Source: Escherichia phage HP3.2
Reading direction: 5' to 3' (one strand)
Length of the DNA: 64,000 nt
Sequence record: OP978391.1
A model generated the notes under the pieces. The model searched no databases. It was not told the DNA's origin and saw only the letters and a program-made list of their open reading frames with translations. The translations under genes and the position numbers were made by a program. Positions 1 to 64,000 of this stretch are shown here, piece by piece (positions within the stretch are counted from its first letter, which is position 1; the number at the start of each line of letters is the position of its first letter).

Positions 1-164
1 GCATTAATAGATGGAACGCTATGATACTCATTGACATGAGATTTAATTAATTTGAATGTATTTTTAGCTGGACCACTTTCAAAATATTCTGAATCCATAT
101 ATGGCCAAACTTTTGAAAAATAAGCTTGATCAAATATGAGATGAGAAAGAATAATTTCTACCAC
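1..164 (-). CDS. 41: DNA helicase gp41, N-terminal fragment (gene runs off the window start)
   Basis: Minus-strand ORF starting at GTG 162-164 with AGGAG Shine-Dalgarno; translation MVEIILSHLIFDQAYFSKVWPYMDSEYFESGPAKNTF...; sits upstream of 40/uvsX as in T4. Confidence 0.55.
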   Translation of the reverse strand, partial: MVEIILSHLIFDQAYFSKVWPYMDSEYFESGPAKNTFKLIKSHVNEYHSVPSIN

Positions 165-173
165 ACTTACTCC

Positions 174-536
174 TTAAAAGAATTTAAACTTTTTCTTTGA
201 CCTTTTATTAAATGCATCTTGTAGTTGCATTGTAATACATTTTTCTACATGAGGAGCTAACTCAGCTTTTCTTTCTTGGTCAAGAACAGCAAAGTCCATT
301 ACGACTTTTCCATCAACCCAATCTAATTTTGTCACATACACAATGTGTGTAGAACCATCTTCTAGTTTAATGACAATCTCCTGGATAACATTTTCCATAG
401 CGGATTTAATTATCTTAAGAGACTCATTAAAAAGACGTTCTTTTCTTTCTTCTTCCCCCTCCGAAGAGGGGGATTCATCGATAATTTCTAGATCTAAGTC
501 TAAATCATCTTTATTCATTAAATTCTTCCATATCAC
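174..536 (-). CDS. 40: gp40 head vertex assembly chaperone-like protein (120 aa)
   Basis: ORF between gene 41 start and uvsX, T4 order 41-40-uvsX; acidic N-terminus; called by position. Confidence 0.55.
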   Translation of the reverse strand: MIWKNLMNKDDLDLDLEIIDESPSSEGEEERKERLFNESLKIIKSAMENVIQEIVIKLEDGSTHIVYVTKLDWVDGKVVMDFAVLDQERKAELAPHVEKCITMQLQDAFNKRSKKKFKFF

Positions 537-1692
537 TTAACTGTTCGAGGTCAGTTTCTAAATCAGCAGCTGATTTACTTTTACTTTCTGGAGATTTAAA
601 TTTTTCAACCTTTGAGTTAATCAATTCATCAACTTCAGCTTCAACAATTTCATTACTATCAATAGCACCTAACTGATAAGCACGTTTAATAGCATCTCGG
701 AATGGTTGATGCTTAAATAAAGGACCCCAGAATGTAGTGCAGTTAGTATCTTTTGCACGCCAAGATTTTTCTTCGCGAATCATCTCGCCGGTTTCTTCGT
801 CAAGAAATTCACGAGCATACCAACCATTCTTAGGTTTTACTACAAATCCTAATTCTAGAGCCATATCTAACAATCCAGAATAAGGATCGATACCACCGTC
901 AAATTTAACATCAATAAAGAATTTACTTTTTTCTTTAACGGTACGAGATTTTTCTACATTTAGAACAAATTGATACCCCTGAAGATCAGAACCATCTTTA
1001 ATCTGACGCTTACCGATAATGAATACGGTATCAGCCGAATACATTACGCCTGTACCACCTGTCATCACGGTTTTACTAAACATTTCAATTGTTTCAATTG
1101 TATGGTTAACCGCAACGCATGGAATATTTTTAATGCTAAAATAAGGAGTAACGATACGGAATAATGACTTCAGTGATTTAGCACGAGTCATATCTGCCAC
1201 AGATTTTTCATTCAAGGCATCTTCAGTTTCTTTCTTAGAAGCCATATTACCAATTGAATCGATGAATACAATAACTTTTTCACCACGCTCAATAGCTTCA
1301 AGCTGATTCACCATATCAATTTTCAGCTGTTCAACTGATTGAATTGGCGTATGAATTACACGTTCCGGGTCAACTCCCATGGATCGCAAATAAGCTGGAG
1401 TAATACCAAATTCGCTATCATAGAATAGACAAACCGCGTCAGGATATTTGTTCAAATATGCCGCAACCATAGTCAAAGACATATTTGATTTAAAGTGTTT
1501 AGAAGGCCCTGCAAAAATAGTTAAACCAGACTGCATACCGCCATCAATCGCACCAGAAATAGCGATATTAAGCATTGGAATTTTTGTACGAATTACATCC
1601 TTTTCATTAAAGAATTTAGATGTAGTCAGTTCAGCAGTCATTTTAGAAGTGGAAGCTTTAATCAAACGGGATTTTAAATCTGCAATAGACAT
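511..1692 (-). CDS. uvsX: UvsX RecA-like recombinase (393 aa)
   Basis: Length and sequence agree with T4 UvsX (ca. 391 aa); RecA-type Walker A region GPSKHFKS; acidic C-terminal tail. Confidence 0.9.
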   Translation of the reverse strand: MSIADLKSRLIKASTSKMTAELTTSKFFNEKDVIRTKIPMLNIAISGAIDGGMQSGLTIFAGPSKHFKSNMSLTMVAAYLNKYPDAVCLFYDSEFGITPAYLRSMGVDPERVIHTPIQSVEQLKIDMVNQLEAIERGEKVIVFIDSIGNMASKKETEDALNEKSVADMTRAKSLKSLFRIVTPYFSIKNIPCVAVNHTIETIEMFSKTVMTGGTGVMYSADTVFIIGKRQIKDGSDLQGYQFVLNVEKSRTVKEKSKFFIDVKFDGGIDPYSGLLDMALELGFVVKPKNGWYAREFLDEETGEMIREEKSWRAKDTNCTTFWGPLFKHQPFRDAIKRAYQLGAIDSNEIVEAEVDELINSKVEKFKSPESKSKSAADLETDLEQLSDMEEFNE

Positions 1693-1769
1693 TCATTTTT
1701 TCCATAGGCATCATTATATTTTCCTCACTGGTTAAAGATATAGTAATTATAACACAATAAATTTAGGCA

Positions 1770-2615
1770 TTAATCAACTGCTATTGGATGAATAGCATTA
1801 AACTTATGAAATGCTTCTGATTTTTCTTTACGCGAAACACACATGCGAAGAACCTTTAATGGCTCGTCTTCTTCACCCAACGATTTTCGTTTTTCAATAT
1901 TCGATGTTTTCCAACGAGCTTGCTCTGGAAACTCTCTATTGATTTGCTCAAGCGCTCTATTATGTTTAGAATTACTACGAATTGAACTACACCCACCGGG
2001 AGCGTGTGATTTTCCAGATACAACTAGATATTTGAACAAGGCCAAATGCGGATAACCTTGATTAATTAAATTGAGAAATGCATACATATCTTCGCATAAA
2101 TCAATTTTTCCATACCCAATTTGTTCTGTCGTAAGTTTTCCGAGGTCATACCATGTATTCGTGAATCCATATGAGTTTTCACGATAATTGCCCCAAGATG
2201 AAGTAATTTTAAAAATTGGTAGACGAGCATGACCGTGATAATACCCGCAATCCATGGCATCTTCAACGTATTGAATTAATTCATAGAACTGTTCACGAGT
2301 TAATTGATTAATTTTATCTACACGCCGTTTATCGTCTCTCTTTCGTATTGAACTCATACGAATAGTAGTATCATCAATCATCCAGATTCGTTGACCTGCA
2401 TACATATCAGTAATTGCTTTACGAGTACCGGCAATTCCATTAACATCATCAGGAATAGTTACAATTTTAGCTCTAGACCCATAAGCATCATAATAAGCTT
2501 TTTCTTCGTGTTCACGCACCACAATATGGGGTTCATAATCAGTCGGAAACATATTAAGGGCAGAAACTGCCCCGACACGTTGATAACTTGGAATTACGAA
2601 TTGAATCATTTCCAC
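1770..2615 (-). CDS. Hypothetical 281-aa protein at the beta-glucosyltransferase locus; candidate hmC-DNA sugar transferase
   Basis: Fills the uvsX-42 gap where T4 has beta-gt (ca. 351 aa) but does not match beta-gt in length or N-terminus; has DxD-like motifs (MIDDTT, CEDMY); function by position only. Confidence 0.45.
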   Translation of the reverse strand: MEMIQFVIPSYQRVGAVSALNMFPTDYEPHIVVREHEEKAYYDAYGSRAKIVTIPDDVNGIAGTRKAITDMYAGQRIWMIDDTTIRMSSIRKRDDKRRVDKINQLTREQFYELIQYVEDAMDCGYYHGHARLPIFKITSSWGNYRENSYGFTNTWYDLGKLTTEQIGYGKIDLCEDMYAFLNLINQGYPHLALFKYLVVSGKSHAPGGCSSIRSNSKHNRALEQINREFPEQARWKTSNIEKRKSLGEEDEPLKVLRMCVSRKEKSEAFHKFNAIHPIAVD

Positions 2616-3346
2616 TCACCTTTATAGTCTTTTTTCACAATATGAGTTTCGCCAGTATTCCACCAATGATCAACCAAATAAAAATGACGAGAATATACAT
2701 GAAGACTTCCAACATTCCATATAATAGAACCTGCTTTATACTGACGAGTTGAATCGCCTGCATTCAAATCAGATACTAATTTATCTAATACGTATTTTTG
2801 CCATGCATAATCATTACGGAATCCGAAGACCACGTCATTTGAGCGCATGCTTACTACCGCATTGACTTTCTTATCACGAATCAAGTACTGTACTGTATTA
2901 GTACACATGAAATCTGACATACCATCTTTATTGTAGTCAAACTGCATAGATGGACGAGTATAAATCATGATACCACGTCGAGAATCAGGATTTTGACCAA
3001 GTTCAGCTAAACACATATCATACTGGGCATAGTTATCTTCTGACCAAATAGCCCAACCATAATTCGAGTTAATTTCGCCTTTAGAAGATGCTACCTGCTG
3101 CCAAATCTTTGGTGTTTCACCTGGAATATCTTTAACAAACAAACTCTTAGATTTATACCATTCAAGTTCACGCTGAATGTATTCATCATTAAGAGCGCCA
3201 AAAATAAACGGTTCATCTGCTACAAATGATGCGCCAATAATTTCAATAGTTTTAACACCAGTTTTATCAACTACGAAATCTTTTTCTTTTAATGCAAGCC
3301 CCAAATGAAGACGGATTTCTTCAACTGTCATAGAGTCACTAATCAT
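2606..3346 (-). CDS. 42: dCMP hydroxymethylase gp42 (246 aa)
   Basis: 246 aa as in T4 gp42; thymidylate-synthase-like fold region; position between beta-gt locus and imm. Confidence 0.9.
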   Translation of the reverse strand: MISDSMTVEEIRLHLGLALKEKDFVVDKTGVKTIEIIGASFVADEPFIFGALNDEYIQRELEWYKSKSLFVKDIPGETPKIWQQVASSKGEINSNYGWAIWSEDNYAQYDMCLAELGQNPDSRRGIMIYTRPSMQFDYNKDGMSDFMCTNTVQYLIRDKKVNAVVSMRSNDVVFGFRNDYAWQKYVLDKLVSDLNAGDSTRQYKAGSIIWNVGSLHVYSRHFYLVDHWWNTGETHIVKKDYKGEWK

Positions 3347-3499
3347 TTAAACCTCAATTGATACATTCATATTTAACTTGTAACAGTAATAAACTCCAAC
3401 CTAAAATAATAGTTGGAATCATAAGAGGAACCGTTACACTATAGTATATACTTATTATAATCATCAAGATTAAAAGCAACACTGCTATAATTTTGCTTT

Positions 3500-3751
3500 T
3501 CATTCCTTCTCTCTGATGATAATTACTTGATTTGGCTGTGCAGACTTTTTAGTTTCACCCGCAATTGACCAAATAAATGTAATAAACCAACCAATAATTG
3601 ACCAGTTAAACAGTAAAGATGTGAAAAAGATTCCTACTGTCGATTTTGACCCACGCATCAAGGCGATAAACCATGGAAGCATGTATATAATAATAGCCAA
3701 CACACCTGAAACTAAAACCATAAAAATTGAACCTGTTACTAAAGTTTCCAT
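3500..3751 (-). CDS. imm: Imm superinfection immunity membrane protein (83 aa)
   Basis: 83 aa with two hydrophobic helices (LVSGVLAIIIYMLPWFIALM; IIGWFITFIWSIAG), matching T4 Imm. Confidence 0.8.
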   Translation of the reverse strand: METLVTGSIFMVLVSGVLAIIIYMLPWFIALMRGSKSTVGIFFTSLLFNWSIIGWFITFIWSIAGETKKSAQPNQVIIIREKE

Positions 3752-3758
3752 ATTTTCC

Positions 3759-4139
3759 TCACTTAGTCAAATTTTTTACACATGAATTATAAGAATTCAC
3801 TACATACTCCATCGGAGCATTTTTACCAGTACGCCATTGGTAATTATTGGCCCAATTAGCCCAAAGCTCGGCGCAGTAGTTTTCAATTTTTTCTTCGCGT
3901 GTAATTACATCCGAATTACGATATGCTTGAGCAGATTCATCTGGACGAATAGCCTCGTCAAAATTCGCCTGCATTTGTTCTACTGTCTGTTTTGGAGCTT
4001 CTTTATAACACTTGACATTAGGATTATAAAATTTGCTTGAACAGTTTACAATTTTTCCTACATCAGACTGATTTACTACCGGTCCTTGAGCTACACAACC
4101 AGTAAGACCTAATGCAATAACCAAAATAGCGATTTTCAT
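3759..4139 (-). CDS. Predicted lipoprotein (126 aa), imm-adjacent
   Basis: N-terminal signal peptide with lipobox MKIAILVIALGLTGC; several Cys in mature part. Confidence 0.6.
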   Translation of the reverse strand: MKIAILVIALGLTGCVAQGPVVNQSDVGKIVNCSSKFYNPNVKCYKEAPKQTVEQMQANFDEAIRPDESAQAYRNSDVITREEKIENYCAELWANWANNYQWRTGKNAPMEYVVNSYNSCVKNLTK

Positions 4140-4149
4140 AATAATTTCC

Positions 4150-4398
4150 TCAAATACAAGTAGTAATTACTCCAGTAGTGCTTATGCAGGTATTACCCAT
4201 TTGCACACCTAAAGATCCATTTGTATTCACATGAAGATTATCATCAATTTTAACTGATATTTTACCATTAGTGTGAATAACAGTGCTAGATTCAATCACA
4301 GGTTGAGTATCATTTTCAACACTAACAAATGGAACTGCTGCTAATGCAACTAAACAAACTGCTAAGCAACCCATAACAATTTTCATTTTATTCTCCAA
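4150..4398 (-). CDS. Small secreted/membrane-anchored protein (82 aa)
   Basis: N-terminal signal-like hydrophobic segment MKIVMGCLAVCLVALAAVPFVS; first gene after an early promoter. Confidence 0.5.
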   Translation of the reverse strand: MENKMKIVMGCLAVCLVALAAVPFVSVENDTQPVIESSTVIHTNGKISVKIDDNLHVNTNGSLGVQMGNTCISTTGVITTCI

Positions 4399-4414
4399 AT
4401 CCGTATCAGTAGTT

Positions 4415-4480
4415 GATAGTTGTATAGTACCATGGAAGAACAGAGATGTAAACAGTTTTGTGAAAATTTTTTAGGGAATT
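4415..4480 (-). promoter_or_regulatory. T4-type early promoter
   Basis: Minus strand reads GTTTAC-17 nt-gTACTAT with AT-rich upstream region; nearly identical to the cassette at 45300-45385. Confidence 0.6.
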
Positions 4481-4540
4481 CTAAATGTCCAGAATCATCT
4501 GTTTTTCATAAGTATAGATTTATATTACTTGTATGAAAAA

Positions 4541-4556
4541 GGGACCCGGAGGTCCC
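4541..4556 (-). terminator. Intrinsic terminator downstream of gene 43
   Basis: Minus-strand RNA GGGACC-UCCG-GGUCCC hairpin followed by UUUUU. Confidence 0.65.
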
Positions 4557-4569
4557 TAGATTTATTCTA

Positions 4570-7266
4570 TCAGCCAAACAGGAAGTCTAACGAAGCTTTT
4601 TCTTCATAGTCCATACCAGCCGATTCACACATGCCCGCAAGCGGTTTAACAAACGATTTTTGGAACAAAGTTGAGTAGTCAATCCAAGACAGTACGTCAG
4701 AACGAATTTCTTTTGGAAGTTCTGTACCCGACGGCCAAGCAATGCATTTGTCACCAAATGGATTTCCTTCACGCAATGGAAGAACCATTACTTTATTTCC
4801 ATCCAAAATTGGAGCTACACCTAAACCGCTAACAGCTCGACGATAAGTTAGCACACCACGAATATGGAACGGACATTTAAATCCTGGCCAACCTTTATCA
4901 TCATATTTCGCTATATCGTTCGCAGTTTTTACTTCAGCAATAACTTTATAGTCGAGTTGACGATATTCTTTCTCGAAGTTCTTGTAATATTCTTGGACAG
5001 ACTCTTCACCTTCCTGAAGAATACGACGAATACTTTCTTCGAGAGCTTCTTGTACTGCTTTTGGTGTTGAACTCTGCTGAGTTTCCATACCCATGATTTT
5101 TAGATGCGGTTCAGCAAATCGTTTATCTTCCATATCATAAACGTTCAGAGCATAACGCTTTTTCGCTTTCCAAAATCCACCAATACCCTTTGAACCAAGT
5201 GGAGGGCAAGAAATAGCTTCACGGTCCATATGCATCAGATGCTCGCGGTTATTCATATAATCACATAACTCACGATATGCAACATCAATCATAGGTTCCA
5301 TCTTTTTCTTACCGAACTGATTCATAAATTCAACCAAATCGTTCTGCTCTTTGAATCGGTCAAGACCAACTTTTTCAATAACTTTATCTACACAAACATA
5401 TACCGAATCAGTATCACCTGCTGCAATGAAATCTTCGCCATTAGTTCCGCATACTTTATTCAGATATTCATTAATTTTACGAGCAATCCACTGAATACCA
5501 ACTTGGCCAAAAATTGTGATAGCAGTAGCATTTCGCAAATCATAGTAACGGAAATGAATATTACCAAGAGCACCATAAAGACTGTTAATGAGAATTTTAC
5601 GGTTCAGCTGATTTGTGTTAGCAAGTGTAGCAGCTTTTTCACATTCTTCAATCAAACTATTGAGAACAGATTCAGTATAATTCGACAGTTCATTTAAGAA
5701 ATCATCACTGAACTTAACATATCGTTCAACTTCTGGTTTAGTTGAACAAGACCCTGCGCCTTTCATAATAATCTTTTTAATAGCTTCGGCATTCATTTCT
5801 TCAGCGAACATTTTCTTTTTCCAGTCTTTACGCTGGAAAAATACTTTAGCGATTTCCTTTGGAATGATACCTTCTTGATGCTTATCATACATCCATCCAT
5901 TCGGAGAACAAGAATATTCTTCACTTGGCTTAGGAGCTGTTCCTGCGATATATTCATGAATTGGATGAACTTTAAATTGTCCACGAATAGTCTCAGGACT
6001 AATGTTAACCTGACGAATAATGCTCGGATACAGAGACGTCAAGTCAAAACTCATAATATATCGACGAGCAATTGGTTTAGGTTCAAACACAAATGCACCC
6101 GGAAAACTCTGTTTAACATGCGAACCTTGTTGAGGAATAACCTTATGTTCACCTTTCAATGAGTTAAAAATAATAGCATCCCAAGTTTTAATAGGACTCA
6201 TTACACCAGAAAAAGGCATTTTAGCATAATAAGACATACTTAAAACTAGATCGATAAACCCGCGAATTTTATCAATTGCTTGAACTGATTCTACGTCAAT
6301 GATGTTATAACTAATGTATCGTTGATGATTAGTCTCACGAAGTTTATTAATAGGACCATCATACGGTAATTTACCTTTTTTGGTTTCATGTTGAGCAACT
6401 GATTCCAAAGAGAATGACGGCAAATTAGTAAAAGCGAATTTCTTGTACAAATCTAAATAATCAAGAATAGATACGCCATCAATAGAATAAATTTCTTTGC
6501 TACCGTACATATTTTGAATTAGTTTAGATTTTACTCGACCGATTGGAGAGAAGCGTTTCATACTACGTTCACCGAGAACCATTTTAACACGATTCATGAT
6601 ATACGGAACGTCAAATCCCTCAATATTCCAACCAGTAAAAATAGCAGGTCGTTTCTGTTCCCAGAGATTGATATATTCCATGAGCATATCACGCTCATTA
6701 TCGAATGGCATATAAATTACTCGGTCAAGAATTTCTTGAGGAACTTCATCACCACCTTCACAGTCAAGCTTAGCAGCTAACTTTGCATCCCATTTTGATA
6801 CTGAACCGTACATTGAATTCAAAAGGTCGAAAACATAAAAACGATCATCAATTGAATCATAATGAGTAATAGCATCAATTTCATATTCTGCTTTCATTGG
6901 GTCAGGAAATTTATCACCAGTAACCTCAATGTCACAGTTAGCTACACGAACAAATTTTCGGTCATAAACAATTTCTGAACCATATGTATCACTGATATAA
7001 GCGAGTTTAAAATCGTTCATACCGAGAGCTTCGAGACCGATGTCTTCCATTCGTTTCATCCAATCTCGAGCATCTTTCATTGATGGAAATTTTTGAGGAG
7101 CGCAGTTTTTACCATAGATGTCTTTGTATTTTGACTCTTCCTTACAATGCCTAAACATAGTCGGAAGATATTCTACTTCACGAGTACGTTCCTTTCCGTT
7201 TTCATCAATATAACGTTCAACAATGTTATTTCCGACTGTTTCAATAGAGATATAAAATTCTTTCAT
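4570..7266 (-). CDS. 43: DNA polymerase gp43 (898 aa)
   Basis: 898 aa as in T4 gp43; family-B polymerase motifs (FDIE exo, YGDTDS). Confidence 0.95.
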   Translation of the reverse strand: MKEFYISIETVGNNIVERYIDENGKERTREVEYLPTMFRHCKEESKYKDIYGKNCAPQKFPSMKDARDWMKRMEDIGLEALGMNDFKLAYISDTYGSEIVYDRKFVRVANCDIEVTGDKFPDPMKAEYEIDAITHYDSIDDRFYVFDLLNSMYGSVSKWDAKLAAKLDCEGGDEVPQEILDRVIYMPFDNERDMLMEYINLWEQKRPAIFTGWNIEGFDVPYIMNRVKMVLGERSMKRFSPIGRVKSKLIQNMYGSKEIYSIDGVSILDYLDLYKKFAFTNLPSFSLESVAQHETKKGKLPYDGPINKLRETNHQRYISYNIIDVESVQAIDKIRGFIDLVLSMSYYAKMPFSGVMSPIKTWDAIIFNSLKGEHKVIPQQGSHVKQSFPGAFVFEPKPIARRYIMSFDLTSLYPSIIRQVNISPETIRGQFKVHPIHEYIAGTAPKPSEEYSCSPNGWMYDKHQEGIIPKEIAKVFFQRKDWKKKMFAEEMNAEAIKKIIMKGAGSCSTKPEVERYVKFSDDFLNELSNYTESVLNSLIEECEKAATLANTNQLNRKILINSLYGALGNIHFRYYDLRNATAITIFGQVGIQWIARKINEYLNKVCGTNGEDFIAAGDTDSVYVCVDKVIEKVGLDRFKEQNDLVEFMNQFGKKKMEPMIDVAYRELCDYMNNREHLMHMDREAISCPPLGSKGIGGFWKAKKRYALNVYDMEDKRFAEPHLKIMGMETQQSSTPKAVQEALEESIRRILQEGEESVQEYYKNFEKEYRQLDYKVIAEVKTANDIAKYDDKGWPGFKCPFHIRGVLTYRRAVSGLGVAPILDGNKVMVLPLREGNPFGDKCIAWPSGTELPKEIRSDVLSWIDYSTLFQKSFVKPLAGMCESAGMDYEEKASLDFLFG

Positions 7267-7303
7267 AGATATTCCTTAGTTTATAGCCCGAGTTATTAGG
7301 CTC
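7267..7303 (-). promoter_or_regulatory. gp43 translational operator hairpin
   Basis: Minus-strand leader GAGCCUAAUAACUCGGGCUAUAAACUAAGGAAUAUCUAUG: stem AGCC/GGCU just 5' of the SD, matching the T4 gene 43 autoregulatory operator. Confidence 0.7.
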
Positions 7304-7324
7304 TTGATATATTATACTCCAAAT

Positions 7325-7343
7325 AAGGGGCCGAAGCCCCTTG
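7325..7343 (-). terminator. Hairpin terminator/attenuator upstream of gene 43
   Basis: AAGGGGC-UUCG-GCCCCUU on minus-strand RNA; weak U tract. Confidence 0.5.
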
Positions 7344-7344
7344 C

Positions 7345-7566
7345 TTAAATTAGTACTATTTGTCGGTGAAAAATTGTCATTCCATCTGCATTAATTGACT
7401 TAACGACTGCAGTAAAGTGTTTTTGTTCTGGGTGAATTAATTTTTGAAATTCTACCTGAAATTTTAGTTGAAGGTTTTCTGGTAAATCGAAAAGTGTTTC
7501 TGTTGCAGAAAGATTATATTTTTCTTTAAGAGACGCCATGTATTCTTGCGGAGTTATAGCAGTCAT
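7345..7566 (-). CDS. Hypothetical small protein, translationally coupled to regA
   Basis: ATG at 7564-7566 lies 1 nt after the regA stop (TAAtATG); ends at the terminator hairpin; uncertain. Confidence 0.35.
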   Translation of the reverse strand: MTAITPQEYMASLKEKYNLSATETLFDLPENLQLKFQVEFQKLIHPEQKHFTAVVKSINADGMTIFHRQIVLI

Positions 7567-7567
7567 A

Positions 7568-7936
7568 TTAATTACCAATCGTATATTTAGGAACGAGTTT
7601 CCATTCATGTTTTTGTTTAAAAGAAATAACTCGGAAATTATTAGTTAAATCTTTCATAAAAGTTCTTTGACCAGGAACGATTTCAATCAGTCCCCAATCT
7701 TCTAACAGCCATGCAATCGAATCACGACGAACTTCATCTTCTTCTGTCATTTCAACTTGGCGACCATCCATACGAAGCATTTCTTTAAAATGAACGATAT
7801 AGTATAGTCCTTTTTTCTGAAGAATATGACAGGACTGATACAGAACTTTATCTTTATTATTAGCAATTCCCATACGAGTCAAAGTTTCTTTTACTTTCAG
7901 AAAATCTTCAGGTTTTTTAAGAGTAATTTCAATCAT
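7568..7936 (-). CDS. regA: RegA translational repressor (122 aa)
   Basis: 122 aa; sequence MIEITLKKPEDFLKVKETLTRMGIANNKDKVLYQSCHILQKKGLYYIVHFKEM... agrees with T4 RegA. Confidence 0.9.
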   Translation of the reverse strand: MIEITLKKPEDFLKVKETLTRMGIANNKDKVLYQSCHILQKKGLYYIVHFKEMLRMDGRQVEMTEEDEVRRDSIAWLLEDWGLIEIVPGQRTFMKDLTNNFRVISFKQKHEWKLVPKYTIGN

Positions 7937-7937
7937 T

Positions 7938-8501
7938 TTACCATTCCAATGCTAGTTTTTTGAGTTGTTTCTGTTCTTTTACGTTCTTAGTCACTTCTTT
8001 CAAAAAATCATCCGTGACTAAACCTTTTAGTTCTTTTAATACTAAAGATAGTTTTCCATTTTTAGTAAGAATTGATTTATAGTTAATTGCATCATTTGTA
8101 TTAACTTGATACCGCTTAGCAAGTAACTTAATAATCAATACTTCGGTGGAATCTTCAACCAGTTTTGCCCATTTACCATATCTTTTACCCCGAGGAACAG
8201 CAGCCATCAGATAATTAAAATGAGCTTCATCACTTAATCCAGAACCGATTAAATTCATAGCATATACAGCTGGCATGCACTCTGGAAATTGTGATAATGC
8301 ATTCTCAACCATGTATTTTGAATAATCTTTTTGAGCAATAGAGCATTTAGTTTTATTATTAATAGCTCCAATTATTTCAAAAAACTCATTTTCAGCTTTT
8401 TCTTTAAAAGAATCAGCAGCGGATTGGACAGCTGTCCAATCTTTTGAATACCAAGCAACTTGATGCTCGTTTAATTGAATATCATCTTCAAATAAGCTCA
8501 T
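7938..8501 (-). CDS. 62: Clamp-loader small subunit gp62
   Basis: Start placed at [14 protein letters not shown] (187 aa) to match T4 gp62; overlaps the gene 44 stop. Confidence 0.85.
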
Positions 8502-8502
8502 A

Positions 8503-9462
8503 TCACTTCCACTGCATTTCACATGCTAACTGAATGAAAAGATAAGCTAAATGCAATTCAGTATTAGCTGCAATACCATGATACTGATTATTTTCGCCGA
8601 CAATTTCGTACATACGAATAATACTCTGCGGAGTTACACGTGAATAGATTTCTTCGGCAAGTTTACCTACGAACCACGAATAATCAGCTGCATATTTTGG
8701 TGCTAAAGCTCTGAGTTGTTTAACATCTTTATTTTTGAGAGACTCAAGAACATCATCAATAGCACCACGATCGTTAGTAACCAGTGATAAAATACCAGCA
8801 TCCAAAACACCTTTAGATGAATAACTATCGAGCTCGCCAATAGTTTTACGAAAATCAGGAAAATTCTTTTTAACCAAAGCTGCTACAACTTTCATATCAG
8901 CTATAGCAATTCCTTCATGCTTACAGATTTCAGTCAATCGACGAATCATCTGCTTCATCATTTCAATTTTATCTTCATCGGTCGGTTGACCGAACGTAAT
9001 AACTCGGCAGCGTGACTGAAGTGGTTTAATAATACCATCAATATTGTTAGCAGTAATAATAATACTACAGTTTGAACTATAAGCTTCCATAAAGGAACGA
9101 AGATGTCGCTGAGACTCTGCTAATCCTGAGCGGTCAAATTCATCAATAACGATTACTTTTTGACGACCATCAAATGAAGCGGCGCTGGCAAAATTAGTCA
9201 AAGGACCGCGAACGAAATCAATTTTACAATCTGATCCATTCACAAACATCATATCAGCATTTACATCATGACACAATGCTTTTGCTACAGTTGTTTTACC
9301 TGTTCCTGGAGAAGGAGAATGAAGAATAATATGTGGAATCTTACCTTTACTTGTAATAGATTTAAAGGTTTCTTTATCAAAGGCGGGAAGAATACATTCA
9401 TCGATAGTAGATGGACGATATTTCTGTTCAAGAATGTGTTCTTTTTCATTTACGGTAATCAT
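8503..9462 (-). CDS. 44: Clamp-loader ATPase gp44
   Basis: Start placed at [17 protein letters not shown] (319 aa); AAA+ Walker A GTGKTT and Walker B VIVIDEFD. Confidence 0.9.
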
Positions 9463-9494
9463 AATTTCCTCATTCAAGTTTTAGTGTAAATTAT

Positions 9495-9513
9495 AAAGGG
9501 CCGAAGCCCTTTA
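9495..9513 (-). terminator. Hairpin between genes 45 and 44 (attenuator/terminator)
   Basis: AAAGGGC-UUCG-GCCCUUU on minus-strand RNA. Confidence 0.5.
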
Positions 9514-10200
9514 TTAAAAATCGTGGGTAGAATCAGCTTCAAGAGCTACCACATAATTCGCGTGTTCACCTTCAAATTTAGCAGCACCTTGTTTACCTTT
9601 TGCCCAGAGCAGAAGTTTATAATTTCCTGGTTGCATTTTCATATTTGCCATATTGATAATGAAATTAAATGTATTTTCACCATCATAATCACCAAGAGTC
9701 AAAGAATATTTAACACGGGTCAGAGCAGAATCTTCTACTTTATTAAAACCGTTAATTACGATTTTACCTTCTTTTACCGTGATAGCAATTGTATCAATTT
9801 GCAGACCACGAGATACACGCAACAGTTGTTGAAGGTCTTCAGCTTTAATTTCAGTAACAACAGATGCTACCGGAAATGGAATTGGTTTATTAGGAGCAAC
9901 TACTGTACTCGGATCGGCTGCTGGCCAAAAAATTGTTGAACGAGCATCAGCAATTTTAATATTTCCATCTTCTGACTGGGAAATTTCTGCATCATCATTA
10001 ACTAGCGACAGAATACCGAGAAAACCGTTCAAATCGTAAATTGCTACATCAAAATCAATAACGTCAGAAATATTTGCTTCCGCGTAAGTTGTACCATTAA
10101 CTGCGCGAGTCATAATAAATTGACCGGATTTAAGCATAATGCCAGAGTTAATAGTAGCGAAATTTTTCAAAATATTCAGTGTATCTTTAGACAGTTTCAT
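9514..10200 (-). CDS. 45: Sliding clamp gp45 (228 aa)
   Basis: 228 aa as in T4 gp45; position after middle promoter. Confidence 0.9.
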   Translation of the reverse strand: MKLSKDTLNILKNFATINSGIMLKSGQFIMTRAVNGTTYAEANISDVIDFDVAIYDLNGFLGILSLVNDDAEISQSEDGNIKIADARSTIFWPAADPSTVVAPNKPIPFPVASVVTEIKAEDLQQLLRVSRGLQIDTIAITVKEGKIVINGFNKVEDSALTRVKYSLTLGDYDGENTFNFIINMANMKMQPGNYKLLLWAKGKQGAAKFEGEHANYVVALEADSTHDF

Positions 10201-10229
10201 GTAATTTCCTTCAATTCAAATGAGATTTA

Positions 10230-10255
10230 ATTTTATAACTAATTTAATAAAGCAA
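10230..10255 (-). promoter_or_regulatory. MotA-dependent middle promoter for gene 45
   Basis: Minus strand TTGCTTTA (MotA box) -12 nt- TAAAAT immediately upstream of the gene 45 start. Confidence 0.6.
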
Positions 10256-10645
10256 TTAACGATTAAAATCAGTTGCGATTGTTTCGGCAACAATTTGTGC
10301 AGCAACAATCAGACGTTCATCTGCATTACCACAATAATCATCTTCAAGGCGTTCACCACATGAAGTCATAATAAATTTAGCACCGGCGTTTAGGGATTCT
10401 GTAGTATGTTTGCGCATTAGTTCAATCCATTTATTACTTACTTCACGATCGATAGCTTCATAATACGCATGACGAGCAGGTGCAGATTTAATTTTGTTCT
10501 GAATAACTTCCATTGCGTTATCAGAAAGAGACAAAACCCATGCTCGACGAATTTTATTTTGGTTTTGTGGATTTGATTCAGAACGCACGTGTTTTGGCTG
10601 AATATCTTTTACATCAACAGTATAATTCACAGTAATTTTAGTCAT
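10256..10645 (-). CDS. rpbA: RpbA RNA polymerase-binding protein (129 aa)
   Basis: 129 aa; position between 45 and 46 as in T4. Confidence 0.7.
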
Positions 10646-10654
10646 AATACACCT

Positions 10655-10843
10655 TTAGTCATAATAATCAGTAACAGTCCAAGCTTCATTTCTATTGGAC
10701 ATTATTTTTGTATATTCTGCTTTAAATGCATTCCTAAGCATAGATTCAGTAACTATATGCTCTTCATTAGAAAAATTATTTCTCAGAATATATCGTTTTA
10801 TTTCAGGAAAAGTTAATAAATGCTGTCCAGTTGAATATTCCAT
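10655..10843 (-). CDS. Hypothetical protein (62 aa), 45.2-like by position
   Basis: Small ORF between rpbA and 46. Confidence 0.5.
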   Translation of the reverse strand: MEYSTGQHLLTFPEIKRYILRNNFSNEEHIVTESMLRNAFKAEYTKIMSNRNEAWTVTDYYD

Positions 10844-10898
10844 GTTTTTCCTCCATAGAGATTATACTCTAATAAATTAAAGCATAATCTCTTATAAA

Positions 10899-12608
10899 TT
10901 AAACCATTACAGTAAATCGACCAACTTTCTTCATTTGAAGATGCTGACCATATTCTTGCGGGTCATGGTCTTTATGCGAAATTATAAAAACATTAGTGTT
11001 TTTCATTGAATTTATAATATTAGCTACACCTTTAATACCTTCGGCATCAAATGACCCATCAAACACTTCATCAAGAATTAATGTACTAATACTAACACCA
11101 GATACGATAGAAGCAATATCACGCCAAGTAAATAAAAGAGCAATATCAATTCGTGCCTTTTCACCTTCACTAAATGAAGCATAACTAAAATCTTCACGAC
11201 CACGGGATTTAATTGTCTCATTAAATTCTTCATCTAATGTAAACACATAATCCGCTTCCATTATTTTAAGATAATGGTTAATCTGCTTATTAAATAATGG
11301 AATGTACTTTTTAATAATAGCACCTTTAATACCAGAATCTTTGAGCATATCAGTCAAAATTCCTCGGTGGTATTTTTCCATTACTAAATTAGTTTTTGTC
11401 TTAACAATTTTATCAAGTTCTTCTTGAAGCAGTGCTATTTCATCAGCATGGTCAATAAACTCGGATGATGCTTTTTCTATAGCTGCTTTAACTTTTTTAG
11501 CTTTATCTACTGTCGTGATTAGAGATTGCTTTTTATTGCGAATATCATTTGCCAACGACTGCTGGGTTTTAATATTATCTCGGTATTCATCAACAAGAAC
11601 TTTTAAATTATCACGGTGCGTTGAAAGCTGTTCAAACGAATGCGTACATTCAGAAACTTTATCTTTAATTTTAGAAACAACTTTATCACCGGAACTTAAT
11701 TGTGACAAACAGGTTGGACATAATCCACCTTCGTGATACATATTAATGACTTTATTATACGAGTCAATTTTTGATTTAATTAAAACTGCTTCTTGACCGA
11801 TTTTATTAAATGCATCAGTCGGGTCTTCATCTAAAACAATATTAACTAATCTTTCATTAGCTTCTTCTATTTCCGATTTTAGCGTTCTAGCTTCTTTTGC
11901 CAAATCATCATACATATTTTGTAGACGAGTAAGGTTGTCACCCGTTAATTTTTTCTGGCGTTCAACGTTATCATTATATATTTTAATTTGTTGGATAATA
12001 CTATCTTTTTTAACATCAAGCACTTGGTTTTGTGAATTTAATTCACGTATTAGTGCTTTATTAAGCTTATCCATTTCAGCTAATGTTCCTACCTCAAGCA
12101 GGTCTTCCACAAGCTTTCTTCGCGCAGGGGTCGACAAACCCATGAAAGGGGTATACCCTGCTGTACCAAGGACAACAATCTGCTTGAAACTGGCATATGA
12201 CATTCCGATAAGCTGTTCAAATTCTGCTTGGAAATCTTTACTGCTGGCAGATTCATTAAGACGTGTACCGTTAACGGTGATTTCGAAAACGTTTGGTTTT
12301 TGTCCTCTTTTGATATAGTACTTTTTCTCATCATATTCCATCCACAGTTCAACTAAAAGTTCTTTCTTATTTGTGCTGTTTATTAATTGACCTTTCTTAA
12401 CATCACGAAATGGTTTACCGAAAAGTCCGAAAGTAATGGCTTCTAACATCGTAGATTTACCACCGCCATTTTTACCTGTGATTAAGGTCTTTTGGACTTT
12501 ATCTAATTGGATATCGATAAAATTTTGCCCCTCGAATCCATCATCATCTTTAACGTCCATTTCGACTTCAAGCCTGAGTCCAGCATTGTTAAATTCATCT
12601 AAAGTCAT
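10899..12608 (-). CDS. 46: Recombination nuclease subunit gp46 (Rad50/SbcC-like ATPase)
   Basis: Walker A GKNGGGKST, central coiled coil with CPTC zinc hook, C-terminal ILDEVFDGSFD signature; start codon uncertain. Confidence 0.85.
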   Translation of the reverse strand: MTLDEFNNAGLRLEVEMDVKDDDGFEGQNFIDIQLDKVQKTLITGKNGGGKSTMLEAITFGLFGKPFRDVKKGQLINSTNKKELLVELWMEYDEKKYYIKRGQKPNVFEITVNGTRLNESASSKDFQAEFEQLIGMSYASFKQIVVLGTAGYTPFMGLSTPARRKLVEDLLEVGTLAEMDKLNKALIRELNSQNQVLDVKKDSIIQQIKIYNDNVERQKKLTGDNLTRLQNMYDDLAKEARTLKSEIEEANERLVNIVLDEDPTDAFNKIGQEAVLIKSKIDSYNKVINMYHEGGLCPTCLSQLSSGDKVVSKIKDKVSECTHSFEQLSTHRDNLKVLVDEYRDNIKTQQSLANDIRNKKQSLITTVDKAKKVKAAIEKASSEFIDHADEIALLQEELDKIVKTKTNLVMEKYHRGILTDMLKDSGIKGAIIKKYIPLFNKQINHYLKIMEADYVFTLDEEFNETIKSRGREDFSYASFSEGEKARIDIALLFTWRDIASIVSGVSISTLILDEVFDGSFDAEGIKGVANIINSMKNTNVFIISHKDHDPQEYGQHLQMKKVGRFTVMV

Positions 12609-13624
12609 TGTGTTGCCTCTACATATAGCTGATTTGCATATTGAATAAGTGCTTCACGGTCAGAATCAGTGATGTCTGGAATTGCATTAATATACTCTTC
12701 CATTAATGTCTGAAGCGATTGGACTTCAACTTCTTCACTGTCATCTGACTCGACAGAGTTATCAATCTTTGACACAACTCGTAATGAATGCACAACTTTT
12801 TCTAGTTCAGATTCGAACTTCGTTAGATTTTTGTCTACTTCAGTTACTATAACACGTACTGATAGATTTGTAAAATCTTTATAGTCAATTTTTCCTTTAA
12901 ATGGATAATGAATTCTACGATGCCAGGTAGTATTGTTTGGAATAAATTCCATTCGTTCTGTTTCTGTATCAAACATCCAGAACCCGCGAGGGTCATTCTC
13001 GTCACCTGCAGTTAGTGTCCATGGTGTCCCAATATATCTGACGTTAGCAGCCTCAGAGATAGTATGGAAGTGACCAGACCACACTTCTTTATAAGTCTTA
13101 AGGAAATCAGGTTCAAGACCATGAGATTTCATTCCTTTATAAAAATAAAATCCATTCAGTTCCCAGTGACCAACACAAAAAGAAGCAGATGAAGTTTTGA
13201 TGTGCTCAAGAATTTCACCAGTATTTTCTTCACACATCCAAGGAATTAAATCAATTAAACATCCGTCAAAATCTACTGTAGTAGGCTTATCATATACTTT
13301 AACATTAGGATATTTAGCCAAAAGCTCAGTAGAGGCATTTGGATGCATTACATTTTTGTAGTGGAGATCGTGATTTCCTACAATAGTATGTAATGTGATT
13401 CCAGCGTCATCAAGCATTTGAACTATTTCACGGGCAAACTCCATAGTTTTATGCGTGATCGCTTTTCGTACATCAAAAATATCACCGTATTGAATCCATA
13501 CAGTAATTCCATTTTTCTTAGAATATTCTATCGCTTGCTTAATTCCATCAATTTGAATACCGCGAATCCATTCATCATCAGCTTTAACACCTAAATGCCA
13601 ATCACCTAAATTTAAAATTTTCAT
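12605..13624 (-). CDS. 47: Recombination nuclease subunit gp47 (Mre11/SbcD-like)
   Basis: 339 aa; calcineurin-like phosphoesterase motifs GDWHLG, GDIFD, GNHD. Confidence 0.9.
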   Translation of the reverse strand: MKILNLGDWHLGVKADDEWIRGIQIDGIKQAIEYSKKNGITVWIQYGDIFDVRKAITHKTMEFAREIVQMLDDAGITLHTIVGNHDLHYKNVMHPNASTELLAKYPNVKVYDKPTTVDFDGCLIDLIPWMCEENTGEILEHIKTSSASFCVGHWELNGFYFYKGMKSHGLEPDFLKTYKEVWSGHFHTISEAANVRYIGTPWTLTAGDENDPRGFWMFDTETERMEFIPNNTTWHRRIHYPFKGKIDYKDFTNLSVRVIVTEVDKNLTKFESELEKVVHSLRVVSKIDNSVESDDSEEVEVQSLQTLMEEYINAIPDITDSDREALIQYANQLYVEATQ

Positions 13625-13785
13625 ATATCAAGAACCGTCATTGAAATGCAAAATAAAATTATTGAAATAAATCCATCTGGAGTGCTAAAGAACCCAATCC
13701 AACATGCTCTAGTGAATAGATAAAACGCGAGAAAAAGTATCACATATCCAAGAAATATCATTATATCAAACTCCGTATAAAGCTA

Positions 13786-13803
13786 AAGGGCCGAAGCCCT
13801 TTA
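13786..13803 (-). terminator. Intrinsic terminator after alpha-gt
   Basis: AAAGGGC-UUCG-GCCCUUU hairpin on minus-strand RNA. Confidence 0.55.
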
Positions 13804-15003
13804 TTTTGTAATAATGTCAAACTGTTCTTTAAAGCAGAAGCTTGAATCTTGATGCTGATACAAAAATTCATATGCTTTTTCTCGCTCACGGTCATAAAGA
13901 GCTCGGTCAGATGACAGTTCTTTAATACGCTCGAATGTTGATTCCATGCCATTTTCATCAAACCAAATGATACCGCTATCATGCGAGGTCAAAGGAGTAT
14001 TATCAACACGGAATTTTAAATTTTCGCCAGTAGATTTCCAGAAAACAGGAATTGTACCGCAAGCACCTAATTCAAGATGAGTATATTCTAGTGAGCGTTG
14101 TAAGTATTTCTGGTTAAGTTTACTCAACTGATATCCAAAGCCAGATTTACTCATTCGTTCAAGCATTTCACTATTAATATAACAATCTAGGATTTGTGCC
14201 GGTTGATTCGGCGTGAGATTCATTTTATCGATCTCACGATTACCGTAATATTCATACGGAATACCTTTTTCCTTAATTGCAATAAAAGCAGGGGAACGTT
14301 CAAGACCTTCCATTACAGTGGATTTACCAGCAGGTTTTAAGAATTTTTCGTGAAAATCAAACATCTGGTAAAAACCTTTCCATGTAGTCGTACGACCAAT
14401 CCAACGATTGATATTCATGTTAATTTCAGAAACATCTTTCCAGTAGGTTGATCGAACTTTCGCAATATCCATAGGAGGCTGAAAATTATATACTGTTGGT
14501 GCTTCTTCAATATCATCAAACAGAGAAACAGTTTCTGGATACCATTCTTTCATCAGAACTTTATTAAAATCGCCATTATCAGAATGACTAAAAATAACAT
14601 CAGCTCGACGAACAGTTTCTTCTAATCCCAAATTTCGACGCAAAGAAAGAACAGAATGATCATGCTGATAAACTACAACACGAATAGAAGGTTTAATATT
14701 ATCTAAAAGTTTTTTATAGTTATTAATCGTGGCTTCTTGAACGGAAGTAGCAGGAACAGAATTAATAATTAGAATATCACAATCATTTACCAGCTTAAGT
14801 GCTTTATCGTATTCTTTAGCTAAAATAACTGGAATTGAAAATGATTTGTGGTCATGAGAACTTGTACGAGTAAATGATTTATCTTTAGCATAAACCAAAG
14901 TTACTTCATGACCATTCTTAATAAACCAATCACGTTGCTCGAGTGAGAATTTTGTTACACCACAACCTTCAAGACCTCGAGCCATAAAAATACATACTTT
15001 CAT
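13801..15003 (-). CDS. a-gt: DNA alpha-glucosyltransferase (400 aa)
   Basis: 400 aa; N-terminus MKVCIFMARGLEGCGVTKFSLEQRDWFIKNGHEVTLVYAKD agrees with T4 alpha-gt. Confidence 0.85.
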   Translation of the reverse strand: MKVCIFMARGLEGCGVTKFSLEQRDWFIKNGHEVTLVYAKDKSFTRTSSHDHKSFSIPVILAKEYDKALKLVNDCDILIINSVPATSVQEATINNYKKLLDNIKPSIRVVVYQHDHSVLSLRRNLGLEETVRRADVIFSHSDNGDFNKVLMKEWYPETVSLFDDIEEAPTVYNFQPPMDIAKVRSTYWKDVSEINMNINRWIGRTTTWKGFYQMFDFHEKFLKPAGKSTVMEGLERSPAFIAIKEKGIPYEYYGNREIDKMNLTPNQPAQILDCYINSEMLERMSKSGFGYQLSKLNQKYLQRSLEYTHLELGACGTIPVFWKSTGENLKFRVDNTPLTSHDSGIIWFDENGMESTFERIKELSSDRALYDREREKAYEFLYQHQDSSFCFKEQFDIITK

Positions 15004-15053
15004 TTAATATCCTCTTTGTTTTGGTTTATTTTACCAAAAATTTATAAAGCAAT

Positions 15054-15071
15054 ATAGGAGCCGAAGCTCCT
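15054..15071 (-). terminator. Hairpin terminator upstream of alpha-gt
   Basis: UAGGAGC-UUCG-GCUCCUA on minus-strand RNA. Confidence 0.5.
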
Positions 15072-15418
15072 ATCCACATAATACGCCATACAAAGGCTCA
15101 TTAGAGCTTCTAAATTTTCTGCGCCTATATGTTATAGTTCCTTCTGCTTTAGCTTTATCGTAAGACTCTTTAAAGCGTCTCATCATTTCTACTTTAGAGG
15201 AACGAATTTTATTATAATCTATTTCAGAAGTCTGGGTGTTCATCTTTCATAACTGCCACCATTTTTTGACTTGATAAGAATCAACCCACACTTTCATATT
15301 AGGGTCTGCTCTTACAATAGGAGGATTAACTTCTTTAATTGAACTATCATGGTATTCTTTTTCAGAAATTTTCACACAAAGATGACCATTCAAAGATTCA
15401 GTAAATCCTGCATTAATT

Positions 15419-15736
15419 TTAAGACGCTTGAATTTTACGTGTGTAAGCATCAATCATATCCTCAATCTGCGATCTAGTAGTCTTCCAAAGAATACTGATG
15501 AGTTCATCGTTATATGGCTGTTTTAGAATATCCCGACTTTTCTTGATAGCATATTCGTATTGAGCAAAATTATTATTTTCAGCTGCGATCTGAGCGTGCT
15601 TATAAAGACGATTCAGTTCGCGTTTATTTTTAGACAATAACTTATTTGCTTTTCTTTCTGCTTCAAGACGGTTCTTTTCTTCAATAGAAGAAATAAGCTT
15701 TTTCACTTCATCATTAATTTCGGGTTTATCAGTCAT
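15419..15736 (-). CDS. Hypothetical protein (105 aa)
   Basis: ORF between alpha-gt and 55. Confidence 0.5.
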   Translation of the reverse strand: MTDKPEINDEVKKLISSIEEKNRLEAERKANKLLSKNKRELNRLYKHAQIAAENNNFAQYEYAIKKSRDILKQPYNDELISILWKTTRSQIEDMIDAYTRKIQAS

Positions 15737-15737
15737 A

Positions 15738-15956
15738 TTATTTCTCTAATATAAAATAAAAATCATCATCTGTTAAATGATACCGATAGTTTAATTCTAC
15801 ACCATTAGATTTAAAAGCGGTATCATACGGATTTTCTGGATCAATATCAATGTCAAGAGCTAAAACTTCCCTGAGATACATTTTAAGTAAATAGGGAATA
15901 GCTTCAACTTCAGGTATTTCTTCCAAGAATCCGGAGAGGTTAATCGTTAGCCTCAT
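15738..15956 (-). CDS. Hypothetical acidic protein (72 aa)
   Basis: ORF immediately downstream of gene 55. Confidence 0.5.
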
Positions 15957-16497
15957 ATAAAAAATCCAAACTAGGAGAATCGTCTACAACACTTTTCTTT
16001 TCAGCCCCCGGTGTTCTATAGGTTGATTCTTCGTAATGCGTCATTTTATCGTAGATGTCTTGAATAAAAGTTTCATCTACTAACGCAACCATATCGTCGT
16101 CACGACTGTCATAGACATTGTGAACGAAGTAACTGTATTTCTTTGCAACTTCCTTACGTTCTTTTTTAATACGTTGGACGAATGCATTAAAACAAGCTTG
16201 AGTTATATATGCATGCGGGTTTTTATATTTCGTTTCATCAAAATTGTGAAGCCCCTTAATAGAAGCTTCTATACCATCTGCAATCATTTCTTGTTTCCAA
16301 GACTGGGTGTATCCTGAAAAGTTGAAACGTTTAGATAAGCCTTCTGCAATAAGCATAATGGCTAATCCGATAGTATCATTCTGACGAACTACTTTATTTG
16401 GGTCTTTATTATTTGCTAATTCTGTTTTCCAATCAATAATAGCTTGTAAAAGCTCTTTATTGTTTACGTAATTATATTTAGGCTTAGTTTCTGACAT
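15940..16497 (-). CDS. 55: Late-transcription sigma factor gp55
   Basis: Start placed at [20 protein letters not shown] (185 aa) to match T4 gp55. Confidence 0.9.
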
Positions 16498-16575
16498 TTT
16501 CACCTCTTAGCTCAATTCATAGATCTATTATATCATAATATTTGAAGATCTATCTTAAAGCATAGAGGATATCAG

Positions 16576-16845
16576 TTATCTAAGTAAGCAGTATGCTTGG
16601 AATACTTTCTCCATCATCTTTTTAAATTCATGAATATCTATATAATGACTAGTTAGATCAGCATGATATAAAAAGTCTAAAAACTTTTCATGTGTACTAA
16701 CATATTCACTTTCATTTAATTCAGAAACATGGCTTTCCCAATATCCAACACCAGTCTTATTTGGGAAAAATGAAATTTTCATGTATTGGTCAACATAGAA
16801 AATGCCATAATTTTCAATAGTAATAGAAATATTAATAAATTTCAT
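16576..16845 (-). CDS. Hypothetical protein (89 aa)
   Basis: ORF in the 55-nrdH interval. Confidence 0.45.
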   Translation of the reverse strand: MKFINISITIENYGIFYVDQYMKISFFPNKTGVGYWESHVSELNESEYVSTHEKFLDFLYHADLTSHYIDIHEFKKMMEKVFQAYCLLR

Positions 16846-17057
16846 ACATTCATCAACTTAGCCGCTTCAAGAGCTGCATCTAGTGAATCAAATTGGTCAA
16901 CATATTCAATCAATTCGCCGTAATTGGCATATAACCACCATTGGCTAAATTCATACTCAAGAATGAATCCATTTCCTTCAATTTGAGTTAAACCACTGCC
17001 GTTTGTATTTACTTCATACCCAGCAAGACGTAAATCGTTAATAAGAGCTTCATTCAT
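16842..17057 (-). CDS. Hypothetical protein (71 aa)
   Basis: ORF with 4-nt overlap to the neighbouring gene. Confidence 0.45.
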   Translation of the reverse strand: MNEALINDLRLAGYEVNTNGSGLTQIEGNGFILEYEFSQWWLYANYGELIEYVDQFDSLDAALEAAKLMNV

Positions 17058-17059
17058 AA

Positions 17060-17386
17060 TTATGCCTTAGTAATTTTCAGGTCAGCAAATTTTTTCTTGC
17101 GTTGATTTTTCATGCGACGAATAGTTTTATCGGAAATTTCATGCTTTTGATAAGCTTTAGATTCTACACCAAAAGCTTTAACATCAAATTCTGACAAGAT
17201 ATATTGAACCAACAATTCACGGACAGTATTGCGTCCAATCTTCTGATCATTCTGTTTCATCGTCTGATGAAGCTCTTTTTCCCATTTATCCAAAATTTGA
17301 GGAGTTACAATATCGCCTTTTTCTAGCAAAGAAACTACTTTATCATATGCGTAAGAATTGATGGCGTTTTTAATTTGAATAGTCAT
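17060..17386 (-). CDS. Hypothetical protein (108 aa)
   Basis: ORF with basic C-terminus. Confidence 0.5.
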   Translation of the reverse strand: MTIQIKNAINSYAYDKVVSLLEKGDIVTPQILDKWEKELHQTMKQNDQKIGRNTVRELLVQYILSEFDVKAFGVESKAYQKHEISDKTIRRMKNQRKKKFADLKITKA

Positions 17387-17425
17387 ACATTATCCTCAAT
17401 TACGTTAAAATTTTATTATCCAAAA

Positions 17426-17441
17426 AAGGGCCGAAGCCCTT
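17426..17441 (-). terminator. Hairpin terminator
   Basis: AAGGGC-UUCG-GCCCUU on minus-strand RNA. Confidence 0.5.
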
Positions 17442-17640
17442 AGCTAAACTTTTTGGCACCCTTCCAGCCTTCGTACATCATTGCGACTGACAATGACAAA
17501 GCTCCTTCACATGCTGTGTACTTATTATTCCAGAACCAATTTAGAAAAACTTCATCCTCAATACCATTGTGTTTCATGTTCTGGAAAAATTTGGCGCGTT
17601 CTTCAGCAATTCGCTGCGATAATTTAGATTCAGGATTCAT
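17440..17640 (-). CDS. Hypothetical protein (66 aa)
   Basis: Small ORF. Confidence 0.4.
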   Translation of the reverse strand: MNPESKLSQRIAEERAKFFQNMKHNGIEDEVFLNWFWNNKYTACEGALSLSVAMMYEGWKGAKKFS

Positions 17641-17856
17641 TTAAATTTCCCAATTGCCATTTTCATCAATAAATTTAATCCAGTCATTTACTGACCACTT
17701 AGTTGTATCGCCTTTTGGAGTAACATTTAAAGTATATAACCCCTGCTTAAAAAGCATTCGTTTGATATTCATATTTTCCTCAGCTATAACGATAACACTC
17801 GTTTGATTTACGTTTAGCAACTCGTTGAGAAGTATTATAATCAAAATCATCGTCAA
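17641..17856 (-). CDS. Hypothetical small protein (start uncertain, possibly the internal Met near 17772)
   Basis: ORF abutting the previous gene; N-terminal part overlaps the next gene in another frame. Confidence 0.4.
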   Translation of the reverse strand: MTMILIIILLNELLNVNQTSVIVIAEENMNIKRMLFKQGLYTLNVTPKGDTTKWSVNDWIKFIDENGNWEI

Positions 17857-18073
17857 TGTAAACTGATTTTTTCAACTTTCTTACTTCACCGCGTAATTGA
17901 CGATTTAACTCATCTTTAACTTCTGAATCAATACCTTTCATTCTACGCCATTTATCTGAGCGAAAAATGTTTTCAACCATATCTTTATGACTTACACCAT
18001 CAGGAGCTTTACGCTTTCCGAAATAGTCATAATCACGAACTTTCAAGTCTTTACGACGATACGTTTTACCCAT
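17780..18073 (-). CDS. Hypothetical basic protein (ca. 98 aa)
   Basis: Start taken at MGKTYRRKDLK; K/R-rich. Confidence 0.45.
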   Translation of the reverse strand: MGKTYRRKDLKVRDYDYFGKRKAPDGVSHKDMVENIFRSDKWRRMKGIDSEVKDELNRQLRGEVRKLKKSVYIDDDFDYNTSQRVAKRKSNECYRYS

Positions 18074-18242
18074 GGAGTTTAATTTCCTTAGCAACTGAAC
18101 TAAATGCAGCACGATCGCAAATCAAGCGTTTATTCCATTTAAGTAAAGTATAGTGAACCTCAAAATCATCTACTGCTGTAACAATAACGATATGTCCATT
18201 AACACGATAATACTGATCTCTTTTAATCTCTTTATCAACCAT
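18066..18242 (-). CDS. Hypothetical small protein (58 aa)
   Basis: Hand-translated ORF MVDKEIKRDQYYRVNGHIVIV..., below the ORF-track cutoff; first gene after an early promoter. Confidence 0.35.
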   Translation of the reverse strand: MVDKEIKRDQYYRVNGHIVIVTAVDDFEVHYTLLKWNKRLICDRAAFSSVAKEIKLHG

Positions 18243-18261
18243 ATCAATTCCTCAAAGGCAA

Positions 18262-18330
18262 TTCATATGTTAATAATACCACGGTTTGAACTTGTTGTAA
18301 ACAACTTTGTGAAAAATATTTTAGGGAATG
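18262..18330 (-). promoter_or_regulatory. T4-type early promoter
   Basis: Minus strand GTTTAC (plus 18297-18302) with downstream -10-like GGTATTATTA. Confidence 0.5.
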
Positions 18331-18383
18331 ATAAGAAGGGAACGATAACTTAGAATGGTAATATACAGAATGTGAGAAAGAAA

Positions 18384-18398
18384 GGCCCAGAGGGCCCG
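18384..18398 (-). terminator. Hairpin terminator after nrdH
   Basis: GGGCCC-UCU-GGGCC stem followed by U-rich CUUUCUUUCU on minus-strand RNA. Confidence 0.5.
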
Positions 18399-18400
18399 TC

Positions 18401-18727
18401 TTAATCTTCTATGATATCTCTATCATATCCAAGTGAAATGAGAGTTTCTTTGAAGTGTTTAATGTTCTTTTGTCTAGAATCATTAATGAAAATGACTGGA
18501 TAACGAATGTTAAGAGATGTGAATCCAGCACGTTTAGCAAGAGATACAATCAGTGGACGATCATACTCAATCTTACCATTATTTGTAAGAACTTTATAGA
18601 AAGTAAAAGGAGCATTGAGCTCCTTTAGAAGTTTTGTAACTGATTGACATCCAGGACAACGACCTACTTCTTCGGGGATGCCATAGATTTCAATCTTATT
18701 CTTTAAGTTCGAGTTTTGTTCCACGAG
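18401..18727 (-). CDS. nrdH: NrdH-like glutaredoxin
   Basis: CPGC active-site motif in IYGIPEEVGRCPGCQSVTKLL; the listed 150-aa ORF is over-extended, likely GTG start near 18727 with AAGGA SD. Confidence 0.6.
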   Translation of the reverse strand, partial: LVEQNSNLKNKIEIYGIPEEVGRCPGCQSVTKLLKELNAPFTFYKVLTNNGKIEYDRPLIVSLAKRAGFTSLNIRYPVIFINDSRQKNIKHFKETLISLGYDRDIIED

Positions 18728-19007
18728 AAATAATTCCTTGATAAGCCCAGTATGGCGGGTTAACAGAATCCTCACCAGAGTTTTCTTCAGGAAAATAAAC
18801 CTGGATAACAAATCCAGATGCATCAAAGGTAAAATAAACCGTAGGCAGTTCACCTAACAATTCGGCACGAGCATTAATTTCTTCGAGATCTCGTTCACGT
18901 CCAGCCCAAAAACTAGGATTTAGACTACATTCGTAAAAATAATAGTCATTACCGAACATATCAAAACCCTTCCAACTCTCTACCACATACCGCTCAAAAC
19001 TAATCAT
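18696..19007 (-). CDS. Hypothetical protein (103 aa)
   Basis: ORF upstream of nrdH. Confidence 0.45.
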   Translation of the reverse strand: MISFERYVVESWKGFDMFGNDYYFYECSLNPSFWAGRERDLEEINARAELLGELPTVYFTFDASGFVIQVYFPEENSGEDSVNPPYWAYQGIISRGTKLELKE

Positions 19008-19009
19008 AA

Positions 19010-19225
19010 TTAAGCCTTTTTATCAAGAACAGAATTCAGCTTGTTAGTAATTTTATCCAGACGCTCATTGAACTCGCTAGAAGATAAACTCTTTTCTGGA
19101 GAAATCAAACTAATCACGAAAAATATAGCAATAAAAGGAATAAGGAAAATAGCTCCAACTGCCATAAACAGAAAGAACGTTACAGTTGTAAGAAAATCAG
19201 CTAAACCTTTACGAAATTTATACAT
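19010..19225 (-). CDS. Small membrane protein (71 aa)
   Basis: Long hydrophobic segment TVTFFLFMAVGAIFLIPFIAIFFVISLI. Confidence 0.5.
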   Translation of the reverse strand: MYKFRKGLADFLTTVTFFLFMAVGAIFLIPFIAIFFVISLISPEKSLSSSEFNERLDKITNKLNSVLDKKA

Positions 19226-19340
19226 ATTTTACCCTTAATTGATTAACCAAGCATTGATAAGCACTAAACTATACTGCGAATAAAATTCTGGACCAAAATG
19301 AAAAATCATATCATTTATAGTATCCATAATGTAATTCAAT

Positions 19341-19811
19341 TTAATCATGTGTCCACACCCCATCGGTATTTGACCAAAGTCGCTGATTATCTGATCCTCG
19401 CCACAGCTTTTTGGTCGGAAGATTTTTCTCATACTTCCCATCAATAATAACATCAACATATTTAAGCATTTCTAGTTGTTTAATATCTTCAAACTTATAT
19501 CCTGTCCACAACCAAATGTCTTTCTCAGGAAATCTTGCTTTAACCCAAGAAACTAAATTTGAAATCTCTTCTCGGTTCTGTGGATAAAGTGGGTCACCAC
19601 CGGTTAAGGTAAGGCCTTGGATATACGATTTGCTTAAATGGGACGCAAGTTCTTTAACGGTATTCATAGTGAATAACTGTCCGTTACGAGCATTCCAAGT
19701 ACTACGATTATAACAACCTTCGCATTTATGCAAACATCCAGTGACGAAGAGAACGACCCTACATCCAGGGCCGTTAACGAAATCGCATGGATAAATTCTA
19801 TCATAATTCAT
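19341..19811 (-). CDS. nrdG: Anaerobic ribonucleotide reductase activase NrdG (radical SAM)
   Basis: Start placed at MNYDRIYPCDF (156 aa); radical-SAM cysteine cluster CLHKCEGC. Confidence 0.85.
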   Translation of the reverse strand: MNYDRIYPCDFVNGPGCRVVLFVTGCLHKCEGCYNRSTWNARNGQLFTMNTVKELASHLSKSYIQGLTLTGGDPLYPQNREEISNLVSWVKARFPEKDIWLWTGYKFEDIKQLEMLKYVDVIIDGKYEKNLPTKKLWRGSDNQRLWSNTDGVWTHD

Positions 19812-20433
19812 CTTTATATTTCCAAGTATATCCCTTATGAATAGATTGAATTCCTTTGCAACATTTATAAACAGCAGAATGAAAAAATCCTGCATTTCTT
19901 ATTTCAGTTGCTCCAGTTAGTTCTATTGTATTTCCGTCTGGTGAATAGCCAATAACCGTTTTGGTGTTAAAGCGATTTCTAGAACTATTTTTGATATGCT
20001 CTTTATGACTAGTAGACAAAGTTCTTCCTGTTAGCCCATCAGATATCCTTTTTCCAAAATCATCAGGAAGAGTTACTTTAGACCTAGCTATGCTCATTAG
20101 CTTCTTAGTTTTATCGCTTCTTTTTGCGCCACGCTGATTTTCAAATTTCTTAGCTTTTGCATACGCGTATTGTGAAGAAGTAACTTTTCTATGCTTACTA
20201 TTACTCATTATCCAATATGCATCATACATCTTTCCACCATATATTTTAGCCAATAAATGGTGAGCAGTATAGTGGGCCTTATAAGTTAAAAATACTAAGT
20301 TGTCTAAATCATCTGAACCACCCATACTTCTTGGAATTATATGATGAAGTTCATACCCGGCTTTAGTTTGACGGGGCTTAGATGGGTGTTCAGCAGAATT
20401 AACTAGATTTGAATAGATTCTGTCATAATTCAT
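19801..20433 (-). CDS. HNH homing-endonuclease-like protein (Mob family)
   Basis: HNH motif HHIIPRSMGGSDDLDNLVFLTYKAHYTAHH; free-standing between nrdD and nrdG; first 7 codons duplicate those of nrdG. Confidence 0.75.
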   Translation of the reverse strand: MNYDRIYSNLVNSAEHPSKPRQTKAGYELHHIIPRSMGGSDDLDNLVFLTYKAHYTAHHLLAKIYGGKMYDAYWIMSNSKHRKVTSSQYAYAKAKKFENQRGAKRSDKTKKLMSIARSKVTLPDDFGKRISDGLTGRTLSTSHKEHIKNSSRNRFNTKTVIGYSPDGNTIELTGATEIRNAGFFHSAVYKCCKGIQSIHKGYTWKYKDEL

Positions 20434-22247
20434 TGGTGTTTAACCCTATGCATGATTTCTTTATTTTTACCGAGATTAAATCCGCGTTCGTTCGGGTTTC
20501 CCAAATAACCGCATGTTCTTCTTATTGTGTTCATCTTTTTAGGATCAGTTTCTCCACAAATAGAACAAACAAACCCGTTTTCAGTAGGAGTCATTTCATG
20601 GGTACTTCCACACGTAAAACATTTATCTACTGGCATATTAACACCAAAATAATCTAAATGTTGTGCAGCATAATCCCATACAGCCTCAAGACCTTTTAAG
20701 TTATTTTTCATATCAGGAAGTTCAACATAAGAAATGTGACCACCTGTTGCAATGAAATGATACGGGGCTTCGCGAGAAATCTTTTCAAACGGAGTAATAT
20801 TTTCTTCTACTGAAACATGGAAACTGTTAGTGTACCAGCCTTTATCAGTAACATCCTTTACACTTCCATATTTTTCTGTATCAAGTTTACAGAAGCGATA
20901 GCAAAGGTTTTCAGCAGGAGTAGAATACAAGCTAAAAGCAAACCCAGTTCTTTCAGTCCACTGTTTAAGACGAGCATTCATTTTAGTTAAAATTTCCTGT
21001 CCAATATCACGACCGACAAGAATATTCAATTCGTGAATACCAATGTATCCTAAAGACACTGAACTTCTACCATTTTTAAATAACTCAATTATATCGTCAT
21101 CAGGTTTAAGACGAACCCCGAATGCACCTTCTTGGTAAAGAATAGGAGCAACAGTCGCTTTAACTCCTTTTAAGGAACTAATTCTACACATCAAAGCTTC
21201 AAAACATAAATCCATTCGCTCATTGAATAATTTAACAAATTTCTGTTCATTGAACTGTGTTCCAATATAAGAATCCAACGCAATACGAGGAAGATTCAGT
21301 GTTACAACACCAAGATTATTACGTCCATCAAGAATTTCATTACCAGTCGAATCTTTCCATACGCTCAAGAAACTACGGCAACCCATTGGAGAAACAGGAA
21401 CAGATGAACCAGTGATAGCTTTATTGTTCTTAGCTGAAATAATATCAGGATACATCCTTTTGCTTGCACACTCTAGAGCAAGCTGCTTAATATCATAGTT
21501 CGGATCGTCTTTATAAAGATTAACACCTTCTTCAACAAACATAACAAGCTTAGGGAAAATAGGAGTTATCCCATCACGACCAAGACCTTTAATACGATTT
21601 TTCAGAATTGCTTTCTGAATCATTCGTTCAGTCCAGTCAGTTCCCGTACCAAATGTAATTGTTACAAAAGGTGTTTGTCCGTTTGAACTAAAGAGAGTAT
21701 TTACTTCATATTCATAAGCTTGGAATGCATCGTATACGTCTTTTTCTGTTTTAGATTGAGCATAATTCAACGCATCAGCGATTTGCCATTTTTCTGCATC
21801 CTCAATATGTTTTGCATATGTGCGTTTAACATAAGGAGAAAGTACTTTATCTACATTCGCAAAAGTCGTTCCGCCATATTGATGGGAAGCAACCTGTGCA
21901 GTAATTTGTGCCATAATTGCAGTAGCAACACCGATTGATTTAGGAGTTTCAATCTGCGCATTACCAAGCTTAAATCCGTTCTCAAGCATTCCTTTTAAAT
22001 CTACTAAACAACAATTAGTAAATGGAAGAGCAGGGGAATAATCAATATCATGGAAATGAATAATTCCGCTTTCATGCGCTTTCATAATAAAAGACGGGAC
22101 CATATTTTTGGCAATGTGTTTAGACACAATACCAGCCATAAGGTCCCGTTGAGTTGGAAAAACACGAGAATCTTTATTAGCATTCTCGTTCAAAAGGTCT
22201 TTATTAGTTTTATGAATCAATCCTTCAATTTCTTTTTCAATTGTCAT
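20430..22247 (-). CDS. nrdD: Anaerobic ribonucleoside-triphosphate reductase NrdD (605 aa, uninterrupted)
   Basis: 605 aa; C-terminal Cys cluster CFTCGS...CSICG and glycyl-radical region; single continuous ORF. Confidence 0.9.
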   Translation of the reverse strand: MTIEKEIEGLIHKTNKDLLNENANKDSRVFPTQRDLMAGIVSKHIAKNMVPSFIMKAHESGIIHFHDIDYSPALPFTNCCLVDLKGMLENGFKLGNAQIETPKSIGVATAIMAQITAQVASHQYGGTTFANVDKVLSPYVKRTYAKHIEDAEKWQIADALNYAQSKTEKDVYDAFQAYEYEVNTLFSSNGQTPFVTITFGTGTDWTERMIQKAILKNRIKGLGRDGITPIFPKLVMFVEEGVNLYKDDPNYDIKQLALECASKRMYPDIISAKNNKAITGSSVPVSPMGCRSFLSVWKDSTGNEILDGRNNLGVVTLNLPRIALDSYIGTQFNEQKFVKLFNERMDLCFEALMCRISSLKGVKATVAPILYQEGAFGVRLKPDDDIIELFKNGRSSVSLGYIGIHELNILVGRDIGQEILTKMNARLKQWTERTGFAFSLYSTPAENLCYRFCKLDTEKYGSVKDVTDKGWYTNSFHVSVEENITPFEKISREAPYHFIATGGHISYVELPDMKNNLKGLEAVWDYAAQHLDYFGVNMPVDKCFTCGSTHEMTPTENGFVCSICGETDPKKMNTIRRTCGYLGNPNERGFNLGKNKEIMHRVKHQ

Positions 22248-22717
22248 TTTAAACTCTTTCTAAGCTGCTTCTTAAATGAAGCTATTAACTGTGTTTTAGT
22301 GTCAGATTCATTATATTCAAATCCTCTTTGAAGCATCTCAGCCATCATTTCCTCTTTTCCTAAACGAGAAAATTCCTTTGATTTATCTCCAATAAAGTTA
22401 GGGTGAATATTATTTTGGGTGTAATCGGATTTTAAATAAGTAAGTAAATTTTCTAACCATTCAAGATAATCAACACCTTGTCCCTTTAAGCCAGAACGAT
22501 TAAATTTATGCTTCATTTGACCTTCTGCGGCATTGCAGAGATTACAAAGCAATCCACGTACCTTTCCTGCTTTTGGTCCATTTAATTCATGATCATGGTC
22601 AAGGTGATTAGCTTGAACATCAGGATTTAGTTCTCGTTGGCAAATTAAGCATTTACCGTTTTGTGCATTATAAAATTTCTGTTTTTCTTCTTTGTATAAT
22701 TTGCCAGTCAATAACAT
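22244..22717 (-). CDS. 49: Endonuclease VII gp49 (157 aa)
   Basis: 157 aa; zinc-binding cysteines and H-N-H-like core CQRELNPDVQANHLDHDHELNG. Confidence 0.9.
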   Translation of the reverse strand: MLLTGKLYKEEKQKFYNAQNGKCLICQRELNPDVQANHLDHDHELNGPKAGKVRGLLCNLCNAAEGQMKHKFNRSGLKGQGVDYLEWLENLLTYLKSDYTQNNIHPNFIGDKSKEFSRLGKEEMMAEMLQRGFEYNESDTKTQLIASFKKQLRKSLK

Positions 22718-22758
22718 AATAAACCCTTACCTTAAATAGATAAGGGTATTTATTATTT

Positions 22759-23244
22759 TCAAGTATTGTAAAACATTTGATTCAATCGCTTATATTGCCG
22801 AATCTTTTGGTCAGAAAAAGAAATTTGGGTTTCAAGCCATTCAATATATTCTGCCGCAGCTTGCATCAAATTTCCTTCATAGCCATCGTTATTTTCTTGT
22901 GCAGCTAATTTAGCTAATGCGTATGAAATACGTTCACCTTGAAAATCGGCTTTAGGCTTCTGAACAACTTGATTAGTTCGCTCTACAACTTCTTCAATTT
23001 CGCCATTTTCAATGGATTCAGTATTCCACAAGCACCAATACGTAATTGGCTTATCGTAGATGTTAATAATCTTTCCGTCGGAAAGTTCAATTTCAATAAT
23101 TCCAGTATCAGGCTCTATATCATCTTCACATTCTTTTGCAAGTTCACGAACTTTAAAGACAGTACCTGCACTAAGTTCCGGCCAGTAATTACACAGCCCT
23201 GTATCAGCACGATTAATTCTAAACCACTTATCTACTGTAATCAT
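22759..23244 (-). CDS. pin: Pin-like protein (protease inhibitor), ca. 161 aa
   Basis: Position between 49 and nrdC; length with start at MITVDKWF matches T4 Pin; called by position. Confidence 0.45.
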   Translation of the reverse strand: MITVDKWFRINRADTGLCNYWPELSAGTVFKVRELAKECEDDIEPDTGIIEIELSDGKIINIYDKPITYWCLWNTESIENGEIEEVVERTNQVVQKPKADFQGERISYALAKLAAQENNDGYEGNLMQAAAEYIEWLETQISFSDQKIRQYKRLNQMFYNT

Positions 23245-23366
23245 GTCCCATCTCCATATCAATTAAGTCATTTATCGTTGGTTCATTATATATTGTTTCT
23301 TCATCAGTGTAAACCGGTTCTTCCGGCTCTGGCTCTACAGTTTCCCATCTAGCCGCCCACCAAGGT

Positions 23367-23576
23367 TTAACCCCGAAGCTTATTAAGTTCTTCATAATCA
23401 ATCCAAGATTCTAGTCCTGATGGCAGGTCACATTCAATTTCCCAAAGAAGTTCTTCAATTTTCTGAAGACGATCTAGTTCTTCGGCTGGAATAGTAACCA
23501 TTGACGGAGCTCGTGATACATTAATATCGTAAATCATATTTACCCCAGTTTGACCATGCAATCGCCGTATTTCCAC
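23367..23576 (-). CDS. Hypothetical protein (69 aa)
   Basis: Small acidic ORF. Confidence 0.45.
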   Translation of the reverse strand: MEIRRLHGQTGVNMIYDINVSRAPSMVTIPAEELDRLQKIEELLWEIECDLPSGLESWIDYEELNKLRG

Positions 23577-23755
23577 TTAGAAATAGACTTTTCGCCATTA
23601 GAATAATAAACTTCGAGTTTAGCACGATTATTTTTAATTTGAATAACCTTGGCTGTCATCAAAGTTCCATACCCATAATAAACTGCAACTTCATCACCTA
23701 CATATACCGCGCTTCCGCGGTAATCATGAATATAGTCAGTTCCTTCGAGCATCAT
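23540..23755 (-). CDS. Hypothetical protein (71 aa)
   Basis: Small ORF abutting nrdC. Confidence 0.45.
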   Translation of the reverse strand: MMLEGTDYIHDYRGSAVYVGDEVAVYYGYGTLMTAKVIQIKNNRAKLEVYYSNGEKSISKWKYGDCMVKLG

Positions 23756-24015
23756 TTAAAATATTCTCGCAGTTGGTCAAATCCACCAATATGACTTCCA
23801 TCAGGAGCAAATACCTGAGGCATTGTCAAGCCGATTTGAGTATCACGACCTAGTTTAGTCAGAAGCTCAGCGATTTTCTCATCATCAAAAACACCTTTTT
23901 CCGGCATAATGTTGATAAATTCAAACGGCTGTTTCTTCACAGTCAAAAGACGTTTTGCATTATCGCAATACACGCATTTATGAATGTTGCTATCATAACC
24001 ATATACTTTAAACAT
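23752..24015 (-). CDS. nrdC: Thioredoxin/glutaredoxin NrdC (87 aa)
   Basis: 87 aa; CVYC redox motif; sequence MFKVYGYDSNIHKCVYCDNAKRLL... agrees with T4 NrdC. Confidence 0.85.
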   Translation of the reverse strand: MFKVYGYDSNIHKCVYCDNAKRLLTVKKQPFEFINIMPEKGVFDDEKIAELLTKLGRDTQIGLTMPQVFAPDGSHIGGFDQLREYFK

Positions 24016-24016
24016 A

Positions 24017-24259
24017 TTATTCCTTAATTCCTAGTACTTGTTTAAAAGTCTCGTCGTAATCAAGACTTTGGCCCGTTTGTTCTTTATGTTTGTATATAAT
24101 ATCACTTACTTCTGATAGCATATTTTTATATGAACGAGTTAAAGCAGATTTAAGCACGCTGTATCTATCAGGAAATTTACCGTGTTCATTATAATAAGCT
24201 ATTGCTAATTCACGGACTGCCTTTTCAGCAGCCTCCATATATTCTTTACGCTTGGTCAT
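24017..24259 (-). CDS. Hypothetical protein (80 aa)
   Basis: ORF directly upstream of nrdC. Confidence 0.5.
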
Positions 24260-24261
24260 TT

Positions 24262-24651
24262 TTAATCCAAAATATTATTAGGCATTGGTTGAACACTCAC
24301 AAGTTCTTTAAAGAACTCAGTAGAGTCAGGCAATTTAACCATTTCCGGAGCATGCTTACTGAATTTATGTTTACATTGACGGCATTTATATTCAAGCTCT
24401 GGTTTACGCCAGTTAATCAACTGAACTTGTTCAGTACCGCATTCAGGGCAATTAGGAACGTTTTTAGAAGCTCTTTCACGTCGTTCAACCATAGCCATAA
24501 TAGCATCCCATGCTGGAGGTTTAAAATCTAAATCGTCGCAGCCGTGAATCTTTCCACGCATTTCCATATCATCTTCCTCACCAGCCATAATAATTTTAAT
24601 TAAACTGGAATTACTTGAAGCTGCAATGTCTTCTAATAAACGCTTTTTCAT
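24262..24651 (-). CDS. Zinc-ribbon protein (129 aa)
   Basis: Paired Cys motifs CPECGT ... CRQCKH. Confidence 0.5.
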
Positions 24652-25577
24652 TTCAATACCTCAATAGCATTACGTAAACCATTTGCTTTTGCATTAAGAG
24701 CTTTTAACAATTTGGTGTGTTCTGCAATTTGGGCTTCAACTTCAATCAAACGGGCATTGAGATATTCACGTTCTTCACTCAGATTATCAACCTTTTCTAC
24801 TTTAGGCTCTTTTACAACTGTCTTATATGTATTAGGGTTCTTCAGTTTAATTAGAATGCGTGAACTGTATAACATTGAACCATTATCTTCGGTTTCGTCA
24901 TACATTTCCACTACGTCCATAATTTTTAACATCATGCGGAGTTTATAAGACAACGAACGAATAGTTTTGTTGTGCTTATTAATTTCTTTAGCTGTCATGG
25001 TGCCAAGATTACGTGAGTAATAATAAGGAACCTGGATATTAATTAATACTGATGAACCACCTGGCTTGTGTGTTACTTCATCAGCAATAACCCAGTCCTT
25101 AACATGAACTGTATTTGTACGGTCATCGCCCGCGGTAAATAGTTTGCGAGCATGCTTAAAAAGCATATTCACTTGGTCATTGAATTGACAAGCAAATTTA
25201 TCAGCAAATTTAGTTTCAGGAATGGTAGAAAACCAATCAGCCAAATGAGTCTTTTTAACATCATTAACAATAGTAAATTCAACCAAATCGGTTATAGATG
25301 TCTCAGATTTAATGAAGCTCGGCTTCATAAAGTTTTTAATGTTCTCATGAGCTACAGTAGAAGATAACATACGAGAACGTTTAAACCATTCAAGCAAATT
25401 GCCTAACGAATGAGAATAAGCGTTTTGAGTATCTTTACAGATATGATTTTCCTGACCAACATATTGAAGGAAATCACGAAGAATATTATTGATTACTGCT
25501 CTGTGCCCGATCTGATAATTACGGTGTTTAGTAATAAGACTGTCAAAATAATCAATATAATGTTTACGAGTTTTCAT
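24648..25577 (-). CDS. Hyperplastic-region paralog A (309 aa) with C-terminal coiled coil
   Basis: Shares core motifs (KIMDVV, F-K-x-A-R-K-L) and a C-terminal heptad-rich tail with the next three genes. Confidence 0.6.
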   Translation of the reverse strand: MKTRKHYIDYFDSLITKHRNYQIGHRAVINNILRDFLQYVGQENHICKDTQNAYSHSLGNLLEWFKRSRMLSSTVAHENIKNFMKPSFIKSETSITDLVEFTIVNDVKKTHLADWFSTIPETKFADKFACQFNDQVNMLFKHARKLFTAGDDRTNTVHVKDWVIADEVTHKPGGSSVLINIQVPYYYSRNLGTMTAKEINKHNKTIRSLSYKLRMMLKIMDVVEMYDETEDNGSMLYSSRILIKLKNPNTYKTVVKEPKVEKVDNLSEEREYLNARLIEVEAQIAEHTKLLKALNAKANGLRNAIEVLK

Positions 25578-25629
25578 ATTCTTCTCACTTGGTTAATGGT
25601 TTATACTCCGAGCCATCCTTGGCTTTAAA

Positions 25630-26631
25630 TTACTTAATTAACTGTAAAGCTTGTTCAAGACGATCAAGACGATTAACGGATTCTTCCCAAATCTTTTTAG
25701 CCTGCTCATATTCTTTCTGCGCTTTATTAGAAATTTCTAGAACTTCTTTATAAGCTTTTTCTAGTGCAATAACTTCTGGACGAATTTCTACTGGTTCAGG
25801 CGAATCGTCAAGACATTCCATTAGTTCCTCAAGGGTAGTTTCTTCTTTAGGAGTATTCACAATTTCATCACATTTTTGTTGGTAAATTTCTTTATCAGTC
25901 GGTGAGTACGCACACTTTACTTCACGGAGACTAACTACAATTTTATATCCTTCCCAACCGCATATATTCTTAAAAGGATAAGTATGAATATTTTCTACTG
26001 TTTCCATACAAAGTAATGCGGTCTCTAACTGACGAGTTATATCGCTAGCAATTGAGAAAAATTTATTAATGTTCTTTTGATTAGCTTCTGGTGTAAAAAA
26101 TTCATAATTCACAAAAATAGCTGCTTTATTTTTATCAAGCTCATATTCTTTTATGATAATCATATCAGAAGCCCAAGGATGGATTTGACGATAATCACCA
26201 TAGCATAATTTAGAAGCTGATTTTAGAATTTGCTTCTTGAAAAGTCTAAAATTACTAATCCAACGACGAGTAAAAATATTCTCAGGGTCTTCTTTATTAT
26301 TAAGATGATAAGAATTAACATCACCGAACCAACTGTATCCTACTACATCTTTAGTTCGTTTAATTTCTTTCCCAAATTTACCAAGAATATCTTGATTAAC
26401 TAAATATGAAAGAAGACGAGAACCTTTAAAAGTTTCCTTAATATCATCTTTATATTCGCGACTAGAAATTTTATGAACTTCATGAATAAATTTGCTTGAA
26501 GAAACAATACTTGCATCAATATTATTGAGCCATTGATTGATAATGGAAATAACACTATTCTGACTAAACACAGGTTTAACTTTATCATCAATAACGCTAT
26601 TGAATGATTTGATATATTCGTTACGAGTCAT
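25630..26631 (-). CDS. Hyperplastic-region paralog B (ca. 333 aa) with C-terminal coiled coil
   Basis: Motif WISNFRLFKKQILKSASKL aligns with paralog C WRFIALFRKQLKQILSTASRL; start taken at MTRNEYIKSF. Confidence 0.6.
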   Translation of the reverse strand: MTRNEYIKSFNSVIDDKVKPVFSQNSVISIINQWLNNIDASIVSSSKFIHEVHKISSREYKDDIKETFKGSRLLSYLVNQDILGKFGKEIKRTKDVVGYSWFGDVNSYHLNNKEDPENIFTRRWISNFRLFKKQILKSASKLCYGDYRQIHPWASDMIIIKEYELDKNKAAIFVNYEFFTPEANQKNINKFFSIASDITRQLETALLCMETVENIHTYPFKNICGWEGYKIVVSLREVKCAYSPTDKEIYQQKCDEIVNTPKEETTLEELMECLDDSPEPVEIRPEVIALEKAYKEVLEISNKAQKEYEQAKKIWEESVNRLDRLEQALQLIK

Positions 26632-26688
26632 ATTAATCTCCTCAGTAGAAAGTAAGAACATTATACCACATCCTTGTGGCAAAGTAAA

Positions 26689-27711
26689 CTAGTTTAGTGC
26701 ATTTAGTGCGTTGTTCAGTTTAGAACGTTGCTTCGTAAGATTTTTGACTTTTTCTTGAGCTTTTTCTAGCATCTTTTCAGCTTCTAACACTTCATTAGTT
26801 GCTTTAACGAGTTCATCATCTACTGCCTTGATAGACTTCTCAATCGCATCCGCGTGCCATTTTTCAACAGGTTTAAGACTCGGATTTTCAACAGGAAGAA
26901 AATTCACTTTATTGAATTTCCATGTATCTTTATTACCTGAACTATACATCCAAAATTTAGGATCGTTTGATGAGTAATTGGATAAATTTAAGATATCTTG
27001 CACTTCCTGCTTTTTCTCTTGCGGGACTTCGTCCTTTCTCAAAAAATCGTATTTAAATGAAACGATCATATCAAGTTCATACGTTGTTGTATGTTCCCAA
27101 TTTCGCTCAAAATGAGGTAAAATCTTAGACTGAACCGCGGCAACTACATCCATATACTTAAATGCTTCTGTCAACTGTGATTTAAGGCATTCACAAATTG
27201 AAAGAGAATTTTTTGTATTAGGTTTAAAGCTAATTCGTGCAGTTCTGTTATTTTCTTTTAATGGTCTTACTTCCATCTGAAGAGTATAACCATCAAATTT
27301 CAGATTCTTTAAGTTAATATCAGAACCTTTTAATCGACTAGCAGTAGACAAAATTTGCTTTAATTGTTTACGGAATAGAGCAATAAATCTCCATTCAATA
27401 CGATAATGATTTGGATTGAAAAATCCAGATGATAAATCGACCTTACTCTGACCAACACCTTGAACAAATAGAGGATTTTTATAATCAATAGTTTTACAGA
27501 AATCGGTGAGCTGTTCACGAGCAGTCATTTGAGTAATATACCCAGCTTCATTAAAATTACGCACCCATTCACTGCTGTTCAGATGTTTAAAGGCGTGAAT
27601 GGAACAATTAACTTTACCAAGGTCTAAATTATTTTCGCACAAAAATGTCATAGCATCACGAGTATAGCTGGCATTACGAACCATATCTTCAATTTGAGAA
27701 CGAGTTTTCAT
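26689..27711 (-). CDS. Hyperplastic-region paralog C (340 aa) with C-terminal coiled coil
   Basis: Motifs FRKQLKQILSTASRL and KYMDVVAAV shared with paralogs A and B. Confidence 0.6.
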   Translation of the reverse strand: MKTRSQIEDMVRNASYTRDAMTFLCENNLDLGKVNCSIHAFKHLNSSEWVRNFNEAGYITQMTAREQLTDFCKTIDYKNPLFVQGVGQSKVDLSSGFFNPNHYRIEWRFIALFRKQLKQILSTASRLKGSDINLKNLKFDGYTLQMEVRPLKENNRTARISFKPNTKNSLSICECLKSQLTEAFKYMDVVAAVQSKILPHFERNWEHTTTYELDMIVSFKYDFLRKDEVPQEKKQEVQDILNLSNYSSNDPKFWMYSSGNKDTWKFNKVNFLPVENPSLKPVEKWHADAIEKSIKAVDDELVKATNEVLEAEKMLEKAQEKVKNLTKQRSKLNNALNALN

Positions 27712-27719
27712 GGTGTTCC

Positions 27720-28628
27720 TTAAGATTTAAGTAAATCGATAATTTTAATTAACTTTTCACGCTCAGATTTAGCTTTACTACTCAGTCCAGATAGTCTGAA
27801 AATTTCATCATCATATTGTTGAATAGAAATATTCAGCTCTTCAATTTGCTTATTAAAATAATCAATTTGCTCAGAATGTTTTTCATTACTACGAACTGGT
27901 ACAGGTTTTGTAGGCAATTTAGTTGAACTGGATTCATCCGGGCGATAAATTAAAATACAACTTGAACCAATAGGGCATTTTGCACCAGATGAATATTCTA
28001 ATGTTCCGGCTTCTTTTAAAACTTCAAAAGCTAAACAGAGATGATGCCCCATATTAACATAATCTGTAGAGTGAGCTCTGATATAATAATCATCGCCACG
28101 AATACTAAATTTAAAGCATTTAAGGTCTTCTGTATTATTGGTCTTAAAAATCATTTGTTTATCTAGACCTTTAGCTAATCGAGCGCCTAATGCTAATAAT
28201 CGTCGTTGATTTTCCCACAAATCTGCGATCATTTGGTCAAATGATAATTTCGGCATTAATCGACCATAAAGGTCATATCCTTTATTATAATTGCGAAGGA
28301 TTTCACTCGCATTAATACGAGACAACGCTCCAATTTTATTAAGGGCTTTCATGATGCGATTAGATAAACCCATTCCAGACCCGTTTGTTCGTTGTAAATG
28401 TTTATCTAATCCAAACCCAATATCAACTTTAAATTTATCTAAAATTTCAGCATGAACATCTCTGTCAATAACATTCAAATCCAAAGTTGGGTTAAATCTA
28501 TGAAAAAATTTATCTGGCTCTCCACGACGAAGTACAGTCCATTCATTCAATTTTTTATTAACTAAAGATTTAATTACTGCATTGACATTATTAATTACTA
28601 CTGACATATTTTCCTCACTCAATTTCAA
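27720..28628 (-). CDS. Hyperplastic-region protein D (302 aa) with C-terminal coiled coil; probable diverged paralog
   Basis: Same size class and C-terminal coiled coil; weaker core similarity (RRLLALGARLAKGL). Confidence 0.55.
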   Translation of the reverse strand: MKLSEENMSVVINNVNAVIKSLVNKKLNEWTVLRRGEPDKFFHRFNPTLDLNVIDRDVHAEILDKFKVDIGFGLDKHLQRTNGSGMGLSNRIMKALNKIGALSRINASEILRNYNKGYDLYGRLMPKLSFDQMIADLWENQRRLLALGARLAKGLDKQMIFKTNNTEDLKCFKFSIRGDDYYIRAHSTDYVNMGHHLCLAFEVLKEAGTLEYSSGAKCPIGSSCILIYRPDESSSTKLPTKPVPVRSNEKHSEQIDYFNKQIEELNISIQQYDDEIFRLSGLSSKAKSEREKLIKIIDLLKS

Positions 28629-29022
28629 TTTTACTAAATATACAGAATAAGATGGAACAGACTATATAAGCACCACACACAGATTGAACTAATACCATTC
28701 CAAAGAACCAAACAATATTATCAAACAATGTCTGTTTTACGTCGAAAGGACGTAAACTTACAGTAATATTATCGCCTTTTTCTATTGATGAATACATCTC
28801 TGGTGAAATATATTCGCTAAATCTATAACCGTCTTTGAGTTCATATACAGCAATAAACGATAAACTAGACCCCTTTCCTTGAGTTCCTGTAAAGGTATTA
28901 ACTACAGTAACATCATAATCTTTATAATGCATATAATCATTAATTGCGTAATAACCATATGCAACTACTACACATAAACAACATATCAATAAATTCAATC
29001 TTTTAATTATCAACTGTTTCAT
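28615..29022 (-). CDS. Membrane protein (135 aa)
   Basis: N- and C-terminal hydrophobic helices (LLICCLCVVVAYGYYAI; VWFFGMVLVQSVCGAYIVCSILFCIF). Confidence 0.5.
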   Translation of the reverse strand: MKQLIIKRLNLLICCLCVVVAYGYYAINDYMHYKDYDVTVVNTFTGTQGKGSSLSFIAVYELKDGYRFSEYISPEMYSSIEKGDNITVSLRPFDVKQTLFDNIVWFFGMVLVQSVCGAYIVCSILFCIFSKIEIE

Positions 29023-29077
29023 AATAATCTCAATTAAAAGGGCTTAGAACCATTATACCATCCTTGGTATAAAGCGG

Positions 29078-29605
29078 TTATGCGAGTACCGTCTTTAACC
29101 GTTCTTCAAACTTCCGAAGAGTATTTTGGCGTTCAGCTCTTTGCTTTTTGTAAGTTTCAATACGCTCTGAAATGAGAGTGTATCGTTCATTTACTGATTC
29201 TTTCATAAAATCAGGAATTTCACGAGAAGCTTTAATCTCATCAAATTTATCAATAACAGCTTGCTCTTCAGCAATTAAGTTATCATACATCAAAATATCT
29301 TTCTTGATGAACTCAATATCTTCTTGAGTTACACGAGATAATTTAGATGCTTTATCCTTTTTGTACTGTTCGTTAGTATCACGAGACCAGTGTAATGTAC
29401 GATTTTTATTCGTATTCTTGTAAATTTCTACAATACCAATCTCATCGATAATAACGATCCAATTCCAACGAGATTTGTAAATTTGTCCTCCGTCAACCGT
29501 GATTTCACCTCCGATTGAGATGTCATTAAAGAACTTGCTTTGTGCTTCAGATTTAAATTTACCATCGTTGTAATTTACCAGGTTGAAAATATCTTTAGCG
29601 TTCAT
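29078..29605 (-). CDS. Hypothetical protein (175 aa)
   Basis: First ORF after the early promoter at 29620-29690; C-terminal charged helical region. Confidence 0.55.
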   Translation of the reverse strand: MNAKDIFNLVNYNDGKFKSEAQSKFFNDISIGGEITVDGGQIYKSRWNWIVIIDEIGIVEIYKNTNKNRTLHWSRDTNEQYKKDKASKLSRVTQEDIEFIKKDILMYDNLIAEEQAVIDKFDEIKASREIPDFMKESVNERYTLISERIETYKKQRAERQNTLRKFEERLKTVLA

Positions 29606-29619
29606 TTTGTGTTCCTCCG

Positions 29620-29690
29620 TAGTTGATAGTTGTATAGTACCACAGAGGAACAGTCTTGTAAACCACTAAAAGAAACTTCTTTCACAATTT
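29620..29690 (-). promoter_or_regulatory. T4-type early promoter cassette
   Basis: GTTTAC (plus 29658-29663) -N17- gTACTAT; shares the agttgatagttgtatagtacca core with other cassettes. Confidence 0.55.
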
Positions 29691-29980
29691 TTTCCACTGA
29701 ACCATGCGCTTACCGCTTTCTTAGTCTCAGGAGCAGTGTTATCCATAAACCATTCAAAGGCAGCCTTTTTATGATTCTGGAGGGCTTCTCGGGCTTTAAT
29801 CTGCTCACGGTCTATTAACACTAACATATGAGCCTTTCTTGTCACCAAGGGCTTCTTATGATTCTTGGAGTATTCCCAGTCATTTGTCCAACGCATTGTC
29901 GTTGCGAACTGATGAACCGCGTCTTTAATTTTAGTTTCGTAAATTTCACGAGCCTTTGAGTATAACATCACTACCTCCAT
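29666..29980 (-). CDS. Hypothetical protein (104 aa)
   Basis: ORF; start may be an internal Met. Confidence 0.45.
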   Translation of the reverse strand: MEVVMLYSKAREIYETKIKDAVHQFATTMRWTNDWEYSKNHKKPLVTRKAHMLVLIDREQIKAREALQNHKKAAFEWFMDNTAPETKKAVSAWFSGKNCERSFF

Positions 29981-30069
29981 TTACCAGTTTAATTCTAATC
30001 ATCTTTTTGATGGCAGTCCATATAATCTATTTCTGAACTGCCTTTTTGTCATAGAAGGCCTCTTATGAA

Positions 30070-31038
30070 TTATTTCAGAAGAGTAACCTCAGCGATTTCT
30101 TCCCAACCGTTTTTGTCGGTCATAATAAAGTCAGCAAGATAAAGTGCAGTACGCAGTGAAACATTGCGTAAACGATTAACATTGACTTTCATCCATGATA
30201 ATGCTTTATAAGTTTCTTCATCAGAAAGACCGCGTTTTTGCATCATGTCAGTTGAAAGAATAACATCTTCAACCCTGACCATAATTTCTTCATTAGTGTG
30301 AACACCCAAATCTAAATAAACCGAGCGGGAAACTAATGCTTGTAAATGTGGAGCAAGTTTAGTACCACGGTCTAATTCGCGGTCAATGTCAACGTTTGTG
30401 ATAAAAACAATCGTTCCTTTAAATTCAAACTCACGCTCAATGCCTTTTTCTTCTAAGTAAGAAGATGCAGTGCTCCAGCAGACTTTGCGGGTCTCTCCGG
30501 TGTCCAGAGCAGCTTTCAGAAGATTAAGAATGTCCATATCAGAGAAAACATCCACATCATCAATCAAAAGTACAGAATTCTCTTCACGATTATTCCAAAG
30601 CTGCTCATAAAGACCAATACCAGAGATTTTACCATTAATGCTTTTATATTCAATGTATCCAATATCATTTGCTTTATTTAAAGCTTTATCTAAAGAATAC
30701 GTTTTACCAATACCCGCCGCACCAGAGATAATTAATGAACGAATGTTTCCGTTAATAATACCATTCGTCATCATTCCCATAACATTAAATCTTTTATTAA
30801 TGCGGGTTTTCATATCTTCATACGATTCTTTAACTTCTTCAACTTTTACACCATCATATGAAATGTCTGATTTGTAAACCCAAACACCGCGACGCTTACC
30901 GTCAATTTCAACAAAAACTTTACCATCTCCTTGTGCATCTACCGGAGCATTATCTGGGAACCATTCACCTAAGAGCTCAAAAGTTCCAGAGATTTCTTTA
31001 CCGAAGTAGATACCCTTATTGATAGTTACAGTTTTCAT
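30070..31038 (-). CDS. P-loop NTPase (AAA-like) with unknown N-terminal domain (ca. 322 aa)
   Basis: Walker A GAAGIGKTYS and Walker B-like VLLIDDVD; start taken at MKTVTINKG just after the promoter (listed ORF extension is read-through). Confidence 0.65.
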   Translation of the reverse strand: MKTVTINKGIYFGKEISGTFELLGEWFPDNAPVDAQGDGKVFVEIDGKRRGVWVYKSDISYDGVKVEEVKESYEDMKTRINKRFNVMGMMTNGIINGNIRSLIISGAAGIGKTYSLDKALNKANDIGYIEYKSINGKISGIGLYEQLWNNREENSVLLIDDVDVFSDMDILNLLKAALDTGETRKVCWSTASSYLEEKGIEREFEFKGTIVFITNVDIDRELDRGTKLAPHLQALVSRSVYLDLGVHTNEEIMVRVEDVILSTDMMQKRGLSDEETYKALSWMKVNVNRLRNVSLRTALYLADFIMTDKNGWEEIAEVTLLK

Positions 31039-31059
31039 TTTATTCTCCAAATCCGTATC

Positions 31060-31125
31060 AGTTGATAGTTGTATAGTACCATAAAGCTTTATGCTTGTAA
31101 ACAATTTTGTGAAAAATTTTTGAAA
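31060..31125 (-). promoter_or_regulatory. T4-type early promoter cassette
   Basis: GTTTAC (plus 31097-31102) -N17- gTACTAT; same repeat family as 4415-4480 and 45300-45385. Confidence 0.55.
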
Positions 31126-31133
31126 TAAAAAAA

Positions 31134-31151
31134 GGGAGCCCGAAGGCTCCC
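31134..31151 (-). terminator. Intrinsic terminator after the NTase gene
   Basis: GGGAGCC-UUCG-GGCUCCC hairpin followed by UUUUU on minus-strand RNA. Confidence 0.65.
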
Positions 31152-31153
31152 TA

Positions 31154-32167
31154 TCATTTATAATAACTTCGGTGGTTTTCAAGATAAACCCTCTCAAGGA
31201 AGTCATCCCAAAAACCCATGTCTACTTTTTGCTGCATACCGTTCTTAGAAGCTTCAGTAGATGCTGCTTCTACTTGATCGACCACATCTTCCAAAAACTC
31301 TTGAACCGTTTTAAATGGATGTTTACCCAACTTCACGTCGAGAATAAATGGAGCATCTTGGAGTGGATAAACCAAGTCACCAGTTTTGTAAATTTCCAAT
31401 AGTTGGAGTCCACCACGGCAAGCATGACTCATAGCTTTCCAGTCAATACCTTCATTGGCTTCGGCCTTACGAGCACGTTCACCGTATTCAGCATCTAATT
31501 TGTTCAGTGACTGCTTAAGCTCAATAAGAGAAAGCGTTGTCTGATATTTACGACCCAACACTGTGTAGAACGTCTGTGGGCCTGTTTTCTCATGATTATG
31601 GAACACCCATTCACAGAATTCGTTTTCTGGAAGACGATGCTTAATATCTTCAACTTTAGTACGACGCTGCTTAATAGAACCATCTTCTTGGTAATCAACC
31701 CATTGCTCAGGGATTTGATTAACTACTTTCAATACATCACGTAATGCAGCCAAACGAGAACCCTTAACGCCGTATTTAGAAGCTTGCTTACGGACATATC
31801 CTAAATAGGATTTCATGTTAGTCGTATAAAAACGAGAACGGTTGTCTTGAATAAACTTCCACACATCAGGCAAATCAGATTTAACCACTAGTTCAGGTGG
31901 AGTGTGAAGCATATCTAACGCTACAGTTTCACCATCTGCTGCTAATTTAAAGAAATATTTAAGACTGTATAGTTCATGGTCAATATCATCTTTAGTGTTT
32001 TTAGATGATGTGTTGTTAGTGTTTTTACTCATGTGCTCTTTAACATTTCCGATAAGAATATCACGAGCAGGAGGAACAAAGATTTCTTTAAAATCTACAT
32101 CAGATTCTGGGGTAGAAGTTCCATAAAGATGACTACCAAAATAGCTTTTCATTACTGTTTTCATCAT
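31154..32167 (-). CDS. Predicted nucleotidyltransferase (minimal NTase / Pol-beta-like N-terminal domain), 337 aa
   Basis: N-terminal signature FGSHLYGTSTPESDVDF fits G[SG]x9-13[DE]h[DE]h; ca. 230-aa C-terminal region unassigned. Confidence 0.6.
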   Translation of the reverse strand: MMKTVMKSYFGSHLYGTSTPESDVDFKEIFVPPARDILIGNVKEHMSKNTNNTSSKNTKDDIDHELYSLKYFFKLAADGETVALDMLHTPPELVVKSDLPDVWKFIQDNRSRFYTTNMKSYLGYVRKQASKYGVKGSRLAALRDVLKVVNQIPEQWVDYQEDGSIKQRRTKVEDIKHRLPENEFCEWVFHNHEKTGPQTFYTVLGRKYQTTLSLIELKQSLNKLDAEYGERARKAEANEGIDWKAMSHACRGGLQLLEIYKTGDLVYPLQDAPFILDVKLGKHPFKTVQEFLEDVVDQVEAASTEASKNGMQQKVDMGFWDDFLERVYLENHRSYYK

Positions 32168-32625
32168 TCAGCCTTATATTCAATAACAGGACATACTTTA
32201 GCTTTACGAGCTTTTAAAAATTCAACGATAATCGATTTCTTGGGTTGAATAGGAGGTAAACCTTTATACGCCCTATCAATATTTTCTACGTGTAAAGCAT
32301 AATCCTTTTTCCATTTATAATCTTTATATTTTTCACGCAGTTGTGCAGGAATAACAAATGAACCGACAATAAGTAAAACAAGCAAAATGGCAAGTATAAA
32401 TGCTGATGGAATAAGAGTCCATAAACTACCAAAAATAAGCCATTTCTGTATGATTTCTGCGCAGATGATAGTTAGACCTACGAGTATAGTACATCCGAAA
32501 AAAGAAACGAAAAATGTAGGGATAACAATAGACCAAAAGTATGCGCACAGCGTCTTAGGTCGTTGCCATTCATCGTTAAACAATTTGAATAATTTATAGT
32601 GCCAAGAGTTTTCATTAATAATCAT
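32164..32625 (-). CDS. Membrane protein (153 aa, 2-3 TM helices)
   Basis: Hydrophobic helices IVIPTFFVSFFGCTILVGLTIICA and LIPSAFILAILLVLLIVGSFVI; 4-nt overlap with the NTase gene start. Confidence 0.55.
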   Translation of the reverse strand: MIINENSWHYKLFKLFNDEWQRPKTLCAYFWSIVIPTFFVSFFGCTILVGLTIICAEIIQKWLIFGSLWTLIPSAFILAILLVLLIVGSFVIPAQLREKYKDYKWKKDYALHVENIDRAYKGLPPIQPKKSIIVEFLKARKAKVCPVIEYKAE

Positions 32626-32627
32626 AA

Positions 32628-33149
32628 TTATCCTTTCATTGAAGGTGTAACAGTTGTTAAATACTTAATCATAGCTTCAGCTTCTGATTTTGATAATGAA
32701 ATTTCTTCATTGTTTTGACGAATAGAAATAAAATCCGGATGACGGTCACCACCAGCTTTTAAAACACACATATAAGTATCAGTTTCATCTTCAATATCTG
32801 AAATGATTGAAGCAGTTCCACATGAATGTGGTTTTTGATAAATCAATACAGCTTTTCTTCCACCGTTTGACTGTTCATAAACTTTTAACACATCAAACAA
32901 ATCGCTTCTTTTATCAATAGCTAAGATGTTGTTTTCATCTTCAATATTAAATCCTTCGGATACTTCATAAAGTGTCACCCATAAATCACCAATATCAATA
33001 ACAGCGTTCACTTTTCCATGACTTTCAAGAGCATTACAAATTTTCTTAATTTCATCATAACTCATTTTAATAATATCATCTCCTTGAATAAGGAAGATGT
33101 CATTTTTAAATTCAACACGAATTAAACCACTTCCACTTGAAATAAACAT
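32628..33149 (-). CDS. Hypothetical protein (173 aa), member of a tandem paralog pair
   Basis: C-terminus EAEAMIKYLTTVTPSMKG aligns with DEAIALKTYLDSVIPTMISK of the adjacent gene. Confidence 0.55.
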   Translation of the reverse strand: MFISSGSGLIRVEFKNDIFLIQGDDIIKMSYDEIKKICNALESHGKVNAVIDIGDLWVTLYEVSEGFNIEDENNILAIDKRSDLFDVLKVYEQSNGGRKAVLIYQKPHSCGTASIISDIEDETDTYMCVLKAGGDRHPDFISIRQNNEEISLSKSEAEAMIKYLTTVTPSMKG

Positions 33150-33155
33150 ATTTCC

Positions 33156-33713
33156 TCACTTTGAAATCATAGTTGGAATGACAGAATCGAGATAAGTCTT
33201 TAGCGCAATAGCTTCGTCTTTGGTAAATGTGACAATATACGATCGAAAATCATCAATTTGACGAATAGTTAAGACATCACCATCTTCATAGCATTTTGAT
33301 ACGTTTAAAACAGTTTCATCATTCTGATTGCAAGCGTTAGTAATAATAGCATTGCAATTTTTGAGCCATTTTAAACTATGTTTTCTTTCATTAGAATAAT
33401 AAAAATATTTAATCTTAGCTATAAAGCTATCCCAATGGATAACTGATAAACACATTGACTCACTTTTAATATTAAATCCTGGGCATGAAGAATAAAAATG
33501 AATTTTGTGCTCATCATTGATGCTTACTATTTTATCAGTATAAGGATATTCAATTTGGGTTAAATGAATGATTTCACTAGGCGTAAAATATAGCATATCG
33601 TCTTCTTGTGTCAAACGATACATATTATTTACTTTTTCTATAGCTAATTCACCAAAAAGCGGACTAACTTCTAATACTAATCGTTTCATATTGATTCTCT
33701 TCGACTCACCCAC
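33156..33713 (-). CDS. Hypothetical protein (185 aa), member of a tandem paralog pair
   Basis: Shared C-terminal motif with 32628-33149; GTG start at 33713 with AAGGAG SD (alternative ATG at 33689). Confidence 0.55.
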   Translation of the reverse strand: MGESKRINMKRLVLEVSPLFGELAIEKVNNMYRLTQEDDMLYFTPSEIIHLTQIEYPYTDKIVSINDEHKIHFYSSCPGFNIKSESMCLSVIHWDSFIAKIKYFYYSNERKHSLKWLKNCNAIITNACNQNDETVLNVSKCYEDGDVLTIRQIDDFRSYIVTFTKDEAIALKTYLDSVIPTMISK

Positions 33714-33715
33714 AA

Positions 33716-33820
33716 TTACATACTCCTTTGAATAATATCAATAATGTTGTTCACCAGATTATAAGTAAACATTGGATAATTATATTGAATCATCACATAC
33801 ACAACAAACAAAACTTTCAT
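33716..33820 (-). CDS. Candidate hydrophobic micro-peptide (34 aa)
   Basis: Hand-translated MKVLFVVYVMIQYNYPMFTYNLVNNIIDIIQRSM; strong SD AAGGAG 6 nt upstream; directly downstream of the palindrome. Confidence 0.3.
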   Translation of the reverse strand: MKVLFVVYVMIQYNYPMFTYNLVNNIIDIIQRSM

Positions 33821-33836
33821 TCTCTTCTCCTTGGCA

Positions 33837-33870
33837 GTTGACAAGATTACTATATCATAATCTTGTCAAC
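33837..33870. repeat. Perfect 13-bp inverted repeat with 8-bp spacer
   Basis: GTTGACAAGATTA-ctatatca-TAATCTTGTCAAC; on the minus strand it sits just 3' of a GTTTAC -35 box (33873-33878) and overlaps a TGaTATAGT extended -10. Confidence 0.7.
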
Positions 33871-33880
33871 TTGTAAACCA

Positions 33881-34054
33881 TTAAATGACGTTTTCAATAA
33901 AATTCTGAAGCTTTGTGTGAGCATCAACCATGATTTTCATTTCTTCCTTTGCGAAAGCTGTACCTCTTTCCCGAGCAGAATACTCATAGTCAGAAACTGC
34001 ATTAGCATATTCTTCAATTAGCTTCATTAAAAACATCTGCTTTTCAGTTTTCAT
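33881..34054 (-). CDS. Hypothetical small protein (57 aa)
   Basis: Hand-translated MKTEKQMFLMKLIEEYANAVSDYEYSAREGTAFAKEEMKIMVDAHTKLQNFIENVI; AGGTGG SD; below the ORF-track cutoff. Confidence 0.35.
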   Translation of the reverse strand: MKTEKQMFLMKLIEEYANAVSDYEYSARERGTAFAKEEMKIMVDAHTKLQNFIENVI

Positions 34055-34238
34055 TATTCCACCTAATCATTTCAAGATATTGAACTAACTTAGCTTTGGA
34101 TTTATCCAAATCCTTTTTAGCTGCTTCTATACCGTCGTATGAATATCCTTCACAATGCTCAACTGCTAATTGGTATGAATCTATTTCAATATCACGTGCT
34201 AATTTAATGATTTTTTCAAACTGTTCACGTGTTAGCAT
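34044..34238 (-). CDS. Hypothetical protein (64 aa)
   Basis: Small ORF. Confidence 0.45.
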   Translation of the reverse strand: MLTREQFEKIIKLARDIEIDSYQLAVEHCEGYSYDGIEAAKKDLDKSKAKLVQYLEMIRWNNEN

Positions 34239-34240
34239 AA

Positions 34241-34480
34241 TTAAACTCTCGTATTATGATCGATAATTTCATCAAGAAACATATCTAACGCTTCTAAAGC
34301 ATTATCAACTTTAGCTTCAAATTTTTCAATACCTTTATTTGCAATGCCTGCCGAAAACCAAGCAAAGTCACTAAGTTCCTCATCTGCTTTGCGAATTAAA
34401 GCTACCAATTCTTTAATTTTATCTGCTTGTTCAATTCTAGTCATTATTCCACCACATATGAAAGAGAGAATATTGCACAC
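34241..34480 (-). CDS. Hypothetical protein (79 aa; start possibly internal Met at 34444)
   Basis: Small acidic ORF. Confidence 0.45.
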
Positions 34481-34632
34481 GCCATATGAGTTGCAGCTTC
34501 ATCACACATATCATAACGTTTCTTAAGAAGTTCTACAAGTTCTTCACTAGTAACTTCATCCATGTCGACGAAAAAATCACCATTAATGATGACGTAGATA
34601 TTTCCTTCTTGATTAAGTGCTTCAATTTTCAT
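34444..34632 (-). CDS. Hypothetical acidic protein (ca. 62 aa)
   Basis: Start taken at [10 protein letters not shown] immediately after the early promoter. Confidence 0.45.
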
Positions 34633-34644
34633 GATGTTCTCCTC

Positions 34645-34700
34645 TTTATCCGATAGTTGTATAGTATCACAGCTCAAATGGAAAGTAAACCGGTAAAATG
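34645..34700 (-). promoter_or_regulatory. T4-type early promoter cassette
   Basis: GTTTAC (plus 34685-34690) with downstream GATACTATAC -10 region. Confidence 0.55.
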
Positions 34701-34705
34701 AAAAA

Positions 34706-34724
34706 AGTCTCCCGAAGGAGACTA
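34706..34724 (-). terminator. Intrinsic terminator
   Basis: AGUCUCC-UUCG-GGAGACU hairpin followed by UUUUUU on minus-strand RNA. Confidence 0.65.
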
Positions 34725-34727
34725 ATG

Positions 34728-35114
34728 TTATTCGAGGGAAAGAAGATATTTACTCTGGTAAAACATCCCAGTAATATCATCTATCGTGCTTTGAATGGCT
34801 GGAGGCATTTCTTTATAAATGCTGTTAGATTGGTCTAGTATGCGATCAATCATTTTAATTGTGTCGGTAGGAAGTTTACTGGCATCTGGAATAGAAGGCG
34901 TGTATTTTCTACCAGAATACCCCAAATATTGCTCACCAAATTTATCAATCAAATCTGGCAACTCAGAGAAAATAAAATCGTATGCTTTGTGTCTAGCATA
35001 ACTTTTAGTTTCAAAATGCGCAGAATGAAAATAAGCTTGTGCAGCCATTAATAAACCTAAGTATTCATCTGCCTTTGAAGGTTTTCCACTTTGTGAAAAG
35101 TCGCTGAATTTCAT
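34728..35114 (-). CDS. Hypothetical protein (128 aa), rI.-1-like by position
   Basis: ORF immediately downstream of rI. Confidence 0.5.
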
Positions 35115-35404
35115 TCAGTCTCCAATTTAATGTTCATAATTCTAGCGTATGATTGTGCCATCTCCGCGCCTCGCTCTATACATTCAAAATCAGAAGAGCA
35201 CGGGTCATTTTTATAGGTCGTTCTCATAAAACTATAGAATTGTTCAGACGATTCTACGCTTTTATTTTCAAAAAGCATATAAACGTGCCTAATACCAGAT
35301 TCCATAAATTTATCAAAATGAGGATCGACATTCGCTTCAATTGGTGGAGATAAAGCAAACGCTAATCCTAGCATGGCAAATAGTGCCGTTGCTTTTAAGG
35401 CCAT
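35111..35404 (-). CDS. rI: RI lysis-inhibition antiholin (97 aa)
   Basis: 97 aa; N-terminal signal-anchor MALKATALFAMLGLAFALSPPIEA; agrees with T4 RI in length and sequence. Confidence 0.8.
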   Translation of the reverse strand: MALKATALFAMLGLAFALSPPIEANVDPHFDKFMESGIRHVYMLFENKSVESSEQFYSFMRTTYKNDPCSSDFECIERGAEMAQSYARIMNIKLETE

Positions 35405-35416
35405 AAAGGCCTCCTA

Positions 35417-35629
35417 TCATTTTTGTCCTGCATTTACTTTATGCCGATGCACGGCCTTAACTTTATCAAGGTATTTTTCAAAATTTCGCAATCTAGTATA
35501 GTCTGCCGGAGATTGGTTGAGTGATACTTCTCGACGCAAAGCTGAAATGATATTTCCAACTTCCCTACGAATTTCATCTAATTGAAGAACAGTAAGATTG
35601 CGAAGTTGCTTTTCAGTTAATTGTAGCAT
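35417..35629 (-). CDS. Hypothetical protein (70 aa), rI.1-like by position
   Basis: ORF between tk and rI. Confidence 0.5.
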
Positions 35630-35671
35630 ATATACCCCTTTAGTTAGATAAACCTATTTATAACTTTTGCA

Positions 35672-36253
35672 CTAACCGAGCTTTTTAGTTAATTCATTCC
35701 AATGTTTTCTACACAAAGAAACATAAATTTCATCACCAATACAGATTTGATTACCTTCTTTAACTGGTGTTCCATCTTCCATTAATCGAGCTGTCATAAT
35801 AGCTTTTTTACCACAATGACAAACTGCCTTTAGTTCAATAAGTTTATCTGCAATCGCCAAAAGTTCTTTAGAACCTTCAAATAATTTTCCAGCGAAATCA
35901 GTCCTTAGCCCATAAGCCATAACAGGAACATTATATGTATCAACAATTCGACTTAATTGATGCACCTGTTCAGTTTTTAAAAACTGAGCTTCATCTACAA
36001 ATACACAATGAATATCTTTTTGTGCTTCAGCCCATTTATAGAACTCAAAAATATCCATATCATCCGTAATAATATTCGCTTCCTGCTTAATTCCAATGCG
36101 AGAAACGACTTCACAGACAGAATCGCGAGTATCAATAGCAGGCTTAAGAACTAATACACCCATTCCGCGTTCTTTATAATTATGTGCAGCAGTCAAAAGA
36201 GAAGCAGATTTTCCAGCATTCATTGCTGCGTAAGTAAAAATTAAACTCGCCAT
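35672..36253 (-). CDS. tk: Thymidine kinase (193 aa)
   Basis: 193 aa; P-loop AAMNAGKS; C-terminal zinc cysteines CHCGKKA...C. Confidence 0.9.
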   Translation of the reverse strand: MASLIFTYAAMNAGKSASLLTAAHNYKERGMGVLVLKPAIDTRDSVCEVVSRIGIKQEANIITDDMDIFEFYKWAEAQKDIHCVFVDEAQFLKTEQVHQLSRIVDTYNVPVMAYGLRTDFAGKLFEGSKELLAIADKLIELKAVCHCGKKAIMTARLMEDGTPVKEGNQICIGDEIYVSLCRKHWNELTKKLG

Positions 36254-36262
36254 ATCACCTTC

Positions 36263-36448
36263 TTAAAGCATATTCACATAAGCTATTAATTCGTTTTCTT
36301 TCTTATCAAACCGATCAGCAAATTCTTCTTGCTGTTCGGGAGATAGCGGGCCGTATTCATCATAAAAGGTGTTTGCTTCTGTATGCTCATCTAGAAGTTC
36401 ATGGATAAGCTCAAACAATTTATCTTTTTGTTCTTTACTCAGACTCAT
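36263..36448 (-). CDS. Hypothetical acidic protein (61 aa)
   Basis: Small ORF upstream of tk. Confidence 0.45.
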   Translation of the reverse strand: MSLSKEQKDKLFELIHELLDEHTEANTFYDEYGPLSPEQQEEFADRFDKKENELIAYVNML

Positions 36449-36614
36449 ATATTAATTTCCAGGAGTTTTAAAATAATTCGCTTTTGCTTAAATATTTCCA
36501 TAGTTAAATGACCAGTATCTTTTTGACCGATTCCAATGGCAAAACCTTTATTGACAGCGAGTTCAATTAAATTATCAAGCTCACGTAACACTTCATACTG
36601 TAACTCAAAACTAT

Positions 36615-36827
36615 TCATTTCGGTTTACCTTCTTTAACGAAATCTGGATAAGGATAAAATCCCGAATAAAATCCTTCACCTTTATGATTGATGCATCCTT
36701 TATTAGAACAATAGCACCAATAATCGAAATCACAAGCCATTTCATCGTTGCATAAAGCAAAAACAACTGGCCATTTACACTTTTCACAATGGGCATTTTT
36801 AAGAATACTAGTTTGGCTCATAACCAT
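36615..36827 (-). CDS. Cys-rich small protein (70 aa), possible zinc-binding
   Basis: CEKCKW...CNDEMACDFDYWCYCSNKGCINH; overlaps an alternative-frame ORF 36611-36796. Confidence 0.4.
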   Translation of the reverse strand: MVMSQTSILKNAHCEKCKWPVVFALCNDEMACDFDYWCYCSNKGCINHKGEGFYSGFYPYPDFVKEGKPK

Positions 36828-37045
36828 GTAACCTTTAAGCAGTATTCTTCTACATGCTGTTTACGACCTTTCTTATCAATAAAGGTATATTCAACGAATG
36901 TTCCAATGTAGTCTTTATCTACATCATGCGGACTATTAATTGGACATTTAGTACGGCAAATGCGTTCCCATTGACGAATAATTACTGCCTTATTCTTTGG
37001 GTCATATGGATGTGGATAATGTATATTCATAATAACGGTTCCCAA
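36818..37045 (-). CDS. Hypothetical protein (75 aa)
   Basis: Small ORF. Confidence 0.45.
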   Translation of the reverse strand: MGTVIMNIHYPHPYDPKNKAVIIRQWERICRTKCPINSPHDVDKDYIGTFVEYTFIDKKGRKQHVEEYCLKVTWL

Positions 37046-37494
37046 TCAACAATCACAATTTCTAATTTAGAGGAATATGTATCTAAAATCCCCTCAATAA
37101 TATCCCAGTTCCCTTTACCTATGCCTGCACCAATCCTAGGCATATAGATTGTAGGTTTAATCAGTTTATTTTCACCAAACTCATTTAATTCTAACATACA
37201 ATTCATTAAAGCGGAATACTCAAAATTTGGCCCTGGTTGAAATTGAGTATAAAGGTTGAAGCAATACGCTTTATGAGTCCTAAAGTATTTTTCATAGACT
37301 GAGTAAGAACCGAGTTTAGTTACATCACCCCATTCAGTCTGTAATTTATCAGCTTCCAAAATTTTAGGGAAAGCTTTGGTTAATTGACCCGCTACGCCTG
37401 AACCCATAGTATGAAAACAATTGCATCCATGCGCAATATTTTTACCTTCAGCGAAAAGGGCGACAATATCGCCCTTGATATATTTTACAATCAT
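37027..37494 (-). CDS. Macro-domain-like protein (155 aa), candidate ADP-ribose binding/processing
   Basis: KGDIVALFAEGKNIAHGCNCFHTMGSGVAGQL and PRIGAGIGKGNW resemble macro-domain motifs (GDIT...VNAAN...GGGGV...; P-x-I-x-x-G); by-eye only. Confidence 0.45.
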   Translation of the reverse strand: MIVKYIKGDIVALFAEGKNIAHGCNCFHTMGSGVAGQLTKAFPKILEADKLQTEWGDVTKLGSYSVYEKYFRTHKAYCFNLYTQFQPGPNFEYSALMNCMLELNEFGENKLIKPTIYMPRIGAGIGKGNWDIIEGILDTYSSKLEIVIVDWEPLL

Positions 37495-37832
37495 CTAGTA
37501 CTCAATCCTCGATTATAAGAATCTACCAAACGGTCAACCATTGAATGACAAGCGGCTTTATCTTTCTCCTCCGCAACTGAACATTCTAAGGTATTCCACT
37601 TTTTAGCATATCGTTTTAATAATGTATCGTTTTTGTATCTGCTTGATTTATCTCTTTCTCCGTCTTTATATGCATATATTAATTTCTGCGCAAATTCAGC
37701 TTGGCATGCTTTATTTTTCCCACAATAATCCGCGGCAGTACGGTTTACATACTCTCTAATTTCAGTATATGATGTATCTGCTAACGCAGAAAATGAAATT
37801 AATCCTATACATAAAACCAAAATTTTAGTCAT
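37491..37832 (-). CDS. Secreted protein (113 aa), vs-like by position
   Basis: N-terminal signal peptide MTKILVLCIGLISFSALA; paired cysteines; weak positional call. Confidence 0.4.
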   Translation of the reverse strand: MTKILVLCIGLISFSALADTSYTEIREYVNRTAADYCGKNKACQAEFAQKLIYAYKDGERDKSSRYKNDTLLKRYAKKWNTLECSVAEEKDKAACHSMVDRLVDSYNRGLSTR

Positions 37833-38370
37833 TTACTATTTCCAAAAGTTTATTATTTTTAAGGTAATTAGCCTTTTCTAGGACTTCAGAAGCATATTTA
37901 GAACCAGCTTTAACATTCCATCCCGAATTATAAGAGGATATTGCTTTTCTTATATCGCCCTTATGTATATTTAACCAATAAGAAAGTTCAATGTACGCCC
38001 AGGAAGCTGAATTGGACCGTTTATTCAACATTCTTTTTATTTCAGCATCGGTCATATTATAACCAAGTTCCTTGACTCTCGCTCGCATAGTAGGCAAATA
38101 ATTTTGGAACATTCCATAGGCATGATGCTTTGGTTTAGATTTTAAATTAACTCCGCCAGAGCTTTCTTGCCATAAAATAGCAGCCATTATATGACCTAAT
38201 CCGCTCTTGTGGATATTTTTGTGTGTTTTATATTTTCCATCCTTAGAAAATTGTTCCCCGAATTGATACGCGTAACGCATGTTATCGAGTTGGACATTAC
38301 TGAAAGTATGCTCGGAGCTATGTGCCATCATTGAAATGGCCAATAGACCAGCGAGTAGTGCTTTTCTCAT
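37825..38370 (-). CDS. Secreted lytic-transglycosylase-like protein (181 aa)
   Basis: Signal peptide MRKALLAGLLAISMMAHS; WQESSGG resembles the catalytic E-S motif of Slt-type transglycosylases. Confidence 0.55.
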   Translation of the reverse strand: MRKALLAGLLAISMMAHSSEHTFSNVQLDNMRYAYQFGEQFSKDGKYKTHKNIHKSGLGHIMAAILWQESSGGVNLKSKPKHHAYGMFQNYLPTMRARVKELGYNMTDAEIKRMLNKRSNSASWAYIELSYWLNIHKGDIRKAISSYNSGWNVKAGSKYASEVLEKANYLKNNKLLEIVND

Positions 38371-38377
38371 GCTTACC

Positions 38378-38839
38378 TCATTGAGTTTTAATTACTGCTT
38401 TAGAAGCCTTTCCTGGTAAACGACGACTATTGATAATTGCCATCCTGCATTGAAGCGACGGGTCTTTGAACTTCGCATTAGGTTTACAAACTGTAAATCC
38501 AAGCCAAAGATTTCCATCTGTGATTTCTAAACGTCCAGGACGGTATTCAACCCCATCAATAAAATCCTCATCAATGTCAGGACGCGGAGGCATACTCAGG
38601 AATTCATTAACTTCTAAAACATGGTCTTTTATTTTGTGGAATAATTCAAAAACATATGTCTCATCAATCTCCCGTTGAATTGCACGATCAAGAAGATGCT
38701 GAGAATATTTTAGATGAAACGATGAGACCCCTGCTGCTTTTGATGCCTCACGAATCTCATTGTTAATTTGACGAAACTCCGACTCAAAGTGACGACGAAG
38801 CTTATTTCGACGGATAAAAACTTCTGTGTTGATAGTCAT
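38378..38839 (-). CDS. regB: RegB endoribonuclease (153 aa)
   Basis: 153 aa; sequence MTINTEVFIRRNKLRRHFESEFRQINNEIREASKAAGV... agrees with T4 RegB. Confidence 0.85.
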   Translation of the reverse strand: MTINTEVFIRRNKLRRHFESEFRQINNEIREASKAAGVSSFHLKYSQHLLDRAIQREIDETYVFELFHKIKDHVLEVNEFLSMPPRPDIDEDFIDGVEYRPGRLEITDGNLWLGFTVCKPNAKFKDPSLQCRMAIINSRRLPGKASKAVIKTQ

Positions 38840-38844
38840 GTTAT

Positions 38845-38898
38845 TCTCCTCTTAACTGATAGAAAAATTATACCACAGTCAAGAGGAAAAGTAAACAG
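38845..38898 (-). promoter_or_regulatory. T4-type early promoter for regB
   Basis: Minus strand GTTTAC-17 nt-GTATAAT, canonical spacing, upstream of regB ATG. Confidence 0.7.
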
Positions 38899-39177
38899 TT
38901 ATTCTTTAAATCTAATCAATTTATTCATAGACTTTGAAACTTCGGCACGAACCTCATGTAGATTTTTGAGCTGTTCAAGACGCTGCGTATAGTAAGCAAT
39001 TTCATCTTCTTCGAGACAGTCCTGTGAATCTTCTTTAAGATACCGTGCATAGTCCTGGAAAGCGTTACGGACTACTTCCTGGAAGTCATCAAGACTTTGA
39101 ATTTTCTTAGGAGCAGCAGACACACGACGAGGGGCAGTATAATACTCATAACCAAACCCTGCGCTTAATTGAGCCAT
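38899..39177 (-). CDS. Hypothetical protein (ca. 92 aa)
   Basis: Start taken at [13 protein letters not shown]. Confidence 0.5.
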
Positions 39178-39443
39178 TAGTATTTTTCCTCTGGTTGGAA
39201 CACAGCACGACAAGCCCACATACTGGCTTCTTTGAGTTTCGTTTTAGCAATAGCTAACTGATCGAGGCTTTCAGCATAATTCTTCGCGAGTTCAAAGTCT
39301 TCGCAATTATCTAGTGCTTCCCAGAATTCATCATATAAAGCATCAAAGATAAGTCCTAAACGAACTTCAGCGTCTTTAATAGCATTTACTTTACCGATTT
39401 TTTCGTCGGTATGTGGCTTATAACCTTTAATATCTTCAATCAT
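39177..39443 (-). CDS. Hypothetical protein (ca. 88 aa), at the vs.4 position
   Basis: Start taken at [11 protein letters not shown]; helical, acidic; positional only. Confidence 0.45.
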
Positions 39444-39657
39444 ATTTGACTTCCTCACCAGTACATAAATCGTATTCAACTAAACGAATAGGTTCATGAA
39501 TGCCATATCCCTGAACAGAAATTTCTGTCGTAGGATAAATTCCACTAATATCACCCATATTCCACGCTTCATTAAATTGCTGTTCGCCTGAATTACTAAA
39601 CCATTCTGCGAAAGCATTTAACACATCTTTAGAACCTTCAATAATTATCTTTGCCAT
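39436..39657 (-). CDS. Hypothetical protein (73 aa)
   Basis: Small ORF. Confidence 0.45.
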   Translation of the reverse strand: MAKIIIEGSKDVLNAFAEWFSNSGEQQFNEAWNMGDISGIYPTTEISVQGYGIHEPIRLVEYDLCTGEEVKYD

Positions 39658-40019
39658 TACAAGCTCTCAGTAAAGGTACGAGCGATAACGTCGCGCTGCT
39701 GTTCCGGAGTCAGAGAGTTAAAGCGAACTGCATAACCGGATACACGGATGGTCAGCTGCGGATATTTTTCCGGATGCTTAACTGCATCTTCCAGAGTTTC
39801 ACGACGCAGAACGTTAACGTTCAGGTGTTGACCACCTTCAATTTTAACTGTAGGCTGTGGCTCAATTTCAATTTCACGGGCATGCAAACCGTAGAAAATT
39901 TCTGGGTCTACAAAAGAGTCCTCTTTAAAGGTTTTAGAAACAATAATTCGTGCTTGAATACCATCTTCAAAATAAATAGTACCTTTATGCGTGCCTTCAA
40001 GAATTTGATATGCTTTCAT
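39657..40019 (-). CDS. GrcA/YfiD-like autonomous glycyl-radical cofactor protein (120 aa)
   Basis: C-terminus ...[33 protein letters not shown] carries the glycyl-radical motif RVSGY; 3' half visibly GC-richer than flanking phage DNA. Confidence 0.75.
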
Positions 40020-40025
40020 ATAACC

Positions 40026-40406
40026 TCAATTAGAAAATAAATTTATCCAAGACTGTTCTTTAATTAAAAATGGCTCAGAATCATATGCCATTAAACTTTG
40101 GGTGATTAGTCCTTTAAAAGGTCCATCAATAAATTCCATGGTAAAATATGGAATTTTATTCATTAATCTTGCATTAGGAGCAGTACACAAAACTCTGCAT
40201 CCTTTGAATACACCTTTTTGTAATTTGTATTGCTTAGGATAAAATTCGCTCAAGACGTTGTTATTTGCCAAAATTTCAAAATGATTCACCAATTTATTTT
40301 TAATAGTTTTTGGCGAAAAATAAAGATATTCGAAAAGCTGAGTGTCTGTCATCATTGCATTCCGATTACGAAAAACTGTGGACGAGTAATACCACCAATG
40401 CAACAT
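40026..40406 (-). CDS. Hypothetical protein (start uncertain, likely internal Met near 40355)
   Basis: ORF overlapping the 3' end of the upstream P-loop gene in another frame. Confidence 0.4.
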   Translation of the reverse strand: MLHWWYYSSTVFRNRNAMMTDTQLFEYLYFSPKTIKNKLVNHFEILANNNVLSEFYPKQYKLQKGVFKGCRVLCTAPNARLMNKIPYFTMEFIDGPFKGLITQSLMAYDSEPFLIKEQSWINLFSN

Positions 40407-40939
40407 TTAATATTACAGCAGCAGTGTACAGTGTCAATATGGACACTATAAATCTTATCCATATCAGGAGATTTGACAGGCTCATCAATTATATACAAAA
40501 TTCGCGAAAGCGATAAACCTCTGAACTTGCTTCCTTTATTACCAATAAAACTGCGCACAGAATCAGTAAATAAACGAAAACGTATATCATCATTAGAATA
40601 ACGCGAAAATTCCTTTTTAATATTATCTGCGGAAATTTTAGCGTAAGCTGAAGTATTAGAAAGAACAATAACTGTTCCACCGTCATACAACCAATTAGCG
40701 GCAAAATTAGTTACTGCAGTTGATTTACCAGATTGACGCCCACCATCTAGTCGAAGTGTACAATACTGTTTAAGTAAGTCTTCAAATGGCGGGATATATT
40801 CGTTTTTACAAATTTCTTCTACTCTAGCATCAGAATGGTGTGTAAAAGCATTCATCAGGGATAGATAAGGACCAGTTAAAAATGTTCTCATTTTGTTCTC
40901 TCTAGGTTTGGGCCATTCCATGGCGCATGAATTGTCCAT
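40352..40939 (-). CDS. P-loop NTPase-like protein (start uncertain, possibly MRTFLTG near 40891)
   Basis: Walker A DGGRQSGKST, Walker B-like RILYIIDEP; odd Cys-rich C-terminal tail HCCCNIKCC. Confidence 0.45.
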   Translation of the reverse strand: MDNSCAMEWPKPRENKMRTFLTGPYLSLMNAFTHHSDARVEEICKNEYIPPFEDLLKQYCTLRLDGGRQSGKSTAVTNFAANWLYDGGTVIVLSNTSAYAKISADNIKKEFSRYSNDDIRFRLFTDSVRSFIGNKGSKFRGLSLSRILYIIDEPVKSPDMDKIYSVHIDTVHCCCNIKCCIGGITRPQFFVIGMQ

Positions 40940-41036
40940 TTCTGTATTTACCCATTACCGCACTTGGGCTCGACCTTATTACAGGTTGGCGGGAATCCCT
41001 CACAGAATCATGAGGTCCAGGTTATTCCCATGTTAT

Positions 41037-41453
41037 TTAAATGTAAATATTTTTGCCGTAATACTTATACCAGTGTGGCTTCATTAAAATTTTTTCATCG
41101 AGTCGTTGTTGACTCAACTTAATAGCTGATTTGCATGGATTATAATCATTTTTCCATTCTACTGGAATATCGCTGATGTCAGGAACTTCAGTATCTTTTA
41201 TACTGAACCCGCGTTTTAAGCATTCCGTTATAATGTCCGATTGACGCTTTCGCAAAAATTCTAACTTATCGTAAAAGAAAGTAACATGACCAGAACCTAA
41301 AATAAATTTAGAAGATATTTTAAAATCTTTAACGCGCTTACCGTTTGCCACATGCTTACGAACTATACCAAAAACACGCGGCAATTCACGGTATTCTGCG
41401 ATTAAATGTTGATCAGCAAGTTCAGATACTAAAGTCAAATTAATACGAGTCAT
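41037..41453 (-). CDS. denV: Endonuclease V (pyrimidine-dimer DNA glycosylase), 138 aa
   Basis: 138 aa; N-terminus [29 protein letters not shown] agrees with T4 DenV. Confidence 0.85.
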
Positions 41454-41455
41454 TT

Positions 41456-41512
41456 TATCCCTCCAAGTAACTGTGAATATACTATCACAATTCTAGGAGA
41501 AAGTAAACAACT
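41456..41512 (-). promoter_or_regulatory. T4-type early promoter for denV
   Basis: GTTTAC (plus 41503-41508) -17 nt- aTAGTAT in the 59-bp e-denV gap. Confidence 0.55.
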
Positions 41513-42043
<531 letters not shown>

Positions 42044-42499
42044 TTAAAAGAGGCTGTTCATTATTCGGTAAAGTGAAGGACCCATCACATATTGCCACTG
42101 AGTACGAGGAATAAGAGCAAAAGCATCCATCTCTGGAATCATAACGCCATCTTTATTTTCAAAATAAGACTCGCAATGGCAATTTCTAAACATCTCATGC
42201 TCTACTGGAATCGTATAATAAAATAACTGTAAGTCTTTATTACTAGAATATTTAAATACACCTAGGTCTTCTAGAAGGTCTGGATTATAATTGCTAAAAC
42301 CGGTCTCTTCTAAGCATTCTCTTTTTGCAGCTTCCAGTGCATTCAAATCAGAACTTTCTACACGTCCCTTTGGAATATCCCAGCGATGTGCCATCATTCC
42401 AGGCTTACGAGAACCAGTAACCCGACCCATAAATAAATCTTTATCTTCTGTCATGAAGATAATACCAGCTGATAATGTTTTCATTTTAATTTCCTGCAT
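42044..42499 (-). CDS. nudE: Nudix hydrolase NudE (151 aa)
   Basis: Nudix box GRVESSDLNALEAAKRECLEETGF; 151 aa. Confidence 0.8.
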   Translation of the reverse strand: MQEIKMKTLSAGIIFMTEDKDLFMGRVTGSRKPGMMAHRWDIPKGRVESSDLNALEAAKRECLEETGFSNYNPDLLEDLGVFKYSSNKDLQLFYYTIPVEHEMFRNCHCESYFENKDGVMIPEMDAFALIPRTQWQYVMGPSLYRIMNSLF

Positions 42500-42969
42500 T
42501 CAGTGATAAAGTTATTTAAATTTTGAGCATATTTCTTTTCATCAAAAATCTTTTGTTGTCTGCGTAAACGCCATGGCATTTCAATGAACATACGCCATAT
42601 TCCTGATAATACTGCTGCTGTAAAAATATTAACAAGTATAGTTAAAAGAACCCAATCTCCTATTCTGTCCATTGGATTTTTTATAAAAAAGTAAAATACG
42701 AACGATGATATAGGAAGACTAATGATATACCACAGAAGAACCTTCTTATCTGTGAACCAATCAGCATTCGTTAACTTAGCGCGACCGTTTTGAATACATA
42801 CGAACTTATCATCTGTTACAGTAAATGGCTTAGCTGCTTGATATCCCATTCTAAACTCCCTAATCAACAAATTTTTCATATCTTCGGAACAACCATTCCA
42901 GTCAACTCTATCAACTGAAATGCCATCATCCCCATCATCTAAATCATACCAGCGAGTTTTTAAAATCAT
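42481..42969 (-). CDS. Membrane protein (162 aa)
   Basis: Central hydrophobic helices LLWYIISLPISSFVFYFFI and VLLTILVNIFTAAVLSGIW. Confidence 0.5.
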   Translation of the reverse strand: MILKTRWYDLDDGDDGISVDRVDWNGCSEDMKNLLIREFRMGYQAAKPFTVTDDKFVCIQNGRAKLTNADWFTDKKVLLWYIISLPISSFVFYFFIKNPMDRIGDWVLLTILVNIFTAAVLSGIWRMFIEMPWRLRRQQKIFDEKKYAQNLNNFITECRKLK

Positions 42970-43328
42970 TTAATTTTCCTACAATCACTCACAAACTCTT
43001 TCATTGACTCATTTTCAATATAAGACATGTAGCTATTATATTCTTTTAATTGTATTTTGTAATCTTTTTTTCTTTGCCAATTTATTTTAAAATTATCATA
43101 ATGAAAATATAAAATGATACCAAAGAATGAAAACAATGAAATAATTTTAGTATAACAAAGCTCACTCCAAACTTCTGTTATATTTACTGTGCCGTCGATG
43201 TTTAAAATAAGACAGTCAATTAACAATCCAAAAAGACTACCTGCAAGAGCTGCAGCCAACGCCACAGCAAAAATTAAAAATGACTCAGAAAACGAATATT
43301 TGACTTTATTTAGTTTTGGCTTTTGCAT
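42966..43328 (-). CDS. Membrane protein (120 aa)
   Basis: Two hydrophobic helices (FLIFAVALAAALAGSLFGLLIDCLIL; IISLFSFFGIILYF). Confidence 0.5.
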   Translation of the reverse strand: MQKPKLNKVKYSFSESFLIFAVALAAALAGSLFGLLIDCLILNIDGTVNITEVWSELCYTKIISLFSFFGIILYFHYDNFKINWQRKKDYKIQLKEYNSYMSYIENESMKEFVSDCRKIK

Positions 43329-43723
43329 CGTGATTCCTTAACAAATTTCATAATTTCATCAAATTCATACGCAGCAAGTTTAAGCTGATGTTCCTTTTTA
43401 ATCTTTTTACACTGTGCTTTCCAATCACGTACGCGTTTACGATAATGCCTTCCTTGATACCAGTATCCTACCCAATTTACGGGTACTAATAAAAGTGGAA
43501 CTATTAATGGAAGAATTAGCATTAACACAAGTATTTCGCCAGAATCAATATCAGTCATAACATCTAAAACACCTCCAATAATCAATAGAATTACAAATGA
43601 TATGAGTATAACAGGACCTATTAACACATCAGTAGAAATTATCTGACGCTTTAATTCATACTTCAACGGTTTACTTGGAAGGTATAGTGATGGCTTTGAC
43701 ATATTCTCTACATTCCTTAACAA
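43310..43723 (-). CDS. Membrane protein (137 aa)
   Basis: Two hydrophobic helices (VLIGPVILISFVILLIIGGVL; ILVLMLILPLIVPLLLVPV), basic C-terminus. Confidence 0.5.
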   Translation of the reverse strand: MLRNVENMSKPSLYLPSKPLKYELKRQIISTDVLIGPVILISFVILLIIGGVLDVMTDIDSGEILVLMLILPLIVPLLLVPVNWVGYWYQGRHYRKRVRDWKAQCKKIKKEHQLKLAAYEFDEIMKFVKESRCKSQN

Positions 43724-44279
43724 ATTTTTCTAGTAATAAATCACTTTCAAAATTGGGATTTTCTACAAATTTATCAAAAAGATCATCAACAATAGTTAAG
43801 ATATTCTTTTTACTAAGAATACGTTTATTTTCATGCTTCGTTTCAGAATCAACTATAAGAGTAAAGAAATATTTCTTGCCCTGAAATTTTACAGTAGTAT
43901 CAATATAAAATAAATTTGACTTTTGTAAATTACGTTTAAACCATGCGTCACTTAAACTATAAACACCGAGATAATCAAAATCGTCGTTTAAATAACAAAC
44001 CGTCCATTCAGGAGAAATGAAATCAGTAAATTCAACATCAAAATCACACGTCAATGAATGAATTGATTCAATACTGTTAATGAGTATTCCAGGACGTATT
44101 AAAGACTTTTTACCTCTAGAAAATCTTCCGGAAAGGCTTTCATCAGTTTCATATGAAGACCCCCAATAGTAATTACGTCCTTCTGCCATGCGTTTAAGAG
44201 CATTTAGTAATTGGTCTGGAACATCAACCTGTCTTTGAAACTCTTCAAACATTGAATTGAAATCACTTTGCATTTTCAT
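43671..44279 (-). CDS. Hypothetical protein (202 aa)
   Basis: ORF following the terminator at 44300-44317. Confidence 0.5.
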   Translation of the reverse strand: MKMQSDFNSMFEEFQRQVDVPDQLLNALKRMAEGRNYYWGSSYETDESLSGRFSRGKKSLIRPGILINSIESIHSLTCDFDVEFTDFISPEWTVCYLNDDFDYLGVYSLSDAWFKRNLQKSNLFYIDTTVKFQGKKYFFTLIVDSETKHENKRILSKKNILTIVDDLFDKFVENPNFESDLLLEKFVKECREYVKAITIPSK

Positions 44280-44299
44280 TCCTATTTACTCCAAGTAAT

Positions 44300-44317
44300 A
44301 GGGGCCCGAAGCCCCTT
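44300..44317 (-). terminator. Intrinsic terminator
   Basis: AAGGGGC-UUCG-GGCCCCU hairpin on minus-strand RNA. Confidence 0.55.
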
Positions 44318-44321
44318 ATCA

Positions 44322-44915
44322 TTATTTCAGAGAATTAATATATTCCTGAACATCGGCAGAGGTAGTTTCAACCCCAGAAATATTACCATTAAAGGTTTCA
44401 ACTCGAGCAAGAGTATCTTCAATATCAACCTTAGTCAGTGCTGCAATTTCAACTACATCATCAGCAGTACTAATTCCAAGGGCATTCGCTGCACGAGTTT
44501 CACGGATATATTCCAATTTAACCGCAAGTTCTTGACGAGCATCATCTAACTCAACTACTTTCTTGGCGATTTCAATTCGCATTTCAGCATAACCGTCAGC
44601 CTTAGTAGTCAACTGCTCAGCTGTTCGACGATATAGTAAACCGAGTTTAGCATGCATTGTTACATCTTGGCCTTCGGAAAGAAGTTTACGAATTTCACGC
44701 TCTTTTGATTCGGCCTGTCGATTCTTTTCGATAACAAGTTCACGAATACGTTTTTCTTCGTTAATAGATTTAACAGAAGCAGTTTTTAGATCTTTAATTT
44801 TATCAAGTAGTTTTGCTGCTGCAGCAGTATACTGTTCTTCGACAGATAGATTTTTAGCCATAGCAGAACCAAGTTTAGTGCGAATAAACTCAACAATTTT
44901 CTTCAGTGTGTTCAT
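44322..44915 (-). CDS. Coiled-coil protein (197 aa)
   Basis: Extended heptad-rich helical sequence. Confidence 0.5.
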
Positions 44916-45016
44916 AGTATTTCCTTAGGTTAATTGAGATTTAAAATCCGTAGGAGTATAATACTCTATCGTCAAATTATAGGCTCATAATATCTCAATC
45001 ATGAGCCTGCGTAAAC

Positions 45017-45280
45017 TTATTTCATATTATTGAAATATTCTTCTGCGATTTCGTCGTTATCATGGTAAACTTTAGAAGACAGTTTAACATAACCTTCTGC
45101 TGTGAACATATTAATCACAACTTTTACAGTATACCACTGACCGTCTTCATTACCCATTACTGCGTAAGTTTCAAACATCGGATGATCAGGACCGATAACT
45201 TTAATATCATTCACTGTACGACCGAAATCTTCTGAAACGCATTTCATAAAGAAGTTGAACAGTTCGCCGTAATTATCCAT
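45017..45280 (-). CDS. Hypothetical protein (ca. 88 aa)
   Basis: Start taken at MDNYGELFNFF just after the early promoter; listed ORF extension is promoter read-through. Confidence 0.5.
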   Translation of the reverse strand: MDNYGELFNFFMKCVSEDFGRTVNDIKVIGPDHPMFETYAVMGNEDGQWYTVKVVINMFTAEGYVKLSSKVYHDNDEIAEEYFNNMK

Positions 45281-45299
45281 TTCATTCTCCAAGTTGTTT

Positions 45300-45385
45300 T
45301 CTGTATCAGTAGTTGATAGTTGTATAGTACCATGGAAGAACAGAGATGTAAACAGTTTTGTGAAAAAATTTTTAGGGAATTCTAG
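45300..45385 (-). promoter_or_regulatory. T4-type early promoter cassette
   Basis: About 75 bp nearly identical to 4401-4480, including GTTTAC (plus 45348-45353) and gTACTAT. Confidence 0.6.
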
Positions 45386-45509
45386 GGCAGGGATGGGCAA
45401 TTAAAGGATAGGATAATATATTATAAAGGGTATAAACTAAATGATGCCTAGAGAGGTCCAGAAAGGCCTAGATACCAAAAAGCCCTATCATTTAGATAGG
45501 GATTTAAAA

Positions 45510-46073
45510 TTATTTACCTAGTTTACTTATTATAGCTTCTGCAGCAGCTTTTAGCTTAGATGCAGTGTTAATACGATTTTTAATTTCAGTATACGCATCG
45601 CCAAGAACATCAAGGCTATCAGAATAAACACTTACACTATTGCGTTCGCTATTTGAAATAGAACCTTTAGTTTTGCGGTCAAAATCGGTGTACACGTCTT
45701 GAAGATCGCGGGCTGCCTTCTTTGCATCATCCAATGCATCAAGAGCTTTATTCAAAGCATTAACGTATTTTTTAGTGTCGAACATATTCTTAGAAATTTT
45801 AACAGGTGCGCGTTCAGGAGTAGCTAACACAGATTTAGGAACCTGAGCGCCAGATGCCAATTTCTTAGAAATTTTGAAAAATGCTTTATTGAATTTATTT
45901 TCTTGACTCATTGTAAAAGAACTATTATCGATGTTGTACATTTCAATAGCTTTAGCTTTCCACTTAAGAAAATCGCCGCGGTCTTTTGGGTCCAATTGGA
46001 AGAATACTTTAGTAAGATCTGCTTCAGATGGTAATTTTGCTGCTTCGGTTAAAAATTCGGCATAGGTTTTCAT
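45510..46073 (-). CDS. Internal-protein-like capsid-targeted protein (187 aa)
   Basis: N-terminus MKTYAEFLTE matches the T4 internal-protein capsid-targeting sequence (MKTYQEFIAE) with an LxE protease site. Confidence 0.6.
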   Translation of the reverse strand: MKTYAEFLTEAAKLPSEADLTKVFFQLDPKDRGDFLKWKAKAIEMYNIDNSSFTMSQENKFNKAFFKISKKLASGAQVPKSVLATPERAPVKISKNMFDTKKYVNALNKALDALDDAKKAARDLQDVYTDFDRKTKGSISNSERNSVSVYSDSLDVLGDAYTEIKNRINTASKLKAAAEAIISKLGK

Positions 46074-46168
46074 TTAAAATCCTTGAAATAATTTATCGGT
46101 TGGTTATTAATTATTTATTACTTTGTTACTATCCGTAACAGCGTTATCCGAGTGATTCAAACTAAAAA

Positions 46169-46192
46169 GCCCCAACCTTTCGGTCGGGGCTA
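46169..46192 (-). terminator. Intrinsic terminator
   Basis: GCCCCGACC-GAAA-GGUUGGGGC hairpin followed by UUUUU on minus-strand RNA; same element repeated at 46725-46748. Confidence 0.65.
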
Positions 46193-46198
46193 AGAATG

Positions 46199-46672
46199 TC
46201 ATTTGATTTGTTTAGCAGACCAAATGCGGTCTTTAATAATTTTTTGGATGTCTTCAACATACTCAAGAGAGTGAACATGTGGATTATCTTTGAAACTATA
46301 AGCACGGGCTAACTTTTGGCCTTCGGTTTTGATTACTAAAAGCTCTTTAAGGATAGCTTCATATTTAGCGATAATTCCTTTAACGATATTTTTTTCTTGT
46401 GCCGCTTTAGGATCTGCTTTAGGAGCAGGTTTACCCGAAGCCTTTGCAAAAGCAGCGCCAGTAGCAACTAAACTTTTCCAGGCCATACTAACTGCATTTC
46501 CCGTAAATCCTTCCGCTTTCATGTCGCGTGCAAACTGGAATCGCGATTCATCAGAAGCATCTTTATAGGAATATTTACCCGCGGCAATGGCAGCTTTTGC
46601 AACAGCTTGAATTTCGGTGCTAGATGCTTCATTTAACACCGCTTCATTTAAAAATTGAGTATATGATTTCAT
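46199..46672 (-). CDS. Internal-protein-like capsid-targeted protein (157 aa)
   Basis: Start at ATG 46672 gives MKSYTQFLNEAVLNE (CTS-like); paralogous N-terminus to 45510-46073; listed ORF extension is read-through. Confidence 0.6.
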   Translation of the reverse strand: MKSYTQFLNEAVLNEASSTEIQAVAKAAIAAGKYSYKDASDESRFQFARDMKAEGFTGNAVSMAWKSLVATGAAFAKASGKPAPKADPKAAQEKNIVKGIIAKYEAILKELLVIKTEGQKLARAYSFKDNPHVHSLEYVEDIQKIIKDRIWSAKQIK

Positions 46673-46724
46673 CTTATTTCCTATTTTAATTTGTAGATTT
46701 AATATACTAATATTTATACCAAAA

Positions 46725-46748
46725 AGCCCCAACCTTTCGGTCGGGGCT
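46725..46748 (-). terminator. Intrinsic terminator after the stable-RNA region
   Basis: GCCCCGACC-GAAA-GGUUGGGGC + UUUUU on minus-strand RNA. Confidence 0.65.
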
Positions 46749-46749
46749 A

Positions 46750-47055
46750 AGCCTTGCGGCAACCTTGTCGGGGTTCCACCTGCTAAGGCAAGTGTTTGTA
46801 CGAAACGCCGGGATTCGAACCCGGTTATTAAGTAGTTGACGCTACTCAATATTTTTAAAAGGCCATATCTCGACCATATCCGAACGTTCCGTCAAAAACG
46901 CTACTCGGCTTACGGCAAAGATATTTCCTCGAATCGATAATTCGGTGCGCCGTTTCTGCTGTGATAGTAAAGAGCCAGAACACAGTAAAACTGTGGGAGG
47001 AAACTATACTCCAGGGAACATCAGTCCGACGACTTACCGGTAGCGACCCGGTTTC
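46750..47055 (-). ncRNA. Small stable RNA region with tRNA-like 3' domain (resembles T4 tRNA-cluster-associated species RNAs)
   Basis: No ORF over ca. 300 nt; minus strand has acceptor CGGAACG/CGUUUCG plus canonical T-arm CCGGG-UUCGAAU-CCCGG (46800-46891) and local hairpins CACAG-UUUUA-CUGUG, CGAAU-UAUCG-AUUCG. Confidence 0.45.
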
Positions 47056-47406
47056 TTAATATTCTTTTAAAGAATCAATATATTCACGGCGTTTACGCCA
47101 CAAATCAATTGCTTCATACGCGGATTCAGCATTTCGAATTAGCCGGCATTTATGTAAAGACTTATGATTTTGATATTGTGTAGATAACGGAATTGTATCT
47201 AAAAGGTCTTTACGATCAAAATATTTGTAACCATCTAAACCAAATGAACGATTTTTGAGAAATTGCCAATGACCATATTCGTTTTCGACATAAACATAAT
47301 CTGCATGCTGATAAAGCAAATTAATTACACGTTCAGAAATAACAGTATCATTATGATTAAAATAGAATGTTAAATCATGAACTACTAAATAAACATTACC
47401 TTTCAT
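47056..47406 (-). CDS. Hypothetical protein (116 aa) within the tRNA region
   Basis: ORF between tRNA-Arg and the stable-RNA region. Confidence 0.5.
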   Translation of the reverse strand: MKGNVYLVVHDLTFYFNHNDTVISERVINLLYQHADYVYVENEYGHWQFLKNRSFGLDGYKYFDRKDLLDTIPLSTQYQNHKSLHKCRLIRNAESAYEAIDLWRKRREYIDSLKEY

Positions 47407-47424
47407 ATTTTCCTCACTTATAAT

Positions 47425-47500
47425 TGGTCGAGGCAGTAGGGATCGAACCTACGACCTAGGACTTAGAAGGTCCTTGCTCTTCCTTCTGAGCTATGCCCCG
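47425..47500 (-). tRNA. tRNA-Arg (anticodon UCU)
   Basis: Hand-folded cloverleaf: acceptor CGGGGCA/UGCCUCG, anticodon loop CUUCUAA, T-loop UUCGAUC, encoded CCA. Confidence 0.8.
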
Positions 47501-47504
47501 TAAT

Positions 47505-47580
47505 TGGGGTGACCGATGGGAGTCGAACCCATGACTACGAGAATCACAATCTCGAGTTCTACCAACTGAACTACGGCCAC
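47505..47580 (-). tRNA. tRNA-His (anticodon GUG)
   Basis: Acceptor GUGGCCG/CGGUCAC, anticodon loop UUGUGAU, T-loop UUCGACU, CCA. Confidence 0.75.
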
Positions 47581-47694
47581 ATTAATACCTACTCCAACAA
47601 TCAAGATGTCTTCACACGAAATTAAGAGAAGAGTGATCAGTTCAACCCCTATAATCGCGTCAAGTAGATATTAATGTGACAGTTGTCACAAATT

Positions 47695-47769
47695 TGGCGG
47701 ACGTGATAGGATTCGAACCTATAACCAATCGCTTAACAGGCGATCGCTCTGCCATTGAGCTACACATCC
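47695..47769 (-). tRNA. tRNA-Asn (anticodon GUU)
   Basis: Acceptor GGAUGUG/CACGUCC, anticodon loop CUGUUAA, T-loop UUCGAAU, CCA. Confidence 0.75.
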
Positions 47770-47773
47770 AAAT

Positions 47774-47860
47774 TGGTGGGGAGTGGTGGAGTCGAACCAC
47801 CCGAGTCGCAATGACAATGAATTTACAGTCCACACCGCTACCTCTACGGGATAACTCCCC
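47774..47860 (-). tRNA. tRNA-Tyr (anticodon GUA), long variable arm
   Basis: Acceptor GGGGAGU/ACUCCCC, anticodon loop CUGUAAA, variable arm GUC-AUUGC-GAC, T-loop UUCGACU, CCA. Confidence 0.75.
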
Positions 47861-47869
47861 AAATTAATT

Positions 47870-47944
47870 TGGTGGCCCTGGGTGGAATTGAACCACCATC
47901 TGGCGATTATGAGTCGCTTGCTTGAACCTTCCAGCTACAGGGCC
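47870..47944 (-). tRNA. tRNA with CAU anticodon (Ile2-type by T4 analogy, or elongator Met)
   Basis: Acceptor GGCCCUG/CAGGGCC, anticodon loop CUCAUAA, CCA; identity (Ile-lysidine vs Met) not resolvable from sequence. Confidence 0.7.
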
Positions 47945-47945
47945 T

Positions 47946-48021
47946 TGGTGCTGATTGACGGAATCGAACCGCCGACCTTCTCATTACAAGTGAGTTGCTC
48001 TACCTACTGAGCTAAATCAGC
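47946..48021 (-). tRNA. tRNA-Thr (anticodon UGU)
   Basis: Acceptor GCUGAUU/AAUCAGC, anticodon loop CUUGUAA, T-loop UUCGAUU, CCA. Confidence 0.8.
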
Positions 48022-48026
48022 AAAAC

Positions 48027-48116
48027 TGGCGGAGGCGATAGGATTTGAACCTATGAGTCGCCGGAGCGACTGCCGGTTTTCAAGACCGGTGCATTAAACC
48101 ACTCTGCCACGCCTCC
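48027..48116 (-). tRNA. tRNA-Ser (anticodon UGA), long variable arm
   Basis: Acceptor GGAGGCG/CGCCUCC, anticodon loop CUUGAAA, long variable arm, T-loop UUCAAAU, CCA. Confidence 0.8.
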
Positions 48117-48119
48117 AGT

Positions 48120-48192
48120 CTCCGTGGCAGGATTTGAACCTACGACATTCTGCTCCCAAAGCAGACGCTCTACCAAACTGAGCTACACGGAG
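48120..48192 (-). tRNA. tRNA-Pro (anticodon UGG), CCA not encoded
   Basis: Acceptor CUCCGUG/CACGGAG, anticodon loop UUUGGGA; 3-nt spacer to tRNA-Ser suggests a dimeric Pro-Ser precursor. Confidence 0.8.
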
Positions 48193-48202
48193 TAAATTAA
48201 AT

Positions 48203-48276
<74 letters not shown>

Positions 48277-48281
48277 AAATT

Positions 48282-48368
48282 TGGTGCGAGAAGTGGGACT
48301 CGAACCCACAAGGAAATCATTCCGCAGCATTTTAAGTGCTGTGCCTTTACCAATTTGGCCATTCTCGC
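48282..48368 (-). tRNA. tRNA-Leu (anticodon UAA), long variable arm
   Basis: Acceptor GCGAGAA/UUCUCGC, anticodon loop CUUAAAA, long variable arm, T-loop UUCGAGU, CCA. Confidence 0.8.
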
Positions 48369-48369
48369 G

Positions 48370-48442
48370 CTGGGAATAAAGGACTCGAACCTTTGCATCC
48401 TGGAATCAAAATCCAGTGCCTTACCAACTTGGCTAATTCCCA
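48370..48442 (-). tRNA. tRNA-Gln (anticodon UUG), CCA not encoded
   Basis: Acceptor UGGGAAU/AUUCCCA, anticodon loop UUUUGAU, T-loop UUCGAGU; abuts tRNA-Leu. Confidence 0.75.
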
Positions 48443-48539
48443 ATTATTAACAAAGGCTCTTAAGCAAGAACCCTTGATGATAGAGGGTATTAATCAGTGC
48501 GATATGAGTTAATAATAACAAATAATTCTTAAAGCATAT

Positions 48540-48827
48540 TTACCATTTATAATAATACATATTTACGATGCATTCAAGACCCAAAGGATTCTTGAAAATA
48601 TCATATTCAAGAGGACCTTTTTCTGTTTCAATAAAGAAATCAAAATTTACTGTATTAAATTTACGTTCTTCCTTCACTAATTTAACTTGAGAAGATGAAC
48701 GGTCAATGTAAACCTTTTCAACTTCAAAACATGTTAAAATGCCATAATCATCAATCAAAGCTTTAGCCGCGTCTTGATCATATTTATATCCATTTTCAAT
48801 GGATGATACTTTCGCATAAAGAATCAT
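48540..48827 (-). CDS. Hypothetical protein (95 aa)
   Basis: ORF upstream of the tRNA cluster. Confidence 0.5.
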   Translation of the reverse strand: MILYAKVSSIENGYKYDQDAAKALIDDYGILTCFEVEKVYIDRSSSQVKLVKEERKFNTVNFDFFIETEKGPLEYDIFKNPLGLECIVNMYYYKW

Positions 48828-48829
48828 TA

Positions 48830-49228
48830 TCAGCCTTCATCAACAATAGTGTGAGTATTAGCATTTACGATTTGCCACCAATCAAAGCGATTAGAATCCA
48901 TCGGTTTGTTTTCATTTTCTTTGATAATGTCACGGAGTTCATCTTCAGAGAATGCTTTAGCAATTAAATCGGTATACCCACCACGGGGATAATAATTATC
49001 ACCTGCAAACAAAAGGAAATTTACCTTCCCGGAAGCAACATATGCTTCCTTAGGATACTTGTTTCCTGCGTGGTCAACCACTTCAATATAACGGTAAGGA
49101 ATATCGGTTCTTTCAACCCATTGCCATGCCGCCGCAGGGGAATCGAAAGCATCTACACCTAAACGATTATCTTCATCTTTAGACGGATTATTTTCGTAAT
49201 CCGCATATACATAATATTCAACGTTCAT
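48830..49228 (-). CDS. Hypothetical protein (132 aa)
   Basis: ORF. Confidence 0.5.
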   Translation of the reverse strand: MNVEYYVYADYENNPSKDEDNRLGVDAFDSPAAAWQWVERTDIPYRYIEVVDHAGNKYPKEAYVASGKVNFLLFAGDNYYPRGGYTDLIAKAFSEDELRDIIKENENKPMDSNRFDWWQIVNANTHTIVDEG

Positions 49229-49413
49229 TATTCACCTTTAGAAATTTTATCCATAACAATAGCAATTAAACCAATTAAAAATGCTACTACAAGTGAAAAC
49301 ACATTTTCTGCTGTAGTCAATAATCCACATATAAATCCAACAAACATTGAAAAACTAAAAGCGGAAGCAGAAATTGCAATAGCAACATTTCGAATTAATT
49401 CACAACGTTTCAT
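49228..49413 (-). CDS. Small membrane protein (61 aa)
   Basis: Hydrophobic: AIAISASAFSFSMFVGFICGLL and VVAFLIGLIAIVM. Confidence 0.45.
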   Translation of the reverse strand: MKRCELIRNVAIAISASAFSFSMFVGFICGLLTTAENVFSLVVAFLIGLIAIVMDKISKGE

Positions 49414-49424
49414 TTTATTCTCCT

Positions 49425-49471
49425 CAGTAGTAGATAGGGTAATAGTATCACTACCCTATCTAAAAGTAAAC
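49425..49471 (-). promoter_or_regulatory. T4-type early promoter with hairpin-embedded -10
   Basis: GTTTAC (plus 49466-49471) -17 nt- ATACTAT; -10 flanked by inverted repeat GGGTA...TACCC. Confidence 0.5.
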
Positions 49472-49705
49472 TTATTTTTTACGAAAAATTGATTTATTTT
49501 CTGCTGCCCATTTTTCAATAACTGCAGCAGGACCAGTAACAACAATTTTATCACCGTAATCTTCTGCGGCGAGTTGACCGAAATTATCTAATGCATCACG
49601 AAGAACTCCATGAGGCATTTCACCCATTTTATCTTTCTTGCCAATGTAAATAAACTCAACTTTTACATCAGCAGTTTCAGCAATAAATTCTTGGTAAGTT
49701 TTCAT
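49472..49705 (-). CDS. Internal protein (IPI-position), capsid-targeted, 78 aa
   Basis: Start at MKTYQEFIAE, identical to the T4 internal-protein capsid-targeting sequence; sits between tRNA region and 57B as ipI does in T4. Confidence 0.6.
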   Translation of the reverse strand: MKTYQEFIAETADVKVEFIYIGKKDKMGEMPHGVLRDALDNFGQLAAEDYGDKIVVTGPAAVIEKWAAENKSIFRKK

Positions 49706-49734
49706 TTTGATTTCCATTTGGTTTTGTTTTGATA

Positions 49735-49795
49735 AGGTAATAGTATCACAACTAAAACCCTATGTAAACAACTTTGTGAAATTATTTTAAATCTT
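49735..49795 (-). promoter_or_regulatory. T4-type early promoter
   Basis: GTTTAC (plus 49765-49770) with downstream GGTAATAGTATCAC -10 region. Confidence 0.5.
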
Positions 49796-50039
49796 CTAAT
49801 CGTTTCTTCATCTTAGAACCATTTTTAGCAATTTCTCCTGCATCGGAGCATAATGCTAAAAGTGCTTTAACTTTAGTTTGGTCTCCTTTAAAAGATGAAG
49901 GATCGACCGCAGCAGCAAGTTCTTTAATACGAGAGAAAAGACGCTCAGCTTCAGCTAAAGCCATTCCAAGCTTTACTTCCATACCGTGGGAAGATTCAGT
50001 GATAGTAGTTTTTGTAGCAAACTCTTTGAAAGTTTTCAT
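49782..50039 (-). CDS. Internal-protein-like small protein (85 aa)
   Basis: N-terminus MKTFKEFATKTTITE is CTS-like with an ITE site; own early promoter. Confidence 0.5.
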   Translation of the reverse strand: MKTFKEFATKTTITESSHGMEVKLGMALAEAERLFSRIKELAAAVDPSSFKGDQTKVKALLALCSDAGEIAKNGSKMKKRLEDLK

Positions 50040-50059
50040 TTTTATTTTCCTAATTAATT

Positions 50060-50112
50060 TTGATGAGGTAATAGTATCACTACCTCATCAGTATGTAAAC
50101 AACTTTGTGAAA
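50060..50112 (-). promoter_or_regulatory. T4-type early promoter with hairpin-embedded -10
   Basis: GTTTAC (plus 50095-50100); -10 flanked by inverted repeat GAGGTA...TACCTC. Confidence 0.5.
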
Positions 50113-50797
<685 letters not shown>

Positions 50798-50798
<1 letters not shown>

Positions 50799-51523
50799 TA
50801 TAGTACCTTTAGTGTATTTTTAATTTTAGAAAAAAGTTCTTCAAGAGAACCATCGTTTGTAATTACTAAATCGCCATCACGAATTGGCAATCCAGCTTCT
50901 GTAATATGTGTATCATTGGATTTTTGGCCAGGACGAACTACATGAATTACTGTAGCACCCATCGCCCTAGCCGCATCCATTTCATGATCTTGACGGGTAT
51001 CAGGAACGATATAATAATCATAACCTGAGTTAAATTTATCAAGATAATCTAAAGAAAATAATTTTACCCAGTACATGCGGTCGAAGTTATTAACAATCAA
51101 ATCCGTACCTAGGGCTTGCATCAGACGACGGACTGACCATTGATCTTCAATATTATTTATAACGTCAGTAATTTTGTTAAATGCTACGAAATTAACTGAT
51201 TCTTTTCCTTCGTCATCAAAAACAAACACACCTTTAATTGGGCTTTTACCATTAAGATAGCAAAATGCTTGTTCCATAATCATAATTACTTCTAATTTAG
51301 TCAAATTCAAATTAGTCTCACGATCATAGTCAATTCCTTCAAACTCTCTACGAGTTAAGCAAGGATAGTCAGTGTTTGCTGCAAATACACCCCATGCATA
51401 AGCCAATGCATCTTTAATAGGACCAGCAAGTTGATATTTAACTGCAGAATAATTATTCATGATAAAATCTGCAGTAGTATCTTTTCCACTACGCTTTACA
51501 CCACTTAAAAAGATTAGTTTCAT
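50798..51523 (-). CDS. 1: dNMP kinase gp1 (241 aa)
   Basis: 241 aa; P-loop GVKRSGKDT; sequence agrees with T4 gp1. Confidence 0.9.
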
Positions 51524-51572
51524 GTGTTTCTCCTCAAATTTAGTTAAGATTATAACACATGAAACTGAAGCA

Positions 51573-52103
51573 TTAAACTTCTGCTATAATTTTGCCATCT
51601 TTTTCTACTTGAAAATACGTATAAGGAATCGTTGCTGTGCATACTAAAGCTGGGTCTGAATCTTCCGTGTAGCTAAATTCTACTTCAGACAGGTCAGAAA
51701 CCCAAGGCTTATAAAAATTTATTGACATCACGATTTCAGTTTTACTATTATCTAAAATGTAAAGCGTAATGTATTCAGGACCTGTTTTTTGGGCAGTATT
51801 TTCGCCTGTAAGATAGTTACTAGTTCCTAGCATCCATTCATACATTCCTATCCACGACTTAAGCTCTTCGTCAACTATAAATCTCACGATGAGTGGATCG
51901 TATTCAAATGTAACTCCTGGACGTTGTGCTCTGCCTAGTCCAAACGGCCCAGTCACGGTATCAGTAACAGGTATCCTAATTCCTGGAATAGGAACTGACT
52001 GAGCATTTAAAGTAAAAGCAGATGTAGTATTACTATGTGGTATTGATACTACAAAGTTAGTTGTATTTGCTTGGTTAAAAATTTGTTGCAGTGCTTGCGA
52101 CAT
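51573..52103 (-). CDS. 3: Tail sheath stabiliser/completion protein gp3 (ca. 176 aa)
   Basis: Start taken at MSQALQQIFNQANTT to match T4 gp3 length. Confidence 0.8.
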   Translation of the reverse strand: MSQALQQIFNQANTTNFVVSIPHSNTTSAFTLNAQSVPIPGIRIPVTDTVTGPFGLGRAQRPGVTFEYDPLIVRFIVDEELKSWIGMYEWMLGTSNYLTGENTAQKTGPEYITLYILDNSKTEIVMSINFYKPWVSDLSEVEFSYTEDSDPALVCTATIPYTYFQVEKDGKIIAEV

Positions 52104-52209
52104 ATATTCCTCATAATGCTTTATAAATGTTGGTGGTATAATGGGTCTAAGTCCCTTCCATTCAATTCCAATTAGAACAAACAATAGAAAAGAATGGAAG
52201 ATAATAGAA

Positions 52210-53034
52210 TTAGATATTTGACCAGACTTTGTTTGCAGAGAAACGTTTTCCTTTTGAAACGAACTGCTGAAGTGGCATTAACACAACGTTCGCCCAGTCT
52301 TTCGGGGCGATTTCAACAAGGCTACCCATAATATTACCAGGTATATATGCCTTAATCATTTGGTCTGCACCCCTAAATCCTTTCACTTGACTCCAATCAA
52401 TTTTTAATTTCGTTTTATTAGTAATAGTAGGTGTATTTGCATATTGCTTTAAAAGCTCTTCTAGAAATTGCTGACGAGCTTTAGGTGGAATATAGTGCAA
52501 GTTTAATCCGTACATTAAATTATGTTTACCTAAACCAAGGTAAATTATTAAAGGAAATTTATCCCAGTAAGGAAGAGTTTCCTTGTGTTTAGCATCATAA
52601 GCAAAAGCATATATTCGTCCCGGCTGCGGGCGAACAACTTTATGTCCTTTTACTTGCTTAATAGTTTCAGCAAACCACTTTCTGGTTTTATTATTAATTG
52701 CTGCACCTTCATTACGAATTTTATCACGCAATGTTTGTCTGAATGAATTTATCATAAGCAGTTGTCTTTCTTGCTTATTGAGTTTATTCATTGGTTTTGA
52801 TTCAAGCTTTTGAATCTTTTCAGCCGTTTTAATTCCTGAAGCATATTTTGACATTGCTGAAGTAAACGTAGAGTATTTGATTCCTCTTTCTTCAGCAAAT
52901 TGCTTTCCTGTCATTCCTTTTGCTTTGGCCTTTTTATATTCAAGACCTATCTGAATCCATTTCTTTTCGTTTAATGATTGCTTAACCTTTGGAACTTGGG
53001 GAGTGCTTTCATTAATTATTTGAAAAATAGCCAT
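52210..53034 (-). CDS. 2: DNA end-protector protein gp2 (274 aa)
   Basis: 274 aa, basic; position between 3 and 4 as in T4. Confidence 0.85.
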
Positions 53035-53486
53035 TATGCCCCCTTAAAGCCAAGAGCTCGTAATCCATCTTCTGTCAGAATTCTAAATTTTATTCCACGC
53101 TTTTCAGCTAAAGATTGCGCTGCTTTCCATTTGTCAGTATTAACGGAATATGTATAAATTTCATTCATAAATCTTTTCTTCGCTGCAGTTGTTAGATGTG
53201 CCGGTTTAACTGGTGGTTGTGTTTCTTTTTTAGGTTTTATTTCAATAAAAAATTCTTGTCCAGAAGAATCTTTCATCCAAATATCCATGAAGTATCTACG
53301 TTTTTTCCCTTCTGCATTACAAAAATAAGGAATTACTGCTGTTTCACTACCCCATGCAATAATTTCTGGATTTTTATCTAACCATTCAAAAAAGAATTTT
53401 TCCCAATTTGATCTATACGTAATTTTTTTAGGGTCACCTCTATACTTTGATATATTTTTAGGAACCCATTTTCCAGAATATGCCAT
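53034..53486 (-). CDS. 4: Head completion protein gp4 (150 aa)
   Basis: 150 aa; stop overlaps gene 2 start. Confidence 0.85.
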
Positions 53487-53497
53487 TGGATTCTCCT

Positions 53498-53505
53498 TAT
53501 AAATA
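53498..53505 (+). promoter_or_regulatory. Late promoter for gene 53
   Basis: TATAAATA about 29 nt upstream of the gene 53 ATG. Confidence 0.6.
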
Positions 53506-53513
53506 GATAATAT

Positions 53514-53521
53514 ATTTATAA
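53514..53521 (-). promoter_or_regulatory. Late promoter for gene 4 (divergent from the gene 53 promoter)
   Basis: Reverse complement of tatttata is TATAAATA, about 28 nt upstream of the gene 4 start. Confidence 0.5.
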
Positions 53522-53533
53522 ACAGGAGGGCCC

Positions 53534-54124
53534 ATGCTCTTTACATTTTTTGATCCGATTGAATATGCGGCCAAAACGGTGAATAAAAACGCGCCGACTA
53601 TTCCTATGACAGATATTTTTAGAAACTATAAAGACTATTTTAAACGCGCTCTTGCGGGATACCGCTTACGTACTTATTATATCAAAGGTTCACCACGCCC
53701 GGAAGAATTAGCAAATACTATATATGGAAATCCACAGTTGTATTGGGTTTTATTGATGTGTAATGATAATTATGACCCGTATTATGGATGGATTACTTCA
53801 CAAGAAGCAGCTTATCAAGCATCTATACAAAAATACAAAAATGTAGGTGGAGACCAAATAGTATATCATGTGAATGAGAACGGTGAAAAATTTTATAATT
53901 TAATATCATACGATGATAATCCATATGTTTGGTATGATAAAGGTGATAAAGCTAGAAAATATCCTCAATATGAAGGAGCACTTGCTGCTGTTAATACGTA
54001 TGAAGATGCTGTTCTTGAAAATGAAAAACTTCGTCAAATAAAAATAATAGCAAAATCAGACATTAATTCATTTATGAACGACCTTATACGTATAATGGAG
54101 AAATCTTATGGAAATGATAAGTAA
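53534..54124 (+). CDS. 53: Baseplate wedge protein gp53 (196 aa)
   Basis: 196 aa as in T4 gp53; first plus-strand late gene. Confidence 0.9.
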   Translation: MLFTFFDPIEYAAKTVNKNAPTIPMTDIFRNYKDYFKRALAGYRLRTYYIKGSPRPEELANTIYGNPQLYWVLLMCNDNYDPYYGWITSQEAAYQASIQKYKNVGGDQIVYHVNENGEKFYNLISYDDNPYVWYDKGDKARKYPQYEGALAAVNTYEDAVLENEKLRQIKIIAKSDINSFMNDLIRIMEKSYGNDK

Positions 54125-55835
54125 TAACCTTAATTGGTTTGTTGGTGTTGTTGAAGATAGAATGGACCCATTAAAATTAGGTCGTGTTCGTGTTCGTGTG
54201 GTTGGTCTGCATCCACCTCAAAGAGCACAAGGCGATGTAATGGGTATTCCAACTGAAAAATTACCATGGATGTCAGTTATTCAACCTATAACTTCTGCAG
54301 CAATGTCTGGAATTGGAGGTTCTGTTACTGGACCGGTAGAAGGAACTAGAGTTTATGGTCATTTTTTAGACAAATGGAAAACTAACGGAATTGTCCTTGG
54401 CACGTATGGTGGAATAGTTCGCGAAAAACCGAATAGACTTGAAGGATTTTCTGACCCAACTGGGCAATATCCTAGACGTTTAGGAAATGATACTAATGTA
54501 TTAAACCAAGGCGGAGAAGTAGGATATGATTCGTCTTCTAACATTATCCAAGATAGTAACTTAGACACTGCAATAAATCCCGATGATAGACCACTATCAG
54601 AGATTCCAACCGATGATAATCCAAATATGTCAATGGCTGAAATGCTTCGCCGTGATGAAGGATTAAGATTAAAAGTTTATTGGGATACCGAAGGATATCC
54701 GACAATTGGTATTGGTCATCTTATCATGAAGCAGCCAGTTCGTGATATGGCTCAAATTAATAAAGTTTTATCAAAACAAGTTGGTCGTGAAATTACTGGA
54801 AACCCAGGTTCTATTACGATGGAAGAGGCGACGACTTTATTTGAACGTGATTTGGCTGATATGCAACGGGACATTAAATCACATTCTAAAGTAGGACCAG
54901 TCTGGCAAGCTGTCAACCGTTCTCGTCAAATGGCGTTAGAAAATATGGCATTTCAGATGGGTGTTGGTGGTGTAGCTAAATTTAACACAATGTTAACTGC
55001 TATGTTAGCAGGAGATTGGGAAAAAGCGTATAAAGCCGGTCGTGATTCATTATGGTATCAACAAACAAAAGGCCGTGCATCCCGTGTTACCATGATTATT
55101 CTTACGGGAAATTTAGAATCATATGGCGTTGAAGTGAAAACCCCAGCTAGGTCTCTATCAGCAATGGCTGCTACTGTAGCTAAATCTTCTGACCCTGCTG
55201 ACCCTCCTATTCCAAATGACTCGAGAATTTTATTCAAAGAACCAGTTTCTTCATATAAAGGTGAATATCCTTATGTGCATACAATGGAAACTGAAAGTGG
55301 ACATATTCAGGAATTTGATGATACCCCTGGGCAAGAACGATACAGATTAGTTCATCCAACTGGAACTTATGAAGAAGTATCACCGTCAGGAAGAAGAACA
55401 AGAAAAACTGTTGATAATTTGTATGATATAACCAACGCTGATGGTAATTTTTTGGTAGCCGGTGATAAAAAGACTAACGTCGGTGGATCAGAAATTTATT
55501 ACAACATGGATAATCGTCTTCACCAGATAGATGGAAGCAATACAATATTTGTACGTGGCGACGAAACGAAAACTGTTGAAGGCAATGGAACTATCCTAGT
55601 TAAAGGTAATGTTACTATTGTAGTTGAAGGTAATGCTGACATTACAGTTAAAGGAGATGCTACCACTTTAGTTGAAGGAAATCAAACTAACACAGTAAAT
55701 GGAAATCTTTCTTGGAAAGTTGCTGGGACAGTTGATTGGGACGTTGGTGGTGATTGGACAGAAAAAATGGCATCTATGAGTTCTATTTCATCTGGTCAAT
55801 ACACAATTGATGGATCGAGGATTGACATTGGCTAA
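54108..55835 (+). CDS. 5: Baseplate hub/tail lysozyme gp5 (575 aa)
   Basis: 575 aa; internal lysozyme domain MLRRDEGLRLKVYWDTEGYPTIGIGHLI paralogous to gene e; C-terminal beta-helix VxGxxxx repeats. Confidence 0.9.
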   Translation: MEMISNNLNWFVGVVEDRMDPLKLGRVRVRVVGLHPPQRAQGDVMGIPTEKLPWMSVIQPITSAAMSGIGGSVTGPVEGTRVYGHFLDKWKTNGIVLGTYGGIVREKPNRLEGFSDPTGQYPRRLGNDTNVLNQGGEVGYDSSSNIIQDSNLDTAINPDDRPLSEIPTDDNPNMSMAEMLRRDEGLRLKVYWDTEGYPTIGIGHLIMKQPVRDMAQINKVLSKQVGREITGNPGSITMEEATTLFERDLADMQRDIKSHSKVGPVWQAVNRSRQMALENMAFQMGVGGVAKFNTMLTAMLAGDWEKAYKAGRDSLWYQQTKGRASRVTMIILTGNLESYGVEVKTPARSLSAMAATVAKSSDPADPPIPNDSRILFKEPVSSYKGEYPYVHTMETESGHIQEFDDTPGQERYRLVHPTGTYEEVSPSGRRTRKTVDNLYDITNADGNFLVAGDKKTNVGGSEIYYNMDNRLHQIDGSNTIFVRGDETKTVEGNGTILVKGNVTIVVEGNADITVKGDATTLVEGNQTNTVNGNLSWKVAGTVDWDVGGDWTEKMASMSSISSGQYTIDGSRIDIG

Positions 55836-56364
55836 TATACTTCCAATGAGCGCTGATTTAGGAGAATCCATGGAAGGTTCTTCTATCGACGTCACCTTTA
55901 CCGCTCAATTAGAAACAGGTGAAACGTTAGTATCTATAAATATAACTAGTTACGAAGAAACTCCTGGGGTTTTAGTAGAAGAAAATCGCTTATACGGAAC
56001 ATATGAATCTGTGTTTGGATTTGGAAATGACGCGTTGAAATATCGTTTAGGCGATGAATTTAAAACTGCTGCTTCATGGGAAGAACTTCCTACTGATTCT
56101 GATACTCAGTTGTATTTATGGAAAGCTCCTCAAAACCTCCAGAAGACATTCACTTACGAAGTAACATTAATATATGACTACCAAGAACAAAGTGAATCTG
56201 GAGGTTCTGGCAGTAATTCTAGGTCATCTTCTGATACTACTGAACCGACAGATCCTCCTGCTCCAGTAAGAAAAACTCTCGTTAAAAATTATACTAAAAC
56301 TATAGTTGGAAATTGGAGTCGTTGGGCTAATAAATTAAGAAGCTATGTGTATGAGAGGTCATAG
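55807..56364 (+). CDS. 5.1: gp5.1-like protein (185 aa)
   Basis: ORF between 5 and 5.4; Ser-rich segment. Confidence 0.65.
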
Positions 56365-56658
56365 ATGTCAGGATTAAGTTATGATAAGTGTGTTACTGCC
56401 GGCCATGAAGCATGGCCTCCAACAGTTGTGAATGCTACACAAAGTAAAGTATTCACTGGAGGAATTGCTGTTCTCGTAGCAGGTGATCCAATTACAGAAC
56501 ATACAGAAATTAAAAAGCCATATGAAACACATGGCGGAGTGACACAACCTAGAACTTCTAAGGTATATGTCACTGGAAAGAAAGCGGTTCAAATGGCTGA
56601 TCCAATATCATGCGGTGATACTGTGGCTCAGGCATCATCTAAAGTATTCATTAAATAG
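56365..56658 (+). CDS. 5.4: PAAR-repeat spike-tip protein gp5.4 (97 aa)
   Basis: 97 aa; PAAR-like core with conserved His/Cys ([18 protein letters not shown]). Confidence 0.75.
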
Positions 56659-56666
56659 GATTTAAA

Positions 56667-58649
56667 ATGGCAAATACCCCTGTAAATTATCAATTAACAA
56701 GAACAGCAAATGCTATTCCCGAGATATTCGTCGGGGGTACGTTTGCTGAAATAAAACAAAACCTCATTGAATGGCTTAATGGCCAAAATGAATTTTTGGA
56801 TTATGATTTTGAAGGCTCAAGATTAAACGTTCTGTGTGACCTTTTGGCTTATAATACATTGTACATTCAGCAGTTTGGTAATGCTGCTGTGTATGAAAGC
56901 TTTATGCGTACTGCTAACTTACGAAGTTCAGTTGTTCAAGCTGCACAAGATAACGGATATTTACCTACTTCAAAATCCGCTGCGCAGACCGAAATTATGT
57001 TAACATGCACCGACGCATTGAATAGGAATTACATTACTATTCCTCGCGGAACTCGCTTTTTAGCATATGCAAAAGATACTTCTGTTAATCCATATAACTT
57101 CGTTTCTACCGAAGACGTTATTGCTATTCGTGATAAAAATAACCAATATTTTCCGCGTTTAAAATTGGCCCAGGGACGTATAGTAAGAACTGAAATCATT
57201 TATGATAAATTAACACCTATTATCATTTATGATAAAAATATTGATAGAAACCAGGTTAAATTATATGTTGATGGAGCGGAATGGATTAACTGGACGAGAA
57301 AGTCAATGGTTCATGCTGGTTCAACATCAACGATTTACTATATGCGTGAAACTATTGATGGAAACACTGAATTCTATTTTGGTGAAGGTGAAATTTCTGT
57401 TAATGCTTCTGAAGGAGCTTTAACTGCCAATTATATCGGAGGTCTTAAACCTACTCAGAACTCTACGATTGTTATTGAGTACATCAGTACTAATGGTGCT
57501 GACGCGAACGGAGCAGTCGGATTTTCATACGCAGATACATTAACAAATATAACTGTCATCAATATTAATGAAAATCCAAACGATGACCCAGATTTTGTTG
57601 GGGCAGATGGCGGCGGTGATCCAGAAGATATTGAGCGTATCCGCGAATTGGGTACTATTAAACGCGAAACCCAGCAACGCTGCGTAACTGCGACTGACTA
57701 TGATACATTCGTTTCAGAGAGATTTGGTTCTATTATTCAAGCAGTTCAGACTTTCACTGATTCTACTAAACCTGGTTATGCATTTATTGCTGCTAAACCT
57801 AAATCAGGTCTGTATTTAACTACTGTACAGCGCGAAGATATTAAAAATTATCTCAAAGACTATAATTTAGCTCCTATTACGCCATCAATTATTTCTCCTA
57901 ATTATCTTTTTATTAAGACTAATTTAAAAGTCACATATGCTTTAAATAAGCTGCAAGAATCCGAACAGTGGCTCGAAGGTCAAATAATTGATAAAATTGA
58001 TCGTTATTATACCGAAGATGTAGAAATTTTTAACTCGTCTTTCGCTAAATCTAAGATGTTAACTTATGTAGATGATGCAGATCATTCTGTCATTGGTTCA
58101 TCAGCGACTATTCAAATGGTTCGTGAAGTACAAAACTTCTATAAAACACCTGAAGCAGGTATTAAATACAATAATCAAATAAAAGATCGTTCTATGGAAT
58201 CTAATACGTTTTCATTTAATTCTGGACGAAAGGTTGTAAATCCTGATACTGGTTTAGAAGAAGATGTATTATATGATGTTCGTATAGTATCAACAGACCG
58301 AGATTCTAAAGGAATTGGTAAAGTTATTATTGGTCCATTTGCTTCTGGCGATGTTACAGAAAATGAAAACATTCAGCCATATACAGGCAATGATTTTAAT
58401 AAATTAGCAAATTCTGATGGACGCGACAAATACTATGTTATCGGTGAAATAAATTATCCGGCTGACATGATTTATTGGAATATCGCTAAAATTAATTTAA
58501 CATCTGAAAAATTTGAGGTTCAGACTATTGAATTATATTCTGACCCAACCGATGATGTTATCTTTACCCGTGATGGTTCACTGATTGTATTTGAAAATGA
58601 TTTACGTCCGCAATACTTAACTATCGATTTGGAGCCTATATCACAATGA
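56667..58649 (+). CDS. 6: Baseplate wedge protein gp6 (660 aa)
   Basis: 660 aa as in T4 gp6. Confidence 0.9.
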   Translation: MANTPVNYQLTRTANAIPEIFVGGTFAEIKQNLIEWLNGQNEFLDYDFEGSRLNVLCDLLAYNTLYIQQFGNAAVYESFMRTANLRSSVVQAAQDNGYLPTSKSAAQTEIMLTCTDALNRNYITIPRGTRFLAYAKDTSVNPYNFVSTEDVIAIRDKNNQYFPRLKLAQGRIVRTEIIYDKLTPIIIYDKNIDRNQVKLYVDGAEWINWTRKSMVHAGSTSTIYYMRETIDGNTEFYFGEGEISVNASEGALTANYIGGLKPTQNSTIVIEYISTNGADANGAVGFSYADTLTNITVININENPNDDPDFVGADGGGDPEDIERIRELGTIKRETQQRCVTATDYDTFVSERFGSIIQAVQTFTDSTKPGYAFIAAKPKSGLYLTTVQREDIKNYLKDYNLAPITPSIISPNYLFIKTNLKVTYALNKLQESEQWLEGQIIDKIDRYYTEDVEIFNSSFAKSKMLTYVDDADHSVIGSSATIQMVREVQNFYKTPEAGIKYNNQIKDRSMESNTFSFNSGRKVVNPDTGLEEDVLYDVRIVSTDRDSKGIGKVIIGPFASGDVTENENIQPYTGNDFNKLANSDGRDKYYVIGEINYPADMIYWNIAKINLTSEKFEVQTIELYSDPTDDVIFTRDGSLIVFENDLRPQYLTIDLEPISQ

Positions 58650-61600
58650 CAGTAAAAGCACCTTCAGTCACTAGTCTCAGAATTTCCAAGTTATCCGCAA
58701 ATCAGATGCAAGTACGCTGGGATGACGTTGGTGCTAATTTCTACTATTTTGTAGAAATCGCTGAGACAAAAACAGACTCGGGGGAAAATCTCCCGAGTGA
58801 TCAATATCGTTGGATTAATTTAGGATATACAGCAAACAATAGTTTCTTTTTTGATGATGCTGATCCACTAACATCATACATCATTAGAGTAGCTACAGCT
58901 GCACAAGATTTTGAGCAATCTGATTGGGTTTATACGGAAGAGTTTGAAACTTTTGCTACGAATGCTTACACATTTCAAAACATGATTGAAATGCAATTAG
59001 CCAATAAATTCATTCAGGAAAAGTTTACTCTTAACAATTCTAATTATGTCAATTTTAATAATGACACTATAATGGCTGCATTGATGAATGAATCATTTCA
59101 ATTCAGCCCATCGTATGTTGATGTTTCATCAATAAGTAATTTTATTATTGGTGAAAATGAGTATCATGAAATACAAGGTTCTATTCAGCAAGTATGTAAG
59201 GATATTAACCGAGTTTATTTGATGGAATCAGAAGGAATTCTATATCTTTTTGAGCGCTATCAACCTGTAGTTAAAGTATCCAATGATAAAGGACAAACCT
59301 GGAAAGCCGTAAAGCTCTTCAATGACCGTGTAGGATATCCTTTATCTAAGACAGTATATTACCAATCTGCGAACACAACATACGTTCTAGGATACGACAA
59401 GATTTTCTATGGCCGTAAATCGACTGACGTTAGATGGTCAGCAGATGATGTCAGATTCAGTTCGCAGGATATAACATTTGCTAAACTTGGCGACCAGTTA
59501 CATTTAGGATTTGATGTAGAAATCTTTGGTACTTATGCGACTTTACCAGCGAATGTATATCGTATAGCTGAAGCCATTACTTGTACGGATGATTATATCT
59601 ATGTTGTTGCCAGAGATAAAGTTAGATATATAAAAACGAGCAATGCACCTATAGATTCTGATCCATTATCTCCAACATATTCAGAAAGGCTATTTGAACC
59701 TGATACAATGACTATAACTGGAAATCCTAAAGCAGTATGCTATAAAATGGATTCTATTGGTGATAAAGTTTTTGCTCTTATTATCGGTGAAGTTGAAACA
59801 TTAAATGCTAATCCTAGAACGTCAAAAATAATTGATTCTGCTGATAAAGGAATATATGTTTTAAATCATGACACAAAAACGTGGAAAAGAGTTTTTGGCA
59901 ACACTGAAGAAGAAAGAAGACGTATTCAACCTGGGTATGCGAATATGTCAACTGATGGTAAATTAGTTTCTCTATCTTCGAGTAATTTTAAATTTTTAAA
60001 TGATAACGTTGTTAATGACCCTGAAACTGTAGCAAAATATCAGTTAATCGGTGCCGTTAAATATGAATTTCCTCGTGAATGGTTAGCTGATAAGCATTAT
60101 CATATGATGGCATTTATAGCAGATGAAAAGTCTGATTGGGAAACTTTTACGCCTCAGCCAATGAAATACTATGCAGAACCATTCTTTAACTGGTCTAAAA
60201 AGTCTAATACACGGTGCTGGATAAACAACTCTAATAGAGCTGTAGTAGTTTATGCTGATTTAAAATACACTAAAGTTATAGAAAATATTCCGGAAACATC
60301 ACCAGATAGATTAGTTCATGAATACTGGGATGATGGTGATTGTACGATAGTAATGCCAAATGTTAAATTCACGGGATTTAAAAAATATGCGTCTGGGATG
60401 CTTTTTTATAAATCTTCTGGTGAAATAATTTCTTATTATGATTTTAACTATCGTGTGAGAGATACAGTAGAAATTATTTGGAAGCCGACTGGAGTATTTT
60501 TAAAAGCATTTTTACAAAACCAAGAGCATGAGACTCCTTGGTCGCCAGAAGAAGAGCATGGATTAGCTGACCCTGATTTAAGACCATTAATTGGCACAAT
60601 GATGCCTGATTCTTATTTGTTGCAGGATTCGAATTTTGAGGCATTTTGTGAAGCATATATTCAATATCTTTCTGACGGATACGGAACTCAGTATAATAAT
60701 TTACGAAATTTAATTCGTAATCAGTATCCACGAGAAGAGCATGCGTGGGAATATTTGTGGTCAGAGATATATAAAAGAAACATTTATTTAAATGCTGACA
60801 AACGTGATGCTGTTGCAAGATTTTTTGAATCACGTAGTTATGATTTTTATTCTACTAAAGGAATTGAAGCATCATACAAATTTCTTTTTAAAGTTCTTTA
60901 TAATGAAGAAGTTGAAATTGAAATTGAATCTGGGGCTGGTACTGAATATGACATAATCGTTCAATCTGATTCTTTGACTGAAGATTTAGTAGGACAAACG
61001 ATTTATACAGCCACAGGAAGATGTAATGTTACTTATATAGAAAGAAGTTATTCTAATGGTAAATTGCAATGGACCGTAACTATTCATAATCTTTTGGGAA
61101 GATTAATTGCTGGTCAAGAAGTTAAAGCAGAAAGACTCCCTAGTTTTGAAGGCGAAATTATTCGTGGAGTTAAAGGAAAGGATTTGCTTCAAAACAATAT
61201 AGACTATATTAATAGAAGTAGATCATACTATGTAATGAAAATTAAATCCAATTTACCTTCTTCCCGCTGGAAATCTGACGTTATTCGTTTTGTTCATCCA
61301 GTAGGATTTGGATTTATAGCAATTACCCTTTTAACGATGTTTATTAATGTTGGTTTAACTCTTAAACATACAGAGACTATAATTAATAAATACAAAAACT
61401 ATAAATGGGATTCTGGATTGCCTACTGAATATGCTGATAGAGTAGCTAAATTAACTCCAACCGGTGAAATTGAGTATGATTCAGTAACAGGCGAAGCAAT
61501 TTATGAGCCTGGCCCAATGGCTGGTGTAGAATATCCTCTTCCTGATGACTATAATGCTGAAAATAATAATTCAATATTTCAAGGTCAATTGCCGTCTGAA

Positions 61601-61744
61601 CGACGTAAATTAATGAGTCCCCTATTTGATGCTTCTGGAACAACATTTGCGCAATTTAGGGATTTAGTTAATAAACGTCTAAAAGATAATATAGGAAATC
61701 CAAGAGACCCTGAAAATCCAACACAGGTTAAAATAGATGAATGA
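58646..61744 (+). CDS. 7: Baseplate wedge protein gp7 (1032 aa)
   Basis: 1032 aa as in T4 gp7; overlaps gene 6 stop. Confidence 0.9.
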   Translation: MTVKAPSVTSLRISKLSANQMQVRWDDVGANFYYFVEIAETKTDSGENLPSDQYRWINLGYTANNSFFFDDADPLTSYIIRVATAAQDFEQSDWVYTEEFETFATNAYTFQNMIEMQLANKFIQEKFTLNNSNYVNFNNDTIMAALMNESFQFSPSYVDVSSISNFIIGENEYHEIQGSIQQVCKDINRVYLMESEGILYLFERYQPVVKVSNDKGQTWKAVKLFNDRVGYPLSKTVYYQSANTTYVLGYDKIFYGRKSTDVRWSADDVRFSSQDITFAKLGDQLHLGFDVEIFGTYATLPANVYRIAEAITCTDDYIYVVARDKVRYIKTSNAPIDSDPLSPTYSERLFEPDTMTITGNPKAVCYKMDSIGDKVFALIIGEVETLNANPRTSKIIDSADKGIYVLNHDTKTWKRVFGNTEEERRRIQPGYANMSTDGKLVSLSSSNFKFLNDNVVNDPETVAKYQLIGAVKYEFPREWLADKHYHMMAFIADEKSDWETFTPQPMKYYAEPFFNWSKKSNTRCWINNSNRAVVVYADLKYTKVIENIPETSPDRLVHEYWDDGDCTIVMPNVKFTGFKKYASGMLFYKSSGEIISYYDFNYRVRDTVEIIWKPTGVFLKAFLQNQEHETPWSPEEEHGLADPDLRPLIGTMMPDSYLLQDSNFEAFCEAYIQYLSDGYGTQYNNLRNLIRNQYPREEHAWEYLWSEIYKRNIYLNADKRDAVARFFESRSYDFYSTKGIEASYKFLFKVLYNEEVEIEIESGAGTEYDIIVQSDSLTEDLVGQTIYTATGRCNVTYIERSYSNGKLQWTVTIHNLLGRLIAGQEVKAERLPSFEGEIIRGVKGKDLLQNNIDYINRSRSYYVMKIKSNLPSSRWKSDVIRFVHPVGFGFIAITLLTMFINVGLTLKHTETIINKYKNYKWDSGLPTEYADRVAKLTPTGEIEYDSVTGEAIYEPGPMAGVEYPLPDDYNAENNNSIFQGQLPSERRKLMSPLFDASGTTFAQFRDLVNKRLKDNIGNPRDPENPTQVKIDE

Positions 61745-62741
61745 TTCAAGTGTTATCTATCGTGCGATAGTTACTTCAAAATTTAGAACAGAAAAAATGC
61801 TGAATTTTTATAATTCAATTGGAAGTGGTCCGGATAAAAACACTATCTTTATCACATTTGGAAGATCAGAACCGTGGTCATCAAATGAAAATGAGGTGGG
61901 CTTTGCCCCACCTTATCCAACCGATTCTGTATTAGGCGTAACTGACATGTGGACGCATATGATGGGAACAGTAAAAGTTCTTCCATCAATGCTTGATGCT
62001 GTTATTCCTCGCAGAGATTGGGGAGATACTAGATATCCGGATCCATACACATTTAGAATTAACGATATTGTAGTGTGTAACTCAGCTCCTTACAACGCTA
62101 CTGAATCAGGCGCAGGCTGGTTAGTATATCGTTGTTTAGATGTTCCTGATACCGGAATGTGTTCAATAGCATCTTTAACTAATAAGGATGAATGCCTCAA
62201 ATTAGGCGGAAAATGGACTCCTTCTGTTAGGTCAATGACTCCTCCTGAAGGTCGAGGAGATGCGGAAGGAACAATCGAACCTGGAGACGGATATGTTTGG
62301 GAATATCTTTTTGAGATTCCGCCCGATGTATCTATAAATAGATGCACAAATGAATATATCGTAGTTCCTTGGCCTGAGGAATTAAAAGAAGACCCAACTA
62401 GATGGGGGTATGAAGATAATCTCACTTGGCAACAAGATGATTTTGGATTAATTTACCGGGTTAAGGCAAATACTATCCGTTTTAAAGCATATTTAGATTC
62501 AGTTTACTTTCCTGATGCTGCATTGCCAGGAAATAAAGGATTTAGACAAATATCAATAATCACAAATCCTCTTGAAGCTAAAGCTCATCCAAATGACCCA
62601 AATGTTAAAGCTGAAAAGGATTATTATGATCCAGAAGATTTAATGAGGCATTCGGGCGAAATGATTTATATGGAAAATAGGCCACCTATTATCATGGCAA
62701 TGGATCAGACAGAAGAAATCAATATTCTGTTTACATTTTAA
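61737..62741 (+). CDS. 8: Baseplate wedge protein gp8 (334 aa)
   Basis: 334 aa as in T4 gp8. Confidence 0.9.
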   Translation: MNDSSVIYRAIVTSKFRTEKMLNFYNSIGSGPDKNTIFITFGRSEPWSSNENEVGFAPPYPTDSVLGVTDMWTHMMGTVKVLPSMLDAVIPRRDWGDTRYPDPYTFRINDIVVCNSAPYNATESGAGWLVYRCLDVPDTGMCSIASLTNKDECLKLGGKWTPSVRSMTPPEGRGDAEGTIEPGDGYVWEYLFEIPPDVSINRCTNEYIVVPWPEELKEDPTRWGYEDNLTWQQDDFGLIYRVKANTIRFKAYLDSVYFPDAALPGNKGFRQISIITNPLEAKAHPNDPNVKAEKDYYDPEDLMRHSGEMIYMENRPPIIMAMDQTEEINILFTF

Positions 62742-62746
62742 ATTAA

Positions 62747-62765
62747 GGGAGCCCATGGGCTCCCT
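62747..62765 (+). terminator. Intrinsic terminator after gene 8
   Basis: GGGAGCCC-AUG-GGCUCCC hairpin followed by UUUUUC. Confidence 0.6.
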
Positions 62766-62772
62766 TTTTCTT

Positions 62773-62780
62773 TATAAATA
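62773..62780 (+). promoter_or_regulatory. Late promoter for gene 9
   Basis: TATAAATA about 25 nt upstream of the gene 9 ATG. Confidence 0.6.
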
Positions 62781-62804
62781 CTATAAACTCATAAGGAAAC
62801 CGCT

Positions 62805-63671
62805 ATGTTCATTCAAGAACCAAAGAAATTGATTGATACCGGCGAAATTGGTAACGCTTCTACTGGTGATATCTTATTCGACGGTGGTAATAAAATTAAT
62901 AGTGATTTTAACGCAATTTATAATGCGTTTGGCGATCAGCGTAAAATGGCAGTAGCAAATGGCACTGGAGCAGATGGTCAAATTATCCATGCTACTGGAT
63001 ATTATCAAAAGCACTCTATCGCGGAGTACGCAACTCCAGTGAAAGTTGGCACTAGACATGATATTGATACCTCTACTGTAGGTGTTAAAGTTATTATTGA
63101 AAGAGGAGAACTTGGCGATTGTGTTGAATTCATTAACTCTAATGGATCAATATCAGTTACTAATCCTTTAACGATTCAGGCTATTGATTCAATTAAAGGC
63201 GTTTCAGGTAATTTAGTAGTAACTAGTCCATATAGTAAAGTTACTTTACGTTGTATTTCATCTGATAATTCTACGTCGGTTTGGAATTATTCTATTGAAA
63301 GTATGTTTGGTCAAAAGGAATCACCGGCCGAAGGTACATGGAATATTTCTACATCTGGGTCAGTTGACATTCCATTGTTTCATCGTACTGAATATAACAT
63401 GGCTAAATTGTTAGTTACATGCCAATCAGTAGATGGAAGAAAAATTAAAACGGCAGAAATAAATATTCTTGTAGATACTGTTAATTCAGCGGTCATTTCT
63501 TCTGAATATGCTGTCATGCGGGTTGGAAATGAAACAGAAGAAGACGAAATCGCTAATATTGCATTTAGTATTAAAGAAAATTATGTAACGGCAACTATAA
63601 GTTCTTCAACTGTCGGTATGAGAGCAGCAGTTAAAGTTATCGCTACGCAGAAAATCGGGGTGGCTCAATAA
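62805..63671 (+). CDS. 9: Baseplate wedge / tail-fibre socket protein gp9 (288 aa)
   Basis: 288 aa as in T4 gp9. Confidence 0.9.
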   Translation: MFIQEPKKLIDTGEIGNASTGDILFDGGNKINSDFNAIYNAFGDQRKMAVANGTGADGQIIHATGYYQKHSIAEYATPVKVGTRHDIDTSTVGVKVIIERGELGDCVEFINSNGSISVTNPLTIQAIDSIKGVSGNLVVTSPYSKVTLRCISSDNSTSVWNYSIESMFGQKESPAEGTWNISTSGSVDIPLFHRTEYNMAKLLVTCQSVDGRKIKTAEINILVDTVNSAVISSEYAVMRVGNETEEDEIANIAFSIKENYVTATISSSTVGMRAAVKVIATQKIGVAQ

Positions 63672-64000
63672 TGAAACAAAATATTAATATCGGTAATGTT
63701 GTTGATGATGGTACCGGTGACTACCTGCGTAAAGGTGGTATAAAAATAAATGAAAACTTTGATGAACTTTATTATGAACTTGGCGATGGAGATGTTCCAT
63801 ATTCAGCCGGTGCCTGGAAAACTTATAATGCTTCATCCGGTCAAACATTAAAAGCTAAGTGGGGAAAATCATACGCTATTAATACCTCTTCTGGAAGAGT
63901 AACTTTACAACTTCCTAAAGGAACTGTTAATGATTATAATAAAGTAATTAGAGCTAGGGATGTATTTGCAACATGGAACATTAATCCAGTTACTTTAGTA
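63671..64000 (+). CDS. 10: Baseplate protein gp10, N-terminal fragment (continues beyond window end)
   Basis: ATG overlaps the gene 9 stop (TAATG); translation MKQNINIGNVVDDGTGDYLRKGGIKINENFDELYYELGDG... Confidence 0.8.
   Translation, partial: MKQNINIGNVVDDGTGDYLRKGGIKINENFDELYYELGDGDVPYSAGAWKTYNASSGQTLKAKWGKSYAINTSSGRVTLQLPKGTVNDYNKVIRARDVFATWNINPVTLV

Follow-up and report, generated by a model that had tools for sequence, protein, structure and literature searches.

The window, i.e., the whole stretch of 64,000 nucleotides analyzed here (Escherichia phage HP3.2, OP978391.1), carries on its minus strand, at 46721-47059, a segment identified by sequence and position as the rnaD-rnaC locus of a Tequatrovirus, orthologous to that of phage T4. 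The locus encodes two small RNAs, both on the strand of the tRNA genes and before one shared terminator, and the coordinates of its elements, obtained from a three-way alignment of the window, T4, and RB3, from the T4 sequence, and by string matching, are the following:

48442-47425, minus strand: cluster of 11 tRNA genes, as called by ARAGORN.
47406-47056, minus strand: 116-aa open reading frame (phrog_3355), between the tRNA cluster (tRNA-Arg) and rnaD.
47059-46944, minus strand: rnaD (species 2 RNA) orthologue, 116 nt, with boundaries by homology to the T4 annotation, aligned to T4 (NC_000866) and RB3.
46943-46938, minus strand: 6-nt spacer GAAUUA between rnaD and rnaC, from the three-way alignment and string matching.
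46937-46797, minus strand: rnaC (species 1 RNA) orthologue, overall extent from homology, covariance model, and fold.
46937-46799, minus strand: rnaC following the T4 annotation convention, 139 nt.
46936-46797, minus strand: rnaC following the RB3 annotation convention, 140 nt.
46796-46749, minus strand: trailer, with a 34-nt core at 46796-46763.
46748-46721, minus strand: intrinsic terminator of the tRNA/rnaD/rnaC transcription unit, with a 10-bp stem, a GAAA loop, and a T run.

The locus itself is already known and its identification is ordinary. By blastn, the segment 46700-47060 matches 808 phage records, nearly all Tequatrovirus-like and from Escherichia, Shigella, and Yersinia, with at least 80% of the query covered in 679 of them. 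The matching stretch of the RB3 record (AJ884578) is annotated as 'rnaD, species II RNA' and 'rnaC, species I RNA', and the T4 reference genome (NC_000866) places rnaD at 71053-71171 and rnaC at 70908-71046, directly after tRNA-Arg, and both align with the window elements. The rnaC of the window is identical to that of T4 in 138 of 139 bases over the full length, scores 162.9 bits (E = 2e-34) with the rnaC covariance model described below, and reaches 95% identity or more in 680 of the 747 phage records containing rnaC. The 3' end of rnaD adjoins rnaC via the same 6-nt spacer as in T4, homology of the ends being also the criterion of the RB3 record. The earlier note had described the region as resembling the stable species RNAs of T4; with 808 matching records and the annotations of RB3 and T4, the window carries the orthologous locus itself. 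The same note correctly placed the region downstream of the tRNA cluster (11 tRNAs, minus strand), recognized the strong terminator at its end (46748-46721; 10-bp stem, seven GC, then a T run), and called the interval, ca. 310 nt between the 116-aa ORF and the terminator, non-coding, in agreement with an ORF listing that comprises only ORFs of at most 42 aa wholly inside, plus a TTG extension upstream of a gene truly starting at 46672.

Over 46797-47059, most GenBank records of T4-like phages carry no annotation or 'hypothetical protein', and among the records listed rnaC is named in only 4 of 60, several giving 'hypothetical protein' instead. Such annotations imply that the region encodes small proteins, a reading to which a 42-aa GTG ORF at 46983-46855 would also lend itself. 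Nevertheless, this ORF straddles the rnaD/rnaC junction, and both RNAs appear as separable modules in other genera, the substitutions are paired and compensatory rather than codon-like, and T4 rnaC was detected as an RNA on a Northern blot (PMC9697503), making small proteins an exceedingly improbable explanation.

Several features of the neighborhood deserve description. The 116-aa ORF at 47406-47056, absent from the earlier note, lies between the tRNA cluster and the RNA region, comprises 351 nt, and belongs to phrog_3355 (E = 5e-52), with no Pfam match. Its stop codon TAA corresponds to nucleotides 2-4 of the predicted rnaD, so that a cut at the rnaD 5' end would leave the ORF mRNA stop-less. 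The same ORF/rnaD geometry is observed in VR20 (locus L076), with a TGA stop at 599-601, and the phrog_3355 family also occurs after the Karamvirus tRNA cluster (locus L003, 1529 onward). Within the tRNA cluster, a 114-nt spacer (47694-47581, minus strand) separates tRNA-Asn from tRNA-His and contains the 16-nt palindrome TGTGACAACTGTCACA (47690-47675); a similar break in T4, between tRNA-Ile and tRNA-Arg, accommodates the homing endonuclease gene segB. At 47860-47774 (minus strand), ARAGORN calls a tRNA-Tyr whose variable arm is long and which is not in the Rfam list at the gathering threshold, which comprises 10 tRNAs versus the 11 of ARAGORN. On the other side of the locus, the 28-nt terminator occurs twice in identical form on the minus strand, at 46748-46721 and 46191-46164, the twin copies flanking the first of two tandem phrog_2280 paralogues (46672-46199 and 46073-45510). 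The motif TATAAATA (46711-46718, minus strand), which we take to match the T4 late-promoter consensus, is located 2 nt past the T run of the terminator and precedes the gene whose start is at 46672, and similar motifs follow the terminator in JS10, VR5, and a Mosigvirus locus.

Homologues of rnaC with 75-87% identity were found in seven genera, including Karamvirus, Kagamiyamavirus, Moonvirus, Tegunavirus, Gelderlandvirus, Marfavirus, and Tequatrovirus. A first alignment of eight sequences, made with MAFFT only and folded by RNAalifold, yielded 44 pairs, with compensatory double changes in 22 of them. When phage records and IMG/VR contigs were searched with the covariance model built from this alignment, 26 copies were retrieved, of which 23 are distinct. 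Across the 23 distinct sequences, standard pairs occupy 92.2% of cells, compared with 38-42% when the partners are slid by 1-3 columns, and changes on both sides occur at 30 of 50 pairs in seven or more genera, pair counts in the model-fitted alignments (A4, A8) leaning towards the covariance model. The observed covariation score was reached by none of 500 shuffles. The expectation that the secondary structure is kept across related phages is borne out for rnaC by the pairs changed on both sides in the 23 distinct sequences. Moreover, the minimum-free-energy fold of the window rnaC alone, at -50.2 kcal/mol (z = -4.05, with none of 200 shuffles as good), is the same four-way junction as the comparative fold.

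Beyond the phage set, a scan of IMG/VR with the rnaC 5' motif returned 59 loci, about 15 of them with a real rnaC, and a metagenome scan with a loose two-part pattern gave one real rnaC, on a Tequatrovirus contig, among the 80 loci listed of at least 120 matching stretches, the others being chance matches. A scan of bacterial genomes with one exact rnaC 3'-motif pattern returned 16 loci, none of them rnaC; the best locus (26.8 bits, ca. 88 nt) is probably an ordinary tRNA.

The rnaC RNA comprises the following elements:

46936-46930 with 46807-46801, minus strand: acceptor-like helix, CGAUUCG with CGUUUCG, from covariation in 23 sequences.
46929-46859, minus strand: long bent hairpin, helices H2-H5, loop UGAC, 71 nt, in place of the D arm.
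46851-46826, minus strand: 10-bp hairpin with the 6-nt loop CGUCAA, 8 of 10 pairs compensatory.
46824-46808, minus strand: T arm CCGGG-UUCGAAU-CCCGG, directly adjoining the acceptor 3' strand, as in tRNA.
46800-46797, minus strand: 3' tail UACA, standing in for NCCA.
46894-46891, minus strand: UGAC in the H5 loop, first kissing-loop partner.
46840-46837, minus strand: GUCA in the loop of the 10-bp hairpin, second kissing-loop partner.

The architecture of rnaC is a four-way junction comprising (i) the acceptor-like helix, (ii) the 71-nt bent hairpin, (iii) the 10-bp hairpin, and (iv) a canonical T arm. It corresponds to an expanded cloverleaf in which the top half of tRNA is intact, i.e., an oversized, non-decoding tRNA look-alike, and in which the D/anticodon half is replaced by the bent hairpin and the 10-bp hairpin, with their loops paired to each other. 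In the acceptor-like helix, five of the seven pairs are formed in all 23 distinct sequences and pair 3:70 alternates between G-C (in 15 of them) and A-U (in 8), the two central U.U mismatches being present in 21 of 23 and replaced by U-A and C-G in the Tegunavirus type. In the bent hairpin, 17 of 24 pairs are compensatory, with 88-100% of cells paired per helix.

The tRNA-like element proposed in the earlier note is thus retained in part and redrawn in part. The T arm CCGGG-UUCGAAU-CCCGG is real, being paired in 100% of cells in the 23 distinct homologues with two of five pairs compensatory, and the 'non-canonical anticodon region' is likewise a real hairpin, with a 10-bp stem and a 6-nt loop (46851-46826) and compensatory changes at eight of its ten pairs. 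On the other hand, the proposed acceptor, CGGAACG (46891-46885) with CGUUUCG, shows zero compensatory changes, and three of its pairs are disrupted in 12, 7, and 4 of the 20 sequences compared. This pairing does form on paper in T4-type sequences; CGGAACG is nevertheless rejected as the acceptor 5' strand, as it constitutes the 3' strand of the internal hairpin H5, which is 96% paired with five of seven pairs compensatory. Since CGUUUCG pairs with the 5' terminus of the RNA itself, the tRNA-like unit is the entire rnaC of ca. 140 nt, not a separate 3' domain of ca. 93 nt.

The contact between the two distal loops adds a tertiary constraint to this fold. All four UGAC/GUCA pairs form in each of the 23 distinct rnaC sequences, and the kissing pair covaries in two lineages, to UGAU/AUCA in the Tegunavirus type (two sequences) and to UGGC/GCCA in the Marfavirus type (three, from independent contigs). 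This signal is not imposed by model fitting, because covariance models cannot encode pseudoknots. With the distal loops paired to each other, the rnaC loop at the anticodon position is unavailable for decoding or for recognition as an anticodon, and in the modeled structure rnaC exposes no anticodon. A 9-nt direct repeat, GAGUAGCGU, starts both kissing hairpins (46895-46903 and 46842-46850, minus strand) and may reflect an internal duplication.

The genomic setting of rnaC in other genera resembles that of a tRNA gene. In Karamvirus and Gelderlandvirus loci (L003, L074, and L007), rnaC is flanked at a distance of a few nucleotides by tRNA-Trp and tRNA-Gly; in the first of these, from Karamvirus, tRNA-Trp occupies 621-694, rnaC 701-841, and tRNA-Gly 847-921. 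In Kagamiyamavirus EcS1 (L004), rnaC is found between tRNA-Phe and tRNA-Trp, and in Tegunavirus TG1 (L006) it is preceded by a CDS and followed by tRNA-Trp. The ends of the RNA are also tRNA-like: 22 of 23 distinct homologues have a U at position -1 of the acceptor helix, the acceptor/T-arm helix stack amounts to 12 bp, and the tail after the helix reads U-[A/U/C]-C-A across homologues, UACA in the window and UCCA in the Marfavirus type. A U at -1, a 12-bp acceptor/T stack, and an NCCA-like tail are features used by bacterial RNase P and by 3' trimming enzymes. Judged from gene order and sequence, evolution seems to treat rnaC as one more 'tRNA gene', and from the tRNA slot, the U at -1, the 12-bp stack, and the tail we infer excision by the tRNA machinery. 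Through its tRNA-like top half, rnaC would be recognized by the tRNA-maturation enzymes of the host, with RNase P cutting at the 5' end and other enzymes trimming the 3' end, and this processing would excise rnaC from the polycistronic transcript and confer stability. That rnaC is processed by tRNA-maturation enzymes, and hence excised and stable, is probable on this structural model. Because of the two U.U mismatches (21/23) and an ACA tail rather than CCA, rnaC would be an imperfect substrate of RNase P or of the CCA enzyme.

The likeness to tRNA is confined to part of the molecule. The 7-bp terminal helix (with two U.U mismatches in 21/23), the 5-bp T stem, and the 7-nt T loop are present; the rnaC fold contains no D arm and no anticodon arm whose 7-nt loop is free. 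Only the genes of the tRNA cluster are called by ARAGORN and by Rfam at gathering thresholds: neither ARAGORN nor the Rfam tRNA model at its gathering threshold calls a tRNA over rnaC, nothing in the rnaD/rnaC interval reaches the gathering score of any family in Rfam 15, and a permissive Rfam scan of 46650-47450 (E up to 10) returned chance-level matches only, such as tRNA-Sec at 46800-46892 (17 bits versus a 47-bit threshold, E = 2.1). An intron-interrupted tRNA gene was considered and rejected, as no D and anticodon arms can be made from the parts that would remain and the stable species of T4 is the RNA in its full length.

The comparison of loci also separates the elements from one another. 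In JS10 and VR5 (Dhakavirus), rnaD is followed directly by trailer and terminator, without rnaC; in VR20 (Gaprivervirus), an ORF stands between rnaD and the trailer, again without rnaC; and Karamvirus and the other rnaC-bearing genera outside Tequatrovirus have rnaC without rnaD. As far as gene order tells, the trailer and the two RNAs are modules that can be separated from one another. The 34-nt trailer core AACACUUGCCUUAGCAGGUGGAACCCCGACAAGG (46796-46763, minus strand) is the same after rnaC (Tequatrovirus), after rnaD (JS10, VR5), and after the ORF (VR20), hence invariant across four genera, and occurs in a single copy in the window. No covariation is available for the trailer in the aligned contexts, where no structure is supported; it may represent a processing site or a third RNA element.

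This arrangement bears on whether rnaC and rnaD are cis-acting elements, i.e., structured modules that guide processing of the tRNA operon or shield its 3' end, the stable RNAs being leftovers. In Tequatrovirus both RNAs follow the last tRNA and precede the terminator, the invariant trailer travels with the terminator, and the tRNAs and both RNAs of T4 derive from a single precursor of ca. 1.75 kb, as reported in the SegB paper (PMC2330249), all of which would fit such a role. It is nevertheless rather improbable, given that rnaC is cluster-internal, not 3'-terminal, in the Karamvirus, Kagamiyamavirus, and Gelderlandvirus loci read, and that a 140-nt four-way junction with a conserved kissing loop is unnecessary for a 3' protector.

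The second RNA, rnaD, is unrelated to rnaC and not tRNA-like, and consists of an invariant core and a swappable hairpin. It was found in Tequatrovirus, Mosigvirus, Dhakavirus, and Gaprivervirus, and its first 48 nt and last 22 nt, shared with T4, are near-invariant among 12 phages of these four genera. Its elements are as follows:

47052-47036, minus strand: hairpin P1, ACCGG-GUCGCUA-CCGGU, with a 5-bp stem and a 7-nt invariant loop.
47011-46966, minus strand: variable central hairpin of the window type, 46 nt, predicted fold, with no sequence kinship to the T4 type.
47033-47027 with 46952-46945, minus strand: predicted long-range helix, GUCGUCG with CGGCG-C-AC, from RNAalifold and the minimum-free-energy fold.

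The closing pair of P1 is A-U in 9 and G-C in 3 of the 12 sequences, a compensatory change, and its other four pairs are invariant; covariation is uninformative for the core and long-range helices because the positions are invariant. The stability of the window rnaD is no better than that of shuffles (z = -0.19). At least three unrelated types of the middle segment exist (window, T4/RB3, and JS10), with a long hairpin predicted at the same place in each, and the central 46 nt of the window have no homology to the T4 or JS10 types.

A variable hairpin of this kind could serve as an antisense seed against phage or host mRNAs, and rnaD in particular, together with rnaC, would then be a base-pairing regulatory sRNA. 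The wholesale replacement of the rnaD middle segment between phages points in that direction, as does a convergent SNP acquired during host adaptation: all lines of a T4-like phage adapting to a semi-permissive host acquired the same single SNP, located in rnaD (PMC12685909, 2025). The searches for targets weigh on the other side. Elsewhere in the 64-kb window, exact complementarity extends to no more than 12 nt, compared with 11-14 nt for 30 shuffled controls, and a blastn search of 5,426 complete E. coli genomes (both strands, E up to 0.1) returned no match to rnaC or rnaD; moreover, the conserved loops of rnaC are engaged with each other and the variable segment of rnaD is predicted to be mostly double-stranded. 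Regulation by base pairing is accordingly quite unlikely.

Reported together with the T4 tRNAs in the early 1970s, rnaC and rnaD belong to the oldest orphan RNAs of molecular biology. Since T4 survives deletion of its tRNA region, a function of either RNA would have to be conditional. A 2010 review gives the biological roles of both T4 RNAs as unknown (PMC3014915), and a 2022 omics study confirmed T4 RNAC by Northern blot as late-accumulating and 'of yet unknown function' (PMC9697503). In line with the earlier note, neither RNA has been assigned a function in the literature searched through 2025-26 (PMC3014915, PMC9697503, PMC12685909).

Five decades without a function found (PMC3014915, PMC9697503) would be expected if both RNAs were inert by-products, degenerate tRNA-derived spacers that accumulate only via a protective tRNA-like fold and have no function in trans. 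The occupation of tRNA slots by rnaC and its absence from the loci read in Dhakavirus (JS10, VR5) and Gaprivervirus (VR20) are compatible with this view. However, the rnaC structure is under purifying selection in at least seven genera, both sides having changed at 30 of 50 pairs, its loop-loop tertiary contact is kept by compensatory change, and rnaC is conserved at 95% identity or above in the 680 of 747 records, whereas the middle of rnaD is freely replaced. That the RNAs are inert by-products is therefore considered unlikely.

The preferred reading, in which rnaC borrows the shape of tRNA, would give the RNA a role in trans. The rigid body locked by the kissing loops, together with the tRNA elbow, would present a protein-binding surface, and the candidates to be bound or titrated would comprise a host nuclease, a defense factor, or a processing enzyme recognizing tRNA, with the variable rnaD arm tuning a host-specific interaction. 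That rnaC is in this sense a trans-acting, non-decoding tRNA mimic titrating a tRNA-recognizing protein, with the rnaD arm as host-specific tuner, is speculative and is put forward as a tentative possibility. The narrower proposal that rnaC is a purpose-built tRNA-shaped decoy neutralizing or titrating a tRNA-recognizing host factor (an anticodon nuclease or other tRNA-sensing defense) or a processing enzyme, and that rnaD is a host-range determinant in an arms race, is doubtful. As a whole, the reading of the region as the known rnaD-rnaC locus, with rnaC as an expanded cloverleaf, probably processed by tRNA enzymes and, more speculatively, decoy-like in function, is the best explanation, with a probability of roughly 0.8.

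One more T4-like phage with rnaC and rnaD adds nothing by itself. The new elements are (i) a corrected four-way-junction model of rnaC, which is backed by covariation and offers an experimental handle in its loop-loop contact, open to disruption and repair by mutation; (ii) the equivalence of rnaC to a tRNA slot and the modularity of rnaD, rnaC, and trailer; and (iii) a family absent from Rfam 15, in a region where most phage records miss rnaC and rnaD or call it protein-coding.

By sequence as well as position, the two RNAs are orthologues of those of T4, from which they differ neither in strand and order nor in the 6-nt spacer; the terminator is identical, and the trailer is near-identical, with two substitutions in T4. 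The differences comprise the central 46 nt of rnaD, which form an unrelated hairpin in the window; the 116-aa ORF, which lies between tRNA-Arg and rnaD in the window, whereas T4 rnaD starts 2 nt after tRNA-Arg; and the tRNA set, with 11 tRNAs and no segB in the window.

Compared to canonical tRNA (RF00005), rnaC preserves the 7-bp terminal helix on a 5-bp T stem, the UUCGAAU loop, the four-way junction, the gene slot within the tRNA cluster, and the U at -1, but lacks the D arm and the 7-nt anticodon loop, the equivalent loop being locked by kissing, has twice the length of tRNA, and ends in UACA, not NCCA. The tRNA-like domain of tmRNA provides a second parallel, since there too the 5' and 3' ends form an acceptor helix beside a T arm and the remainder is non-tRNA. 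Unlike tmRNA, rnaC has no G3.U70, no encoded CCA in most lineages, and neither a tag reading frame nor the tmRNA pseudoknots; likewise, ARAGORN reports no tmRNA and Rfam gives no tmRNA match.

Further analogues are YrlA (bacterial Y-RNA-like), mascRNA, and the gammaherpesvirus TMERs, non-decoding RNAs of tRNA shape matured by tRNA enzymes. The Y-RNA-like and viral tRNA-like Rfam families give no match in 46650-47450 at E up to 10. The ends of YrlA make a Ro-binding stem, whereas those of rnaC make an acceptor helix, and E. coli is not known to have Rsr; in contrast to mascRNA and the TMERs, no downstream RNA cargo is released at the rnaC locus. What rnaC has in common with all three is that it, too, is a non-decoding RNA with a borrowed tRNA shape.
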